DNA from: an uncultured virus (IMG/VR IMGVR_UViG_3300032050_000029)
Taxonomy: Duplodnaviria; Heunggongvirae; Uroviricota; Caudoviricetes
Length of the DNA stretch: 59,978 nt
Reading direction: 5' to 3' (one strand)
IMG/VR virus record: IMGVR_UViG_3300032050_000029
Coordinates: 62,001-121,978 of that record
In this document: piece by piece, positions 1 to 59,978 of the stretch
Layout of the letters: every line of letters begins with the position of its first letter
Numbering within the stretch: position 1 is the stretch's first letter
Notes under the pieces: model-generated
The model's database searches: none
What the model was told of the DNA's origin: nothing
What the model saw: only the letters and a program-made list of their open reading frames with translations
Made by a program: the position numbers and the translations under genes

Positions 1-52
1 GTTTATTTCATTGATGAGATTAAAAATATACATAGTTCTTTATTTTATCTAT

Positions 53-679
53 TTATGCTTCAGAAAAGAGTTTCATTTTCTCTAACTGTTTCTGAATTAT
101 TTTTCTACCTCGGAAAATGCGATTCTTTACCGTCTGTAGATTGATATCTTTTTCATGTTCTACCATGATATCAAGAATATCGTTATATGATTTATGATTA
201 AGGAATCTCTCTATCATGTATCTCTTATACATTGGAGGTAATGCATTAATCGCTTCTTTAGTTAGTCTTACCTGTTCGGTTAAGATATCTTCCTCTGCCC
301 AGAAATCATCCTCGGTTTTTACATGCATTTCTGGTTCAAGGAAACCATCTCTTGCCGGAGGTTCAACACCTGCATCGGTAAATACATTAATACTTATCTT
401 TTTATTGCGGAACCTAATCCATCCAATGCATTCATTATATGCAATACGATAGGCCCATGTAGTTATTTGGTAAGATTCATCATATTGATCAATCTTTAAG
501 TAAACATTTGTTAATGTGGTTGATACAATATCATCAGCCACCGCCGGATCTCTTACGATGTTATTTACATAAGACCATAATCCTGGTCTCATCTTTTTGT
601 AAAGTTCATTGTAAATTCTTTCTGAGCGAGTTTTCTTAAACTCAATTGCCAGTTCTTTGTAGGTTTTAGATTTTGCCAT
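53..679 (-). CDS. ECF/sigma-70-like RNA polymerase sigma factor (probable middle-gene sigma)
   Basis: Region-2-like ADDIVS..TWAYRIAYN and region-4 HTH (TVKNRIFRGRK); start MAKSK at 679 preferred. Confidence 0.85.
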   Translation of the reverse strand: MAKSKTYKELAIEFKKTRSERIYNELYKKMRPGLWSYVNNIVRDPAVADDIVSTTLTNVYLKIDQYDESYQITTWAYRIAYNECIGWIRFRNKKISINVFTDAGVEPPARDGFLEPEMHVKTEDDFWAEEDILTEQVRLTKEAINALPPMYKRYMIERFLNHKSYNDILDIMVEHEKDINLQTVKNRIFRGRKIIQKQLEKMKLFSEA

Positions 680-1211
680 TTGTAAATTCTTTAATTGCCG
701 AAAATTTAATTGGTGAATAATTCCAAAAATCAATGCAAACGTTTACACGATTGGATGATCTTAGATCTGTCTTATGTGAAAAGACGGTATGTCCATGAAA
801 ATGAATAGTCCCTGATGATTTTCCATTCCATACTTCCAACGGATAGTGACAGAGAATAGAATCAAATTGAGGAAGTTCAATAATTTGTTGATCAAGAACC
901 TCAACGTTTTCAAACTCATCGGCTACTTCCAGTAGAGATTCATCAGAATTTCCAATCATGAAAAAGATTTTGCCTTTAAGCTTTTTCAAAACAGTTCTTG
1001 CGGTATGTGGATCCCACGCAAAATTACCTAAGTGAAAAACGAGGTCAGATGATTTGACCTGCTTATTCCAGTTTTTGATGAATTGATCATTCATATCATC
1101 AATACTTGAAAACTGGGTACGCCTTGCAATATCAAGGATTTGTGGCCTTCCAAACCACGTATCCGATGTAATGTAAAAATCAGAGATTTCTCTTAATTGT
1201 TCTTCAGACAT
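666..1211 (-). CDS. Calcineurin-like metallophosphoesterase homolog with degenerate motifs
   Basis: SDTWFG, HLGNF, IGNSD, LCHYP, HGHT motifs. Confidence 0.75.
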   Translation of the reverse strand: MSEEQLREISDFYITSDTWFGRPQILDIARRTQFSSIDDMNDQFIKNWNKQVKSSDLVFHLGNFAWDPHTARTVLKKLKGKIFFMIGNSDESLLEVADEFENVEVLDQQIIELPQFDSILCHYPLEVWNGKSSGTIHFHGHTVFSHKTDLRSSNRVNVCIDFWNYSPIKFSAIKEFTNGKI

Positions 1212-1248
1212 ATCATTGTTTTAAGACAGTATAAAAATACCATCAGTA

Positions 1249-1279
1249 CAAATATAAAACAAAAAAACGAGATTTGAAA
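1249..1279 (-). promoter_or_regulatory. Bacteroidota sigmaA-like (early) promoter TTTC-N19-TATATTTG
   Basis: Matches TAnnTTTG -7 element; same spacing recurs at 8770, 11585, 13157, 31896. Confidence 0.65.
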
Positions 1280-1298
1280 ATTTTTCGTAGACTTTTTT

Positions 1299-2249
1299 CT
1301 ACTTTTTTACAGAAAATCTTTTCTTATCGCGTTCCAGTGTTCTTTCAATCATTTCCTTTGAGTATTCGTCTAGTTTTTGAAGAGATTTTTCATCTAGGGG
1401 TTTACCATAGAAGTCTTCATATACTTTCTTATAGATTTCAACTGTGCTATCGAAAGGTACACCGGGCTGGGCATTTGACTCAATAACATAGATCTTACCT
1501 TCTTTATCCTTCATCATATCAAAACAGATGTAAGGAAACTTTTCAAATATTTTGCAGTATTTTTCTAAAACCTTTTTATAGTCTTCTGGAATATTATCAA
1601 CATTTCTCTTAGCATAATTAAATTCCATTTCCTCATCGGTCTTACCATCACCAGATTTTGCCTTACTGTTTGCAGGTGTTCTTTCCATCCAAAAAATAGG
1701 TTGACCTTTAAAGTTAAAGAATCTCATTTCCTCTACCTTATCTACATATTCAGAAAAAGTGTCAAATATCTTTTCATCAAGTTCTTCCATTAATTCAGGC
1801 TTCTTAATAACCTGAATTCCAATACCGCTATGACCATTTGCAGGCTTTGCAATGATAGGAAAGTTTAATTTCTCTAAAGCCTCGTTTTTTGAGTAAACGG
1901 TCTTAGGTACATTTTCATCTTCACCTACAAGTTTATGAAACTCTTTCTTTGATCCAGATAGTGGAATATACTTAGGATGATTATAGATGTTTTCCTCTTT
2001 AATCAATTTTCTTTTTAGTAATTCATCAACTATAGTACTATGATAATTAAGTACAGGGTACTCAGGATTAATGTCTAACTTATCAATATTATTTTCGGTA
2101 ACCTGAATAAAAAACTTATCACCGGCAAAACCTTTATAAGACCACCATCTCTGTCCACTATCTCGGCGGGTGGCTAAATATACTTTCTTTAATCCGTTAT
2201 CTTCAACGGCTTCATTTAAGAACTCTTCAAAAAGTTTGACATACTTCAT
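1299..2249 (-). CDS. ATP-grasp (RimK-like) ligase
   Basis: FPIIAKPANGHSGIGI, DMM..YVIESNAQPG; start MKYVKLFEEF. Confidence 0.75.
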   Translation of the reverse strand: MKYVKLFEEFLNEAVEDNGLKKVYLATRRDSGQRWWSYKGFAGDKFFIQVTENNIDKLDINPEYPVLNYHSTIVDELLKRKLIKEENIYNHPKYIPLSGSKKEFHKLVGEDENVPKTVYSKNEALEKLNFPIIAKPANGHSGIGIQVIKKPELMEELDEKIFDTFSEYVDKVEEMRFFNFKGQPIFWMERTPANSKAKSGDGKTDEEMEFNYAKRNVDNIPEDYKKVLEKYCKIFEKFPYICFDMMKDKEGKIYVIESNAQPGVPFDSTVEIYKKVYEDFYGKPLDEKSLQKLDEYSKEMIERTLERDKKRFSVKK

Positions 2250-2266
2250 TGTTATAGATGATTTTA

Positions 2267-3148
2267 TTATATATCCATGAAAACCGCATCGGATATCCAC
2301 ACATGTAAAGGATCATCTTTAACTCTTATAACCTCGGAATCTGATTCTATTTCAGATTCAATTTCTTTAATACCTTCTAAAGGATTACCATTAGGATCGA
2401 TTAAGAATTCTCTTATCTCTGGAAAACTCATTGGTTCAAAAGAATGATCTAACATTTCATCTATTAAGCCAAAGTGCCTTTCATAAATATGAAGAGAATG
2501 TACAATATGTGTATATGTACCTAATTCTAGATCTGGGTAATACTTTTTAAGATGCTCATACATCTGCTGTTGAAGAAGACAGAAAAATGCAATGTCAGTC
2601 GGTGTACCTAGAATAAGATCGTTTGATCTCATATCAATGGTAAAGTTAAGATGATTATCACGAATTTGAAATACGCCTGTAAGAGTACATACAAAATCTT
2701 TATTACCTTTCCACTGATGTGAAGGCATATTAAAATGAAGAATAGCTTGACGAGAATCTTTATCTTCAATTAAAGACTGTAATGCCCATTGGTACTGATT
2801 AATACCATGAGGATTCTTATCCGTAAAGATAAGATTACCGTAAGCAGAATTTACCGTACCGTTTCCGTTATCAATTTGTTCCCAGAACTTTGCAAATTTT
2901 GAAATAAAATTAGTATCTCTACGGCCAGTAAAGTACCAAACTAATTCGGCTGCAATATATTTGAATTGACTACTCCTTCTATTATTTTCATAAAGAGGAA
3001 ATGTAGGATCTTCGATAACTAACGCAGCATTAGTAACTTCATTAATTTTCATACCTCTTGGAGAGGTAACATATTCAGGATTTTGGAGTACATCAGTTAG
3101 TGCAGTTTGATACACATCAGCAAATGTTTCACCTTTGTAAATTCTCAT
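2267..3148 (-). CDS. Thymidylate synthase family enzyme (possible dCMP hydroxymethylase/methylase)
   Basis: DSRQA, catalytic Cys (FVCT), MRSNDLILGTPTD, SLHIYERH. Confidence 0.85.
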   Translation of the reverse strand: MRIYKGETFADVYQTALTDVLQNPEYVTSPRGMKINEVTNAALVIEDPTFPLYENNRRSSQFKYIAAELVWYFTGRRDTNFISKFAKFWEQIDNGNGTVNSAYGNLIFTDKNPHGINQYQWALQSLIEDKDSRQAILHFNMPSHQWKGNKDFVCTLTGVFQIRDNHLNFTIDMRSNDLILGTPTDIAFFCLLQQQMYEHLKKYYPDLELGTYTHIVHSLHIYERHFGLIDEMLDHSFEPMSFPEIREFLIDPNGNPLEGIKEIESEIESDSEVIRVKDDPLHVWISDAVFMDI

Positions 3149-3317
3149 ATTCTTTTAAAGCTTTTTCGTAACATTTTTCCATTTTAGGAAAGAACTCTTC
3201 TACGTATTTTTCGGCTTGTGCCTTTTTCATTTCGAGTTCATATAATTCCATCAACTTAGGATTATCCCAGAGATGATTCATTATCTCATACATGCGTTCT
3301 TCTCTCCACTTACTCAT
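3129..3317 (-). CDS. Hypothetical protein
   Basis: 62-aa ORF overlapping both neighbours in operon fashion. Confidence 0.6.
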   Translation of the reverse strand: MSKWREERMYEIMNHLWDNPKLMELYELEMKKAQAEKYVEEFFPKMEKCYEKALKEYENLQR

Positions 3318-3909
3318 GACTAAACATAGATAATTGTTTAGGATCTCCGGTTATTGTATTTTCATGGGATAAAAACTCAATAATAATTTTGGAGACTTCA
3401 TCGGCACCCATAGTACCTACATTAAGAAGAAGTTTATTTTTAATCTTACTCAAACGATGAGCACGTTGGAATCCATCAACCTCGGCTTTAATACCTTCTT
3501 CATTTTTATAAAATGATTTTCCATCATCTCTGCTCCAAATGGTATGAGGGTCATTTGTTAACGTAATAAGATAAAGATTTTCTCTTAATGTATTTACAAA
3601 ACCTTTTTCAATATCAAAAACATAATCACCGGAATATCCACGGTAAAGTGGAGAGTAAATACTTTCACCTAAATGAGAACGATTAAAGATGATATTAATA
3701 TCTTGATCTTTACAGAGAACCATCATCTTAAACATGTCTTCATACATTTTCTTTGAATATGAAGTATGCATTTCAATATCATCTTTAAAGGGTAAAGACG
3801 AATAATGAATCTTATGAAAGACAGTATCTTTAAGATTCTTAATAATAAGATTTTGCTGTGTATCTTTACCGGTATTATCGGTGCCTTCAATGATAATGAA
3901 CTTACTCAT
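3310..3909 (-). CDS. dNMP/thymidylate kinase-like protein
   Basis: N-terminal P-loop IIIEGTDNTGKDT; FNRSHLGESIY. Confidence 0.75.
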   Translation of the reverse strand: MSKFIIIEGTDNTGKDTQQNLIIKNLKDTVFHKIHYSSLPFKDDIEMHTSYSKKMYEDMFKMMVLCKDQDINIIFNRSHLGESIYSPLYRGYSGDYVFDIEKGFVNTLRENLYLITLTNDPHTIWSRDDGKSFYKNEEGIKAEVDGFQRAHRLSKIKNKLLLNVGTMGADEVSKIIIEFLSHENTITGDPKQLSMFSHE

Positions 3910-3923
3910 TTTATTTTTATATG

Positions 3924-4403
3924 TTAGAAGTTATGATTGTTTATCTCAATGTCAAAATCTGTAAAATTAGCAAAGTCATTTTCATCTGCCTGAATTCTAC
4001 GTTCCAATGTATCACCTGGCATATTGCGGCTAATAAGTCTTTGGCGTCTTACTTCAATTGGCATATTGAGATAAATGATTGTACATTCTTTACGATCAAT
4101 TGGATTGATATGAGAAATGCCTTTAGGTGTCATTATAAATAAGTTACACTGTTCCTTGAACTGTTTATAACTTGTTCCATAATACCAACCATTAAATTCA
4201 ACCCATTCATACCAAAAGTTATTCTTAATACCATCATCAAATTGTTCTTTTGACATAAAGTAATAATCTTGGCCGTCAATCTCACCTTCTCTCGGTGGTC
4301 GAGTGGTATAAGAAATACCGTAGATAAATCCACGGCCTTCCATTACCTTTCTCATGTGATCTTTACCTGCAGCGGCTTTACCTACTAGGATTACTTTATT
4401 CAT
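3924..4403 (-). CDS. gmk: Guanylate kinase
   Basis: GKAAAGKD P-loop, TTRPPREGEIDGQDYYF, YYGT. Confidence 0.9.
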   Translation of the reverse strand: MNKVILVGKAAAGKDHMRKVMEGRGFIYGISYTTRPPREGEIDGQDYYFMSKEQFDDGIKNNFWYEWVEFNGWYYGTSYKQFKEQCNLFIMTPKGISHINPIDRKECTIIYLNMPIEVRRQRLISRNMPGDTLERRIQADENDFANFTDFDIEINNHNF

Positions 4404-4656
4404 TATCTTCTGATTTTGAACCTGCAATAGGAGTGTTTACGGTTGTGCCTGGTGAGGTTGATGAAAAACTATACCAAAGATCGCCTGGTTTATAAGGCGG
4501 AGAATAAGGTTGAATGGTTGGCGTAGGGCTAGGTATGTAAAAAGGCTGATTTCTATTTACCTCGGCTTGTAAAAGTACTATGGCTTCCTCTGCAGTAATA
4601 TGTCTTTCATCAAGAAGTCTTTGTACTATCTCAGTTACCGTTTTCATTGGCTGCAT
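4396..4656 (-). CDS. Hypothetical protein
   Basis: ORF in operon context. Confidence 0.55.
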   Translation of the reverse strand: MQPMKTVTEIVQRLLDERHITAEEAIVLLQAEVNRNQPFYIPSPTPTIQPYSPPYKPGDLWYSFSSTSPGTTVNTPIAGSKSEDNE

Positions 4657-4867
4657 TTTTTACCTCAAAGGTATTTTCTAAAGTTTGAATGCAATCATTG
4701 GCCTCAGCAAGAGATCTTGTTAAGGTCATCATTTCATCTATATGCTGTGGATGTTCACCGATACCTACTGGATTTGTTAAGTAGATAGTAAGTGTGGCAA
4801 GAGCCTTTTGTTTTTGTGCTTCAAATTGTGCTTTGAGAGCATCATACATTACATTAGTTGGTCCCAT
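4631..4867 (-). CDS. Hypothetical protein
   Basis: Helical hairpin with NPVGIGEHP. Confidence 0.65.
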   Translation of the reverse strand: MGPTNVMYDALKAQFEAQKQKALATLTIYLTNPVGIGEHPQHIDEMMTLTRSLAEANDCIQTLENTFEVKNAANENGN

Positions 4868-4869
4868 AA

Positions 4870-5097
4870 TTAGTCTAATAAAAGTTTAGAGTTTTGAAAA
4901 TTGTTTTTAATTTTTTCATTAAAGAATTTTCCTTGAGATTCTGCTCTACAAAATTCTTCATATGTTTGAGAGTCAACATTTGAATATTCATAGATAGTAC
5001 CTGAATTAAATTCAATTTTTAATGTGTTTGCAGAAAAATTATAAACTGCTTTTTTAATCATTGATGAGTCTGTCATCGAGGTTTGTTCTATTAACAT
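4870..5097 (-). CDS. KTSC domain protein
   Basis: SSMI..LKIEFNSGTIYEYSNV..AESQGKFFN pattern. Confidence 0.85.
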   Translation of the reverse strand: MLIEQTSMTDSSMIKKAVYNFSANTLKIEFNSGTIYEYSNVDSQTYEEFCRAESQGKFFNEKIKNNFQNSKLLLD

Positions 5098-5098
5098 A

Positions 5099-5260
5099 TT
5101 ATTGATTTTTTGATTGATCACCGTTTAATACTTTAAACATTTTCTTTAGTTCTGTGATAGGTAATACTTTAATTTTAGATAAGGATTCCCATGCTTCTTC
5201 CTCGGTATTTGCCTTACACGTCCACTTAACTCCTGAACCTACTATAATAAATGTTTTCAT
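5099..5260 (-). CDS. Small hypothetical protein (53 aa, not in ORF track)
   Basis: Manual translation MKTFIIVGSGVKWTCKANTEEEAW...NQ*; fills the gap and follows a promoter motif. Confidence 0.6.
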   Translation of the reverse strand: MKTFIIVGSGVKWTCKANTEEEAWESLSKIKVLPITELKKMFKVLNGDQSKNQ

Positions 5261-5299
5261 GGATTTATTTTTTATATTGAAGTATCTTAATAAGTTTCA

Positions 5300-6643
5300 T
5301 TACCCTAATGATTTTTTCAATTGTTCAAGATCAGTTATATACATGTCCTTAGGATCAGTTTTCTTAATGGCTTCTACCTCAGATTCCTTTTCTGTTTTTT
5401 GTTTAAGTAGTTCTTCAAATCTCTCCTTAGTTAATGAATAGATTGCCATACTTAATAGGTATGTATATGAACCATCAATCTTATCATATTTGTTATCTTC
5501 CAGGTATTTAACAATGATATCTTTTGCTACATTATTTACCTTAAGTTTTCCTTCAATAATATCTTTAATGAATCTTGCCTTATTTGATATGATAAGAAGC
5601 TCTCTTCCTAATTTATCAAGAAGATAGGCCTTTCTCTTATGATAATACTGAAGTCTTATTCCAACAAAGTGGGTTACAATATCTTCAGCTTTGGTAAAGA
5701 TCTTTAATTTACCAGTCTCATCGATAGTGGTAAGGTTTTCAGTTTCTTGTGAATGAATCTTTAACAGATTTTCTAGTCTATCCTTTGAAATATAGTCCTT
5801 AAGAATTGCTCGTTGAAATTTAAGAAGGTATTCAATTTTATCTGATGAATTATCTTCATAATCAACAATGATCTTTTTATCAACCAGAGCGTTTAACCAC
5901 TCTTCATATCTCTCATAAGTAAATGAAGGTGGAATTTCTGTTACTTTTACTGTTGTACTATTTACTATTTCATATGATCCACTAATCTTCCACGTATTAG
6001 GATTACCAGGATCTCTAGTAAATGATCCCTTAAATTCACTTAACCAAGGAGGAAGTGTTTTAATCTTCTTATCCTTAAGAACGGCCAAACATGCTTCAAC
6101 TACATCTTTAGGATTACGATTAAGAATGTTAGTTGCAAATCCTACAGCAATACCAGAAGATCCATTTAAGATAACGGTTGGAACGATAGGAAGAAAGAAG
6201 TCTGGTTCAATTTCTACACCTTCTTCAATCTTATTATTAAGAAGGTCAAAATCCTGATAAATTAATCTAAAATTAGGATGTAATTTTGCACTGATGTAAC
6301 GAGGTGCACCGGCAGAAGGGGAACGTAAAGATCCAAATTGGCCAATGCCATCCAAAAGAGGTAAAGAGTTCTTAAACTTCTGTGCCATACCAACCATAGC
6401 AGATTCCAAGGAAGTATTACCATGATGATAATATGCCTCTGCCGCTACACGGCCTGCAAGTTGGAATAGTTTCATTGGCTTTTCTGCTCCATTTTTCCAG
6501 ATTTTATTTGCCACGAAAACGACCTTCCGTTGTGTTGGTTTAAGACCGTCAATACAGCTAGGGATTGCACGATTTTCTACAACATATTTGGCATACTCCA
6601 AATATTCTTTATCAAAGAATGATGTTACTGTTCTTTTTTCCAT
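5300..6643 (-). CDS. gp52: DNA topoisomerase II subunit A (T4 gp52-like)
   Basis: RAIP..DGLKPTQRK, YHHG, APRYI catalytic Tyr. Confidence 0.95.
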   Translation of the reverse strand: MEKRTVTSFFDKEYLEYAKYVVENRAIPSCIDGLKPTQRKVVFVANKIWKNGAEKPMKLFQLAGRVAAEAYYHHGNTSLESAMVGMAQKFKNSLPLLDGIGQFGSLRSPSAGAPRYISAKLHPNFRLIYQDFDLLNNKIEEGVEIEPDFFLPIVPTVILNGSSGIAVGFATNILNRNPKDVVEACLAVLKDKKIKTLPPWLSEFKGSFTRDPGNPNTWKISGSYEIVNSTTVKVTEIPPSFTYERYEEWLNALVDKKIIVDYEDNSSDKIEYLLKFQRAILKDYISKDRLENLLKIHSQETENLTTIDETGKLKIFTKAEDIVTHFVGIRLQYYHKRKAYLLDKLGRELLIISNKARFIKDIIEGKLKVNNVAKDIIVKYLEDNKYDKIDGSYTYLLSMAIYSLTKERFEELLKQKTEKESEVEAIKKTDPKDMYITDLEQLKKSLG

Positions 6644-8520
6644 TAGAAAAGAGATTTATTGCTTGTTTTAATTTCAACAGATTCGCCTAGAATCTTCTTT
6701 TTACGAGGGCTAGAGTCACCTGCAAACCAGATATTTAATGTACTGTTAAATCCATTATCTCTGGTAAGAAAGTATGATCTAGGGCTTCTAATGATCTCCT
6801 GATATTCATCGTCCTCCAATGCAGCCAATCCTTTCTTATATTCAATATTCCATGAGGATAATGATTTTTGTTTTAACTCCCATTCTTTATAATCTTCTTC
6901 AGAATAAAAGCTTAAAGTTTCCTTTCCTTTCTTTGCTACCATAAGAGGTGTTTCTACCTTAAGAACTTTACCTTCTTCAAATAACTCAGGCCAATATTTA
7001 CCAAAGAAATTAATTAGCAATGCAGAAATTGAATTCCCATCAACATCGGCATCAGTATAGAATAAGATCTTACCATATCTTAAGTCCTTTGGTTCATGAC
7101 CAATCTTTAATCCTATTGCAGCCATAAGAGATTGTACTTCTTTATTTTGTACCACCTTTGAATCAGGAATCTCTCTTACATTAATAAATTTACCGCGAAG
7201 AGGAAACGCACCTTGCGTTAGCGGATCACGGTAACGACGAAACGCAGAGGATGCAGAGTCACCTTCAAATATTGCAAGAGTACAATTTTTTCTATCACCG
7301 GTTTTCTTAGCATCGATTAATTTAATTACCTTTGACTTATCGAGGTTATTATTTAATTTTCTAAGTTTTGCTCTTTCTTCGGCTGCCTGCTTTCTTTCAA
7401 TCCAGTCAAGAACAGATTGGATGATTTCAGATGCAAATACTTGTTTAAGAATCTTTTCTGATAGTTCATGTATACTCCCAAAGTCTTTAGGTTCAGTAAT
7501 GAGTTTCTCCTTAGTTTGAGACGAGAATGCAGGATTAATAACTGTGCAATCAATAAAGAGAAAGATGTGTTGTTTTAGATCGGTTGGTTTTACATCAACC
7601 CGATATTTTTTCTTAATCTTTTCTCTAAGGTATTGGATGATTTGAAATGTAACATTATTAACATGGGTGCCACCATCCTTTGTTTCAACCGAATTGACGA
7701 ATGATATTGCTTTAAATCCTGATGTTGAATGTCCTATACCAATTTTCCAATTAGGAGACTGTTCATAGAAAACATTATCAGTATAAAGATCTGCATATTC
7801 TTTAAAGTTCTTAAACGATATTAAGGTATCATTAAGATAGATCTTAAGCAAAGTATTACATGCAGCAATATCATAAAGCCTTTTCTGAATCATTTGCAGA
7901 GAAGACTTATCAATTTTCTTCATTCCAAATCTTTCAAAATCTGCAATATAAGAAATTTCAGTATAGCCTTTCTTATGTGATTTAATTACAGGTTCTGTCT
8001 TTTTGGACATGTTATCTGAAAATACCTGCACAAATGATTTTTTACCATCACATGTTTCAATTTTGAATTCTTTACTAAAGATATTGGTTAATGTACTACC
8101 TACACCATTAGTACCTACAACAGTACGGTCTTCAGTATCATCAAAATTACTACCAGTCTTAAGATTACTAAAGATCATTTCTGGAACCCATTCTCCGTAC
8201 TCTTTATGGATCTCTACAGGAATTCCTCCATTATCCCAGATTGATATTCTGCCAGATACTTCATCAATAGTAATTTTAATCTGGTTAAGTTGAGGATTTC
8301 TTTTATGTTCATCAACTGAATTTGATACGATCTCGTCAAAAAGTTTTATGAAACCTGGATTATAAGTAATCTCCGTAGGTTCAAATTTACCTTTCTTTTC
8401 GTTAAGAAGAAATACTTCCTCGGTATGCGGTTTAATTGAACCGATGTACATACCTGGACGAAGGAGAACGTGTTCAGTGTCAGTAAGTTTTTGATACCTC
8501 TTTTCTACACTTACGGCCAT
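6643..8520 (-). CDS. gp39: DNA topoisomerase II subunit B (ATPase + TOPRIM, gp39+gp60 in one chain)
   Basis: HVLLRPGMYIGS, EGDSA, PLRGK, DADVDG, KGLA. Confidence 0.95.
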   Translation of the reverse strand: MAVSVEKRYQKLTDTEHVLLRPGMYIGSIKPHTEEVFLLNEKKGKFEPTEITYNPGFIKLFDEIVSNSVDEHKRNPQLNQIKITIDEVSGRISIWDNGGIPVEIHKEYGEWVPEMIFSNLKTGSNFDDTEDRTVVGTNGVGSTLTNIFSKEFKIETCDGKKSFVQVFSDNMSKKTEPVIKSHKKGYTEISYIADFERFGMKKIDKSSLQMIQKRLYDIAACNTLLKIYLNDTLISFKNFKEYADLYTDNVFYEQSPNWKIGIGHSTSGFKAISFVNSVETKDGGTHVNNVTFQIIQYLREKIKKKYRVDVKPTDLKQHIFLFIDCTVINPAFSSQTKEKLITEPKDFGSIHELSEKILKQVFASEIIQSVLDWIERKQAAEERAKLRKLNNNLDKSKVIKLIDAKKTGDRKNCTLAIFEGDSASSAFRRYRDPLTQGAFPLRGKFINVREIPDSKVVQNKEVQSLMAAIGLKIGHEPKDLRYGKILFYTDADVDGNSISALLINFFGKYWPELFEEGKVLKVETPLMVAKKGKETLSFYSEEDYKEWELKQKSLSSWNIEYKKGLAALEDDEYQEIIRSPRSYFLTRDNGFNSTLNIWFAGDSSPRKKKILGESVEIKTSNKSLF

Positions 8521-8555
8521 ACCTTTTATTTTTATATGCTAAAACTCTGTTTGGT

Positions 8556-8753
8556 TTAATTATATTGATGTCTAAGTGTAAGTTTCAGAAAGGCTTTATA
8601 TGAATTATAGGCTTCCCTAAATCGTGGATCTTTTTCATTATGTTTCCATTTTGCTGAAAACAAATGAATAAGTTTAACCAAAGACTCGTAATGAACGGTC
8701 TTGTTGTCTTTGTTTAGGATAACCCTGCGTACCCAAATAAAATCCTTTTTCAT
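8556..8753 (-). CDS. Hypothetical protein
   Basis: 65-aa ORF after the promoter at 8770. Confidence 0.55.
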   Translation of the reverse strand: MKKDFIWVRRVILNKDNKTVHYESLVKLIHLFSAKWKHNEKDPRFREAYNSYKAFLKLTLRHQYN

Positions 8754-8769
8754 ACCTAAACTATTTATT

Positions 8770-8800
8770 CAAATATAATACATAGATATGATTTCTGAAA
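8770..8800 (-). promoter_or_regulatory. SigmaA-like promoter TTTC-N19-TATATTTG
   Basis: Exact spacing match to the repeated motif. Confidence 0.6.
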
Positions 8801-8803
8801 GAG

Positions 8804-8888
8804 CGGAAGGTGAGGGGATCGAACCCTCGCGCCGTTGCCGACCTAACAGTTTAGCAAACTGCCCCCTTCACCACTTGGGTAACCTTCC
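8804..8888 (-). tRNA. tRNA-Ser(GCT)
   Basis: Cloverleaf with long variable arm; loop TTGCTAA. Confidence 0.93.
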
Positions 8889-8889
8889 T

Positions 8890-9339
8890 TTATCTACAGC
8901 AATAATCAGCTGCACGAGTTGCAATTTGCTCGTTAGGTTTTACATTTACTTTATAGCCCAGAGAATTTGCCCACCCTTTAGCCGCAGAAATAATTCTATA
9001 TGATTTGTGTTCTTCATCTCCGTTATAGTCCATATCAATTTGAACCTTAACATTAATCTGTTGTGTAAGCCATTCAGCGGTTTCAATACTCATCTCGGCT
9101 TCTTTCCAAAGACGTGTCCACATATCAGTGATCTTTGGCATTTTATGTTTAGTAAAAATATAATGTACACCTGATGATCCAAAGCGATATGCTATCACTG
9201 TGCTATACATAGTTACATCACCATGATTTTGTGAATCGGTTCCAATGTGAATCGATGCATGAGGATAATTCTTTAACTGCTCGAGGGTGTGATCTATCAC
9301 ATTAACCTTGACTCCATTTGTCTTTCTAAACACCTTCAT
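8890..9339 (-). CDS. RNase H-like YkuK/DUF458 family protein, inside the tRNA array
   Basis: IHIGTDSQ, RLWKEAEMS, IDMDYN, ATRAAD. Confidence 0.8.
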   Translation of the reverse strand: MKVFRKTNGVKVNVIDHTLEQLKNYPHASIHIGTDSQNHGDVTMYSTVIAYRFGSSGVHYIFTKHKMPKITDMWTRLWKEAEMSIETAEWLTQQINVKVQIDMDYNGDEEHKSYRIISAAKGWANSLGYKVNVKPNEQIATRAADYCCR

Positions 9340-9356
9340 TCATTTTATGTATTTCG

Positions 9357-9429
9357 CACGCCTGGATGGGTTCGAACCACCGACACCTGGTTTTGGAGAC
9401 CAGTGCTCTACCAACTGAGCTACAGACGC
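9357..9429 (-). tRNA. tRNA-Trp(CCA)
   Basis: CTGGT-CTCCAAA-ACCAG. Confidence 0.95.
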
Positions 9430-9437
9430 ATTTATTG

Positions 9438-9508
9438 AGGCACCAACAGGAATCGAACCTGTGTGAAAGGTTTTGCAGACCTCCACCTAACCACTCGGCC
9501 ATAGTGCC
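9438..9508 (-). tRNA. tRNA-Cys(GCA)
   Basis: GAGGT-CTGCAAA-ACCTT, U73. Confidence 0.95.
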
Positions 9509-9514
9509 ATTATG

Positions 9515-9589
9515 GGTGATTAATGGGAGTCGAACCCACGACCTTCTGAACCACAATCAGATGCTCTAACCAACTGAGCTATAACCACC
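9515..9589 (-). tRNA. tRNA-His(GTG)
   Basis: TCTGA-TTGTGGT-TCAGA; encoded G-1 and C73. Confidence 0.95.
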
Positions 9590-9594
9590 ATGTG

Positions 9595-9668
9595 TTGGAA
9601 TAGGCAGACTCGAACTGCCGACCCTTCGCGTATCAGACGAATGCTCTAACCAACTGAGCTATATTCCA
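9595..9668 (-). tRNA. tRNA-Ile(GAT)
   Basis: TTCGT-CTGATAC-GCGAA. Confidence 0.95.
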
Positions 9669-9726
9669 ATGTCACAGGACCCGCACCCTGTTCTGAACTT
9701 GTACTTTGTTCTATTAAGCGTTTTTG

Positions 9727-9798
9727 CTCCCCGGGGGAATTACGATATCCCGACCCCATGATTAACAGTCATGTGCTCTGCCTCTGAGCTACCGAGGA
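9727..9798 (-). tRNA. tRNA-Asn(GTT), atypical T-arm
   Basis: CATGA-CTGTTAA-TCATG; T-arm GGGATATCGTAATTCCC. Confidence 0.85.
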
Positions 9799-9881
9799 AT
9801 AAAAGTAATAAGCAGAGGCTTTGGGTTAGACACGCCCTAATATTACATAGGAGACCCCTTAGATGCTTACCTATTACTTAG

Positions 9882-9954
9882 TGGTGATGGACGGAATCGA
9901 ACCGCCGACACAAGGATTTTCAGTCCTTTGCTCTACCAACTGAGCTACATCACC
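9882..9954 (-). tRNA. tRNA-Phe(GAA)
   Basis: AAGGA-CTGAAAA-TCCTT. Confidence 0.95.
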
Positions 9955-9959
9955 ATTAG

Positions 9960-10032
9960 TAGTCAATAAAGGACTCGAACCCTTATCTCTTGATCCGTAG
10001 TCAAGTGTTCTATCCAATTGAACTAATCGACT
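9960..10032 (-). tRNA. tRNA-Arg(ACG)
   Basis: CTTGA-CTACGGA-TCAAG. Confidence 0.95.
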
Positions 10033-10037
10033 AAATG

Positions 10038-10111
10038 TGGACCTTGCAGGGCTCGAACCTGCGACCTGCGGATTATGAGTCCGATGCTCTAACCAACTGA
10101 GCTAAAGGTCC
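10038..10111 (-). tRNA. tRNA with CAT anticodon (likely Ile2/lysidine type; elongator Met possible)
   Basis: CGGA-CTCATAA-TCCG; body GGACCTTTAGCTCAG resembles Ile2. Confidence 0.85.
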
Positions 10112-10116
10112 AAATG

Positions 10117-10199
10117 TTGGAAGGGACGGATTCGAACCGCCGTACTCCGAAGAGAGCAGATTTACAGTCTGCCGGTTTTAACCACTCACCCACCTTCCA
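10117..10199 (-). tRNA. tRNA-Tyr(GTA)
   Basis: GCAGA-CTGTAAA-TCTGC with long variable arm. Confidence 0.95.
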
Positions 10200-10321
10200 A
10201 TAAAAGAGAGACTTCGGGTCTTTCGGGCATTCTGTGATATAATCAACACATCTGAATCTCCTAATGCCTTTTTGACAGTCAGCGGGATTAAGACCATATC
10301 ATACAGCTTCACTATCTCTCT

Positions 10322-10396
10322 TGGTGCACCCTGATGGTTTCGAACCACCGACCCTCTGCATGTAAGGCAGATGCTCTCCCACTGAGCTAAGGGTGC
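10322..10396 (-). tRNA. tRNA-Val(TAC), CCA encoded
   Basis: TCTGC-CTTACAT-GCAGA. Confidence 0.95.
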
Positions 10397-10401
10397 ATTA
10401 G

Positions 10402-10482
10402 TACCGAAGAAGGGACTCGAACCCTTAAGCCGTTAGGCACTGGTTCCTAAGACCAGCGTGTATACCATTCCACCACTTCGGC
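10402..10482 (-). tRNA. tRNA-Leu(TAG)
   Basis: CTGGT-CTTAGGA-ACCAG with variable arm. Confidence 0.95.
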
Positions 10483-10582
10483 AAGTTGTAGGATATCGCT
10501 TAACCTACTGTGATTGCGCCTTTCACATTTACATCTTATAGCTACATCCTAAACGGGAAAACTATGATGTACGATTTTTTTG

Positions 10583-10655
10583 TGATCCCGGCGCGGCTCG
10601 AACGCGCGGCCCATACATTAAAAGTGTATTGCTCTACCAACTGAGCTACGAGATC
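10583..10655 (-). tRNA. tRNA-Lys(TTT)
   Basis: ATACA-CTTTTAA-TGTAT. Confidence 0.95.
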
Positions 10656-10659
10656 TTAG

Positions 10660-10733
10660 TGGAGGTAGAGGGATTCGAACCCACGACCCTCTGCGTGCAA
10701 GGCAGATGCTCTAGCCAACTGAGCTATACCCCC
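10660..10733 (-). tRNA. tRNA-Ala(TGC)
   Basis: TCTGC-CTTGCAC-GCAGA; G3:U70. Confidence 0.95.
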
Positions 10734-10805
10734 AAAGTGTAGGTAGCCTTCCTACTGTGTAACCGTACGTGTTACTTTAGGTTATGCATTAACCTCGGCA
10801 TTTTT

Positions 10806-10882
10806 TGGCGGCCCGTACGGGACTCGAACCCGTGACCTTCGCCGTGACAGGGCGACATTGTAACCATCTCTACTAACGAGCC
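10806..10882 (-). tRNA. tRNA-Asp(GTC), CCA encoded
   Basis: TCGCC-CTGTCAC-GGCGA. Confidence 0.95.
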
Positions 10883-10989
10883 AATAAGAGGGTGGCGAAA
10901 GATTTGCGATCCTTCATTTCTACTTCTGAATATGCTGATTAAGTCGACTTCACAGCAGGAATTTCATTTTCGTCTAGATACCACCTTTG

Positions 10990-11064
10990 TTGCGGGGATG
11001 GGAATCGAACCCATGTGGTTCGGCTTATGAGACCGAGCTGGAACCATCTCCAGTCCACCCCGCA
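10990..11064 (-). tRNA. tRNA-Met(CAT), initiator-like
   Basis: TGCGGGGTGG acceptor stem resembles fMet; TCGGT-CTCATAA-GCCGA. Confidence 0.85.
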
Positions 11065-11070
11065 ATGTTG

Positions 11071-11144
11071 TAGTCCGTACGGGGATCGAACCCGTAAGCT
11101 TCTCCGTGAAAGGGAGATGTCCTAACCAATTAGACGAACGGACC
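11071..11144 (-). tRNA. tRNA-Glu(TTC)
   Basis: TCTCC-CTTTCAC-GGAGA. Confidence 0.95.
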
Positions 11145-11156
11145 AAATAATGTTTG

Positions 11157-11229
11157 AGCCTCCGATAGGATTCGAACCTACGACCCACTGATTACAAATC
11201 AGTAGCTCTACCAACTGAGCTACAGAGGC
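11157..11229 (-). tRNA. tRNA-Thr(TGT)
   Basis: ACTGA-TTTGTAA-TCAGT. Confidence 0.95.
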
Positions 11230-11235
11230 AAAATA

Positions 11236-11291
11236 CAGGATACGTTTTGGCTTCAAAGTTGCAGTTTGATAAAATTTGCTGTATGTATCCT
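11236..11291 (-). ncRNA. Putative armless tRNA-like RNA, copy 1
   Basis: AGGATAC/GTATCCT stem + ATACAGCAA + TCAAA-CTGCAAC-TTTGA arm; homologous to 11925-11980. Confidence 0.55.
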
Positions 11292-11293
11292 TG

Positions 11294-11366
11294 TAGGGAA
11301 GACAGGGCTCGAACCTGCGACCCCCTGGTCCCAAACCAGGTGCGCTACCAACTGCGCTACTTCCCT
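11294..11366 (-). tRNA. tRNA-Pro(TGG)
   Basis: CCTGG-TTTGGGA-CCAGG. Confidence 0.95.
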
Positions 11367-11371
11367 ATATG

Positions 11372-11442
11372 TTGCCCCCAAAGGATTCGAACCTCTACAC
11401 TGTGGACCAAAACCACATGTCCTGCCATTAGACGAGAGGGCA
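11372..11442 (-). tRNA. tRNA-Gln(TTG)
   Basis: TGTGG-TTTTGGT-CCACA. Confidence 0.95.
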
Positions 11443-11450
11443 ATTTAAAG

Positions 11451-11536
11451 CGGAAAGAGAGGGATTCGAACCCCCGATACCTCGCGGTATGCCGGTTTTC
11501 AAGACCGGTGTAATCAACCAACTCTACCATCTTTCC
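11451..11536 (-). tRNA. tRNA-Ser(TGA)
   Basis: CCGGT-CTTGAAA-ACCGG with long variable arm. Confidence 0.95.
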
Positions 11537-11546
11537 GTTGGTACCT

Positions 11547-11563
11547 CAATATGTCAAAGAACG
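11547..11563 (-). promoter_or_regulatory. boxA-like antitermination site CGTTCTTTGACATATTG
   Basis: Resembles rrn boxA (TGCTCTTTAACA); near-identical copy at 12365-12381. Confidence 0.7.
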
Positions 11564-11584
11564 AATTTGAAATTCTATTCTAAA

Positions 11585-11615
11585 CAAATATAACTCATTC
11601 AATCTTTTTCTGAAA
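11585..11615 (-). promoter_or_regulatory. SigmaA-like promoter for the tRNA array
   Basis: TTTC-N19-TATATTTG. Confidence 0.6.
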
Positions 11616-11624
11616 GAGACCCAT

Positions 11625-11661
11625 AAAAAAAGCCTCCCGGAATTTTTTATCCAGGAGGCTT
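11625..11661 (-). terminator. Intrinsic terminator (putative attenuator)
   Basis: AAGCCTCCTGGA-8nt-TCCGGGAGGC followed by T7. Confidence 0.85.
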
Positions 11662-11684
11662 AGTATTATAAGTGTTTTATCTTA

Positions 11685-11780
11685 TCAGCTCCTGCCTGGA
11701 CTTGGTGTAATTGAATCCGCCTGCGGAAAATTCTTTTCCACATTACTAAGAATCCAATATGTACATCCGTGCAGTTGCAT
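11685..11780 (-). CDS. Putative leader peptide (31 aa) containing all 20 amino acids
   Basis: MQLHGCTYWILSNVEKNFPQADSITPSPGRS then TGA TAA; A-rich initiation region and TATATATAAAT upstream. Confidence 0.75.
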   Translation of the reverse strand: MQLHGCTYWILSNVEKNFPQADSITPSPGRS

Positions 11781-11846
11781 TGAAATTGTTTTATTTGTTA
11801 TTTATATATACTCACATTGTGTTTGTTTCACATGTGTGAGAATTTG

Positions 11847-11919
<73 letters not shown>

Positions 11920-11924
11920 AGAAA

Positions 11925-11980
11925 CAGGATGCATTGGGTTGTAGTTTACAAGTCTAGTCCAAAGTTGCTGTATGCATCCT
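11925..11980 (-). ncRNA. Putative armless tRNA-like RNA, copy 2
   Basis: AGGATGCAT/ATGCATCCT stem + ACAGCAA + TAGA-CTTGTAA-ACTA. Confidence 0.55.
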
Positions 11981-11983
11981 TTT

Positions 11984-12365
11984 TGGTGGAGGTGATGGGA
12001 TTCGAACCCATGTCCGACTAAGGAACCTAAATCCCTCATTCACAAGCTTAGGCCATTTTTCTTAATGGCCAAAATAAATGGTTCCTATTTTGACATCGTT
12101 ACCAATAACTATGTCGAGTTCACTTATAAGGTAGTACTCTGAACGAGACCTTGAATTCTCATTCTTTTTAATATCTCACGATGAGTGCGAGACTGATTAG
12201 GCTGCTACAGCGTAATCAGCACCAATGAAAGCCATTGCGTCTTCCCAGGTGAATGAAGATTTCTCTTCGCCTTTTATTGTGCGATAGGTGTTTAAGGGTT
12301 TCCATCTAACCCTGCTTGCATCAGTAACCTAATTTCAGCTTAATCGTCAAAACCTGGTCACCCCC
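11984..12365 (-). ncRNA. ssrA: tmRNA
   Basis: 5' GGGGGTGA..GGTTTTGAC; 3' T-arm GGTTCGAATCC..CCTCCACCA with G3:U70; tag ORF ending YAVAA*. Confidence 0.95.
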
Positions 12366-12381
12366 AATATGTTAAAGAACG
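12365..12381 (-). promoter_or_regulatory. boxA-like site CGTTCTTTAACATATTG before tmRNA
   Basis: Contains TCTTTAACA boxA core. Confidence 0.7.
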
Positions 12382-12404
12382 TACCTTTATTTATATAATC
12401 GCGG

Positions 12405-12707
12405 TTAACGATTGTTTACTGGAGCTCTCCAAGATTCCATTTGTTCGCGGCGATTCTTTTGAATCATATCCCATTCCATACGATCATATAGAACATAGGA
12501 ATACTTCCACCCACAGTCATCATCATAGTCAGAATCTTCTTCTACCACAATAGAATGACCAAGGATTTCTTGAAGAGTTTTCCAATCTGTTGGTCTCCAA
12601 TACCCAAAGCGAAGGTAATTATGATTACCGCCACCAAAGATACGGCATACCTCGAATTGCCCTAAGGCATTTTCAATCTGTTTGAGTTTTTCAATTTCTA
12701 TTTTCAT
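12405..12707 (-). CDS. Hypothetical protein
   Basis: ORF in an early-promoter operon. Confidence 0.65.
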   Translation of the reverse strand: MKIEIEKLKQIENALGQFEVCRIFGGGNHNYLRFGYWRPTDWKTLQEILGHSIVVEEDSDYDDDCGWKYSYVLYDRMEWDMIQKNRREQMESWRAPVNNR

Positions 12708-12931
12708 CTTTCTAAAATTACAAAGTTACCAAATTCGCGATCAAATACTTGAAGGAGATGTTCATAATCACCACTCATCATTTCAGTGGTAAGTTCTCCG
12801 CGCCTATTCGGTTGATACCCTAATTGCTTTGCTAAGTTTTGTGCAAGACCAATTAGTGCGAATGCATTTCCATCAGGGCCTGTAAGATCAATTACTATAG
12901 GGCCAGTTCTTTCGTGTTTTTCTCGTATCAT
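12704..12931 (-). CDS. Hypothetical protein
   Basis: IDLTGPDGNAFALIG motif; start MIREK. Confidence 0.7.
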   Translation of the reverse strand: MIREKHERTGPIVIDLTGPDGNAFALIGLAQNLAKQLGYQPNRRGELTTEMMSGDYEHLLQVFDREFGNFVILER

Positions 12932-12932
12932 A

Positions 12933-13139
12933 TTACATGCATTGATAAGTTTCAGACTTAGACCAGTATTCATAGAATGCGGCAGCAGATTCTGTAACTT
13001 CAGTAAGCTTAATACTTTTGAAGTAGACTCGGTTTCCAAAGACAGACTTTAGATTGACCGTATTCTTTGTGCAGTTTGATACCCGGTAGAATCCACCTTG
13101 GTATGTTACGATTGATCCTTTGTTAATTTGATTTTCCAT
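12933..13139 (-). CDS. Hypothetical protein
   Basis: First ORF after the promoter at 13157. Confidence 0.65.
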   Translation of the reverse strand: MENQINKGSIVTYQGGFYRVSNCTKNTVNLKSVFGNRVYFKSIKLTEVTESAAAFYEYWSKSETYQCM

Positions 13140-13156
13140 ATCCGTTTAATTTTATA

Positions 13157-13210
13157 TAAATATAAAACAAATTTTTGGGATTTGAAAATATTTGGGAGAC
13201 TTTTTTCTCT
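13157..13210 (-). promoter_or_regulatory. Early promoter with upstream element shared with 1249-1310
   Basis: AGAAAAAAGTCT..ATTTTCAAATC..TTTGTTTTATATTT present at both loci. Confidence 0.65.
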
Positions 13211-13235
13211 CCAGATGAAAAAAGTTATTAACAAT

Positions 13236-14030
13236 TTAGAATGGCATTGGAGACTCTGCCTTTAACTTTTCTATAAGCTTTCTTGCAATGATTTTGGTTT
13301 CTTTTGCAAATTCACCTTTATCAATCATCCATTCAATATATCTGGAATCTGCTTCATAAACTTCTTTAAAAGGTTTACCTGCCCATTTTCCAAAATTAAA
13401 GATGATTTCTTTTTTCCCGTTAATTTCGGCAAACTTAAACTTACCGCTTAGGTCAACTTGCGTTTGACGAGACTCATTAACCGCTTGGTCAATTTCGGCA
13501 GCAGATCCTGGCATATCATATAGTTTACGTTGTGCCTGGAAGATTTCCATTGTTGCACGAATATCTGCTTCTGCACGGTGTGCACCATCTAAAGTTTTAC
13601 CTGTGTACTTGGTATATGCAGTACTAAGATCTCGTCTTTCGTATTTAGAATAGATTAGGAACGGATCAATAACGGCCTTACCGCGAGGATTAAATACAAG
13701 ACCAGCTCGCATAAATTCTTCAGTAAGCATTGGGATATCAAAGTAAAGTGCATTATAACCACCGAGGTCGCTATCACCTATAAAGTCCATAACTTCTTTG
13801 GCAATATATTCAAACCTATCCTGGTCTTCGAGCATATCTGGTGTGATTCCATGTTTATCAATCGCTTCTTGGCGCCATTCAATACCAGGCCCAGGATTTA
13901 CGAGTGTATAAAAAGATGAGATCTCATTACCTTCAAAATCAGTTTTGATCATACAGATCTCAATAATCCTATCTGTTGCTGTGTTAACACCAGTAGTTTC
14001 TAAATCAAACCAAACAATACTCTTATCCAT
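13236..14030 (-). CDS. DEDDh 3'-5' exonuclease (DnaQ-like)
   Basis: FDLETTG, YNALYFD, HRAEAD; C-terminal FGKW..YIEW. Confidence 0.9.
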   Translation of the reverse strand: MDKSIVWFDLETTGVNTATDRIIEICMIKTDFEGNEISSFYTLVNPGPGIEWRQEAIDKHGITPDMLEDQDRFEYIAKEVMDFIGDSDLGGYNALYFDIPMLTEEFMRAGLVFNPRGKAVIDPFLIYSKYERRDLSTAYTKYTGKTLDGAHRAEADIRATMEIFQAQRKLYDMPGSAAEIDQAVNESRQTQVDLSGKFKFAEINGKKEIIFNFGKWAGKPFKEVYEADSRYIEWMIDKGEFAKETKIIARKLIEKLKAESPMPF

Positions 14031-14115
14031 AATTACTATACTTTTAGTGGAACAATCCGTTAATTTTATATAGTAACCAGATAACTTAGTTTTAGGTTTC
14101 TAAGAAAAAGATTTA

Positions 14116-17100
14116 TTAATTACCTTCGGTAGGAATGAGTACGGCAATTTTTCCAGGTAAACCACTCATTGTAGAATTTAGGTTACCTAAAGTAGTATTA
14201 ATACTTCTAAGAGTTACTGAAAGACCTTTATCTCCGCCTCCACCGCCAGCATTACCATCAGATGTTGTTGTGGTGGTAGCAGTAGAAGTATTACTTTGAT
14301 TTAACGCATCTCTAATGTCTTCGACGGCACTAAGTAATTGAGCATATGCAGCTGCATTGTTACTTAATTCACCTGCGCCCTTAAATAGATTTGCAAATGA
14401 TTCTGCTTTATCTGCATCTATCTTATTAATAGCGGCAGCCATTTTATCCATACCTTCAGCAGCTTTATGAATAAGTCCTTTTCCAGCATTCTTAGATATT
14501 TCAGAAATAAATCCTTGCATATGATCGACCTGGGACTTAAATTTAGGTTTCTCATAGTAATATGTAAATGTATCACCTATTGATGTAAAGATCTCTTTAA
14601 TGCTTTTTGCAATTGCTTGTGGATTCTTAAGATCCGTAAATGCCTGTAAACCTTTTGCAATATTTTCTAATTCTTTACCTGCACCCTTTACATTCTCAAT
14701 ACCTTTTTGAACAAGGTTTTCATCCCAGCTTATACCAAACAGAGAACTTAATCCAGTTGAATCTTCCTGTTCTTTTCCACCTATTGCCATAAATGCATCA
14801 CCTACAAACATAAGGGTATTTTTAATCGTATATCCTAACTTTTCAAAATCAACATTATTAGAAATCATATCTTGAAAAGACTTAAGACCATTTGCAATTA
14901 AATTAAGTTGCTCACCAGCACCCTTTACACTCTCGACACCCTTTTGGACAAGGTTTTCATCCCAGCTAAAAATAAACCACCCATCCTCTTGTTCCATTCC
15001 ACCTATTGAAGCAAAGGCTTCTCCTACAAAGGTAATTGATTTTTTAACAGCACCTGCTAATGTATCCCAGTTAATATTTTGATCAACCATGTCTTGGAAT
15101 GTTTTAAGACCTGTTGCAATATTAGTAAGTTCTTGACCTGCACCCTTTACAGAATCAATACCTTCAGCAACTTTATTCTTTTCAATTCCAAAAAGAGATC
15201 CCATAATTCCACCTGCCTGTACATTACCTTGACTTGCAACCGCAGCAAAAGCTTCGCTAACAAAACCTACGGTATTTGTAACAGCATAACCTAATGTACC
15301 AGGAGCATATCTTCCGTTTGCATCAGGTTGTCCAAATTGAACACCACCATCAATTAATGCCTGGAATGATTTAAGACCCTCTGCGATGTCTTTAAGCGCT
15401 TTACCGGTTCCCATAACTGATTGGATACCTTCCTGTACCTTATTCTGTTTAACATTAAATAAAGTATCAAAGAAACCACCACCTTGGACATTTCCTTCAT
15501 TGGCTACGGCGGCAAAAGCAGTTCTAATAAATCCTACTGTGTTTGTAACAGCATAACCTAATGTACCTTCTTCATAATTACCATTACCATCAGGTTGGCC
15601 AAAACTAACTCCGCTATCAATAAGAGATTGGAATTCTTTTAGGCCTTTGGCAATATCTTTTAATGCTCTACCGGCGCCTAGCACTGAATTAATACCTTCT
15701 TCAACCGCAGTTCTCTTAAATCCAAACATTTGACCAAAGAAAGATGAACTAGGTACCTGTTCGCTTGATCCTGCTAATGCAAATGCAGTAGTAACACCAT
15801 TTAACATTGTTACCAATTCTTTAGATAACTCATCATTCCATCCAACTTCTTTAAACTTATTAAGACCAAATGATAATGTTGTTAATGCAATACCAGCAGC
15901 AGTAAAACCAGCAGCGGCTTCAACCATCCTAACAGCATCGACTGCGCCAGTAATAGCTCCGCCTAATTTAGCAAAAAATCCTTCATCTGCATCGGCATTA
16001 CCTAAGAATGCTGATTTAATACCAACTAAAGTAGTTGTCATAGCAGAAGCATCATCCTCAGTAAAACCTACTGCTTTAAATAAAGCCAAACCACCAGATA
16101 ATACAGCTAAAGATATTCCAACTGCAGCAAATGCTGCAGACCCAGCTAATATAAATAATGCCCCAGCACCAGCCGCAGCAAATTCTAAACCTAATGCTAA
16201 TAGGATACCTGATTGTACACCTACATCTTTCAGAGTCATATCCTCTGTTACCTTGGCAAACGGTAAATATCCAAGACTAAATACAAGTAATCCAAGTCCC
16301 ATAGCAGCAACCCCTATAGCCCCTTTAATTAATTGACTAGCAAGTAATCCAGCCGCAGCAACAGCAGCTCCGACACCAATTAAAATTGCTGATTGTATAC
16401 CTAATCTTTCAAGAGTTATATCTTTTGTTACCATTGCAAACACTAGGTACCCAACAGAAAATACTATTAAGCTCAATCCCATAATTAATAAACCAACCGC
16501 ACCCTTTCTGATTTGCTTATCAAATAATCCTATAAGAGCAAATGCTCCACTTATAAGAACAAGAGTTCCTACCATTGCTAGCAGAATGATTGGGTTTAAT
16601 AAGATAAATAGAGAAGCTAAAGCAAATAGAACTAATCCGGCACTAAAGAAAACTAATGATCTTCCCATTAATAAAAGAGCTCGGGCACCCTGTCTGATTG
16701 GTCTATCAAATTTACCTAATAGTGCAAATGCTCCTGCAAATAATACTACGGTCAGTAATATAACAGGAGCCATAACAATACCTATAATAGAAGCAATTGC
16801 AACTACTACAAGCCCTTTTGCAAATTTAATTAATGAGTCACCCATTAGGCCTAATGCATCGGCGCCTTTACTTATCACTTTACTTTTCTTTCCTATCATT
16901 TCAAATGTAGGAAGTAATATCTTTAATGTAGCTTTAAGTAAAAGAGCACCTACATATCCTGGTATAAGTAAGAATGCAGCCGCAGCCAGCCCTCTTGCAA
17001 ATTTACCTATGTTTGCTGCTATTTTTTCAAATGCTTCTGACCCTTCTTTAATCTTTTTTGTATCTAAATCATCAAAGACAGCCATTATTTCCTTAATGGT

Positions 17101-17454
17101 TGATGAAAATTTTCTAATAGCACCTTTAGGTACTAGCATAAAAGTTAATAGACCGAACGCTAAAGAAGAAGCACCACCACCTAACATTTTGATGGCTTCT
17201 GCTCCTTCTTTAAGTTTATCTTTATCCATAGGTTTACCTCCTACGGATATTGCACCATTTTTCGTATTTGTAGCAATCTGTTTTAATAAATCTGTCTGTA
17301 CTTGTAATTCGGCTACAATTGCTTGACTTAACTGCCCACTACTTCCACCGGCAACAGCAGCAACCACAGCATCTAATTTTGATGCAGTTTCTTCAGTCGA
17401 CTTTGCTATCTTGGTTAGAGGATCCATAAGATCCTTTAAGGTTACTACTGCCAT
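14116..17454 (-). CDS. Probable tape measure protein
   Basis: 1112 aa, Ala/Gly-rich helical repeats with hydrophobic segments, downstream of the tail tube module. Confidence 0.65.
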   Translation of the reverse strand: MAVVTLKDLMDPLTKIAKSTEETASKLDAVVAAVAGGSSGQLSQAIVAELQVQTDLLKQIATNTKNGAISVGGKPMDKDKLKEGAEAIKMLGGGASSLAFGLLTFMLVPKGAIRKFSSTIKEIMAVFDDLDTKKIKEGSEAFEKIAANIGKFARGLAAAAFLLIPGYVGALLLKATLKILLPTFEMIGKKSKVISKGADALGLMGDSLIKFAKGLVVVAIASIIGIVMAPVILLTVVLFAGAFALLGKFDRPIRQGARALLLMGRSLVFFSAGLVLFALASLFILLNPIILLAMVGTLVLISGAFALIGLFDKQIRKGAVGLLIMGLSLIVFSVGYLVFAMVTKDITLERLGIQSAILIGVGAAVAAAGLLASQLIKGAIGVAAMGLGLLVFSLGYLPFAKVTEDMTLKDVGVQSGILLALGLEFAAAGAGALFILAGSAAFAAVGISLAVLSGGLALFKAVGFTEDDASAMTTTLVGIKSAFLGNADADEGFFAKLGGAITGAVDAVRMVEAAAGFTAAGIALTTLSFGLNKFKEVGWNDELSKELVTMLNGVTTAFALAGSSEQVPSSSFFGQMFGFKRTAVEEGINSVLGAGRALKDIAKGLKEFQSLIDSGVSFGQPDGNGNYEEGTLGYAVTNTVGFIRTAFAAVANEGNVQGGGFFDTLFNVKQNKVQEGIQSVMGTGKALKDIAEGLKSFQALIDGGVQFGQPDANGRYAPGTLGYAVTNTVGFVSEAFAAVASQGNVQAGGIMGSLFGIEKNKVAEGIDSVKGAGQELTNIATGLKTFQDMVDQNINWDTLAGAVKKSITFVGEAFASIGGMEQEDGWFIFSWDENLVQKGVESVKGAGEQLNLIANGLKSFQDMISNNVDFEKLGYTIKNTLMFVGDAFMAIGGKEQEDSTGLSSLFGISWDENLVQKGIENVKGAGKELENIAKGLQAFTDLKNPQAIAKSIKEIFTSIGDTFTYYYEKPKFKSQVDHMQGFISEISKNAGKGLIHKAAEGMDKMAAAINKIDADKAESFANLFKGAGELSNNAAAYAQLLSAVEDIRDALNQSNTSTATTTTTSDGNAGGGGGDKGLSVTLRSINTTLGNLNSTMSGLPGKIAVLIPTEGN

Positions 17455-17470
17455 TCATGGAGTTATTTTA

Positions 17471-18463
17471 TTAGTTAACGTCAACCGTCCAGCCGTTACC
17501 TTCTAGGACCGCTTTAGCAGCAAGACCAGTTGCGCTAGGAGTAGCATTAGTTCCTCCGTTTAACTCAACATATCCACCTGATACACCGTTTGTAGAAAGA
17601 GCAACTAAGATGTTATCTACCGCTTCTTCCGTTAGGTCACAGTTATATGCATTTACATCATAGCCGCCATTACCTAGAGGTTGACTGCTATCAATAATTA
17701 TCTCGGTTAAATCTGTATTTCCATTAAGATCAAATCCAGTTAATGAAGGTAACATTGATATGTCAAGACTACCTGCAATAAGAGATTGGTCAGCATCAAA
17801 AAATTCAAGATTAACTAATCCTACAAGATCTGGGAATCCACCTGAAAAATCACTATCGTCTACACGAAGCTCAATTAAATTATAGCAACCTGATAAATTA
17901 ACAGAAGTTAATGATGGTGTGTTTGTATCAACAAGATCACAGTCACTTATATCAATATATGTAAGGTTTGTTAAACCAGAAAAATCTACACTTTCTAACG
18001 CATTATAGTCTGCCCTAAATTCTTGTAAATTAGCAAGGGTTTGTAAACGTGATATTGACTTAATAGGTGCATCACCATCACCAGGAAAATTTAATTGTAA
18101 GATTTTTAGAGGATCATCAAAGTATACTTTAACTGTGTAATCGCCAATCTCATCATATGTATGGTTTTCGCTGTAATAGCCACCACCACCTGAATCCACA
18201 TGTACATTACCATCACCCCATTCAATTGTAAATTCAATAGGTTCACCAGTAGAAGTAAAATCAAATTCAAAGTAAGTACTGTCAAAGGTATTTACTACAA
18301 ATTCCAATGAAGGTGTTCTACCACCCCCACCGCTACTTGAGTCTCCGGTTGCAGCAACAGCTGACATATTTCTAACCGCTTCTTGTAATGCCTGTGTTCT
18401 AATTTCAGAAAAAGCAGCCTGGCTCTTTGCCTGAATATCTTTAAGAATTTGTTGTCTATCCAT
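17471..18463 (-). CDS. PKD + leucine-rich-repeat protein
   Basis: IEWGDG..HTY..GDYTVKV followed by LxxLxxL repeats. Confidence 0.7.
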   Translation of the reverse strand: MDRQQILKDIQAKSQAAFSEIRTQALQEAVRNMSAVAATGDSSSGGGGRTPSLEFVVNTFDSTYFEFDFTSTGEPIEFTIEWGDGNVHVDSGGGGYYSENHTYDEIGDYTVKVYFDDPLKILQLNFPGDGDAPIKSISRLQTLANLQEFRADYNALESVDFSGLTNLTYIDISDCDLVDTNTPSLTSVNLSGCYNLIELRVDDSDFSGGFPDLVGLVNLEFFDADQSLIAGSLDISMLPSLTGFDLNGNTDLTEIIIDSSQPLGNGGYDVNAYNCDLTEEAVDNILVALSTNGVSGGYVELNGGTNATPSATGLAAKAVLEGNGWTVDVN

Positions 18464-18487
18464 TATCTTTTGTCTTTATTTATATAT

Positions 18488-18730
18488 TTAGAATCTTGGC
18501 ATACTTATCTTAGGCATAGAAGGTTGCTTATAACTAGACATATTTTTATTCATATTGGTAGCATTTTTCTGCATTCCAGCTATGTTATACTTATCTTCAG
18601 CATCTTGATTTTGTTTCTTTTCTTCATCATTACGTTCTTTAATGATGTCATTATAGATTTCAAGAGTATACTCAAATTCATAATATGGAAGCATGTCCAG
18701 CTCGGTAGGCTGAACATGCAATTTTTCCAT
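18488..18730 (-). CDS. Baseplate hub assembly (gp51-like)/tail chaperone downstream ORF
   Basis: TELDMLPYYE pattern; frame is open upstream of the ATG and overlaps the previous gene. Confidence 0.5.
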   Translation of the reverse strand: MEKLHVQPTELDMLPYYEFEYTLEIYNDIIKERNDEEKKQNQDAEDKYNIAGMQKNATNMNKNMSSYKQPSMPKISMPRF

Positions 18731-18746
18731 AAGTAATACCCTGATC

Positions 18747-19739
18747 TTATAGAAGTTCAGAAGAGATATCTTGAATAATGAACAGAGATTTGATTCCGCC
18801 GGGAAAGGAAAGCGGAACTGTGACCTCCGCGCCACAAGATTGACATGGGTAAACAAATTCAGGCTTAATACCTATTTTCATTTTTTCCACCAATCTAAAA
18901 ATTATTGAATATTTACCAGAATCCCATCCTTGGAATGATGTCATAGCAGAGAAGATTTGCTTTTCATCAAATCCTCGCCATTCTCTTTGCACATAAGGAA
19001 GTATACCAAGAGAAGATTTATCCCACGATTTATTTTCTTCCTCTCTCTTTCTTGCCCAATCAGTAATAGCTCTCATAACACCAATTGTAGGTGGTGCTAA
19101 TACTAATTCACCGTGGCTTTTGGTTGGAATAGTGTAGCATTTATTTACAGAATCATAATACTTTTCAATAAGATCATCTACTTCATTAAACTGAAGATTG
19201 GCTGTTTTTAATTCTACACTATCCTGTGACTTACATGAACCTGAAGTACATTTCTTTTTACCTACTGGCATCATTAATTTAGCTTCACCATTTTTGAATG
19301 TAAGCTCTCTGATTGAAAGTAAAACATAAATACGGTCTTCTTCAAGAATATCACGATATGATCCTCTTTGGTTACCGTACATAATTTTAGTACAGCCTAC
19401 AAGAATAGAATTTAGTTTTTCATCTACGTCTCTAATGTTTTCTTCATCGATTGTAGAGAAATCTCTAATCTCACCAACTCTTGCAGCTCTAATATGAATT
19501 TCAAAATCTTCACGATAAAATTTACCAGCAGAAGGAAGATTTCCTAAATCTAACTTCATATAACCGGTTAACTCCTGAATTCTTCTAATCTCAGGATCGT
19601 CTGGTGAAGTAAGTCCCATCCCTTTGGTTGGATCAACTTTACCTAAATTTGTAATTTTACCATCATTAACTACTGTTGCTGGTTGAATGCCTTCTGCTGC
19701 TTCAAACTCTTTTTTGATATTTTCTTCGTGATTACTCAT
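18747..19739 (-). CDS. Baseplate hub/tail assembly protein (gp26-like)
   Basis: LPSAGKFY, DRIYVLLSIR, C-terminal CQSCG. Confidence 0.6.
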   Translation of the reverse strand: MSNHEENIKKEFEAAEGIQPATVVNDGKITNLGKVDPTKGMGLTSPDDPEIRRIQELTGYMKLDLGNLPSAGKFYREDFEIHIRAARVGEIRDFSTIDEENIRDVDEKLNSILVGCTKIMYGNQRGSYRDILEEDRIYVLLSIRELTFKNGEAKLMMPVGKKKCTSGSCKSQDSVELKTANLQFNEVDDLIEKYYDSVNKCYTIPTKSHGELVLAPPTIGVMRAITDWARKREEENKSWDKSSLGILPYVQREWRGFDEKQIFSAMTSFQGWDSGKYSIIFRLVEKMKIGIKPEFVYPCQSCGAEVTVPLSFPGGIKSLFIIQDISSELL

Positions 19740-19740
19740 G

Positions 19741-20211
19741 TTATTTGTTTTTTGTTAATTGTTTTTCTGGTGTAGTTTCTTCTACAATATGTTCAACAAT
19801 AATGTTTCTAACATATCTTGAGATAGGAATTGGCCTAATACCAGATTCCATTGATTTTTGAATGATAATAGTATTTAAGTTATCTTCATCCTCAGGTGTT
19901 AAAAGAACTTGTAATTTTTTTGTCAATTTCTTTTTTTGAGGAATCATTTCCTGTACGCTTTCATTATATCCAAATTTAGGATTGTCAGATTTGAATTTTT
20001 TAATCCAAAATTCAACCCGGTCCATTACAATACCTAAAGATTCTTCTTCATCAAATCTTTCTAACACATCTCTCTTAAAGGATGTTGTGCCAAAATCCTT
20101 TACGGCTCTCTTAATGTATTTTCCGGTACCTAAATTATTAGGATTATCATTAACTGCATATCCCACATAGGTTTTCCCATTGGATATATTTTCTACTTTA
20201 AATATAATCAT
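19741..20211 (-). CDS. GIY-YIG-like domain fused to a putative ribbon-helix-helix
   Basis: IIFKVENISNGKTYVG..GYN; C-terminal LQVLLT..ISRYVRNII. Confidence 0.6.
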   Translation of the reverse strand: MIIFKVENISNGKTYVGYAVNDNPNNLGTGKYIKRAVKDFGTTSFKRDVLERFDEEESLGIVMDRVEFWIKKFKSDNPKFGYNESVQEMIPQKKKLTKKLQVLLTPEDEDNLNTIIIQKSMESGIRPIPISRYVRNIIVEHIVEETTPEKQLTKNK

Positions 20212-20255
20212 GATCTATAGATTATGTATTCTATATTATATATTAGAGATAAGAC

Positions 20256-20283
20256 AAAAAAACTGGCCCTAAGGCCAGTTTTT
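20256..20283 (-). terminator. Intrinsic terminator after tail tube
   Basis: AACTGGCC hairpin flanked by A/T tracts. Confidence 0.8.
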
Positions 20284-20298
20284 GTTAAATGTTTAGAT

Positions 20299-20862
20299 TT
20301 AGTTATTTGGAGCTCCAACGTTTTCTTCAACCCAATGGTCACAACGATAAGTCATTGATAACTGGGCAGCATCGGCTGTTCCATAATCAAGTGCATCAAT
20401 AAAATCAGGTGCACCAGTTGGGAAGATGTCCTTACAAGTAATCTTTCTGAAGATATCCCCTGCACGGTTATATTGAACAATGATCATGCTTCCTACATAG
20501 TCTTTCTTTAATCCCATTTCACCAGTCAATGGATCGTAGATTAATTTATACCAGTTTCTCATGGTATTGTAAATGTAGTTTTCATTTGCATCATTTAGAT
20601 TCAGTGTAAACGCGATAGTAAGATCTACGAAAGTCTGACCAGGCATACCTGCAAAAGAACGATCTGCAAATTTATATTTTTGACCAATTGCATCTACTGA
20701 AGGATTTAATGCATTTAAACCTCCAACAGATATAACATGTTCAAGGATCAAACCAGTATCATCACCATTTGGGGTAAAGAGTGTTACCTCAAATAGGTTA
20801 GGCTGAATAGGTTCGTATCTGTTATTACTTGCCCTTGATTGAGTGTAATGTGGTAATGGCAT
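20299..20862 (-). CDS. gp19: Tail tube protein
   Basis: Follows sheath; NLFEV..WYKLI..KKDY..DIFPT..LDY pattern. Confidence 0.8.
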   Translation of the reverse strand: MPLPHYTQSRASNNRYEPIQPNLFEVTLFTPNGDDTGLILEHVISVGGLNALNPSVDAIGQKYKFADRSFAGMPGQTFVDLTIAFTLNLNDANENYIYNTMRNWYKLIYDPLTGEMGLKKDYVGSMIIVQYNRAGDIFRKITCKDIFPTGAPDFIDALDYGTADAAQLSMTYRCDHWVEENVGAPNN

Positions 20863-20902
20863 AGTTTAACTTATTTTTTTATTTATTCTTTCTTTATTTC
20901 TT

Positions 20903-23900
20903 TTATTGGAAGTTTCCTGAACTAATTGCTCCAGTTCTTAAAATAGTGGTTCTTTGAACCAAAATTTCCATTCCTCTTACTGGTTCAATATAAGTATCTA
21001 GGATACCAACATTTTGATCAATAACTTCCGGCGTATTATTAGTTTCATCCATTACGTTTCTGAAGTCATATACACCATCATCGTTTTGGACCGTTGATAA
21101 GAAGTTATCAGCAAGAGTTTTAATTTCCAATCTTGTTTGAGCAGTATTGAACTCAAATAAGTAATTCTTAAGAATTGCCTCAATACCATCCTGGATGTAA
21201 ATAACAACCTCTCTCACATTAATTGAACTTAATGCAGATTTAGGAGTTTGTTGAGCAGTTTTATTTGCAAAGATAGTTGGACCAGTTCCACTTTGGAAAA
21301 TGATTGGATTCAATCCAAATGGTTCTAAGTATTCTCTATCTGATAGGTCAAGATTAATTTCTAATCCTACCACACCAGTTCCACCTACAACACCTCTACG
21401 AACACCTGCAACCAAAGACCAAGGTAATGCATTTTCATACTTTGCAATAAAGTTATTTGATACATAAGCAGCAGGAGGAACGTTAATGTTCTTTCCTAAA
21501 TCCCTTACAGTAATAAAAGGATAATAGAATCCACCCCAGCTTCCACCTTGAGTAGATGCAGGCAATGAGTATCTAACTGTTGGGTTCTTAGAAAGATCAC
21601 CACCTGTAGAAATAAATCTAGATGATAAGGCTCCAGTTGCATCCACGAATGAAGGGTCTACGTTAGCCTTAAAGTCTTTTGCAGAAGGTGCATTAATAAT
21701 TGCAAATGCATTCTTTCTAGTTTGACATAAGTTAGTATAGATTGACTTAGATCCACTTTCAATACCGTTTCCAAAAGTATCAATTAAGTAACGGAAGTTA
21801 ATAGTTTCTCTATCAGTTAATGCTTTAAATAAATTTGTTCCACTTAATGTTCCATTAAGAATAGCATTCTGACGATCATTGGTTCCGTTAGGTACGTGTT
21901 TATTAACATCCAATACAAATCCGTCAAGAGTAAAGATGTTTAGGTAATCAACCCAAGTATCAATTGGGTAATAAAGTTCAACCTTCTTAATAGAATTTAC
22001 AGTAGTAACGTTAATTTCAGATTGACATGTCACAAGTAATGCAGTAGTTCCTACTGGGATAGTAGGGAATTCATTATTCGTTTTACCACCTTGAACTTGA
22101 TTAATTCTAGTTAATCTAGAGTGAGGTACTGAAACATTACCTTCAAAATGTAAAAGATAATTTCCTACAACCACAGTAGAAGCATCAGGGTTAGTTGATG
22201 CAATAAGTACCTGGTTAGGTTTAAGAAGTGGTTCAGTTGAAGAATCTGATATAATATCGATTGAACGATTAAGAGATCCTTTAAGTGTTTGGATATCTAA
22301 CGTGTTTAATCCAACAGAGCCTCCGTTTGAATTTAAGAAGTATCCTGTACCGCTATCCATATTAAACTGAGATCTTGGAGTAACGTTTACAAAAGTATCT
22401 TGTTGATAAGGAGTTATTCTAACACCTGGTATGTAATATGCAGGGTCAGAGATTGCAAACTTAGTACTTACTGTAGCAGGTACACCAGTATGAATAAATC
22501 CGTAACTAGTAGCATTAAATACTAGGTAAGATGTATATTCATTACCAGAGATTTCCCATACTGCTTCATCACCATCAGTAAGAGTTCCGTTAGAGAATGA
22601 ACTGTAAAGAGCACTTCCGTAAGAACCAATGATATTAGCATTAGTATTTGAAGTTTCAAATTCATGAACGGTAAAACCTAAGTCTTCTTCATTTACATAA
22701 GTATATGTAGTTCCTAATGATGTTGGAAAATCACCAGATACAATTCCACCTACTCCTGATAAAACAACAGTAACAACGGTATTGGTAACATTCACAGAAA
22801 GTACAGGAACATACTTATTGCTAATTGCACCTTTAATGTAAGAACCTACTGTTGTAGGAGAGTTAGCAGACATACTTGCGAATGCATCATATAAAGGATT
22901 ACCCGCAGATCCAATTACTGAGATCTGAATATTTCCTCCTGTTAAAGTATTAACAGATACTATGTCACCTGTTGCAATAGTTGCTAGGTTTACACCTTGT
23001 GCAGCTCTTGCATAAGGAAGGTCAGCCACAATTGCTTCGCTATATGAAAGGAAATTAACATCATCCTGAATACCAGTAGCCTGAGTATATTCGATGTTAT
23101 GTCCAATTAGGTCAATACCACCTTTTACACCATCGATTAGAAAATCTCCACTGAAGAGATCTTCATTCACAGCGCAGAATAATCCGGTTGTAGCAGTATC
23201 AGCATTGATTAATTTCTCAATGAATAAGTTATTACCAAGTAAATCTACAAAATCAGGAATTAAACATGCAGTGTAAGTTGCAATTAGGTTTACTTCTGAT
23301 TCATTAAAGAATTCTTGTAATTTAGTATCGGTTGTGTCAGATGCAAATTTCTTTCTCTCAATACCTTTAGTTGGATTAAAATATTGTTGGAATGTAGGAT
23401 CGGCAGTAAATCTGTCATAAGGTGTAGCAGAACCGAAGTTTCCACCAAAGTTACCTTCAATGACAAATACATCTACCATAAAGTCAGAGATTAAACTGTC
23501 TTTATCTAAGAAACCAGGAACATTTGCAGTTCCGTACCATTCTTCAACAGTAACATTAAAGCTTGCAACATTATCGTTTGCAGCTTTTCTAACAATTATT
23601 GATATTGGATTTTGACCTAAGTTAACAAAATCTAAAAGATCATTAGTAGTTAGAGAGCTTAATACATTTCTGTTTGCTCCAACGTTATCTAGGAATGCAT
23701 CACTATCAGGGAAAAAGAATTTATCCCTGTTGTAAAATTTTTGATATTCTCCAGAAGCACCTGCATTATTTTGAGCTTCCGGTGTAGCAGCAGTACCTAA
23801 CTTAATGTAGTCTACATCGTCGTTTGAGTCTAATGCTAAAAGGTTAAGGGCTAAAATTGGTCCTCTTTCTAATGCAGCTAAGCAGCTTCTATGAAAGTAT

Positions 23901-24118
23901 GAATCCTTTCTTTCGAGGTTTCTGTCAATATCTCCAAATACTTGCTTAAAAAATGCAGTATCCGGTACAAAAACTGGGGTATTAAAAGGACCTTTCTTAG
24001 AAAAACCAACAATTAATCTTGTTTGGTTTGCAGGAATGCTAACAACTTGACTCTTATCAAATTCGAAGCGGTATGTACCTGCGGCTTTAAGAGAAGCGAT
24101 TCTTGGATCTAGTGCCAT
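20903..24118 (-). CDS. gp18: Tail sheath protein (large, with insertions)
   Basis: GFSKKGPFNTP, PWSLVAGVRRG, INVRE, FEFN, DETNNTPEVID. Confidence 0.93.
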   Translation of the reverse strand: MALDPRIASLKAAGTYRFEFDKSQVVSIPANQTRLIVGFSKKGPFNTPVFVPDTAFFKQVFGDIDRNLERKDSYFHRSCLAALERGPILALNLLALDSNDDVDYIKLGTAATPEAQNNAGASGEYQKFYNRDKFFFPDSDAFLDNVGANRNVLSSLTTNDLLDFVNLGQNPISIIVRKAANDNVASFNVTVEEWYGTANVPGFLDKDSLISDFMVDVFVIEGNFGGNFGSATPYDRFTADPTFQQYFNPTKGIERKKFASDTTDTKLQEFFNESEVNLIATYTACLIPDFVDLLGNNLFIEKLINADTATTGLFCAVNEDLFSGDFLIDGVKGGIDLIGHNIEYTQATGIQDDVNFLSYSEAIVADLPYARAAQGVNLATIATGDIVSVNTLTGGNIQISVIGSAGNPLYDAFASMSANSPTTVGSYIKGAISNKYVPVLSVNVTNTVVTVVLSGVGGIVSGDFPTSLGTTYTYVNEEDLGFTVHEFETSNTNANIIGSYGSALYSSFSNGTLTDGDEAVWEISGNEYTSYLVFNATSYGFIHTGVPATVSTKFAISDPAYYIPGVRITPYQQDTFVNVTPRSQFNMDSGTGYFLNSNGGSVGLNTLDIQTLKGSLNRSIDIISDSSTEPLLKPNQVLIASTNPDASTVVVGNYLLHFEGNVSVPHSRLTRINQVQGGKTNNEFPTIPVGTTALLVTCQSEINVTTVNSIKKVELYYPIDTWVDYLNIFTLDGFVLDVNKHVPNGTNDRQNAILNGTLSGTNLFKALTDRETINFRYLIDTFGNGIESGSKSIYTNLCQTRKNAFAIINAPSAKDFKANVDPSFVDATGALSSRFISTGGDLSKNPTVRYSLPASTQGGSWGGFYYPFITVRDLGKNINVPPAAYVSNNFIAKYENALPWSLVAGVRRGVVGGTGVVGLEINLDLSDREYLEPFGLNPIIFQSGTGPTIFANKTAQQTPKSALSSINVREVVIYIQDGIEAILKNYLFEFNTAQTRLEIKTLADNFLSTVQNDDGVYDFRNVMDETNNTPEVIDQNVGILDTYIEPVRGMEILVQRTTILRTGAISSGNFQ

Positions 24119-24174
24119 CTTGTATTATATTTTTTTTATTGCTTTTTTTATATATCCACGGCATAGCCACTTTT

Positions 24175-25992
24175 CTACACAAGATCATAAATATCGTAAT
24201 TGAGATTTCCTCCCTTAGAATCCTTTTCTAAGATCTCATCAATCTTAGTTTGTAGAGATTCTTCTACGGTATCATAAATCTCTTCAACAAAGTCGGAAAA
24301 GTCTAAAGTAAAGAAAAATTCTGAACTATTTATGCTGGTCATTATAAGATCGTCATGACCTAATTGTCCTGCATATGTTCCATTAGGCATCTTTCCAAAC
24401 GTAGAGGCTTCATACACAGTTTTCTTATCTTTAATTACAATTCTATTCTGGGTTATATATTTCTTAAAGTTTTGACAAAAGATAGGTTTATTATCTTTTT
24501 TGATTTTAAGACCAAAGTTTTTAGTTCTTGCATCAATACGATGTTTAAACTTAACAACCATTTCTTCATCAAATTCATTTCTCTGTGGAAAGACAGTTTC
24601 CAGTCTCTTAATTAATTCACCGCCAAACATATTCCACTCGATTATTAGTTTTACGTTTTCTGAATGAAACATATCAAATGATAAAATATAAACAGCTTTT
24701 GCAAATTCTTCTATAGTATGTTCATTACTTCTAAATCTTCCTATTTGTCTAAGTCTAAAAAAGTCTACAAACGACCCAGGCGAGGTTATCTTTTTCCAGT
24801 CCTGCTCATCCATGATTTCAATCTTAAAGATATTTATAATTGAATAGTCACCACCATTTCCTTCTGCAATATCAATTGAAAAGACCCAATAATTTGTATC
24901 TTCTTCAATTTCATCAAGATTAAAATCAGGATCCCATAATAAGCCTGCATACTCAATGTTCTCATCCTCAAATTCAGGAATCTCTTTATGAATAAATTCT
25001 TTTTGGTTTTGTTGAAGCTTTTTAAGACTATCTGCGCCTAATAAGAGAGAAGAACTTGCTATAAACTGATTTCCGTATTGTCTATTAAAAGCCTCCTCTG
25101 AACCAAGGTTAGCAACTTCTTGCCTCATCCATGCCTCGTCTCTACCAGGAACATCCCACCAGTCAACCCTAAACGGTGAATATTCATTTAATCCTTTTTC
25201 TGCAGATGAGTAAATATCATAAAACTTATTAAATCCGTTCGGTGTACTTGTAATAATTACCTTTGAATTTGAAGAAGCAGATACAGTAGGATAAACGTTT
25301 TCATAAAATGTTTCCACGAAGTTCTGTGGGATGTGAGCGAACTCATCCATAAACAGTAAGTGAATTGTAAAACCAATTGCGGCTTTCTTTGTAGTGGTTT
25401 GACCAATAATACGACAGCCATTATCAAACTTGGAATTAAATACATCCCATTTAATAACACCAGGCTTTAAGAAAAACGGTAAGTGTTCAAGAATCGTTTT
25501 TCCTTTATCAATAATTTCACGAGTGGTAGCCCCTTTGTTTGAAAGTACAAGAGAATTCTTATCAAAATTAAATAAAGAGTACCATGCAATAAAAATTGAT
25601 GAGCAAATTGTTTTACCAATCTGACGAGATGCTAAACAACAATTAAATCTTTCCTTTTGAAATTGTCTTAACATCTCTTCCTGATATCCTCTTAACTTAA
25701 TTGTCTGAAGACCATGATCGGTCATTACGGTACAATAAGTATTTGCAAAATAAACAATATCAGTTGCGCATTTCTTTATTTCTCTAATCTCATGCGGTGT
25801 ATAATTAAAAACTATGTTTCCCTTCCTAAGATTAGAATTACCTTCATAGAAAGGAGTTGCTTTAGGTTTATACCCTTCCTCTAATGCAAGCATAAGTTGT
25901 TCAACCTTTTCTGATGTCCATGAAAAGGATTCTTCTGCAGCGCCAATCTTAAACTCAAATCCTGCGCTTTCTGCTCTAGGTTTCTGTGCCAT
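24175..25992 (-). CDS. gp17: Terminase large subunit
   Basis: SRQIGKT, MDEFAH, ITSTPNG, DIAEG..DYS, HDDL. Confidence 0.95.
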   Translation of the reverse strand: MAQKPRAESAGFEFKIGAAEESFSWTSEKVEQLMLALEEGYKPKATPFYEGNSNLRKGNIVFNYTPHEIREIKKCATDIVYFANTYCTVMTDHGLQTIKLRGYQEEMLRQFQKERFNCCLASRQIGKTICSSIFIAWYSLFNFDKNSLVLSNKGATTREIIDKGKTILEHLPFFLKPGVIKWDVFNSKFDNGCRIIGQTTTKKAAIGFTIHLLFMDEFAHIPQNFVETFYENVYPTVSASSNSKVIITSTPNGFNKFYDIYSSAEKGLNEYSPFRVDWWDVPGRDEAWMRQEVANLGSEEAFNRQYGNQFIASSSLLLGADSLKKLQQNQKEFIHKEIPEFEDENIEYAGLLWDPDFNLDEIEEDTNYWVFSIDIAEGNGGDYSIINIFKIEIMDEQDWKKITSPGSFVDFFRLRQIGRFRSNEHTIEEFAKAVYILSFDMFHSENVKLIIEWNMFGGELIKRLETVFPQRNEFDEEMVVKFKHRIDARTKNFGLKIKKDNKPIFCQNFKKYITQNRIVIKDKKTVYEASTFGKMPNGTYAGQLGHDDLIMTSINSSEFFFTLDFSDFVEEIYDTVEESLQTKIDEILEKDSKGGNLNYDIYDLV

Positions 25993-26248
25993 CTTCTTCT
26001 ATTATAGCTAAGATATGATTTTCATGTAGAGCTTCGTATTCTTCTCCGTCTATATTAAAAATCGTACCCTTACCAATTGTTTTTATGATTGTATGCCCAT
26101 CTCTAACATCTTCGGATGAGGACTTAATTACAATACATTTACGATTATACTTTTCGGTTGGAAGTATAATTCCACCTTCGGTTACTTTTTCTTCTATGAT
26201 CTCTTTTGTAAGAACATAGTTATTCTTCAGTTTGATCTGCATCGACAT
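25976..26248 (-). CDS. groES: GroES-like co-chaperonin
   Basis: EKVTEGGIILP mobile loop; IDGEEY..ENHILAII. Confidence 0.8.
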   Translation of the reverse strand: MSMQIKLKNNYVLTKEIIEEKVTEGGIILPTEKYNRKCIVIKSSSEDVRDGHTIIKTIGKGTIFNIDGEEYEALHENHILAIIEEDGTET

Positions 26249-26837
26249 CTTGTATATCTTCTTCGTTAATACTATCTTGTAAGGCTCTCATAAGATCCTT
26301 AGTTCCTCTTGCCTTAACACCAGTGTTACCGGATTTCTTTTGAGCAGTATCAGTATTAGCACCCCCATGATAAACATCAATATCCCTGGAAAGCTTTTTA
26401 GCATTCTCTTCAATTGCAACCATATACATGGTTTGACTTTTAATGATATCTAAAAGTGTTCTCTGTAGGTCGCTAAGTACTTCAAACATTCTAGGCGAAA
26501 CGTCACCTTCATTAATAGTATCCATTAATGTTGAAATTGCAGTTTCACTATTTTGCATTTGGCGAATAAGCATACCTAATGCATATTCATCTAGCTCTGC
26601 TTTAACCTTAATGTATTCATGCTCCTCAATAATCTCTTCACTTAAATAGAACTTAAGAAGATTATTCATAACCCGCTGGGCCTTATTCTTTGCGGTTTGT
26701 AATGCAACAGCTTGTGTTCCTTCTGCTCTAACCTTTGGTAATTGTGGGGTATCTTCTAAACCAGGTACCTCATCAGGTAAATCATTTAATAAGTCTCCAA
26801 GGCTATCTCTAAATTTATGTTTAGAATCTTCTTTCAT
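26220..26837 (-). CDS. Hypothetical protein (possible terminase small subunit)
   Basis: Helical; SPRMFEV motif and GTKDLM tail; upstream of the terminase. Confidence 0.45.
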   Translation of the reverse strand: MKEDSKHKFRDSLGDLLNDLPDEVPGLEDTPQLPKVRAEGTQAVALQTAKNKAQRVMNNLLKFYLSEEIIEEHEYIKVKAELDEYALGMLIRQMQNSETAISTLMDTINEGDVSPRMFEVLSDLQRTLLDIIKSQTMYMVAIEENAKKLSRDIDVYHGGANTDTAQKKSGNTGVKARGTKDLMRALQDSINEEDIQDVDADQTEE

Positions 26838-26867
26838 TAATCCTTAATTTAGATTATATATTCTAGC

Positions 26868-28826
26868 TTATCTAGGATTGGTTTCTTTCTGTAGTAATAG
26901 TTGTGGTGCAGCATTATCCAGTAGTAAAGTTAAATGAGTATCTTTTACTACATATTGTGATAATATCAATTCCTGTAATTCTTCTTCAATAGGTTTACTC
27001 CAAATACGAAGGTTAGTTAGGTCTGTTTTACACCCTAATAGTTTCCATGAATTAAAATCTGGTATTTCAATCGGTGTATACAATTTGGTCTCAGAAAATA
27101 TCTTTGTTAATTGAGCGCTATTTTTTGGATTAATTGCACCTGTTTTATCAAGAGTTTCATATCCAAACAGGCTTAATTGTTTTGCAATAGAATTAAGATT
27201 AATTACGAATGCATACCAATTATTCTCAATAAGAGATAGACCTTGTGATTGTAAATTATACTTAAAATAGTTACCATCCAACTTTACTATAAACCAATTT
27301 GGTGTGTATGTGAATTCTACAAGTTGAGCAGGTGGTAAAAGAGACGTTTCATAAACCATAAAGGTATTACTTGCCTCTCTGTTAAATCTAGGAGTACCTT
27401 GGAATGTATTATCAATATAGTCTACATCAATATTAATACTAGTAGATCCTATTGCGGTTATTTTATGAATACCGTTATATGATGCGGTACCAGCAACCTT
27501 AACCCAATTTCCAACAGAGAGGGTTTGTGACAGGGTAGGTAAACCTGAAGTATTAAGTTTTACCTTTCCTCCGCTATTAGTTATGCCTGTGATTGCCACA
27601 TTTATCCCAATAGGATTTGTGTATTTTGGTCTTACCCAAAAAGTAAATGCTCTATCATCGGTTTCTTTCCATCCTTTATTATATCTGTACTCAACACCTT
27701 CTATGCCTGTTTCCATTGAGGACAACTGATAGTGATATTTGGAAATAATAGTCCAGTTATTATAAACATTCTCCTCTTTAATTAAAAGTCTCTTATCAAG
27801 TATTCTTCTAACATAATCATTTGATAAAGTACCTATAGTGTTATATTGATTAGGCTTTCTTACATCATCGTATTCTTTATTAGCCTCTTCACCAAACTTA
27901 GATTCAAGGTCACTTACCAATGCATTCTTTTCAGCTTCAATGTTTTTATTAGGATAGAGAACAGCCGTTCTTTGTTGATAAGGTACAAGACTTACTCTCC
28001 AATATGATCCGGTATATAAAAAGTCATCCGCTTCAGTAACAGCATCAACTTCATACATTCTGTTCATATATTGTTCAAAATACAAATAGTCTCTCATCTG
28101 TGGTCTTGCACCAACACCAAATACTTGTTCAAATGCTGATTTAACAATATGCACCTCAAACTGTACAGGAAAATCCATCATAAGAGGATTATACTGAATG
28201 TCCCTTGTTGGTAATTGGTTATCAGGAAACATTATCTTAACTTCTGCAGTTGAGATAACATTAAATAAAGAATATTCTTTTAGGATAACATCTTTACTTC
28301 TTTGATCTGCAGCAGTCTTAAAGTACTTAACACAAAAACCAAATAAATTTGATGCAACAGCAGAAAGTTGGTTATACATCTGTGATGCCCTGGACAAATC
28401 ATACGGGTTCCAGGATGAACCACAGCAATCAATAACAAGGTTTTGCGCACCTGATAATGAACCGCTATCACAACAATTAATTTGTGGAATTTTACAAATC
28501 ATTCCACCATCTGTAACTATTTCGAGTGATATAGACTTAAATTCTAGTGTGCCATCGCCCACCTGTTCATACTTATACTGCACCCAAAATGGATTAATCG
28601 GATTGAGTAACAAACCGTCTAGATTCGCATTAGTTAATGAGATCCAATCAGAATAGGTAACTCCATCAATACCCCATCTAAAAGATTTACTAAAATAAAC
28701 TGATGTAGATTCACCTTCGGTTTGATCACTATAACTTAATACCTCAACAACATTCTTGTAAGGCTCTTGAAGACTTATTAAAATAGCATCGCCATTTTCA
28801 TTTGTTGTTGTTCCTATAACGGCCAT
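26868..28826 (-). CDS. Virion structural protein (neck gp14-like region plus extra domains)
   Basis: NLFGFCVKYF, RPQMRDYLYF..MYEV; beta-rich C-terminus. Confidence 0.5.
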   Translation of the reverse strand: MAVIGTTTNENGDAILISLQEPYKNVVEVLSYSDQTEGESTSVYFSKSFRWGIDGVTYSDWISLTNANLDGLLLNPINPFWVQYKYEQVGDGTLEFKSISLEIVTDGGMICKIPQINCCDSGSLSGAQNLVIDCCGSSWNPYDLSRASQMYNQLSAVASNLFGFCVKYFKTAADQRSKDVILKEYSLFNVISTAEVKIMFPDNQLPTRDIQYNPLMMDFPVQFEVHIVKSAFEQVFGVGARPQMRDYLYFEQYMNRMYEVDAVTEADDFLYTGSYWRVSLVPYQQRTAVLYPNKNIEAEKNALVSDLESKFGEEANKEYDDVRKPNQYNTIGTLSNDYVRRILDKRLLIKEENVYNNWTIISKYHYQLSSMETGIEGVEYRYNKGWKETDDRAFTFWVRPKYTNPIGINVAITGITNSGGKVKLNTSGLPTLSQTLSVGNWVKVAGTASYNGIHKITAIGSTSINIDVDYIDNTFQGTPRFNREASNTFMVYETSLLPPAQLVEFTYTPNWFIVKLDGNYFKYNLQSQGLSLIENNWYAFVINLNSIAKQLSLFGYETLDKTGAINPKNSAQLTKIFSETKLYTPIEIPDFNSWKLLGCKTDLTNLRIWSKPIEEELQELILSQYVVKDTHLTLLLDNAAPQLLLQKETNPR

Positions 28827-28829
28827 GTA

Positions 28830-29258
28830 TTAAGAATTTATTTGTTGTTCTATTTCTTCAACTTCAACCACTTCCTTTTTGAAAGTTTCACCTAAAATAT
28901 ATGAACCTACAAACGGTGTTAATGCTGCAAAATATGCGCTTACTCCAATAAGATCTGAACCATTTACGATTACCCATAAACCTACGGCTAGCCATAATCC
29001 AATTGTAATGTACATCATTACTTCTCTTCTACTGTTAGGGCCTGGCAAAAATATTGAAGAATTTTTACTTCTACGAACGCTTTCACCAAATATATATGAA
29101 GCAACGAAACCTGTTAAAGAAACAAAATATGCAGCCAAAGCAGTAAAATCGGTTTCAAAATATGTTGCAGTAATACCTACAGCTAACCATAAAAGTACCA
29201 CAAGATATGTTACGCATTCACGCTTAGATTCGCAACATCTCCTTAAAAAACTTTTCAT
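28830..29258 (-). CDS. 4-TM membrane protein with internal duplication
   Basis: Two copies of RE..Y....LWLAVG...AYF..LT.FV.SYI.GE. Confidence 0.7.
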   Translation of the reverse strand: MKSFLRRCCESKRECVTYLVVLLWLAVGITATYFETDFTALAAYFVSLTGFVASYIFGESVRRSKNSSIFLPGPNSRREVMMYITIGLWLAVGLWVIVNGSDLIGVSAYFAALTPFVGSYILGETFKKEVVEVEEIEQQINS

Positions 29259-29282
29259 AAGACCTTTTTGTTTATATATTCC

Positions 29283-29954
29283 TTAATAAGGAGTATAGTC
29301 TGTCTTAACCAAAAGGGTAGGATCATCTTCTTCTAGTTTTTGATCAATATGATCAAGAAGATCAAATGTTCCAAGAGTACCATCAATTTCAAGTTGGCCT
29401 AAAATTTCAAATAAAAGTGAAGCTTTCATATAAAAATATGAAGATCTTTCTAAATACTTGTTAGGCATTATTTTGTACTCAATAATCTTTTTATTAATAA
29501 TATCGAGTTGGCTTCTTTGGAATACTTGAGTTAAGTCAAAAATACCTTCTTCTATCTTAAAATAAAAGCTCATAATTTCCTTATTCTCAATCTTAACAAC
29601 TCTTGAGAATTTTTTATCATAAGAAATACTAAATGTCATCCACTCTAGATTTTCTAGCCTTTCTATAATTGACCAAAGAAAGGTAACCGAATTAGGTTTA
29701 TTACCAGGCATTGCAGCAAGACCATCTACCTCGGCTTTTGTGATCTCATGATCCAGTCTTTTATTACCTCTAATAGCAGACTTAAAAGATTCTACATCAA
29801 CGGTGAAAAGATTTTCATCACCGGATTCATTCCAGTTTTTACACTCTTTTATGACTCTTGATATGATAATACTATCAATGAGATCAAACTTATAAAGAGT
29901 AAAGTAAATGTGAGTTGGAATACCTAACTCAAACTTATTGTCTATTAGCATCAT
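29283..29954 (-). CDS. Hypothetical protein
   Basis: 223-aa ORF. Confidence 0.65.
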   Translation of the reverse strand: MMLIDNKFELGIPTHIYFTLYKFDLIDSIIISRVIKECKNWNESGDENLFTVDVESFKSAIRGNKRLDHEITKAEVDGLAAMPGNKPNSVTFLWSIIERLENLEWMTFSISYDKKFSRVVKIENKEIMSFYFKIEEGIFDLTQVFQRSQLDIINKKIIEYKIMPNKYLERSSYFYMKASLLFEILGQLEIDGTLGTFDLLDHIDQKLEEDDPTLLVKTDYTPY

Positions 29955-30351
29955 TTCCCATCTGTTTTTCTAATATATCTATCGCGGTTCGGACTTCTGA
30001 TGGGTTATATTTTAGGCATTCTTTAAACTCTCTATGACCAATTTCATTAAATTTCATATAAAGTTCAACGGCCTTTGGATCTGGTGACCATTGCTTTTCT
30101 TTTTCTTGTTTCTTTACCTTTGTGTAAATAAAACCTGGAACTTTATTAAACTTTGAAGCAACCATTCTCCATGCTTCTGCCTGTCCTACTGGATCAATTT
30201 TAAGAGTATTAAACAGATTTGCCTGGATAGGAAATTTAATACTCATAAAACGATTGGTCATAAAAGAATTACGAGACTTATCATAACTAGAAACTTTATC
30301 CCATTGTGCGTCTTTACCAAATAAAACCTTTATGTAGTCAAATAATTGCAT
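29935..30351 (-). CDS. Probable clamp loader small subunit (gp62-like)
   Basis: LFDYI..SFMTNRFMS pattern; near the gp44 homolog. Confidence 0.5.
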   Translation of the reverse strand: MQLFDYIKVLFGKDAQWDKVSSYDKSRNSFMTNRFMSIKFPIQANLFNTLKIDPVGQAEAWRMVASKFNKVPGFIYTKVKKQEKEKQWSPDPKAVELYMKFNEIGHREFKECLKYNPSEVRTAIDILEKQMGNDANRQ

Positions 30352-30370
30352 ACTCCTTTTTTATTATACT

Positions 30371-30661
30371 TTAACAGTTCATTTTTGTTTTAGGGGAACA
30401 TCCTAAAACAATAGATATTCTAAATGATTGTCTAAGATATTTAGGGATCTTATATTCTTTATAAATTTCTTTAAAAATAGGTTCCCATTTACTTTCTTCT
30501 AATTCATAATCTAAAAAAGGTATCTCTTTTTGACCTCTGTCATTTAAAGAAGCAGTTTCAACTAAATAGTCAAAATTGCCACTAGGAGTTGATTCTCTAA
30601 AAAGACGACGATAACATTCCATCATCGCATCATCTACTCTTTTTTGCATTCTTGACGTCAT
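30371..30661 (-). CDS. Hypothetical protein
   Basis: Start MTSRMQ directly after the upstream stop. Confidence 0.6.
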   Translation of the reverse strand: MTSRMQKRVDDAMMECYRRLFRESTPSGNFDYLVETASLNDRGQKEIPFLDYELEESKWEPIFKEIYKEYKIPKYLRQSFRISIVLGCSPKTKMNC

Positions 30662-30662
30662 A

Positions 30663-31877
30663 TTAAAATATTTTTCCCTTTTGTTTACGATCTGATATGA
30701 AAGAAAAATCAGAGTCATCTTCATCATCTTTAAAGATCTTAGATGAAACTGCTATTGAGGTATCTTCTGTCTTATATGGGCTATTTTCTAAAATTGATTT
30801 CATTGAAGAAACACCATTAATCTTTAAAGTATTTAAACTAATCTTAGACTCAATAGAGCGAAACATTTCGTCTAGGATACCCTCTGGGATAGATTCGGCA
30901 GAAAGAACCATTAAGTTTACGTTTGATTTAATATTGGCAATGATCTGTTCCCTGGTCATATGTTTAGCCTTCATAACACGAATAATGATATTGGCAAGGT
31001 CAGTTACCAACTCATCATTATAAAGATACATATGAGAAAGGACGCCATGCTTCTGTTTGAATTCAGAAACAATTTCTTCTGCCTTCTTTTCGCTGATTCC
31101 ATAACGGCGATCTTTAGATACATACCAATATGCAGGAGTAACATTATCACCAGCATCACCGGTAAGAACTTTTCTAAAACGAAACTCTTCGGGGTCAACC
31201 TCTATGATATCAACCTTTTTCTTTTTTACCAAAGTTTGTAATAGCTTCTTTGCTTGATTTTCTGGTGAAACTGAAACCTTCATAAGATCAAAGATATCTG
31301 TTGATGTTTCTTGTTCTTCAGTATTCATCCATTCAGAGAAGCCTTGATAGGTATAGAGTTTCTTATGAGCCGGTGAAAATAGGATAGTATGAGTATCATT
31401 ATTTTTACAAACTAATTGAACAATATCACGGTCACCAGTAAACATAATTACTGATTTGTTATTGGCTAAAGATTCAGTATTCCATGCATACATTAAATCG
31501 TCACCTTCGGCTCCATCAATTTTTGAAACAATTACACCCTGACGAACCAAGAGACCAATAAAGTCTTCTGATACTTTAGAAAAGTTTTCCCAGTTAATAG
31601 TGGAATCTTGTTTACGATTTCCTTTATAATCTGCCTCTGGGTAAAAGTCCTTACGCCATGAACGAGAATCTACCGTCCATACAATTTTATCAATAAGACC
31701 TTCAAATAATCTAACCTGGTATGCAAAATCAGTTGCGAGTTTTGCCATAAAGGATTGAGACTCTTCAGAAGAACCTAGTAATTCTTTAGACTTACCTAGA
31801 CGAGGCAAGACATATAATGTTCTGAATAGAAAATAATTTCCATCCACAACTAGTGTGTGTCTACCTGTTTTTTTCAT
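30663..31877 (-). CDS. rnh: 5'-3' exonuclease/flap nuclease (T4 RNase H-like)
   Basis: VVDGNY, YKGNRK, EGDD, TGDRD, LTGDAGDNV. Confidence 0.9.
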   Translation of the reverse strand: MKKTGRHTLVVDGNYFLFRTLYVLPRLGKSKELLGSSEESQSFMAKLATDFAYQVRLFEGLIDKIVWTVDSRSWRKDFYPEADYKGNRKQDSTINWENFSKVSEDFIGLLVRQGVIVSKIDGAEGDDLMYAWNTESLANNKSVIMFTGDRDIVQLVCKNNDTHTILFSPAHKKLYTYQGFSEWMNTEEQETSTDIFDLMKVSVSPENQAKKLLQTLVKKKKVDIIEVDPEEFRFRKVLTGDAGDNVTPAYWYVSKDRRYGISEKKAEEIVSEFKQKHGVLSHMYLYNDELVTDLANIIIRVMKAKHMTREQIIANIKSNVNLMVLSAESIPEGILDEMFRSIESKISLNTLKINGVSSMKSILENSPYKTEDTSIAVSSKIFKDDEDDSDFSFISDRKQKGKIF

Positions 31878-31908
31878 CTATTTTTGTAATTTATTAAAAT
31901 ATAACAGG

Positions 31909-32073
31909 TCAAGAATTAAACTGAAAGTTTATAATAAGGAATTCTTTTTCAATCTGTTCTTGTGATTGATTAGATCTTTCTCTCTTAAACTCCCAAAATC
32001 TTTTTACTGCTTCACCTAATGCAAAATGATTAGGATATCTCTTAATTAATTCATTTAGTAAATTATCTGACAT
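31909..32073 (-). CDS. Small hypothetical protein (54 aa, not in ORF track)
   Basis: MSDNLLNELIKRYPNHFALGEAVKRFW...; fills the gap. Confidence 0.6.
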   Translation of the reverse strand: MSDNLLNELIKRYPNHFALGEAVKRFWEFKRERSNQSQEQIEKEFLIINFQFNS

Positions 32074-32074
32074 A

Positions 32075-33037
32075 TTATGCACCATTTAATATTGATTGCA
32101 ATTCATAAATACAAGCGAGCATTGATACAGCAGGATCAATTACAAGTTGTCTTTGCGATTGATACTTTGAAACCGTTACAATTGTTTGCGGTATGAATTG
32201 AATATAAGAAGGTCTTTCCTGTTGTATGTATTCAATAAATTCAGCGCCTAAGGAAGAGAGTACATCATCTACTCGGTTTGCATAATTTGATAACATATAT
32301 TGGTAATTTTTTACCGGGTCAGTGTTATCAATAATAAGATCATAAACATCTTTGTAAACCGAACTAAACTTCTTAATATCTTCAACAGTAATAGTTTCCT
32401 TACCTTGGGATTTAAACCCTTGAAGTTGATTAAGCATATTACGAAGATCCGGAAATTTTCTTTTTACCAATTCAACAGCTGCATGTTTATCAATTCCAAT
32501 TCCTTCTTCTTTACAGATTTGTAAAATTCTCATTATGTAACCTTTCATAATTTCCATTTCCTCCTCCTTCGTAAAATCAAAATCAATCATTTCAAATCTT
32601 GATTGAATTGGATCTGGAACCTTATTAATGTAATTACATGTTGCAATAAATCTGGCATTGGATGCAAATTGATCCATTGTTGCACGAAGGGCTTTAAAAA
32701 ATTGATCAGATACACCATCAATCTCATCTAGGATAATAACCTTAAGTTTACCAGGTTCATCCATAATGGAACGGTTTGCGCAGAAGTCAGTAATACGATT
32801 TCTAACAATATCAACCGAGGTATCTGTTGATGCATTAATATAAAGATATGGATGCTTAAAATGTTTAACCAATGCTTTAGCAGCGGATGTTTTACCTGTA
32901 CCTGGACTACCATGTAAAAGAAGATGTTGATAAACACCCTTTGATAATTTATCACCTACTCGTTTAGGTGTAATAAGATCATCTAAGTTTTGTGGCCGGT
33001 ACTTTTCAGTTAAAAGAATATTCTGTACATTTCTCAT
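32075..33037 (-). CDS. gp44: Clamp loader AAA+ subunit
   Basis: EKYRP, GSPGTGKT, ILDEID, IQSRF. Confidence 0.92.
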   Translation of the reverse strand: MRNVQNILLTEKYRPQNLDDLITPKRVGDKLSKGVYQHLLLHGSPGTGKTSAAKALVKHFKHPYLYINASTDTSVDIVRNRITDFCANRSIMDEPGKLKVIILDEIDGVSDQFFKALRATMDQFASNARFIATCNYINKVPDPIQSRFEMIDFDFTKEEEMEIMKGYIMRILQICKEEGIGIDKHAAVELVKRKFPDLRNMLNQLQGFKSQGKETITVEDIKKFSSVYKDVYDLIIDNTDPVKNYQYMLSNYANRVDDVLSSLGAEFIEYIQQERPSYIQFIPQTIVTVSKYQSQRQLVIDPAVSMLACIYELQSILNGA

Positions 33038-33122
33038 AATTAAGATACTATTGTTTATTTTTATATGCAAACCTGAGTGATAGTTTTACTAAGGATAAAT
33101 AAAAAAATCATATAAGACATCA

Positions 33123-33932
33123 ATGAGAAGAGTAAGAAAATTACTTGGTAATGACAGAAGAGTTCCTGTCATAAAAGAGAATAAGGGATTACCTCCAACT
33201 GTAATTAAGAAAGGGCAATCTAGTAATAGGTTAGGAAGAGTAGTTGTTGCTAATGATAATATACCAACAATACAGCGAAGAAATCTTAGTATTACAACAT
33301 CGGCTGAAGTAACAAAAAGACCAATAAGTAAAATTGAACCTATTTGGTTAGGTGAAACCGTTTTCATTATAGGGGGTGGGCCATCTCTTCAAGATTTTAA
33401 TTGGTCTGGTCTTTATGGTAAGAAAACCATTGCAATCAATAAATCACTACTTTCGTTTCCTCAAGCAAATGTTCTTTATTGGACAGATTCTAGGGTTTAT
33501 TCCTGGATGAAAGCCGACATTGATAATTTCAAAGGCCCTAAATATACAATACGAGATCACCCATCATATATAGGCGACATTAAGATTTTAAGAAAAGGTA
33601 ATAAGTTTGGTTTAGAAGAAGCCAAAGATACGCTATCACATGGTAATAATAGCGGATATGCTGCTATTAATCTTGCATACCATTTAGGAGCAAAACGAAT
33701 TATTCTTTTAGGATATGATATGGGTAATGATGGTAAAAGAGGACATCATCATGATGGATATCCAGTTCCGGTAACAGGTGATAATATTTACAGGGATCAA
33801 TTTATCCCAGGATTTAAGATACTTGCAGATCTACTTAAGACAAAAGGAATTGAAGTCTATAATGCATCTCCAAATAGTTTATTAAATACCTGGCCTAAGA
33901 TTACATTAGAAAAAGCTTTAACTTTTAAATGA
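33123..33932 (+). CDS. Maf/DUF115-like (sialyltransferase-fold) transferase
   Basis: VFIIGGGPSL, IAIN, NSGYAAINLAYHLGAKRIILLGYDM. Confidence 0.65.
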   Translation: MRRVRKLLGNDRRVPVIKENKGLPPTVIKKGQSSNRLGRVVVANDNIPTIQRRNLSITTSAEVTKRPISKIEPIWLGETVFIIGGGPSLQDFNWSGLYGKKTIAINKSLLSFPQANVLYWTDSRVYSWMKADIDNFKGPKYTIRDHPSYIGDIKILRKGNKFGLEEAKDTLSHGNNSGYAAINLAYHLGAKRIILLGYDMGNDGKRGHHHDGYPVPVTGDNIYRDQFIPGFKILADLLKTKGIEVYNASPNSLLNTWPKITLEKALTFK

Positions 33933-34409
33933 TCTTCTAATATGTGTGATAAACTCCCTTTGTTCACCTTTTAGAAGAGATTTACAGTGTTTAGTAAAGT
34001 TAACAGATGAATCTATTACTCGTTGATCAACCCTTTTATTCCGTGAGTTATGAGCCTCAGAACATTTGCTACATACAAAGTTTTCAATCTTCTTTGAATC
34101 CATTCTTGCCTTAATCTCTACAGAACAGATTGCACAGTTCCAGTCTATAACATTTGAGTCTGATTCTACTTCCTTTATTGTGGTAAAGGTTTCTCTAAAG
34201 GGATTCCAAAGAATCTTATTAGGATTCTTTTCATGGTCATTCATATCCTCAACCTTAAAAATGATTTCATATGTTTGCGGGTCTGGATCTAACCACTTAA
34301 GGTAGTCATTCTCTGCCATAAATCGTTGCTTTGAAGGCGGCAGGTTCTCCAAAAGAATACCATGCCGCCTTCTATACCATCCAAAGTTTATTTTACGAAC
34401 TTTATACAT
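33918..34409 (-). CDS. Hypothetical Zn-finger protein
   Basis: CAIC..CSKC. Confidence 0.65.
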   Translation of the reverse strand: MYKVRKINFGWYRRRHGILLENLPPSKQRFMAENDYLKWLDPDPQTYEIIFKVEDMNDHEKNPNKILWNPFRETFTTIKEVESDSNVIDWNCAICSVEIKARMDSKKIENFVCSKCSEAHNSRNKRVDQRVIDSSVNFTKHCKSLLKGEQREFITHIRRSFKS

Positions 34410-35559
34410 TTACATTTTTACTTAATCTTCTAAATTTATCAGTAAAAGATTCACCAATATAACCAGCAGATTCATTTTTACCTGCCTTCTTATCTTTAAG
34501 ATCCTTTAGTTTATTTTCTTCTGGTTCAAGAGCCTTTGCTAAAACTTCAGGACTTGCAAGAGGACTATTTTTATCCTTTGCTTTATTCTTAATTGCAGCT
34601 ATCTTATCTTCCTGATCTGCTATTTCTTTATCAAGAGGATCCTCCTCGGTTGCAACAGCAGCCTTTAGATCATCCTGTGCAACATTAAGAGCAGATTGTG
34701 CAGCGGCAATGTCATCAGAATTACCTCCTAATTTTGCTTTTTCTAATTCTTCTGCTTTAATCTGTCTTTCAATAGCTAAAACATCAGGGTGTTTTTTAGA
34801 TCCAAGCGAATCTTCTTTAGACTGTTTATCTGCCTTTAATTTATTGATCTTAGAATCTATAACGTTTATCTTTTCAGTATTATCCTCGCCTTCGGGCTTA
34901 GTCTCTCCTTCGGGCTTAGTCTCAGCTGCAGGTTTATTATCCTTTACTTTAGGCATTTCTTGCTGCTGTGGTTGCTCTTGAGCCTGTGGTTCTTCTGCTT
35001 TAGGTTCTTCGGCCTTTTCATAATCCTTAATATCTTGCTCTGCCTTAGCAGCTTGTGCATTAAGTTTCTTTATTTGGATCTTAAGTTGTTTAGTTTCTTC
35101 GGCATCAGCAGCTTTAAGAGCAGTTTCAGCAGCGGCAACTTTAGCCTTTGACATAGCAAGAGATTTAACGGCCTGTAAACCTGGACTCGTTGCAAGAGTA
35201 GTCATACGGTCAGAAATAGCGCTGGCCTTATCGGTAAGTGCCTGGTTCTTTGCAGCATTAGCCTGTCTAAGAACCTCCTTTTTATCTGCATCTACTTCTC
35301 CACCAGATGCCTGTATTTTCTTTTCATAGTCTACATTATTAAGAGCCTTTTGTACCAATGCTTGTTGGTACTTCTTTGCATTGTTCTTAATCTTTAAAAA
35401 TTTAACAGGATTTTGAAAAAGGGCACCTGCTCTAGTTTGTGCAGGTTTAGGCGCAGCTTCATTAATAGCCTGTTCAACCACGCGGTCAAGATGAGCCTCT
35501 AATCTAGTCTCAGCTTCCTTAATTATTCTAAAATGTTCAAAATTGACAAGTTCTTTCAT
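34402..35559 (-). CDS. Ala/Lys/Glu-rich coiled-coil protein, possible internal head protein
   Basis: Late promoter; N-terminal NFEHF..KE and INEA; ETKPEG tandem repeat at 34889-34923. Confidence 0.55.
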   Translation of the reverse strand: MKELVNFEHFRIIKEAETRLEAHLDRVVEQAINEAAPKPAQTRAGALFQNPVKFLKIKNNAKKYQQALVQKALNNVDYEKKIQASGGEVDADKKEVLRQANAAKNQALTDKASAISDRMTTLATSPGLQAVKSLAMSKAKVAAAETALKAADAEETKQLKIQIKKLNAQAAKAEQDIKDYEKAEEPKAEEPQAQEQPQQQEMPKVKDNKPAAETKPEGETKPEGEDNTEKINVIDSKINKLKADKQSKEDSLGSKKHPDVLAIERQIKAEELEKAKLGGNSDDIAAAQSALNVAQDDLKAAVATEEDPLDKEIADQEDKIAAIKNKAKDKNSPLASPEVLAKALEPEENKLKDLKDKKAGKNESAGYIGESFTDKFRRLSKNVNV

Positions 35560-35604
35560 TTCTTATTATTTTTTTAGTAATTTATATATTCCAGGGTCTA
35601 GAGC

Positions 35605-35633
35605 AAAAAAAAGGTTCGCCGAAGCGAACCTTT
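35605..35633 (-). terminator. Intrinsic terminator (UUCG loop)
   Basis: GGTTCGC-TTCG-GCGAACC followed by T8. Confidence 0.88.
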
Positions 35634-35655
35634 AGAGTATTTAATTTTACGATTA

Positions 35656-36771
35656 TTAACACATAACTGGTGACCAGATGTCATTGTATAACCAGTCTTG
35701 GAATGCAGCATGATCTTGAGCATCCCACCAGTTAAGAAAACATTTATAATCAACCCAAACGCTAGAGTCCTGGAATATACCATCAACTATAGTGGAATAG
35801 AATGCTTGAAAGTCAAAGCAGTATTGTTGTGCTAATGCATTAAACCAGTCAAGGGTACTTCCGTATCTATTATCAGTTACCCCACAAGGATTCGAACCGT
35901 CAAAGAATTGCTTAAAATTACTATCGCTAGGTGTTTTTACGGTCTGAGTAAAGAAAAACTGTGGGAGTTCCCAACCTGCTTTAGTGGTTGTGCCAAAGAA
36001 ATCAGGTCTTCCATCTATAATGGCTTTAATGTCATTAGTGTTTACAAATCTAGTGCCTTCCCATGCATTTGGAACATAAGATAATGTCATATTAGGAATA
36101 GGAACACCGGTATCCTCAACACGAAGATATGCGCCTTCCTGATTAGAGTATGGAACATATGATCTAACAATTGTTTTGGTTGCAGTAGTAGGCCAGTTAC
36201 CTATAGAATAAAATGGGGTTTGTGGTGCTTTAGTAAATGTATATTGTTGAATACCATAACCAAAAGGGACATTGCCATAAGATGTGGCATTTAACCATGT
36301 AGCTACATCAAGAAGATCATCAAACCTAGTTGCCTGATTTTCATTAGAAACAAGGTAAACTTCCCAGGATGCTGGAGCAGCACCAGGATTTATCACATAA
36401 ATGTAGGCGCCTAGATCAAATGAATATAGGATAGCTGTTCTATCTAATGTATTTGATGATTTTGCACCACCTGCAACATTCGGTGTGGGTGCAGCCCCAA
36501 ATGAAGTAGATCCAACCGGATCAGAAAAGAACTTATCCTTAATTTCATATCCATTTGCTGCATCAAAAAGTGTCTTTGATTCATCACCCCATTGGTTAGG
36601 ATACCAGTATGTAGAAGGTATCTGTGCATCGAGTGTATTAAGATTTGTGTATCTTGTTGCGTTATCAGCAATTTCAACAGTATCACCCCTAACACCTAAT
36701 ACGGTATTGTCTACTTTAAGCCATCTTCCAGCGTCTTTTGCTTTTATAACGGCTGCTCTATTTACTGCCAT
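35656..36771 (-). CDS. Hypothetical virion protein
   Basis: Late promoter, downstream of the major capsid gene. Confidence 0.6.
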   Translation of the reverse strand: MAVNRAAVIKAKDAGRWLKVDNTVLGVRGDTVEIADNATRYTNLNTLDAQIPSTYWYPNQWGDESKTLFDAANGYEIKDKFFSDPVGSTSFGAAPTPNVAGGAKSSNTLDRTAILYSFDLGAYIYVINPGAAPASWEVYLVSNENQATRFDDLLDVATWLNATSYGNVPFGYGIQQYTFTKAPQTPFYSIGNWPTTATKTIVRSYVPYSNQEGAYLRVEDTGVPIPNMTLSYVPNAWEGTRFVNTNDIKAIIDGRPDFFGTTTKAGWELPQFFFTQTVKTPSDSNFKQFFDGSNPCGVTDNRYGSTLDWFNALAQQYCFDFQAFYSTIVDGIFQDSSVWVDYKCFLNWWDAQDHAAFQDWLYNDIWSPVMC

Positions 36772-36823
36772 AATCTAATTTTTATTTTTATATATCTTTT
36801 AGGAGTAAAAATTTTAAAGAGGA

Positions 36824-37072
36824 TTATGCTGCAAAGTATAGCCATTGGATTTCCCAAGGGTATGCATTTATAGTAGGATCACCAATAGGTGTATCAGTTA
36901 AATAGTATTGAAGTTCCACGATGTTAACCCATTTAGTAGCACCATTAGGATTCGTAACCCATGTCCAAGTAACCGCCGAAGGATCACCACCAATGGTGCC
37001 AGGATCTATTGCAATGTATTTATCTTGGCTAAAATTATAAAGAACAGCTGCGCGGTAAACTCCTTGTGACAT
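36824..37072 (-). CDS. Small hypothetical virion protein (decoration candidate)
   Basis: Own late promoter; resembles an internal segment of 35656-36771. Confidence 0.6.
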   Translation of the reverse strand: MSQGVYRAAVLYNFSQDKYIAIDPGTIGGDPSAVTWTWVTNPNGATKWVNIVELQYYLTDTPIGDPTINAYPWEIQWLYFAA

Positions 37073-37099
37073 ATTGTTATTTTTGTTTTATATATTAAG

Positions 37100-37131
37100 A
37101 AAAAAAAAAGGTCCGCCGAAGCGGACCTTTT
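37100..37131 (-). terminator. Intrinsic terminator after major capsid gene
   Basis: GGTCCGC-TTCG-GCGGACC followed by T-tract; near-identical to 35605. Confidence 0.9.
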
Positions 37132-37153
37132 CAAACAGTATGATTACTATTGA

Positions 37154-38869
37154 TTAGATAATATCAACTCCGTTGAAGTTGAAGTTCAATACATAGTACA
37201 TAGTTTGTGGGTGGAATCCAGCGTCTACTAAGTCGAATCTAGATTTAACCGCGATTTTAGGAGCCATAGTTCCTTCTGCGATTGTCTCAACAGATTCAGC
37301 CATTAAGTAAGGCATGAATACTAAACCAGGAGAGTTACCATCACCTTTACGACCTACAGCGATCTTAACATCGTTAAAGTCTCTGTTTGGATCTACATAA
37401 ACAGTAACACCTGCGATAGCTCCGATTGGGTAAAGAGAACCACCAGCTTGGTTAACTGTGTTAGAAAGAGGATAAGCAACGAATCCAGCGATGTCCTGAA
37501 GAGCAGATGCCATCTTACCGCCAGTTACAGCGAAAGTAGCAGGTCCTCTACGGCCACGAGTAGCGATCAAGTTAGAAGCAGCAAGAACCTTAGTAAGGAT
37601 TCTACGTTGCAATGTACCTTGAGTTTCGCCACCACCACCAACTGATACAGAAGTAACAGTTACAGAGCGGTTAACGCCAGTATTGTCAGTTCCAAGAGGA
37701 ATAGTAACAGCACCGGTAGCACCAGTAGTAAATGCAGCTGAAAGAACAGTAGCGTCTACTTGAGATACTTGGTAAGCGTTAGTTACGCCATTCTTGAAGA
37801 TTCTATCCAAGATATACTTGTTGATAGATTGAGTTAATTCATTAACCAATACAGCTTCTACTTGAGCAACTGCATCGATACCGAATTGCTTAAGATCTTG
37901 TACTTGTTCGCGAGTTACAGCGGCAGCAACTTGATAAGTTTTAGCGGCAACTGATTTGTTGAACAATGATAGACCCATGATGTTATCTGGAGTAGATTCT
38001 CCATCTCCTCTTTGATAAGGATCAGTACTGTTAATAGATTCAGCGAAAGAAGGAACACCTGTAGCAGGGTTGTTCTCAGCGAATGCATTACCAGAGAAAC
38101 CAACGATGTGGTCTTCTAAAGCTTTAACTAATTCAGGAGCTCCGTCAAAGTTAACACGAACTACAGTTAGAGGATCATCAGAATAACCATCAGTAGCTGC
38201 AGTGATTGCAGTATAGATTGGCTGATAACCTTCTTCACCTTGTGCAAAAGGATCAGCACCTTGAGCTTGGTCAGTTCCTTTACCTCTTACGCGGAAAATA
38301 GGATAACCATCGATACGAGACTTACCAACGAAAGTTAATTCGTATGCACCGAAGCTACCAGTACCAACGTAAAGAAGATCGTTAACTGCTAAGTCACCAC
38401 CAGTAGCGATAGTTAAAGGAACTTTGATCATTAAAGGAGCAGAGTTACCGTTAATACCACCAGCAGTAGTTACACGACCACCACCATATACAAAGTCTAG
38501 GTAAGTAAGAACTCCCATAGGACCTTGCATAGGAACTACAGGTACAAGATCAAGACCTACAGTCTGAGCAGCTACTTGCATAGCAAGTGGCAACAAAGAG
38601 AATGGTCTATCACCAGAACCTGGGGCCTGAGAATAGAAAGCGTTCAATGTAGTAGGATCTCCAGGGAAAGTAGGAGCGCCCATTGATTGAACGTTCATGT
38701 TTGGATTGAGGTGTACAGTATTGTAAACACTTTCATTAAGGTTATGGTAATGGCAATACTTAGACATCCAAGATAACTTAGACTTCTCAGTGATACCAGT
38801 AGCCTCCTCAATGATAGGTGCCCACGTCTTTTGTACTTCAGCCTCATTAATTAAATGATTTGCGTACAT
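37154..38869 (-). CDS. gp23: Major capsid protein
   Basis: DLVPVVPMQGP, EQVQDLK, TRGRRGPA, FMPY, PKIAVKSRF. Confidence 0.93.
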   Translation of the reverse strand: MYANHLINEAEVQKTWAPIIEEATGITEKSKLSWMSKYCHYHNLNESVYNTVHLNPNMNVQSMGAPTFPGDPTTLNAFYSQAPGSGDRPFSLLPLAMQVAAQTVGLDLVPVVPMQGPMGVLTYLDFVYGGGRVTTAGGINGNSAPLMIKVPLTIATGGDLAVNDLLYVGTGSFGAYELTFVGKSRIDGYPIFRVRGKGTDQAQGADPFAQGEEGYQPIYTAITAATDGYSDDPLTVVRVNFDGAPELVKALEDHIVGFSGNAFAENNPATGVPSFAESINSTDPYQRGDGESTPDNIMGLSLFNKSVAAKTYQVAAAVTREQVQDLKQFGIDAVAQVEAVLVNELTQSINKYILDRIFKNGVTNAYQVSQVDATVLSAAFTTGATGAVTIPLGTDNTGVNRSVTVTSVSVGGGGETQGTLQRRILTKVLAASNLIATRGRRGPATFAVTGGKMASALQDIAGFVAYPLSNTVNQAGGSLYPIGAIAGVTVYVDPNRDFNDVKIAVGRKGDGNSPGLVFMPYLMAESVETIAEGTMAPKIAVKSRFDLVDAGFHPQTMYYVLNFNFNGVDII

Positions 38870-38952
38870 TTTGTTTTTTGTTTTTTTATTTGTTTTTATT
38901 AATCAATCTGTAGCTCTTTGCTTCTTAGCTATTAGATTATATTTTTTATATA

Positions 38953-40683
38953 TTATCGTCCTAAGTTGAATTTTACTCTATTAACTAGGTCATTAGCAAA
39001 AGATTCATTTACTAAAGGCTCCTTAGGTGCAGCGGCCTCAGCAGCTGTTTTACTTTCATTAATTTGTTCTAATTCCATTTGAGATGGTCTTAGATCTCTG
39101 GTTCCCCAGAAGTTATTAATGGCGTAAGGAGTAGTTAAGGTATAGAACTTAGATTCTGCAATAATTTGATTCTTACGAGATTCTGATAAAGCTTCCCATT
39201 TAGCAGAGAATTTCTCAGGCATATCAGCAATAAAATTCAATTCTCTCTTCTTTTCAATAAATGAAGATTCCCATATATTTTCAGCCTGAACAGTTGACAT
39301 AATTGGTTTAGCATTCATTGATTCAACAATCATTTTCTGCTTTTCTTCAGAAAGTGAATTAAATTCATTTTTCTTAGATTCAGAAAGGAAGTTCATAAAA
39401 TGCATTTCAGTAACAACCTTAGTTTTGGCTTCAGCCTTTGCAATTAATTTATTTAAGGCTTCTTCTATTGAATCTTTATATTCTTTCTTATCGGATTCTT
39501 TTTCTTCATTCTTAGATCCACAAGATCCTTCATGAACTTCACCGCATTTTTCACAAGTAGCTTCTTCAGATACTTCGGATTCATTAATAGCAGAACCTTC
39601 AACCGTGTTTACATTTTCTGCAATGTATTCAGCATATTTAATACTCTTTCTTAAACCTTCAGCAAGGTGTTCAGAGTATGCAATGTTTTGATCAACCTTT
39701 TCAGCAACATATTCGGAATACTCAATTCCTTTTTCAAGGTTCTCTCCTAAATAGTTTGCATATTGAATTCCCTTATCAGCTTTTTCAGCAACATGTTCAG
39801 CATATTGAATTGAGTTATCCAATTCTTCAGCAAGGTATGTCGTATAATTCTTAATCTTATCTACATTTTCAGCTAGATAGTCAGAATAAGAAATACTCTT
39901 ATCAAGGTTTTCAGAAAGATACTCGGCATAATCGCTTAACTGATTTACCTTTTCTCCAATATGTTCACTGTACTTAATAAGTTTTTCAACGATTTCAGTA
40001 TTGTCTGAATTTGCGGATTCTTTTACATTATTTAATACGCCTTGAACATATTCGGTGTATTTTTGAAAATCCTCAACGGTTACAAAATTTTGATTTTCCA
40101 TTGTTGGTTCTTTTTTATCTTCTGTATTTTTAGTTTCTTCCATTTCATAAATGAATAAAGTAGGGTCGGCATCAAATCCGTAAGATTCGTTAACCCTTGA
40201 TAATTCTGCATTTTCAAATCCAGGATCTGCAACTAGGTCATATGTAAAAAACTTCTTAATCTTTACTTTACCGTTTTCATCAACAGTTCCAGCGGCACGA
40301 CTTGAAATATGAAGAGGAATACCGTCCTTAATTAAAGCCTGTGCTTCTTTACCCTTTGTAGTATTTAATAAACGAACTCTTCCAACAACTTGTTTGTTTT
40401 CGGAATCGTACTTTAAAGATTCTATTACATGGGATACGTTAGAGAGACTAATATCAAAATCTTTTGGGTGGTCTAATTCACCTAAAAGTTTGTTTGTCTT
40501 TACCTTTTCTTGGAGTTCATTAATATGAGGTAAAACTTCCTTTTCCTCATAAATTCTGTTATTCTTATTACGAACACCGAACTCAGTAAAAACGCCTTCT
40601 AATACGACGGCGCCATCATCATCTGTCTTAAATGATAAATTAGACTGTGATCTCTCAAGAATTAATAGTTTTTTTCCTGACAT
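38953..40683 (-). CDS. gp21: Prohead protease fused to scaffold/core (gp21+gp22-like)
   Basis: NKNNRIY, GELDHP, ISSRAAG, YDLVADPGF; C-terminal 14-aa repeats. Confidence 0.88.
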   Translation of the reverse strand: MSGKKLLILERSQSNLSFKTDDDGAVVLEGVFTEFGVRNKNNRIYEEKEVLPHINELQEKVKTNKLLGELDHPKDFDISLSNVSHVIESLKYDSENKQVVGRVRLLNTTKGKEAQALIKDGIPLHISSRAAGTVDENGKVKIKKFFTYDLVADPGFENAELSRVNESYGFDADPTLFIYEMEETKNTEDKKEPTMENQNFVTVEDFQKYTEYVQGVLNNVKESANSDNTEIVEKLIKYSEHIGEKVNQLSDYAEYLSENLDKSISYSDYLAENVDKIKNYTTYLAEELDNSIQYAEHVAEKADKGIQYANYLGENLEKGIEYSEYVAEKVDQNIAYSEHLAEGLRKSIKYAEYIAENVNTVEGSAINESEVSEEATCEKCGEVHEGSCGSKNEEKESDKKEYKDSIEEALNKLIAKAEAKTKVVTEMHFMNFLSESKKNEFNSLSEEKQKMIVESMNAKPIMSTVQAENIWESSFIEKKRELNFIADMPEKFSAKWEALSESRKNQIIAESKFYTLTTPYAINNFWGTRDLRPSQMELEQINESKTAAEAAAPKEPLVNESFANDLVNRVKFNLGR

Positions 40684-40728
40684 CTTCTACTTGTTATTTG
40701 ATTTATATATTATCAACTTATAAAGTTT

Positions 40729-42378
40729 TTATCCTAAACCCGCCAATGGATCTTCTTCAATACCGCCTGCAGGCTTTTCTGGCTTAAAAAGTTTCTTATC
40801 GGCGCCTAAAAGAATCTTTTCAATATCTTCCTCAGTGTAACCTTGGGCCTTTAGATCAGATCTATCCTTAGCACGTTGATTGGCTTTAAGGTCATCTTGT
40901 GTAAATCCTCCATACCTCTTAATTAACCATCCTAAGTCAAAATACGGTATTTCGGTCATATTTTCATCCATTATACTTAATTGGGTCTTCATATTACCAA
41001 TAAAGTCTACTCTCTTGGTTTGAAGTTCCATTTCTTTCATTTCTTCAAATACGTTGTCCTTCATATACCTTAATGCCAATCCAGCCTTAAATGCAATATC
41101 ATTTTTAAGTTCTGGATGGTTAAGACACATTTGAAGATAAACAGGTTTGATTAAGATTTCCTGGAAAATTGATCTTAAGCGATCAATAAATTTAGAAAAC
41201 TTAATTTCATCTCTTAACATACCACTTGCATCCATATCGTAGGTATTACCACCTTCTTTATCGAAACGTGAGAATGGAATTTTTGAGGCAAGTTTAAGTT
41301 TATCAGCAAAGTATTTTAATGATTCGGTGTCTCCTAAATCAGGACCATCTCCTCCGATTGTACTAATCTCAGGTTGTTCGCCATCTTTAGAAGGTAACCA
41401 GTATTCCTTATTAAAAGGCATCATTGGTTTTCCGTTTGTTTGAATTTCTCCACTTTCATAATTGAAGTCTACTACTTCACGATAAGAATTCATTAATTGG
41501 GCAAGGGATTGTTTTGCCCTCGTTTTAGATTTTCCACCGACCGGAATAATAAACTGTGTCTTAAACGAAGCATTAGAAACAGCCCAGATAATTCTGGTAG
41601 TTTCCATAATTCTTAAAAGGTTAAAAGAGCGGATAAGTCTCTCAACATAAGAGATTCTCTGTGGTGAATTAACTTGTGAATATGAAAGATAAAGAATTTG
41701 AGAATCCCAAAGCTTTCTTTCCTTAGATCCGCCACCTTTATACTGAACCCACATTTTCTTTCCAGTTTCAGTATCTAAACCTGGCATTAAAGAAATAGGA
41801 TCTAGTTCTTTAAAGCCTATGATTTCGGTTTGCTTATCATTATAAACAATTTCAAATGCAAGATATCCATCAACCAACCATTTTCTAAAATAGTTCCAAG
41901 GTTGGATAGCATCATTAAACCCAAAATAATTGTAAATGTTATTATAGATATCTCCAATTTCTTCTTCAATAGAATTACTTATTTCTCCGTTAAATTCTGC
42001 ATAAGCAAAATAGTTACTCTTATCAAATACTATTGCCTCATCGGTAACTACATCAAGGATATCTTCAATTTCATCTTGTACCGCAAAGGTTCTTAATTGA
42101 TCTCTCTTCTTTTCATAATCTCTATCAAAGAATGAGATGTTCTTTTTAAGACTCGTATCGGTTAATGATAAGGCAGCAAATGCAGCATACATATCATCTG
42201 CATCGGATCCCATTGGATTCATTGTATAACCCATTGCATTTTCGGTAAAACCGATTGCTCTGGAATTACGAATGATCATATCATCATATGCCATCCCAAG
42301 GTTAGAAAGATCTTTTAGAATCTTTCTTACTGGATTGGAGTCTGTAAGAGGACCTCTTCTATTTGTAAATCCTGCCAT
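40729..42378 (-). CDS. gp20: Portal protein
   Basis: WLVDG, EYWLP, LKYF, IPFSRF, RDEIKFSKFIDRLR. Confidence 0.93.
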   Translation of the reverse strand: MAGFTNRRGPLTDSNPVRKILKDLSNLGMAYDDMIIRNSRAIGFTENAMGYTMNPMGSDADDMYAAFAALSLTDTSLKKNISFFDRDYEKKRDQLRTFAVQDEIEDILDVVTDEAIVFDKSNYFAYAEFNGEISNSIEEEIGDIYNNIYNYFGFNDAIQPWNYFRKWLVDGYLAFEIVYNDKQTEIIGFKELDPISLMPGLDTETGKKMWVQYKGGGSKERKLWDSQILYLSYSQVNSPQRISYVERLIRSFNLLRIMETTRIIWAVSNASFKTQFIIPVGGKSKTRAKQSLAQLMNSYREVVDFNYESGEIQTNGKPMMPFNKEYWLPSKDGEQPEISTIGGDGPDLGDTESLKYFADKLKLASKIPFSRFDKEGGNTYDMDASGMLRDEIKFSKFIDRLRSIFQEILIKPVYLQMCLNHPELKNDIAFKAGLALRYMKDNVFEEMKEMELQTKRVDFIGNMKTQLSIMDENMTEIPYFDLGWLIKRYGGFTQDDLKANQRAKDRSDLKAQGYTEEDIEKILLGADKKLFKPEKPAGGIEEDPLAGLG

Positions 42379-42396
42379 GTTTTATCATTTATTGTT

Positions 42397-42972
42397 TTAT
42401 ATATTCTGGTAATATAAATCTTGCGCCTGTAAAATTGATCCACCAAAGAAAAAGTTATCATCATTAACAGCACCAAGGTACCAGTCTTCATAACCAATTA
42501 TCTTTGGATCTTTCATACGATCTAATCTATATTGCCTAATTGCATATGTTAAGTTATATTTTCTACCTAATGACTTTTTAACGGCTTCATATGTAAAGTC
42601 TTTATTAAATGTTTGTTTTGCAACTTCTCCAGCATTATTAAATTGTCTTTCAAAGAAACCACTAAACGATTTTATGATATCTTCCATAAAAGGTATTCTT
42701 GCATCATAAGGAATGTAATGTAAATTAATTCCTAATTGATTTGTCATTGATCCAGGAACAGCACCTAATCCTATAACAATAGGAAAGGTATCATAAAAAG
42801 TTTCATCTTCAGTAAAATACCTAAATGTATACATCCTACCTTGATCTAAAACGCCAGTTCCCTTAACACCCATTAATAATAAATCCTTAGAGGATGCTTT
42901 AGAGGCCTTAGACTGACCTTTATTCTCAGCAATGTATAAATCTAAATCATCTGTAAAACTACCTATTATCAT
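42397..42972 (-). CDS. gp2: DNA end protector-like protein
   Basis: GRMYTFRY..YDTFP..GINLHYIP. Confidence 0.7.
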   Translation of the reverse strand: MIIGSFTDDLDLYIAENKGQSKASKASSKDLLLMGVKGTGVLDQGRMYTFRYFTEDETFYDTFPIVIGLGAVPGSMTNQLGINLHYIPYDARIPFMEDIIKSFSGFFERQFNNAGEVAKQTFNKDFTYEAVKKSLGRKYNLTYAIRQYRLDRMKDPKIIGYEDWYLGAVNDDNFFFGGSILQAQDLYYQNI

Positions 42973-42973
42973 A

Positions 42974-43450
42974 CTAAAAAAGATTTGAGTCTTCGGTTAA
43001 TAACATAACCTTAAAATTTCTTTGAGTTGCAGCTTTATTAAGAGCATCTGTTTTGCAAAGATTTCTAACATACGTTTCATAGGCATACTTAAAGTTATCT
43101 ATTGCTTTTTTGGTATTTCTTTTTGGTGGAGATGGTTTCTTTAATTGTTCTTTTGGCTTTATCTCTACCACATATTCTTCAACCAAACCCTCTTTATTCA
43201 TTTTTACATAAAAGTCTGGATAATAGTTATGAAACTTATTATCCAAAACATTAAAGTATTTTATTGAAAAAGGTTCAGACACCCAGCTAATTACATTTTC
43301 ATTATGATCACACCAATGACAGAATTTTCTTTCCCACGAGCTTCTGTATATGATAGGCCCTGGTCCTATATACTTATGAGGATTGTGTGGTTTATAATAA
43401 CCTTGTTTAAATCCTGATTTAGCCGTAGGTTTGACATTCTTTATACTCAT
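42974..43450 (-). CDS. gp4: Head completion nuclease (TnsA-like)
   Basis: YRSSWERKF, YYPDF, EIKP. Confidence 0.88.
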   Translation of the reverse strand: MSIKNVKPTAKSGFKQGYYKPHNPHKYIGPGPIIYRSSWERKFCHWCDHNENVISWVSEPFSIKYFNVLDNKFHNYYPDFYVKMNKEGLVEEYVVEIKPKEQLKKPSPPKRNTKKAIDNFKYAYETYVRNLCKTDALNKAATQRNFKVMLLTEDSNLF

Positions 43451-43460
43451 TGGTATTATT

Positions 43461-43826
43461 CTAAATGGTATAAATTCCTTCCCCGTCAGAACTACCGTCT
43501 ATTGAAACGGTTCCTGCATATTTCTTTGGATGTAATTTATTCCAACCTTTTGCAAATCCTCTTTTTGCGATCTCTGTAAAATATGCAAATGCATTTTCAC
43601 TTTTATCTGGATTAAAGTTTCTCCAATAGCGGTAGAGATCCATATAAGCAAATGCTATACAATCTTCTCTATCAGCAGGATCGCGATATGTAAGCTTGGT
43701 TGAACATTTATCTGCTAATAACATTAAGAACTCTAAAGCCTTTGGTGTTAATTCATCGAGTTCTTTTGATTTACGTATTTCGTCTAAAAGATCTCTATTA
43801 TTTAAGTAATTCCTTTTTCTAGGCAT
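43461..43826 (-). CDS. gp55: Late-transcription sigma factor
   Basis: NYLNNRDL, NFNPDKSENAFAYFT. Confidence 0.85.
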   Translation of the reverse strand: MPRKRNYLNNRDLLDEIRKSKELDELTPKALEFLMLLADKCSTKLTYRDPADREDCIAFAYMDLYRYWRNFNPDKSENAFAYFTEIAKRGFAKGWNKLHPKKYAGTVSIDGSSDGEGIYTI

Positions 43827-43853
43827 AACCTGAACTGTTTTTTTATTATATGC

Positions 43854-43886
43854 AAAAAAAGCCGACAGTTTACCTGTCAGCTTTTT
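43854..43886 (-). terminator. Intrinsic terminator overlapping the gp55 promoter
   Basis: GCTGACAG-GTAAA-CTGTCGGC followed by T7. Confidence 0.75.
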
Positions 43887-43902
43887 ATATAAAGGTTAGC
43901 GA

Positions 43903-45732
43903 TTAAATTTCAACCTTAAGGCTTGCCTTCTTTACGATTTTAGATTTATCGGTTTCAGGGACGATGATATTAAGTAAATCAGTATCACCTAAAGAAGTAT
44001 ATTCTTCTGCATTAACAAAAACAGTTTGACCTTTCTTTAATCCATTTACGTTATCTTGAACTTTTGCTTCAACATAACCGTCGTTTAGATATTGGTCTTT
44101 ACTTTTTTTTTCAACTATAGAATAAGTTTCTTGAAGTTCTTTTTCAAACTTAATGATTTCGGTATTGATTAATTTTAATGCTTCCTGTAATTCTTCAGAA
44201 TCTCCTAATGATTTGATTGCTTCAGATACCTTATTCTTCTTCTCTTCTAAGAAAGAAATTTTATCATTGATTTCATTTCTCTTTTTATCAGCAACTGCTT
44301 TTTGATTACCTTCAGCCACTAATCTTTCAGAAAGAATAGATGATGCATCATAATTAATGAATTCTTTAATCATCTTAACAGCTTCAGTTGCAGATGAATA
44401 GAATTTCATTTCATTTACCTGCATTCCAAAGTTAACTTTATTAACCCATACACCTTCCTCAACAGCAATTACAGTTAAGAAAAGATTTAAGAATTCAGTA
44501 GAAGTAATTCCAGTGAAATTATCCATTTCATGTAAAAGATCTACATTCTCAAAGAATTTACATACAGTATCAGATTTCCACTGATCTCTATAACCAAAGA
44601 ATCTTGTTGCAATAAGGGATTCCTTTAATTCTACGATACTTGCATTGGTAAGATCTACTCCACCTAAGCTTAATGTACCTTCAGTAAGGTTATATTCTAA
44701 AGTTTTTCCATTTTCAGAAAAAGTAACTAATGAATTACCGTCAAGTTTAAACATTTTAATACCTTCTAAAACATCAAAGAAACGAGAATCAGTTACTTCA
44801 GTTTCAGAAATCTTACCTTCGGTAAAGATATAGTTCTTACCATGTAAGTGGAATGTTAATCCTTCTTCAGACTCCAACACGGGTGAAAGAATTTTAGAAA
44901 CCTTACCACCATGATTTGAATAGGCCTTTTGCTCAGAGGAAGCCATTTCGTTTAGAATGTTTTTACATTCAGCAGACCATGGGTTCTTTGCAGCAATAAT
45001 AGCAAATTTAGATTTAATGTCTTCAGAAGATTCTTTTAAAAGAATTTCAAATTGATTGGTTAGACTTTCGTATAGTTTACCTTTTTGTGAATTTGATCTA
45101 TCGATTGCTTCAGCAATTCTAAATGACCATTTAGAAGAATCATATGCAGCCATGATATAGCTTCTTAATTCTCTAACTGGGTTTAACCATTCAGATGCAG
45201 CAAGATCTCTGTGAAGATTTTTTGCAATCTTAAATTTAAGAGCGGGGTTTACGTTGTTTTCAATATCTTCACTAATTATTGAAATATCTCCGCTAGAGAA
45301 TCTCATTGGAAAATTACCTAAAGAATTTTCTAAAATGTTAAGTGCATTTTTTGCGGAATAAGATACTCGTGATTGATCTTCTCCCATCGTATTTAATGCA
45401 TTAATGGCTTTCATAACGTTTTCATACAAGCCTGCAAGTGTAAATTTCATATTATTATGATTTTTTTGATTGTTTTCGGTTGTGAATGTTTGAGCAGCGG
45501 CTTTATATGCATTAATACCAGATAATGCTAATTGTTGTGGAGTACCCATTCCTACAAGAATAGCTAAAACTTGACTATCTGATTTACCACTTTTATAAAA
45601 TGCGGTAATAAGATCAATCAATTGCTTTGGGGGATTATTTAGATACGGAGCATCAGTGTTTACACCATATTGAGGCTCAATAGTACCATTCGCATAGACT
45701 TGAGTTTGTCCTTCATTAACTGCTTTACTCAT
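43903..45732 (-). CDS. Hypothetical (probable virion/head) protein
   Basis: Late promoter at 45753; coiled-coil C-terminus. Confidence 0.6.
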   Translation of the reverse strand: MSKAVNEGQTQVYANGTIEPQYGVNTDAPYLNNPPKQLIDLITAFYKSGKSDSQVLAILVGMGTPQQLALSGINAYKAAAQTFTTENNQKNHNNMKFTLAGLYENVMKAINALNTMGEDQSRVSYSAKNALNILENSLGNFPMRFSSGDISIISEDIENNVNPALKFKIAKNLHRDLAASEWLNPVRELRSYIMAAYDSSKWSFRIAEAIDRSNSQKGKLYESLTNQFEILLKESSEDIKSKFAIIAAKNPWSAECKNILNEMASSEQKAYSNHGGKVSKILSPVLESEEGLTFHLHGKNYIFTEGKISETEVTDSRFFDVLEGIKMFKLDGNSLVTFSENGKTLEYNLTEGTLSLGGVDLTNASIVELKESLIATRFFGYRDQWKSDTVCKFFENVDLLHEMDNFTGITSTEFLNLFLTVIAVEEGVWVNKVNFGMQVNEMKFYSSATEAVKMIKEFINYDASSILSERLVAEGNQKAVADKKRNEINDKISFLEEKKNKVSEAIKSLGDSEELQEALKLINTEIIKFEKELQETYSIVEKKSKDQYLNDGYVEAKVQDNVNGLKKGQTVFVNAEEYTSLGDTDLLNIIVPETDKSKIVKKASLKVEI

Positions 45733-45778
45733 ATTTGATGATTTTATTTGTTTTATATATTCTAAGATCCTAAAGTTA

Positions 45779-46759
45779 TTATCCTTCGTCATCTTCTGCA
45801 TTTCTGTATTCTTTACTCTCTGGTGCCTCTAAATCATCATATTTTTTAGCATCAAAGTCAAAGTTGGCAGAAGTCGTTTCAGTTTCTATATAAGGTCCTC
45901 CACGATTAATATCAGAAGGATTAACATACTGCTTATTGGATAATACATTTTCTGGAGCAATCTTTGCAATGTTATCAATTGTGTATTCAAATTTCTGGAA
46001 TACACCACCAAATGATATTCCAATATCTCCATTTGGTCCAGTTCTAAATAGACCAACACCTTCGGCATCAGGGTTACTCTGAATTGAATCTCTGGCTATT
46101 AGATCAACCTCTGATAAGAGAACACCATTTTCAAAACATGGCATAAATGATTTAACTTCCAAATCAAAGGTTACATTAAATTCTTTCTTATCGTTAAGGG
46201 CAAATTCAAAGAGACGATCTTGGCTATAGTCTTCAGGAACTGACATACCAGCCTGAACTCTTGTCATACCTAAATCAACACTATAAAGAGTTGTCTTATA
46301 GAGTTTTGATAAAATTGATTCGGTAACCTTTAACATTTCAAGATTATTGGAACAAACAACAGTTACTCCAAATGTCATAGTAAGAGGTAAAAAGTTTGTC
46401 TCTAGTGAAAATCTTTTTAAGACGCCGTTCCACTCTCTGACAAATTCACCTCTAATAAATTTATTTGTCTGGGCGCCTGAATCAATTGAAAGAGAATTTA
46501 ATTGAAGTACACCTCTTGGTACAACTTCATAATCTCCTATAGCTTTACCTTCTGCAATAGCATCATATAAGAAGTTATCTGCCAGAAACCGATCATCACC
46601 CGTAACAGAATAATAGAAAGGTACATTTACCTTTTGTACAGTATCCTCATCAATCTGATTATAATAGTAAACTTTATTTCTTAATTCAGCAAGAGTAGCT
46701 ACAGTTACATATCGTAATATTGTGTTGTCTTTATTAAATTCCTGGTTATAAGCAGACAT
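45779..46759 (-). CDS. Tail terminator/sheath stabilizer (gp15-like)
   Basis: VNVPFYY, VPRG, ESILSKLY pattern. Confidence 0.55.
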   Translation of the reverse strand: MSAYNQEFNKDNTILRYVTVATLAELRNKVYYYNQIDEDTVQKVNVPFYYSVTGDDRFLADNFLYDAIAEGKAIGDYEVVPRGVLQLNSLSIDSGAQTNKFIRGEFVREWNGVLKRFSLETNFLPLTMTFGVTVVCSNNLEMLKVTESILSKLYKTTLYSVDLGMTRVQAGMSVPEDYSQDRLFEFALNDKKEFNVTFDLEVKSFMPCFENGVLLSEVDLIARDSIQSNPDAEGVGLFRTGPNGDIGISFGGVFQKFEYTIDNIAKIAPENVLSNKQYVNPSDINRGGPYIETETTSANFDFDAKKYDDLEAPESKEYRNAEDDEG

Positions 46760-46783
46760 TTAGTAGTGATTATTTACTATTAT

Positions 46784-48451
46784 TTATTTAATGCTTTCAA
46801 TTGTAAACTCAGAAAAGCCGCCATCCTTTGTAATTTCCAACTTCTTATCAAAATATTCACTTGGCAGGACGGTATGATTAATAACAAATGTGTTTAACCC
46901 AATCTCTTGTATCGTTTCATGAAGAATATTTACGATATGATAAACACCATCAGCATCAATTGAAGAAAAGATTTCATCCAGGAATAAGATGTTAAGACTA
47001 GAGAATCTAACCTTAATCATTTTAATTAAAGCCATGATAATTACAAAATCAACTTTTTTCTTTTCTCCAGTACTTAAGGTTTTAGGACTAATCTCCTGAC
47101 CTAAATGATGGATAGTACAATTAAATTTATCGTCAAAACGGATCCCAAACGGTATACCCATTTCCTTTGCCATAACAAGGATATTATTGTTAAAGGATGG
47201 TAGAATGGACCTAACTGCCAAGTTTTTAATTCCATCATCACCCATAAGAGTTTCAAGAATACTTAAGTAATAGTCTTCGCCTTCGCTCTTAAGTTTTACC
47301 TGACCCTTTTCTTCTTTCTTTTCCTTAAATTCTTTTATAAGTTCTTTAAGATGCCCAGAAGATGAATCATCCTTTTCGGCTAATTCAATAATCTCATTCT
47401 TTAAGGTATTCATTTGGGATTCCAATTGACCAACCTTTACATGGATTTGTCTACCCTGTTCCCTGAGTGTGGTTAAAGAATCATCAATTTTTGCAACCTC
47501 ATCTTGTATCTTTTGATACTTAGCATTTAATGTTTCTAAAAGATCCTGCTTTTCCTTTTTAATATGTTGATGAAATTCTGAATCAAGAGGAGAGTTACAT
47601 GTTGGGCATGTATTATTTTCATAAAGCTCTAATCCTTTTTTAACCGCATTAATCTCAGATTTTAATTCAGTTTCTTTTGAAGATTTAGTTTTATATTTTT
47701 TATCGTTTTCATCAATTCTTACCTTGGTCTTATCATTGGCATCCTTTAGTTTCTTTCTCATTTCATTAAGAGAAACTAATTTCTTTTTAAGTTCAGCTAC
47801 TTTATTGGCATCTTTTTCTTTTGATGCTTCTTCGTATTGTTCTATTTTAAGTAAGACAGATTGGATAGATTCTTCAAGTGTTCTGATTTCATCATCAAAG
47901 GTTCTAATTTCATCTATGATTAACTTTCTCTTATTCTTTACCAATTCTCTCATCTGATTGATTACAGAGAAACCAAATATCCTATCAATGATCTGTTTCT
48001 TATCAAATGGAGACATTGTAATAAAAGACTTAAAATCATTTACAGATAAGATGATAACATTCTTAAATACATGATAAGGAATTTCATAAATCTCGGATTC
48101 TAAAAACTCTTGTAAATTGGACTTACCTGCAACATCATATTCGGTTCCATTTATTGAAACATTAAATATTCCTGGAGATACTCCTCTTTCAATCTCAATT
48201 TGATTTCCTTTACTTTCAATCCAGATTTTTCCCCAAAGATTTCCGTTAACACGATTAGGAAGGTCTTTAAGATTTGCCCCTTCAACTCTACCATAACATA
48301 GATAGGTAATTACTTTGGCTAAGGTACTCTTTCCAGCACCGTTACCGCCTAATACTAGATAAAGATCGCTTTGTTCTTTATCAAATTCAATTACCTGCTT
48401 TCTATTACCGTAACTTGCAAAATTCTTAAACTCTACTTTATTAATCCTCAT
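46784..48451 (-). CDS. gp46: Rad50/SbcC-like ATPase
   Basis: GGNGAGKST, CPTC hook, LSTGE, LFLDEIF. Confidence 0.93.
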   Translation of the reverse strand: MRINKVEFKNFASYGNRKQVIEFDKEQSDLYLVLGGNGAGKSTLAKVITYLCYGRVEGANLKDLPNRVNGNLWGKIWIESKGNQIEIERGVSPGIFNVSINGTEYDVAGKSNLQEFLESEIYEIPYHVFKNVIILSVNDFKSFITMSPFDKKQIIDRIFGFSVINQMRELVKNKRKLIIDEIRTFDDEIRTLEESIQSVLLKIEQYEEASKEKDANKVAELKKKLVSLNEMRKKLKDANDKTKVRIDENDKKYKTKSSKETELKSEINAVKKGLELYENNTCPTCNSPLDSEFHQHIKKEKQDLLETLNAKYQKIQDEVAKIDDSLTTLREQGRQIHVKVGQLESQMNTLKNEIIELAEKDDSSSGHLKELIKEFKEKKEEKGQVKLKSEGEDYYLSILETLMGDDGIKNLAVRSILPSFNNNILVMAKEMGIPFGIRFDDKFNCTIHHLGQEISPKTLSTGEKKKVDFVIIMALIKMIKVRFSSLNILFLDEIFSSIDADGVYHIVNILHETIQEIGLNTFVINHTVLPSEYFDKKLEITKDGGFSEFTIESIK

Positions 48452-49529
48452 AAGAAGGTGCTAATGTTTGTTTATACAATTCAGATACTGACTTAATAAG
48501 TCTTTCTTTTAGGTCATCATCATAACCTAAACCATTTATAAAGTCAGCAGCAATTGTCATTAAATTAAATTCTCCATTAAAGTCAGAAGACTGTACATCG
48601 TCATCTAATTCGATTGGATTTTCTTCATCGTATATCTTAGGTTCTAGATTCTTGGCATATCCATCCATAAAATCCATAAACTTATTAATATTATACTTAC
48701 CTAGAACGTTGGATGGAATATTAATATCAACAAAATTATCTTTAATTTCATTAAGTATATCCTCCATACGCCTCTCTAGAATATCATTTATATAATACCG
48801 AATAAAGATAGGTGATCTCTCATTCTGGATAAATTCATGATTACCAGTCTTAAGATCTAGTAGATATATTCCTTTAATATTTCCACGGTCGGATCTTGTC
48901 ATTTGATATGGATTACCTACCAAAATAAAGTTTTCTTTTTCTTGACGATAATGAATATGACCAGAATAAACCCTCTTAAATCTTTTAAATGTACTTAGAT
49001 CATTTCCACCTTCGTGGAGATGTTTTGTGCTAGGGCTAGTTTGTACCCCTTGGGTTTCCGTATGACAAAACATATAATCAATCTTCTTCTTAATTGAAGA
49101 TAGAGTTTCTTTTTCATGTTCAGCATTTCTACGCCAAGGCATTAGAAGACAAGTAGCACCGTCATATTCCAAAATCTTAGGTTCTTTATGTACAGTAACA
49201 TTAGGAATATACTTAAGGCAATCAACAGAAGATATATCATTTGAATTCTTTCTCATGATATCATGATTACCAACTATGATATGTATTTCTGGGAATATTT
49301 TTGAGAGTTCTTCAAAAACTCGTATGCCTAAATCTTGAGCAGCTAGGTTTAAACTTTGGCGGTTATCAAATACATCACCTAAGTGAAAAAGAACATCGCC
49401 CTGTTTATACTCTTTCTTTACAAGAGGAATAAAAAAGTTAAAGAAATAATCTTCAATGATACCAAGCCACAGAACAGAATTAGATCTGCAGCCAAGGTGT
49501 GTATCACTTATCATCCAAACTCTACTCAT
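48441..49529 (-). CDS. gp47: Mre11/SbcD-like nuclease
   Basis: SDTHLG, GDVFD, GNHD, SGHIH. Confidence 0.93.
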   Translation of the reverse strand: MSRVWMISDTHLGCRSNSVLWLGIIEDYFFNFFIPLVKKEYKQGDVLFHLGDVFDNRQSLNLAAQDLGIRVFEELSKIFPEIHIIVGNHDIMRKNSNDISSVDCLKYIPNVTVHKEPKILEYDGATCLLMPWRRNAEHEKETLSSIKKKIDYMFCHTETQGVQTSPSTKHLHEGGNDLSTFKRFKRVYSGHIHYRQEKENFILVGNPYQMTRSDRGNIKGIYLLDLKTGNHEFIQNERSPIFIRYYINDILERRMEDILNEIKDNFVDINIPSNVLGKYNINKFMDFMDGYAKNLEPKIYDEENPIELDDDVQSSDFNGEFNLMTIAADFINGLGYDDDLKERLIKSVSELYKQTLAPSYED

Positions 49530-49530
49530 A

Positions 49531-49965
49531 TTAAAATAATTTTCTTATCTTTCGTTTTTCTAAAATATTATACTTATCATCAAGTTCCTTAATTAATTCA
49601 TCCTTGAATTTATTTGATAATGAGTTATAGAACTTATTAGGAAAAACATCAAAGTAATCTGATATAACACTAAATAGATCAACTCTGGTATATGAAGTAC
49701 CTAAATGTTCAATGATATGAAAATAGATCTTATTAATCTGAACCTTATTAAGTTTCTTAATTACGCCATCTTTAGTTACCATATTAAGATGTTCGAATTC
49801 ACTACCACGAATTAAGGAATCCACTTTTGAAAATAGCATATTATAATGCATCTTATCATCAGGGTCCATGTTATCACCATAGGTATTAGAAACATTAAAT
49901 GTTATCTTATTTTCAGACGGATCCTGTTCGCCGTATGAATTATTGAAAATCTTGTCGTGTTGCAT
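49531..49965 (-). CDS. Hypothetical protein
   Basis: 144-aa ORF. Confidence 0.65.
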   Translation of the reverse strand: MQHDKIFNNSYGEQDPSENKITFNVSNTYGDNMDPDDKMHYNMLFSKVDSLIRGSEFEHLNMVTKDGVIKKLNKVQINKIYFHIIEHLGTSYTRVDLFSVISDYFDVFPNKFYNSLSNKFKDELIKELDDKYNILEKRKIRKLF

Positions 49966-49970
49966 AAATG

Positions 49971-51257
49971 TTAATGTGTTATATCATCAGTTTCGGTAAG
50001 GCGCATGTTATCATAGTTTATATTAAATCTGCATCGGCTGCCTTTTCCTTGACCATCACGAATTTTTAGAACCTTTAACCAATACTCACGATTTGCATGC
50101 ATCATACTATCTTGAATAAGAGCATACATTACATCGGCGGTATGGGCAAGACCTGCAGATTCAGCAATGTTTTCCATTTTAATTTCAGTTGAATCCCAGG
50201 CACCACGATTAAGCTGTGTTGCAGAGATTACTAACATATCTCTCTTTACTGCCAATGCCCTAAGATCTTCAGCGATTTGCTTAATCTTCATATAGGTATT
50301 TTCAGTATTAGGATTGCGATAGTTAGATAAAATGTTAATGTAGTCAACTACCAAAACATTAACTTTATGATCTTGTGATTCTTGTAATTCTTTAAGATAG
50401 GCTTCTATATCAAGAACAGAACCTTGTGATGTTGGAAATTCCTTAATAAAAAGTTTTCCTGGTGGTAATAAACCGCGAGATATCTTTTCTAATCGGCGTT
50501 TCATAAAATCACGATTAACTGATTTTTGATCATACTCCATCATAGGAATATCTAAAAGGTTAGCACCAATTCTTTTAAGAACTTTTTGTGCAGACATTTC
50601 AGCAGTAATGAATACTACATTATGACCCATCCTTACAAAGTTAGCAGCATCATTTGCCAACCAAATAGACTTACCTACGTTTTGTTCACCTGCATATATT
50701 ACTAATGATTTAGGATCATAACCACCACCTGATACATTATCAATAAAAGTCCAACCTGTTTCTAGTTTCTTATTCTTTCGCTGTATGTGATGTTCAGGAT
50801 TAAAGAAGTCTAAACCTATATCAGAATCAAAACTTAATGAACCTTCTCCTGATATCATACCAATTGCTCTGGTTACAATATCTTCAACATTATCAGGTGA
50901 TACATCTTGTGTTTTTACATATTCAATTGTTTTAACCAATTGCTTATCAAAATGTTTCCATTTAATCCATGATTCACTGGTTCTTTTTATCCAATCCTGA
51001 TCATACTCATTAATGTTTATTGAATAAACCGCAGAAACGATTTCATCGGAAATTTCATTAGGATCATCTTTAACTAAAGCTTTCATTTGATCCTTTGATG
51101 GACTTTCTCCAAATTTGGTATGAAAATCTTTTGCTAATTTTGCAAGATGATCTACATCACTATTAGAAAAGAAACCTGGTTTTACCGACTTAAGGTAATG
51201 AGGCTTATTTATAAAATAGTTAAAGAATATTTTTTCGTGATCTACGCCTGAATACAT
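49971..51257 (-). CDS. gp41: Replicative DnaB-like helicase
   Basis: GEQNVGKS, TAEMS, VVDY, ATQLNR. Confidence 0.92.
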   Translation of the reverse strand: MYSGVDHEKIFFNYFINKPHYLKSVKPGFFSNSDVDHLAKLAKDFHTKFGESPSKDQMKALVKDDPNEISDEIVSAVYSININEYDQDWIKRTSESWIKWKHFDKQLVKTIEYVKTQDVSPDNVEDIVTRAIGMISGEGSLSFDSDIGLDFFNPEHHIQRKNKKLETGWTFIDNVSGGGYDPKSLVIYAGEQNVGKSIWLANDAANFVRMGHNVVFITAEMSAQKVLKRIGANLLDIPMMEYDQKSVNRDFMKRRLEKISRGLLPPGKLFIKEFPTSQGSVLDIEAYLKELQESQDHKVNVLVVDYINILSNYRNPNTENTYMKIKQIAEDLRALAVKRDMLVISATQLNRGAWDSTEIKMENIAESAGLAHTADVMYALIQDSMMHANREYWLKVLKIRDGQGKGSRCRFNINYDNMRLTETDDITH

Positions 51258-51290
51258 GTTTATTTTTTTATGAAAATAGTTGACTTAGTT

Positions 51291-51590
51291 TTATTCATAA
51301 GGATTTTTAAGTACCTCGTATGTTACATATGCCGAGGTGGAATTAACTTCTCCTAAAATTTTATCTGCAACTAATCTCTCTATTATAGTGGAGGTCTGTT
51401 CTTCGGTTAAACTGTATTTCTTTTGTAAAGAAACATTAGTGAATTTAATCTCCTTTGCAACTTTACCACAATAATCTCTAATTAATTCAAAGATTACATC
51501 TTCAGGATCGGGATATCCTGATAATGCCGTGTGATTGCCTAATACATACTTAACCTTAAGTTTAGCAGTATTAAGCGTTTTCTTCAGCAT
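51291..51590 (-). CDS. Hypothetical protein (winged-helix-like)
   Basis: 99-aa ORF. Confidence 0.55.
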   Translation of the reverse strand: MLKKTLNTAKLKVKYVLGNHTALSGYPDPEDVIFELIRDYCGKVAKEIKFTNVSLQKKYSLTEEQTSTIIERLVADKILGEVNSTSAYVTYEVLKNPYE

Positions 51591-52770
51591 GTTCAGAAAG
51601 AATTTCAGTTAGGTTACCAAGATCTACATCATCAGTTCCATAACAGAACTTAGCATTAACAATAGGTTCTAAACGATCAAGAACATCTTGTGTGATTACT
51701 CTAGGCGTAAATAATTCATTTAGTTCAACTAGGTCATTAAGATGGGCAACTGCTAATTTACGAGCGGTTGCTGAAGGTTGAAAATAAACGGTTACTTCTT
51801 TACCGTCTCTGTTATAAATATGTTGACGACATTCAGTTTTACCTGCTTCAGTTAGTTTTTCATATTGACCTTCTGTAATGAATCTTCCTTTTTCAATACC
51901 GCAATTATCCCAACTAATATATTCCTCTAATCCAATATAAGGATTCATTCCTTTACTAAATGAAATGTGGAATTTAATTGGAGAAGGTTTTGCAAAACGG
52001 TTCTTATTAGGTTTAGCAGTTACAACAATACCAGTTTGTTCTGTACCTTCTTTAAGTTTTGCCTTACCTAAGAAAAGAATGATTGATGCAGCATATTCCG
52101 GACCGGTACCACCACCTGAAACCGTTTGTGAAAATAGGTCTTGTGTTTGGTATGTGTGGTTAGTGAATAAGAAAGGAATCTTACAGATACCTAATTTAGT
52201 CATAAGAATACGAAATGCAGATTTCAATAATTTAGCACGGGTCATATCTGCTTTATCAGATCCACTCTTGGCATCATCAATTTCTTTTTGTGTAGCAAGG
52301 TTACCGGCAGAATCCAATGCAATAAGAATCTTTGGTAATTCTACTCCTTTACTTTTTTGTTCAATTAATAGGTCAGTTAATGCAGTTACCGAACTTCTAA
52401 ATTCTTGAACAGTATTACACGGTTCATAGCGGAATTTTGAAGGATCAATTCCAAACTTTTCAACTAGGTCACGATCTACTGCATTTTCAGAATCGTAAAA
52501 TACAATACTATAACCCATAAGTTGAGCCTGTTTAATTGCATTAAGAAGAAGGAATGTTTTTCCAGTTCCTGATGGTCCGGCTAATGCAACTGCTCTGTTA
52601 TTAGGATATCCGCCACTAAAGGAGCCGGTTAAACATGCATTAAGATTAAAATTGCCAGTTGGGATGAAGTGATCAATTTCTGATACTGTTGATTTATCAA
52701 GAGTGTCTCCATACTGAGAGTGTTTTGACATTTCCTTGTTTAAATCGTCGAATGAAAATTCTTTACTCAT
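51571..52770 (-). CDS. uvsX: RecA-like recombinase
   Basis: GPSGTGKT, YDSE, LDS, NHTY, SGG. Confidence 0.92.
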   Translation of the reverse strand: MSKEFSFDDLNKEMSKHSQYGDTLDKSTVSEIDHFIPTGNFNLNACLTGSFSGGYPNNRAVALAGPSGTGKTFLLLNAIKQAQLMGYSIVFYDSENAVDRDLVEKFGIDPSKFRYEPCNTVQEFRSSVTALTDLLIEQKSKGVELPKILIALDSAGNLATQKEIDDAKSGSDKADMTRAKLLKSAFRILMTKLGICKIPFLFTNHTYQTQDLFSQTVSGGGTGPEYAASIILFLGKAKLKEGTEQTGIVVTAKPNKNRFAKPSPIKFHISFSKGMNPYIGLEEYISWDNCGIEKGRFITEGQYEKLTEAGKTECRQHIYNRDGKEVTVYFQPSATARKLAVAHLNDLVELNELFTPRVITQDVLDRLEPIVNAKFCYGTDDVDLGNLTEILSEHAEENA

Positions 52771-52793
52771 ATTCTTTTATTTTTATATGCAAA

Positions 52794-53687
52794 TTACTTA
52801 CTATTGTTTAATAAAAATTTATCCTTAAAGATAGTCTTCCAATATTGATTAACAACATTATCCCAATTAAGTTCCTTAGTTATTTCATCATATACTTCTT
52901 CTGTATATTTTTTAAGTTTATCTGGATTAAGATTAAAATCTTTTATGATACTTACCGCTTCTTCAACGGTTTCAAATGTTTTAATACTCTTAAATTTATT
53001 TGCAAATCCTGTTTTAGTTGATAATACAGGAATTTTACAAAATGCGGCTTCAGCTATTCCATAAGGTCCTCTATCATTAGTACTTGTACAAATATACATA
53101 TCAATATCATTATACATAGTCCGAGATTCGCCTAAGTCTTTACCATGAATAAATACCGCATCACCACCAATACCTTTTGCAATGTTAACTAACATATGAG
53201 GTCTTTTTATCTGATCCCAACCAGGATTTATGAAAGGGGCTCCATTAAGACCTACTTTATTAATCTTTGTTACTTTGCGATTAGGAATAAATTCTTTGGA
53301 ATCAACGCCAGCTATTATAAGAGAGGAGTCCAGATTATACTGTTCTTTAAGTACTTTTTGCAAGTCTTCGCCAGCAGAACACCAGGTAATACCTTCTCTA
53401 GGTATAATATTTTCTCTAAAATGAGAACTAAGATTTGGGATAGACCATATTGCACATACCATTTTTTGATATGCTTCTTTAGGAAGTCCTTCTATAGCAG
53501 ATAGTGTGCCATTACCTAATATAATATCAAATTCTTTCCACCCACCATCTCTCCAAAGATAATTAACATGGTCTGAATTAGACCAGTTAAAATGAACAAA
53601 TTCATACTCGTCAGATAAAGCATTACCTAGACCAGTATGAATTCGTCCTATAGCCCAACCGGGCTCATTATATGTTGCTATTCTGGT
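52794..53687 (-). CDS. GT-B glycosyltransferase domain; frame opens at the A9 run with no ATG for 75 codons
   Basis: TRIATYNEPGWAIGRI...DMYICTS..GPYGIAEAAFCKIPVLST. Confidence 0.7.
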   Translation of the reverse strand, partial: TRIATYNEPGWAIGRIHTGLGNALSDEYEFVHFNWSNSDHVNYLWRDGGWKEFDIILGNGTLSAIEGLPKEAYQKMVCAIWSIPNLSSHFRENIIPREGITWCSAGEDLQKVLKEQYNLDSSLIIAGVDSKEFIPNRKVTKINKVGLNGAPFINPGWDQIKRPHMLVNIAKGIGGDAVFIHGKDLGESRTMYNDIDMYICTSTNDRGPYGIAEAAFCKIPVLSTKTGFANKFKSIKTFETVEEAVSIIKDFNLNPDKLKKYTEEVYDEITKELNWDNVVNQYWKTIFKDKFLLNNSK

Positions 53688-54859
53688 TTTTTTTTCCCTC
53701 TATTAGTAGAATACATTTTTTCAACCCATTTTTTAGTATATAATTCTGGATCTTCTATTGTGTACCAACCTTTATCTAGTGTTACATATAAGGCTTCTCT
53801 AAAATATTTTTCATATTTTGGAGCAATTGCCTCAAGAGAGAAGTTTTCGCCATGCTTACGGCAATCGATAGATTTAATTTTACCAGCTTGGCAATCGCGA
53901 GCGGCTTTAACAAAATCTTCAAAAGAACGGCAGCGATATCCAGTTACACCATGAATATTATTTTCAGCAAATGCACCCCAATCAGTCGTAATTGTTGGAG
54001 TACCACATAATAGGTTTTCAATTTGAACTCCACCAAAAGGTTCAACATACATTGAAGGTAAGAATGATGCAATTGCGCCTTTCATTAAATTCTTTCTCTG
54101 TTCTGCATCAACATATCCAATGAATTCAACGTGTTTAGGCCACGGATTCTTTGTATAAAATTCATCACCAATTTGTCCGGCTATTTTAAGCTTTGCTCCA
54201 ATTGCCTCGGTTGCCTGGATTGCAATATTAACACCTTTACCATCATATACACGGCCTACATAAAGGAAGTAGTCTTCTTTCTTTGTTGAATATTCAAATT
54301 CGTCAAGATCAAAATAATTAGGAATAACCTGGTCATACCAGCTCTGACGACACATACTTACATTACCTAAACCGCAGTACGCATGGTAAATTGCATATGA
54401 TTCAAAGATCTTAAATACTGACCACATACCACCTGCATATCCAATGCCTGGTTCAATAATACATAAATCAGGGTGGGCATCACAGATAGGACGAACACCA
54501 GATCCCCAGAAAGGCAAAATAATATCACCGGGTTGTTTTCTCTTTTCTATTTCTTGAATAGCATTTTTATAAAATGTTTGATATGCTTCATCCTGTGTAT
54601 CATACTTAAATAAATGAGTCTTATAATCATGACTTCCATAAACCTTTTCCCAAACATCATTTGTAATTACTGTGATGTTTTCATTTGCATCCGGGTTAGA
54701 ATCTTCATGACCATAATGCATTAAGTAATGTCCTCGTGATTTCATCATTTTACAAAACTTCCATGCCTTTTGTGTATAGGCACAAGCAGTAAAATCTTTA
54801 GTTGTTTTAGTATGAGGTAAACCTAAAACGTGTATTCTGAACTTTTTGTCTTTTTCCAT
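53678..54859 (-). CDS. GT-B (GT4-like) glycosyltransferase
   Basis: VGRVYDGKG, EPFGGVQIE, GTPTITTD. Confidence 0.88.
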   Translation of the reverse strand: MEKDKKFRIHVLGLPHTKTTKDFTACAYTQKAWKFCKMMKSRGHYLMHYGHEDSNPDANENITVITNDVWEKVYGSHDYKTHLFKYDTQDEAYQTFYKNAIQEIEKRKQPGDIILPFWGSGVRPICDAHPDLCIIEPGIGYAGGMWSVFKIFESYAIYHAYCGLGNVSMCRQSWYDQVIPNYFDLDEFEYSTKKEDYFLYVGRVYDGKGVNIAIQATEAIGAKLKIAGQIGDEFYTKNPWPKHVEFIGYVDAEQRKNLMKGAIASFLPSMYVEPFGGVQIENLLCGTPTITTDWGAFAENNIHGVTGYRCRSFEDFVKAARDCQAGKIKSIDCRKHGENFSLEAIAPKYEKYFREALYVTLDKGWYTIEDPELYTKKWVEKMYSTNRGKKKPE

Positions 54860-54872
54860 ATTTTATTTATTT

Positions 54873-55991
54873 TTAGAATAAACTCGTTGTATAAATAAGA
54901 TTTCTATTAAATCCCTTAAATCCCATTGCAGTTACTACTCTATTTATTGGATCTAAAATTGTCTTTTCAAATTGTACATCATAATCTACTTGAGGTGAAA
55001 ATTCATAAGGATATTCGCCCGGAGTATATGCAAATACATCACATGATTTATCAGTAGAAAAGTACATTTTTAATTTTTCACCGTTTCCTAAAGGCTTATA
55101 CTTTCCTTTAAGTTTATTGTTATTATTCAAAAGGTAATTATGATAACCTGCAGCCCTTACACCTATTGGGCATTTAGAACCAATTTCAAATTGATCATAA
55201 TCATTAATAATGTAGTTTTGATAGTTATTAACCTTTTTAGAGAAACTAATTTGATCAATATTTGCAAGTTTAAACTGCCTCTTAATATCTTTTAATAAAG
55301 CGGCAAACTCTTTCATATTTAGTTGGTTATTTGAAAAGATATAGGTTAACAGTTCCTTTAGTTTCTCTCTTGCAAACTGTGGGGTTGATGATTGAATAAT
55401 CTCAAACCCCTTGGCACTAATTTTACTTAGTTCATCATAATGAATATCAGGATCTTTCCATACAATGTTTTGCATATACTTTTTCTTGGCAAGCCATATT
55501 GCATTTTTAGCAATACTCTCCAATTCAAAGCTTAAGAAGTTTTCAGCATTATTATCATCAGCATATTTCTGAAGAATCTTTTCAATATAATCTGCTAACC
55601 TAGTTTTATAGAGGTTAAGAATAAACTCCTTTTCGTTGCCAGACCAATCAGATTTTTCAATAACTTCATCAAACTTAACATAGATTGAATCCGTATCAAT
55701 ATAAATACCTACTGGTTTTTCAATTTTACCAGTGACAGTAATACCCATTTGTTTATGGGTTTCTAAATCTTTATGCCAAAATTCACGGAAGTATTTATTA
55801 ATTAGTTTTTCAGTGTAGAGAATTGCATCCTTTCCCTGAAGAGTAATAGTTTCCGCAATATCAACATTAAAGAAATAGAAGTAAGGATTACCAAATGCAC
55901 CATAAATAGAGTTAAGCATTAGCTTAACAGCCTGTTCATAGTTATAATATTTGGAAGCCTCTTCTTTAATCTGTTGTATCTCTTCAGTCAT
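54873..55991 (-). CDS. gp43: Family B DNA polymerase, C-terminal subunit only (split gp43)
   Basis: KLMLNSIYG (motif B), YIDTDS (motif C), KKKY; no exonuclease domain or motif A. Confidence 0.88.
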   Translation of the reverse strand: MTEEIQQIKEEASKYYNYEQAVKLMLNSIYGAFGNPYFYFFNVDIAETITLQGKDAILYTEKLINKYFREFWHKDLETHKQMGITVTGKIEKPVGIYIDTDSIYVKFDEVIEKSDWSGNEKEFILNLYKTRLADYIEKILQKYADDNNAENFLSFELESIAKNAIWLAKKKYMQNIVWKDPDIHYDELSKISAKGFEIIQSSTPQFAREKLKELLTYIFSNNQLNMKEFAALLKDIKRQFKLANIDQISFSKKVNNYQNYIINDYDQFEIGSKCPIGVRAAGYHNYLLNNNNKLKGKYKPLGNGEKLKMYFSTDKSCDVFAYTPGEYPYEFSPQVDYDVQFEKTILDPINRVVTAMGFKGFNRNLIYTTSLF

Positions 55992-56110
55992 ATTTTATTT
56001 TTATATGAAACCTTTGTAAAAGGTTTAACTTTAATATTCCGTTATTACTCGTAACGGAAAGGAATTTTCATTCCTCTCCGCTTGAGAATCTAAGTTAATA
56101 GATTATGAGA

Positions 56111-56860
56111 TTATTCTTCATCAGTAATAGCAACGGCTACAGTAAGATGCGTATTAGTATCTAATGAACGAAATACTACTTTATTCTCGCATACCATTAC
56201 CTTGTAATTTTCCTTATCTAGAAGGTTCAAATACTTTTTGTAAATAACCACCTTTGCACCGCTATCAACATTACTTTCAAATGTATGACAAAGTGTAGCA
56301 TCGTATGAAGAACCTTTGATACAGATTCCTTTATTACTTGTGTAAATAGTAAAAGTATCTTCATCCTTATCAAGGTTAAACAATGATTTCATTTTATCTA
56401 CATGAGTAGTAAGAAGATCAAATTCAAACATTTTGTTATCGGTACCAAAGGCACGATCAGTTTCTTCTTTACTCATTTCCATAAAAGAAAGTGAAGGATC
56501 GGTACAAGCAAGACTGATTTGAAGATCATCATTTTCTAAGATAAAATCACTTGCCATTAATTCTCCATCGTATTCAGTATATCTGATACGTCCTTTAACA
56601 TCTCCGTTAAAATGAGTAAGAGCATCAATTACTTTACTCCCATTATAAAAGCTTACCTTGAGCGGGGAACTAATCTCTGCATCAAAGATATCCTTTGTTG
56701 GCGTGTTAACTAATTTAACCGCATCTCTCTCAGGAAAATATACTGATGAAACGGTTCCTTCCTTACCAATCTTCATAAAGATGAATTTATCAATTGGAAG
56801 AAGCTTCTTAACAAACGAACTTAATTCGTATGCATCGATTTTGTTAATTGTGGTTTCCAT
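56111..56860 (-). CDS. Probable sliding clamp
   Basis: 249 aa with two-domain clamp-like pattern, next to the polymerase. Confidence 0.55.
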   Translation of the reverse strand: METTINKIDAYELSSFVKKLLPIDKFIFMKIGKEGTVSSVYFPERDAVKLVNTPTKDIFDAEISSPLKVSFYNGSKVIDALTHFNGDVKGRIRYTEYDGELMASDFILENDDLQISLACTDPSLSFMEMSKEETDRAFGTDNKMFEFDLLTTHVDKMKSLFNLDKDEDTFTIYTSNKGICIKGSSYDATLCHTFESNVDSGAKVVIYKKYLNLLDKENYKVMVCENKVVFRSLDTNTHLTVAVAITDEE

Positions 56861-56906
56861 TATTTGTTTTTTAATTATATTGATTATTGATTACTTGGTT
56901 TTAAGA

Positions 56907-57917
56907 TTAAAAGACAGATGACACTTTAACTGCAGATTTTTTCATTTTACTTTGAACTGCTTTAAATGCAGGAGGTCTCCATGATTCATCATATAAGATA
57001 TCCTTCAATTCATATTTAGGTTGATATTCAAATCCAAACTTCCACTCAATTCCTCGTAAGAACTGACGTAAGAAAATAGGCTTCTTTGTTCCAATAGGAT
57101 AATGCAAAAGTGACGGTGTAACTTGCTTTAGATAAAGAGGCTGTATATTATTAGCAAGAGCTTCCTTATCAACATTTTGCATAAGACGAAGATCTTTACT
57201 CTTTAACATATTTACAGTTCTGCCTTCCTTTCTAAGTCTATGAAAGTTAAAATGATGGAACCTCTGTTCTACAGTCCAACTCGTATATCCTACAAAATCA
57301 AAGAATAGGTGATGTACCATCTTGTGATTCATAAATCTTTGAAAGTAATATTCCATTTTAGGATCATGGCCATAAATAACATTTCCTGCATTAATTGATA
57401 ATGCATTCATTTCTTCTAATGTAAAATTACTTTCAAAGATTTCATTAAATGCAGAAAGTACTTCATACTTATCAGCATTTCTTAGATTAAAAAGATTTTC
57501 TTTTTTATAACCGAACTCTTGGTATTCGGTAAACATATAACTTAAATCATTAAAGATAAATACATCATCATCTGAAACATAGGTTCTTTTAACTTTATAC
57601 TTATCTAAAAGATACATTGGCATTAAAGCCTTAAATAGACAGCCATGAGTATAAAGGAATTCTTTAGCCTTACCTTCATACTCATGCTTCTCTACATAAT
57701 AATCATATACGCCCTTAATACTGATATAGGTTGCATTCTTGAATGATTCAATATTATGATTACCTATAACTTCTCTTACACTTTCCTCGGTGACTTTAGT
57801 ATCATCTAAGAAAAGGTAAATATCAAAATTTTCTTGAACATCCTTAGGATAGTATGTTAAAAGAATGTTCATAAACTCATGGCTAGAAACGCCAATCGCT
57901 AATGCATTTTCTCTCAT
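56907..57917 (-). CDS. Putative GT-A glycosyltransferase
   Basis: SDDDVF (DxD), INAG, EQ motifs. Confidence 0.55.
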   Translation of the reverse strand: MRENALAIGVSSHEFMNILLTYYPKDVQENFDIYLFLDDTKVTEESVREVIGNHNIESFKNATYISIKGVYDYYVEKHEYEGKAKEFLYTHGCLFKALMPMYLLDKYKVKRTYVSDDDVFIFNDLSYMFTEYQEFGYKKENLFNLRNADKYEVLSAFNEIFESNFTLEEMNALSINAGNVIYGHDPKMEYYFQRFMNHKMVHHLFFDFVGYTSWTVEQRFHHFNFHRLRKEGRTVNMLKSKDLRLMQNVDKEALANNIQPLYLKQVTPSLLHYPIGTKKPIFLRQFLRGIEWKFGFEYQPKYELKDILYDESWRPPAFKAVQSKMKKSAVKVSSVF

Positions 57918-59176
57918 ATTACACTGTTTACTTTATATCTTTTTTTAGGTTCTTGATTAAGTTCTTCAACTTCAATTATTTTATTTAAGGTATTGTCCTG
58001 CTTCATGAATTTATACTGTGTCATTTTAGCAGTACCTTGACAGAATTTTTTAACCTCATCAGCCATATCCTGCGCAGTTCTTACTGGCACATTTTGTGCA
58101 ATATGATTTATGTGGCGAGAATCTTGAATTTCAAAATCATGAGGCATACCCATAAGATGTAACATTTCTCTTACATTAAGATAACGATTTTCTACAGGGT
58201 GTACGCCGTTAAACATATTTCTTCCGATAAGAGCAGAAAAAGAATCATGGAAAAAGTGTGGAGATGCATCCCAATATCCTTTTCCATCATCAACTTTAGC
58301 CTGTTGGTGTTGGAGCATATCAATAAACGTTTTAGTACTTTTCTTATTAGAAAATCCTTCCTTTGGATATTTTTCTTGTAACCAAGAGATACATTCATCA
58401 ATTAGTTTATGTTCATCGAGATATTGTGCAATGGTACCTTTCTTAAATTCCGCAGCAAATTCTGCATGAGTTAAACCTTTCTTTTCAAGAATAAATTCAT
58501 AAGGTCTAAAGTGGTCAGTTACTTTTCCATCCACCATAAACATATCTTGTAGAGTTGCATCTTCAGGAATTTCATTTAGATATTCTAATAAAGTTTTTCT
58601 TTCCCTAAATTTCCAATCCAACATAGGTACAGTTGGAGTGTTCCAAAAGAAATAGAATGTACGGATTCTTCTTTGAGGAATACCATGCAATTCAGTATTA
58701 GTTTTAATAAGAGAAAAACTATAACCATGTTTTTCAGCAATTTCCTTAAGCCTACGAACTACACCTTCACCCATTTTAGTAAAAAGACCTGGCGCATTTT
58801 CACCCCAAAGAACTTTAGGTTTTACGTGTTCTAAAATATATTCAGATGATTCATACATCCATTTATTTTGAACCGCGTCAGATCCACGAGAAGCGGCACT
58901 ACCTCTAGCAGAATTAAGTAGACTAAGACCTGCGCATGGACATACAGAGTTTACATAATCAACATTTTCAAATGTATTATTAGGAATCTCAAGTTCAGGG
59001 TGATCTAAACGATACATAGGAATACCTTCCCAATATCTTTCTATATGACTTTCATTTGCAGCAAATGCTTCATAACTTAAATGAAATGCAGGTTTAGATT
59101 CAGCTGACCTAGAACAACCTATTGCACTTCCACCGATAAGGGGAATAATTGTACCCCATTTAATTTCTTTACTCAT
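57914..59176 (-). CDS. C5-cytosine methyltransferase-like protein
   Basis: PCAGLS, ENAP, GIPQRRIRTF, RYLNVRE..MGMP. Confidence 0.75.
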   Translation of the reverse strand: MSKEIKWGTIIPLIGGSAIGCSRSAESKPAFHLSYEAFAANESHIERYWEGIPMYRLDHPELEIPNNTFENVDYVNSVCPCAGLSLLNSARGSAASRGSDAVQNKWMYESSEYILEHVKPKVLWGENAPGLFTKMGEGVVRRLKEIAEKHGYSFSLIKTNTELHGIPQRRIRTFYFFWNTPTVPMLDWKFRERKTLLEYLNEIPEDATLQDMFMVDGKVTDHFRPYEFILEKKGLTHAEFAAEFKKGTIAQYLDEHKLIDECISWLQEKYPKEGFSNKKSTKTFIDMLQHQQAKVDDGKGYWDASPHFFHDSFSALIGRNMFNGVHPVENRYLNVREMLHLMGMPHDFEIQDSRHINHIAQNVPVRTAQDMADEVKKFCQGTAKMTQYKFMKQDNTLNKIIEVEELNQEPKKRYKVNSVI

Positions 59177-59978
59177 ATTTTAACTTTTTCAATTTGAAGA
59201 TCCTCCATAAATGTATAGGGATCTATGTTACCTTTCTTTACCTCTTCTTCTAGATATGTAATGGTTTCTTTAATTGTATCTTCCATACTCTTTTTAGGTT
59301 CCCATCCCATAGATTTTGCTTTAGATATATCAGCACGAATATTAAGAGCCTCACCGGCAATAGCACCATATTGGTCATAATTAACAGTTTCAATTCCCAT
59401 AACCTTACCGATGATATCTTTAAGATCCGCTAAGGTTGTCATTTTACCAGTACCTAGATTAAATGTTTGATTAGCAGTTTCTTCATTTTCCATGCATAAC
59501 ATATGAAAGGCATTTACGTCATCTACGTCGATGTAGTCTCTTGCCTTCATAGGATCGCCAAAGATAATAGGATTCTTACCACCCATTAGACGAATAATAA
59601 AACCTGCAAAAACCGGAGGTACCGTTCTATTATAATCCTGAAGAGGGCCTGCTACATTAAAGTAACGAAGAGCAGTATAATTAACACCCTTTGTACGTGA
59701 ATATGATTCTGCTAATAGTGCAAGACATGCTTTAGTTGTAGAATAAATTGTAGTAGGATCAGATTGACCTTCGTGAAACCCAGTAGGGGCCATTAATTCA
59801 TTTTCATAAACCGCTGAAGTTTCACTAAAGATGATTCTTTTAACTCCGCTCTCCGCTGCTGCATCTAGGATATTAATACTACCTAGAATGTTATTATCAA
59901 CAGCTTCATAAGGATTAGCATGGCAATCATAAATTGAAACAAGACCTGCAAAGTGATAAATGTATTCAGGCTTAAATT
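59173..59978 (-). CDS. NAD-dependent sugar epimerase/dehydratase (5' end beyond the window)
   Basis: Frame open to the edge: IYHFAG..SETSAVY..YSTTK..LRYFNVAGP. Confidence 0.88.
   Translation of the reverse strand, partial: FKPEYIYHFAGLVSIYDCHANPYEAVDNNILGSINILDAAAESGVKRIIFSETSAVYENELMAPTGFHEGQSDPTTIYSTTKACLALLAESYSRTKGVNYTALRYFNVAGPLQDYNRTVPPVFAGFIIRLMGGKNPIIFGDPMKARDYIDVDDVNAFHMLCMENEETANQTFNLGTGKMTTLADLKDIIGKVMGIETVNYDQYGAIAGEALNIRADISKAKSMGWEPKKSMEDTIKETITYLEEEVKKGNIDPYTFMEDLQIEKVKI

What the first reader, a model, noticed from the sequence alone, without database searches (positions are those of the whole stretch)
11547..11810. All-20-amino-acid leader peptide plus attenuator upstream of the phage tRNA operon (candidate general tRNA-shortage sensor)
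Seen: a 31-codon ORF (11780->11685) MQLHGCTYWILSNVEKNFPQADSITPSPGRS contains all 20 amino acids. The first 10 codons are all different residues and 19 residues occur in the first 22 codons. Repeated residues often switch codon (Leu CTG/CTT, Gln CAA/CAG, Ser AGT/TCA/AGC, Pro CCG/CCA, Gly GGA/GGC). Its last codons (TCCAGGCAGGAGCT, 11700-11687) can pair with the 5' arm (AGCCTCCTGGA) of the terminator 24 nt downstream. After the terminator come a boxA and 21 tRNAs. Known: trp/his-type attenuators use a leader enriched in one amino acid. Inference: a ribosome reaching the stop covers the antiterminator strand and transcription terminates. A stall at any of codons ~2-23 (an uncharged or nuclease-cleaved host tRNA) frees that strand and allows read-through, so tRNAs are supplied on demand, for example against anticodon-nuclease defence. 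Caveats: a separate sigmaA-like promoter (11585-11615) lies after the terminator, so attenuation would control only the late/upstream transcript; the Arg codon lies inside the antiterminator strand, so Arg shortage would not be sensed.
Basis: partly seen in the sequence, partly recalled or inferred. Interest (0 to 1): 0.96.

Follow-up and report, generated by a model that had tools for sequence, protein, structure and literature searches.

The report
All-amino-acid leader before phage tRNAs
A tiny conserved reading frame that uses all, or all but one, of the 20 amino acids sits just before a transcription stop signal and a block of 21 tRNA genes in an uncultured freshwater phage, and may let the phage gauge whether the cell's tRNA supply is adequate.

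Summary
The 31-codon ORF at 11780->11685 (-) holds all 20 amino acids. About 0.006 such ATG ORFs of 31 codons or fewer are expected in the whole window.

The property holds up in relatives:
- All four distinct peptides of the close clade keep 31 codons and 20 types.
- A homologue only 32% identical (34 codons), in front of a 30-tRNA array in another phage record, again has all 20. The chance estimate is 0.005-0.017.
- Two further variants have 19 types (counted by eye).
- None of about 3,900 other short ORFs in 1.58 Mb of held DNA has all 20.

The ORF coincides with a long hairpin. Its 3' end can pair with the 5' arm of a terminator 21-24 nt downstream. That pairing is significant in the close clade but not in the distant homologue.

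A promoter-like stretch and a conserved 17-nt boxA-like motif lie between the terminator and the array.

Best reading (confidence 0.4): a translated trp-type leader selected for amino-acid completeness, tuning read-through into the tRNA array. Translation and regulation are not shown. No such leader appeared in four literature searches.

The parts
11685..11780 (-). Leader ORF: 31 codons plus stop, all 20 amino-acid types
   Evidence: It stays at 31 codons in all 8 full-length spacer variants. A 34-codon homologue lies at L336:1511-1615.
11685..11783 (-). Long imperfect hairpin coextensive with the ORF (regions 1:2); start and stop codons sit at its base
   Evidence: -31.4 kcal/mol, z -3.2, 2 of 200 shuffles fold as well. 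It is kept in six variants with z -1.8 to -5.0. Its helices are 89-99% paired across 8 sequences.
11690..11702 (-). Region 2: the ORF's 3' part (codons 27-31), able to pair with the terminator 5' arm as a candidate antiterminator
   Evidence: duplex -16.3 kcal/mol, reached by 20 of 1000 shuffles (V1), 34 of 1000 (V2) and 2 of 1000 (V5). It forms in nascent-RNA folds that lack the 3' arm. It is invariant apart from one C>U at the bulged base in L321.
11623..11661 (-). Intrinsic terminator (regions 3:4): 12-bp stem, 8-nt loop, T run
   Evidence: All 12 pairs stay standard in 7 sequences, apart from one alignment gap in L015, with one G-C to A-T double change. Stem energy is -19.6 to -22.4 kcal/mol.
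11662..11684 (-). Hypervariable 23-nt spacer between the stop codon and the terminator; its length is conserved at 21-24 nt
11801..11831 (-). Conserved blocks upstream of the ORF: two hexamer-like blocks at a fixed 17-nt spacing. This is a possible own promoter, followed by an A-rich, SD-less leader (11781-11800).
   Evidence: The blocks and their spacing are the same in the window clade and in G002. The promoter role is inferred only. The simple sigma-70 scan did not list it.
11811..11840 (-). Small hairpin just after tRNA-Gly
   Evidence: and helix 1 (92% of cells paired). It is not present in G002.
11846..11919 (-). tRNA-Gly(gcc), upstream of the ORF on the same strand
11984..12365 (-). Phage tmRNA, further upstream on the same strand
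   Evidence: 110 bits. A 382-nt RNA contig in run X16 covers 11986-12365 with no differences.
12365..12381 (-). First copy of the 17-nt boxA-like motif, abutting the tmRNA 5' end
   Evidence: the motif occurs exactly twice in 121,978 bp, and the reversed control occurs 0 times.
11547..11563 (-). Second copy of the 17-nt boxA-like motif, 10 nt before tRNA-Ser(tga)
   Evidence: A near-identical motif precedes the G002 array. It is invariant in 8 variants.
11585..11614 (-). Promoter-like stretch after the terminator
   Evidence: One search gives a 9 of 12 sigma-70-type match at 11614-11587. An 8-mer at 11592-11585 fits the Bacteroidota -7 box, whose consensus is recalled and not tested. It is only partly conserved in L015 and G002.
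8803..11536 (-). Array of 21 tRNA genes, the presumed regulated unit

Best explanation
This is a translated leader ORF whose content, rather than its sequence, is under selection: it carries (nearly) every amino acid once. It works as a ribosome-mediated, trp-type transcription attenuator in front of the phage's tRNA array.

Inferred mechanism:
1. Transcription enters from a start just upstream of the ORF, or from the tmRNA/tRNA-Gly unit.
2. The two halves of the ORF fold on each other (1:2).
3. A ribosome that runs quickly to the stop codon covers region 2 (codons 27-31). The terminator (3:4), 23 nt further on, then forms and transcription ends.
4. A ribosome delayed anywhere in roughly codons 2-21, because any one aminoacyl-tRNA is short, leaves region 2 free to pair with the terminator's 5' arm (2:3). 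Polymerase then reads on, past the boxA-like motif, into the 21 tRNA genes.
5. Phage tRNAs then restore translation speed and shut read-through off again, giving supply-on-demand feedback on top of a basal promoter.

Shown: the ORF, its amino-acid completeness and its conservation, the hairpin, the terminator, the complementarity, and the position before tRNA arrays in two diverged phages.

Inferred: translation, coupling to transcription, the direction of control, and any link to host tRNA-cleaving defences.
For: 1. Completeness is far beyond chance. P is 2.4e-4 to 5.6e-4 per 31-codon ORF, and 0.006 are expected in the window.

2. Replication in relatives:
- All 8 full-length spacer variants keep a 31-codon ORF. 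Their 4 distinct peptides all have 20 types.
- Between the window and L015, 8 residues differ. Two single-copy residues (Lys16, Phe18) are lost at their site but present at another. Retention probability is 0.008-0.014 for random substitutions.
- A covariance model found one distant homologue, G002:28253-28421 (31.8 bits, E 1.3e-5). Its 34-codon ORF is 32% identical and again has 20 types. P is 0.005-0.008 with the shared residues fixed, or 0.017 with uniform amino acids.
- It lies upstream of all 30 tRNA genes of that record.
- P0006, from a 1.84-billion-protein search (E 5.4e-4), is a 31-residue variant with 19 types. By my reading, five single-copy residues of the L015 peptide have moved to other positions in it.

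3. Controls: among 3,905 distinct ATG ORFs of 20-40 aa in 385 held records (1.58 Mb), only the 5 family peptides have 20 types. In three unrelated tRNA-bearing phage regions, 0 of 560 do.

4. Weak constraint on the peptide sequence fits a leader. Window versus L015 shows 5 synonymous and 12 non-synonymous base changes in 8 codons, counted by eye from the output. The stop codon changes TGA>TAA at the same place. There are no indels in the ORF, while the flanks have several.

5. Attenuator anatomy:
- The hairpin has z -3.2 and is kept in the variants.
- The 2:3 duplex is reached by 20, 34 and 2 of 1000 shuffles.
- The pair next to the core changes G.U / U-A / A-U while the codon changes Ser/Ile/Asp.
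- The terminator is conserved with one compensatory pair.
- The stop-to-terminator distance stays at 21-24 nt although that spacer is hypervariable.

6. The start context matches the phage's genes. Only 7 of 110 long ORFs have an SD-like motif, and positions -8 to -17 are A-rich. The leader's upstream region is the same.

7. In an RNA library, a 334-nt contig (run X18) covers 11448-11772. It bridges the ORF, the terminator and tRNA-Ser.
Against: - No evidence of translation, and no Ribo-seq or Term-seq data.
- Two of 7 distinct peptides lack one amino acid: P0006 has no Cys, and the last 31 residues of P0002 have no Ala (counted by eye). Completeness is therefore not absolute.
- If the 17 substituted positions between the window and L015 are held fixed, retention of all 20 is unremarkable at 0.06-0.27. 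Part of the retention may reflect RNA-level constraint.
- The two 'synonymous' changes in the inner stem also preserve base pairs.
- In G002 the hairpin (z -1.07, 74 of 500) and the 2:3 duplex (268 of 1000) are not significant.
- Full-length RNA strongly prefers the terminator form: -55.1 against -38.0 kcal/mol for the nascent antiterminator form.
- A promoter-like stretch and the 17-nt boxA-like motif lie after the terminator. The same motif also precedes the tmRNA. This suggests an independent start for the array.
- Some residues sit where a stalled ribosome would cover region 2: Arg30 here, and Ala26, Cys29 and Asn30 in G002.
- Met is only the start codon in 3 of the 5 peptides taken from DNA.
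- The nine bases of codons 7-9 are invariant even at synonymous sites and recur in the boxA-like motif. This points to a nucleic-acid-level function.
- The family is narrow. No homologue was found in 50,697 GenBank phage records or in 12 of 13 other relatives' records searched.
Confidence: 0.4

Rival explanations
1. The ORF is translated and selected for amino-acid completeness, but it does not act through the 2:3 antiterminator. It could be a stand-alone mini-transcript whose translation time or stalling feeds into something else, such as mRNA or sRNA stability, tmRNA engagement, or a decoy or probe for tRNA-targeting defences. In that case the terminator simply ends this small unit.
For: Completeness is conserved, while the 2:3 pairing is not significant in G002. 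Conserved upstream blocks at a fixed 17-nt spacing suggest the ORF has its own promoter. Amino acids found only in the last codons (Arg30; Ala, Cys and Asn in G002) would matter only if the whole ORF must be read. A promoter-like stretch and the boxA-like motif after the terminator give the array its own start.
Against: The position directly before tRNA arrays is conserved in two diverged phages. The fixed short distance to the terminator, the significant 2:3 complementarity in the window's clade and one covarying pair all fit attenuation. No alternative output is visible in the sequence.
Confidence: 0.2
2. This is a non-coding element. The long hairpin plus terminator is the structured 3' trailer or sRNA of the tmRNA/tRNA-Gly unit, or of the upstream gene in G002. 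The ORF and its amino-acid diversity are by-products.
For: The hairpin is significant and conserved. Substitutions at 'synonymous' sites keep base pairs. Codon 26-27 replacements extend or rebuild a helix in L013 and L015. The dN/dS between the window and L015 is close to neutral by eye. Retention of all 20 is unremarkable once the substituted positions are fixed. Codons 7-9 are conserved at the nucleotide level. Two variants have only 19 types.
Against: An untranslated sequence has no reason to keep 19-20 amino-acid types in every member. This includes a 32%-identical homologue (P 0.005-0.017), set against 0 of about 3,900 other short ORFs. The frame, length and stop position are kept with no indels, and lost single-copy residues reappear elsewhere. 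The hairpin itself is weak in G002.
Confidence: 0.2
3. This is a small phage protein with its own function, and its amino-acid diversity is incidental.
For: The ORF is conserved. Ten columns are invariant in the 5-peptide alignment: the first two residues, Thr-Tyr-Trp at 7-9, and Gly-Arg near the end. It may have its own promoter and has its own terminator.
Against: Only 32% identity at a distance where the neighbouring GyrB-like protein is 76% identical. The dN/dS is near neutral. There is no Pfam-like or structural signal to test at 31 aa. Real proteins of this phage almost never show 20 types in 31 residues: 4 of 59,820 stop-free windows at 3 places, 2 of them this ORF.
Confidence: 0.1

Closest known systems
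Leader-peptide (ribosome-mediated) transcription attenuators of amino-acid biosynthesis operons (trp, his, phe, thr, leu, ilv types)
   Same: A short ORF lies ahead of an intrinsic terminator. The ORF's 5' part pairs with its 3' part (1:2). The 3' part can instead pair with the terminator's 5' arm (2:3). The stop codon is placed so that a terminating ribosome covers region 2 but not the terminator.
   Different: There is no run of one regulatory codon; instead each amino acid appears about once. The downstream genes are tRNAs, not biosynthetic enzymes. The setting is a phage. A promoter-like stretch and a boxA-like motif sit between the terminator and the genes. There is no Rfam leader family hit at gathering score.
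Antibiotic-sensing leader-peptide attenuators (erm, msrD, vmlR and yxjB types; known to me from the listing and abstracts and from recall)
   Same: They respond to ribosome stalling in general rather than to one amino acid, and they control read-through of a terminator.
   Different: Those sense drug-bound ribosomes through specific arrest peptides and control resistance genes. Here no arrest motif is known, and the proposed signal is any slow codon.
T-box riboswitches
   Same: They have the same logical task: sensing tRNA charging and switching a terminator or antiterminator ahead of translation-related genes.
   Different: T-boxes bind one uncharged tRNA directly, without translation. No T-box match was found and no specifier or T-box sequence was seen. 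T-boxes are recalled as absent from most Bacteroidota.
rrn-type boxA antitermination leaders
   Same: A conserved boxA-like 17-mer sits just before the stable-RNA genes. It occurs twice in this record and once in G002.
   Different: This concerns the element after the terminator, not the ORF. The resemblance to boxA rests on a recalled consensus, and binding of NusB/NusE is untested.
tRNA 3' external-spacer-derived sRNAs (recalled: 3'ETS-leuZ of E. coli)
   Same: A structured RNA lies between a tRNA gene and a terminator.
   Different: In G002 the element follows a protein-coding gene, not a tRNA. A conserved ORF with 19-20 amino-acid types is not a feature of such sRNAs.

Membership tests
Leader-peptide transcription attenuator (trp/his type) | Short ORF with a usable start upstream of the controlled genes | tested here: met
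   A 31-codon ATG ORF is conserved in length and frame. Its A-rich, SD-less upstream region resembles the phage's own genes. Translation itself is not shown.
Leader-peptide transcription attenuator (trp/his type) | Intrinsic terminator shortly after the leader ORF | tested here: met
   A 12-bp stem plus T run lies 23 nt after the stop codon. It is conserved, with one compensatory change. G002 has one too.
Leader-peptide transcription attenuator (trp/his type) | Antiterminator pairing that excludes the terminator and is exposed or masked by ribosome position | tested here: inconclusive
   It is significant in the window's clade, reached by 20, 34 and 2 of 1000 shuffles, and it forms in nascent folds. 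It is not significant in G002 (268 of 1000).
Leader-peptide transcription attenuator (trp/his type) | Leader enriched in codons of the amino acid that the operon supplies | tested here: not met
   No residue is enriched. There are 20 types in 31 codons, and the most frequent is Ser with 4. This is the defining departure from the family.
Leader-peptide transcription attenuator (trp/his type) | Controlled genes depend on read-through, with no promoter in between | tested here: inconclusive
   There are a promoter-like match at 11614-11587 and a boxA-like motif that also precedes the tmRNA. RNA contigs do bridge the terminator, but DNA carry-over cannot be excluded.
Leader-peptide transcription attenuator (trp/his type) | Read-through rises when the cognate aminoacyl-tRNA is short | not testable with these tools
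   This needs reporter or in vitro coupled assays.
Rfam leader, riboswitch or sRNA families (including T-box) | Match to a curated covariance model at gathering score | tested here: not met
   Over 8000-13000, only the tRNAs and the tmRNA pass. The best matches over the element are ncr1575 at 27.6 bits (cut-off 60) and L10_leader at 24.4 bits (cut-off 44).
Type I toxin mRNA (small ORF in a long 5'-3' paired RNA) | Hydrophobic membrane peptide | tested here: not met
   The translation has no hydrophobic stretch. It is polar and mixed.

The most novel reading that the evidence does not exclude
The ORF is a general aminoacyl-tRNA supply gauge. By carrying each amino acid about once, its translation time reports the scarcest charged tRNA. 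A delayed ribosome switches the terminator off, so the phage's own tRNA array is transcribed on demand and shut down again once the phage tRNAs restore speed. Such a homeostat would also answer host defences that cleave particular tRNAs.
Probability: 0.35. Interest if true: 0.95.

Novelty: new variant of a known kind. Interest (0 to 1): 0.8.

Why it matters
Known leader peptides each sense one amino acid, or a drug-stalled ribosome. A leader built to sample all twenty, placed before tRNA genes, would be a new design principle: a sensor of overall decoding capacity.

It would also be the first regulatory logic described for phage tRNA arrays, whose expression control is largely unknown. It would bear on how phages cope with codon-usage mismatch, host shut-off and tRNA-cleaving defences.

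The claim is directly testable with a roughly 200-nt element. If it holds, the element could serve as a compact reporter of tRNA charging.

Even if attenuation is wrong, selection for amino-acid completeness in a 31-34-codon ORF would still need an explanation.

Tried and rejected
1. Codon match to the phage's tRNAs. Under strict wobble, 30 of 31 leader codons are read by the record's 26 tRNAs. Given the peptide and gene codon usage, P is 0.002. But 13 of 340 short ORFs score as high, and with relaxed U34 reading the match is unremarkable (29 of 31 against a 90% baseline). In G002, by eye, about 28-29 of 34 codons match, and no tRNA-His or tRNA-Lys was found in that fragment. I dropped this as evidence.

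2. Covariation in the ORF hairpin. There are too few changes: 2 pairs with double changes across the whole structure (one in the ORF hairpin), reached by 16 of 500 shuffles. The terminator helix was mis-registered in that call and was redone.

3. Searches for more homologues:
- The metagenome scan gave 6 loci, all close relatives.
- Two gapped patterns gave only known members plus chance hits, and a third gave only L015's contig.
- Model R1/R2 was run on 13 relatives' records (two requested records were not held). It gave G002, plus one false positive in G006: a plain terminator after a gene, with no ORF.
- blastn against 50,697 phage records found nothing.

4. Seven more distant relatives' spacers around the tmRNA and tRNAs have no comparable ORF.

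5. Three unrelated tRNA-bearing phages (Hallingskeid, PA5oct, S-WAM2) have no all-20 short ORF. This is too small a sample to say the feature is unique.

6. Promoter scans are uninformative: counts equal those of shuffles.

7. RNA contigs. No contig of the four runs covers 11781-11817. I draw nothing from that gap.

8. The boxA-like 11-mer with 1 mismatch is no more frequent than its reversed control. Only the 17-mer is specific.

The counts for P0006 and for the last 31 residues of P0002 are by eye.

11. P0003 looks like an unrelated repeat protein, and P0004 was not fetched. P0005 is recorded under Noticed in passing.
Full report
**What is there**

On the minus strand the window carries, in order:
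- a tmRNA (12365-11984);
- tRNA-Gly(gcc) (11919-11846);
- a 309-nt spacer;
- 21 tRNA genes (11536-8803).

The spacer holds the reported ORF, 11780->11685, 31 codons. Its translation has all 20 amino-acid types. The first ten codons are all different, 19 types are reached by codon 22, and Arg comes only at codon 30. Met is present only as the start codon.

Twenty-three nt after the stop lies a clean intrinsic terminator: 12 pairs plus a T run, 11661-11623.

**Is it more than chance?**

- For one 31-codon ORF, P(all 20) is 2.4e-4 to 5.6e-4 at spacer, genome or ORF composition, and 2.1e-3 even for equal amino-acid frequencies.
- It is the only one of 243 ATG ORFs of 20-40 aa in the window with 20 types. 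The same holds for 531 in the 121,978-bp record, or 1,021 with GTG/TTG starts.
- The expected number of such ATG ORFs of 31 aa or fewer in the window is 0.006.
- A scan of very many windows would still turn up such ORFs by chance. The real test is therefore replication in relatives.

**Phage and host**

- The record is one 122-kb contig, 35% G+C, rated about 40% complete.
- It encodes a tail sheath, a T4-type large terminase and GyrB/GyrA-like topoisomerase subunits.
- Its exonuclease's named relatives are mostly Flavobacterium and Croceibacter phages.
- Only 7 of 110 long ORFs have an SD-like motif, and positions -8 to -17 are A-rich. From recall, that is the Bacteroidota style of start region.
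- The leader's upstream region looks the same.
- DNA runs that hold the stretch are labelled lake/freshwater or fungus metagenomes.

**Close relatives**

- Seven IMG/VR loci carry the identical terminator.
- A search with the GyrB-like protein gave 77 loci at 100-56% identity.
- The tmRNA / Gly / spacer / Ser layout is present in 10 of those loci.
- A profile of the spacer found 41 copies among the records held, giving 9 distinct sequences, one of them truncated.
- All 8 full-length variants keep a 31-codon ORF. The 4 distinct peptides all have 20 types.
- The nearest variants differ by three base changes in the ORF, all third-position and synonymous. The 23-nt stop-to-terminator spacer differs at 6-7 positions.
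- L015, whose GyrB is 87% identical, differs at 18 ORF bases and 8 residues. The stop codon changes TGA>TAA in place, and there is no indel in the ORF while the flanks have several.
- Two single-copy residues of the window peptide, Lys16 and Phe18, are replaced in L015, but Lys and Phe appear at positions 17 and 24.
- With 17 random coding substitutions, all 20 types survive in 0.8-1.4% of stop-free trials.
- If the same 17 positions are mutated to random bases, the figure is 6-27%. This comparison alone therefore cannot separate selection for completeness from site-specific constraint.

**A distant homologue**

- A covariance model of the ORF hairpin plus terminator was run on whole records of four more distant relatives. 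It hit one: G002:28253-28421, 31.8 bits, E 1.3e-5.
- Homology is clear. Two upstream blocks are identical and have the same 17-nt spacing. The first two codons and codons 7-9 are the same. A 12-bp terminator follows 21 nt after the stop.
- The ORF there has 34 codons, is 32% identical to the window's peptide, and again contains all 20 amino acids.
- With the 10-12 shared residues held fixed and the rest drawn at random, P(all 20) is 0.005-0.008, or 0.010-0.017 with equal amino-acid frequencies.
- In G002 the ORF follows a protein-coding gene. It lies about 800 nt upstream of the first of 30 tRNA genes, all on the same strand. The element's constant neighbour is therefore the start of a tRNA array, not the tmRNA.

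**Protein-library search**

A profile of the five peptides was run against 1.84 billion representative proteins. It returned 6 hits at E <= 1e-3:
- P0001 is the L015 peptide.
- P0002 is a 99-residue call on a 954-nt contig. Its last 31 residues are the window peptide with Ala21>Val. By my count that part has 19 types and lacks Ala.
- P0006 is a 31-residue peptide from two metagenome contigs. By my count it shares 16 residues with the L015 peptide and has 19 types, lacking Cys.
- In P0006, six single-copy residues of the L015 peptide are replaced at their site, and five of them (Tyr, Val, Glu, Ala, Phe) reappear at other positions.
I also could not fetch the DNA.

In total, 5 of 7 distinct family peptides have 20 types and 2 have 19.

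**Controls**

- Among 3,905 distinct ATG ORFs of 20-40 aa in all 385 records held (1.58 Mb), the only ones with 20 types are the five family members taken from DNA.
- Three unrelated tRNA-bearing phage regions gave 0 of 560.

**RNA structure**

- The ORF coincides with a long imperfect hairpin: -31.4 kcal/mol, z -3.2, 2 of 200 shuffles fold as well. Start and stop codons lie at its base.
- The hairpin is kept in six variants, with z -1.8 (L015) to -5.0. Its helices are 89-99% paired.
- Replacements at codons 26-27 extend or rebuild a helix in L013 and L015. This shows RNA-level selection on sites where the amino acid changes freely.
- ORF nt 79-91 can pair with the terminator's 5' arm: -16.3 kcal/mol. 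That is reached by 20 of 1000 shuffles in the window, 34 of 1000 in L013 and 2 of 1000 in L015.
- The pair flanking the core is G.U, U-A and A-U in the three variants, while the codon reads Ser, Ile and Asp.
- The only substitution inside region 2 falls on the bulged base (L321).
- In folds of nascent RNA that lacks the terminator's 3' arm, the 2:3 pairing forms whether the ribosome is absent or placed at codon 10 or 20. It cannot form with a ribosome at the stop.
- Full-length RNA prefers the hairpin plus terminator form at -55.1 kcal/mol. Any switch would therefore be kinetic.
- The terminator itself is fully conserved, with one G-C>A-T double change.
- In G002 the hairpin (z -1.07) and the 2:3 duplex (-10.3 kcal/mol, 268 of 1000) are not distinguishable from chance. 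By eye, though, the homologous pairing retains one C-G>U-A compensation.

**After the terminator**

- There is a weak promoter-like match at 11614-11587.
- A 17-nt boxA-like motif occurs exactly twice in the record. One copy is 10 nt before tRNA-Ser(tga), at 11563-11547. The other abuts the tmRNA 5' end, at 12381-12365. The reversed control occurs 0 times.
- A near-identical motif precedes the G002 array.
- This argues that the array has its own start and antitermination signal. The ORF/terminator would then modulate extra input rather than being the sole gate.

**RNA data**

Only assembled contigs were available, so this is weak evidence.
- One 382-nt contig equals the predicted tmRNA.
- A 334-nt contig in an RNA library spans 11448-11772. 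It bridges the ORF, the terminator and tRNA-Ser.
- A 164-nt contig spans 11492-11655.
- DNA carry-over cannot be excluded.

**Reading**

An untranslated sequence has no reason to keep 19-20 amino-acid types through this much divergence. I therefore think the ORF is translated and selected for completeness, at roughly 0.6.

The most economical mechanism for a leader ORF with 1:2, 2:3 and 3:4 pairings, a fixed short distance to a terminator, and tRNA genes downstream is trp-type attenuation that responds to any slow codon (0.4). The rivals are:
- a different output of the same sensor (0.2);
- a non-coding structured trailer (0.2);
- a small protein (0.1).

Points against the simple model:
- the downstream promoter and boxA-like motif;
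- the weak 2:3 pairing in G002;
- residues that occur only where a stalled ribosome would mask region 2;
- the nucleotide-level conservation of codons 7-9, whose nine bases recur in the boxA-like motif.

**Comparison and novelty**

- No Rfam family matches.
- Four full-text searches found no leader peptide with all amino acids and none controlling tRNA genes. I read only listings and abstracts.
- The element fits the architecture of leader-peptide attenuators but fails their defining enrichment for one amino acid. It is best called a new variant of that kind.
- So far it is confined to a narrow clade of uncultured freshwater phages.

Noticed in passing
window 11984-12365 (-): The phage tmRNA has an unusually long 24-residue tag, whereas relatives carry 9-10-residue tags. 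A 382-nt contig in an RNA library matches 11986-12365 exactly.
   Followed up: partly
window 11547-11563 and 12365-12381 (-); G002 about 28866-28883 (+): A 17-nt boxA-like motif occurs exactly twice in the 122-kb record, directly before the tmRNA and before the first tRNA of the array. It occurs again before the G002 array. It could be an antitermination or processing signal, or part of a phage-specific promoter.
   Followed up: partly
window 11754-11762 (-); L336:1529-1537: The nine bases encoding Thr7-Tyr8-Trp9 of the leader are invariant in all members, including at synonymous sites. The same 9-mer forms the 3' part of the boxA-like motif before the tmRNA and before the G002 array. This is unexplained.
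   Followed up: partly
G000:C1:1690-5159 (outside the window): A second, scattered set of tRNAs lies here: Gly(tcc), Arg(tct), Leu(taa) and Ile(tat). The record therefore holds 26 tRNAs plus the tmRNA.
   Followed up: no
L336:1670-1900 (G002): Two tandem copies of a module of about 117 nt lie between the leader's terminator and the first tRNA. Each has a promoter-like stretch and a shorter boxA-like word.
   Followed up: no
L008-L084: tRNA content next to the conserved GyrB-like gene varies widely among relatives, from none through tmRNA plus one tRNA to 20-30 tRNAs. The arrays are gained and lost quickly.
   Followed up: no
P0005 (125 aa) and P0002 (99 aa): P0005 holds two tandem repeats of about 57 residues. 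Each contains a stretch resembling leader residues 6-22, within a long open frame. P0002 fuses the leader in frame to an upstream fragment on a 954-nt contig. These may be rearranged or duplicated leader regions.
   Followed up: no
window 5300-8520 (-): GyrB/ParE-like and GyrA/ParC-like topoisomerase subunit genes lie directly downstream of the tRNA array.
   Followed up: no
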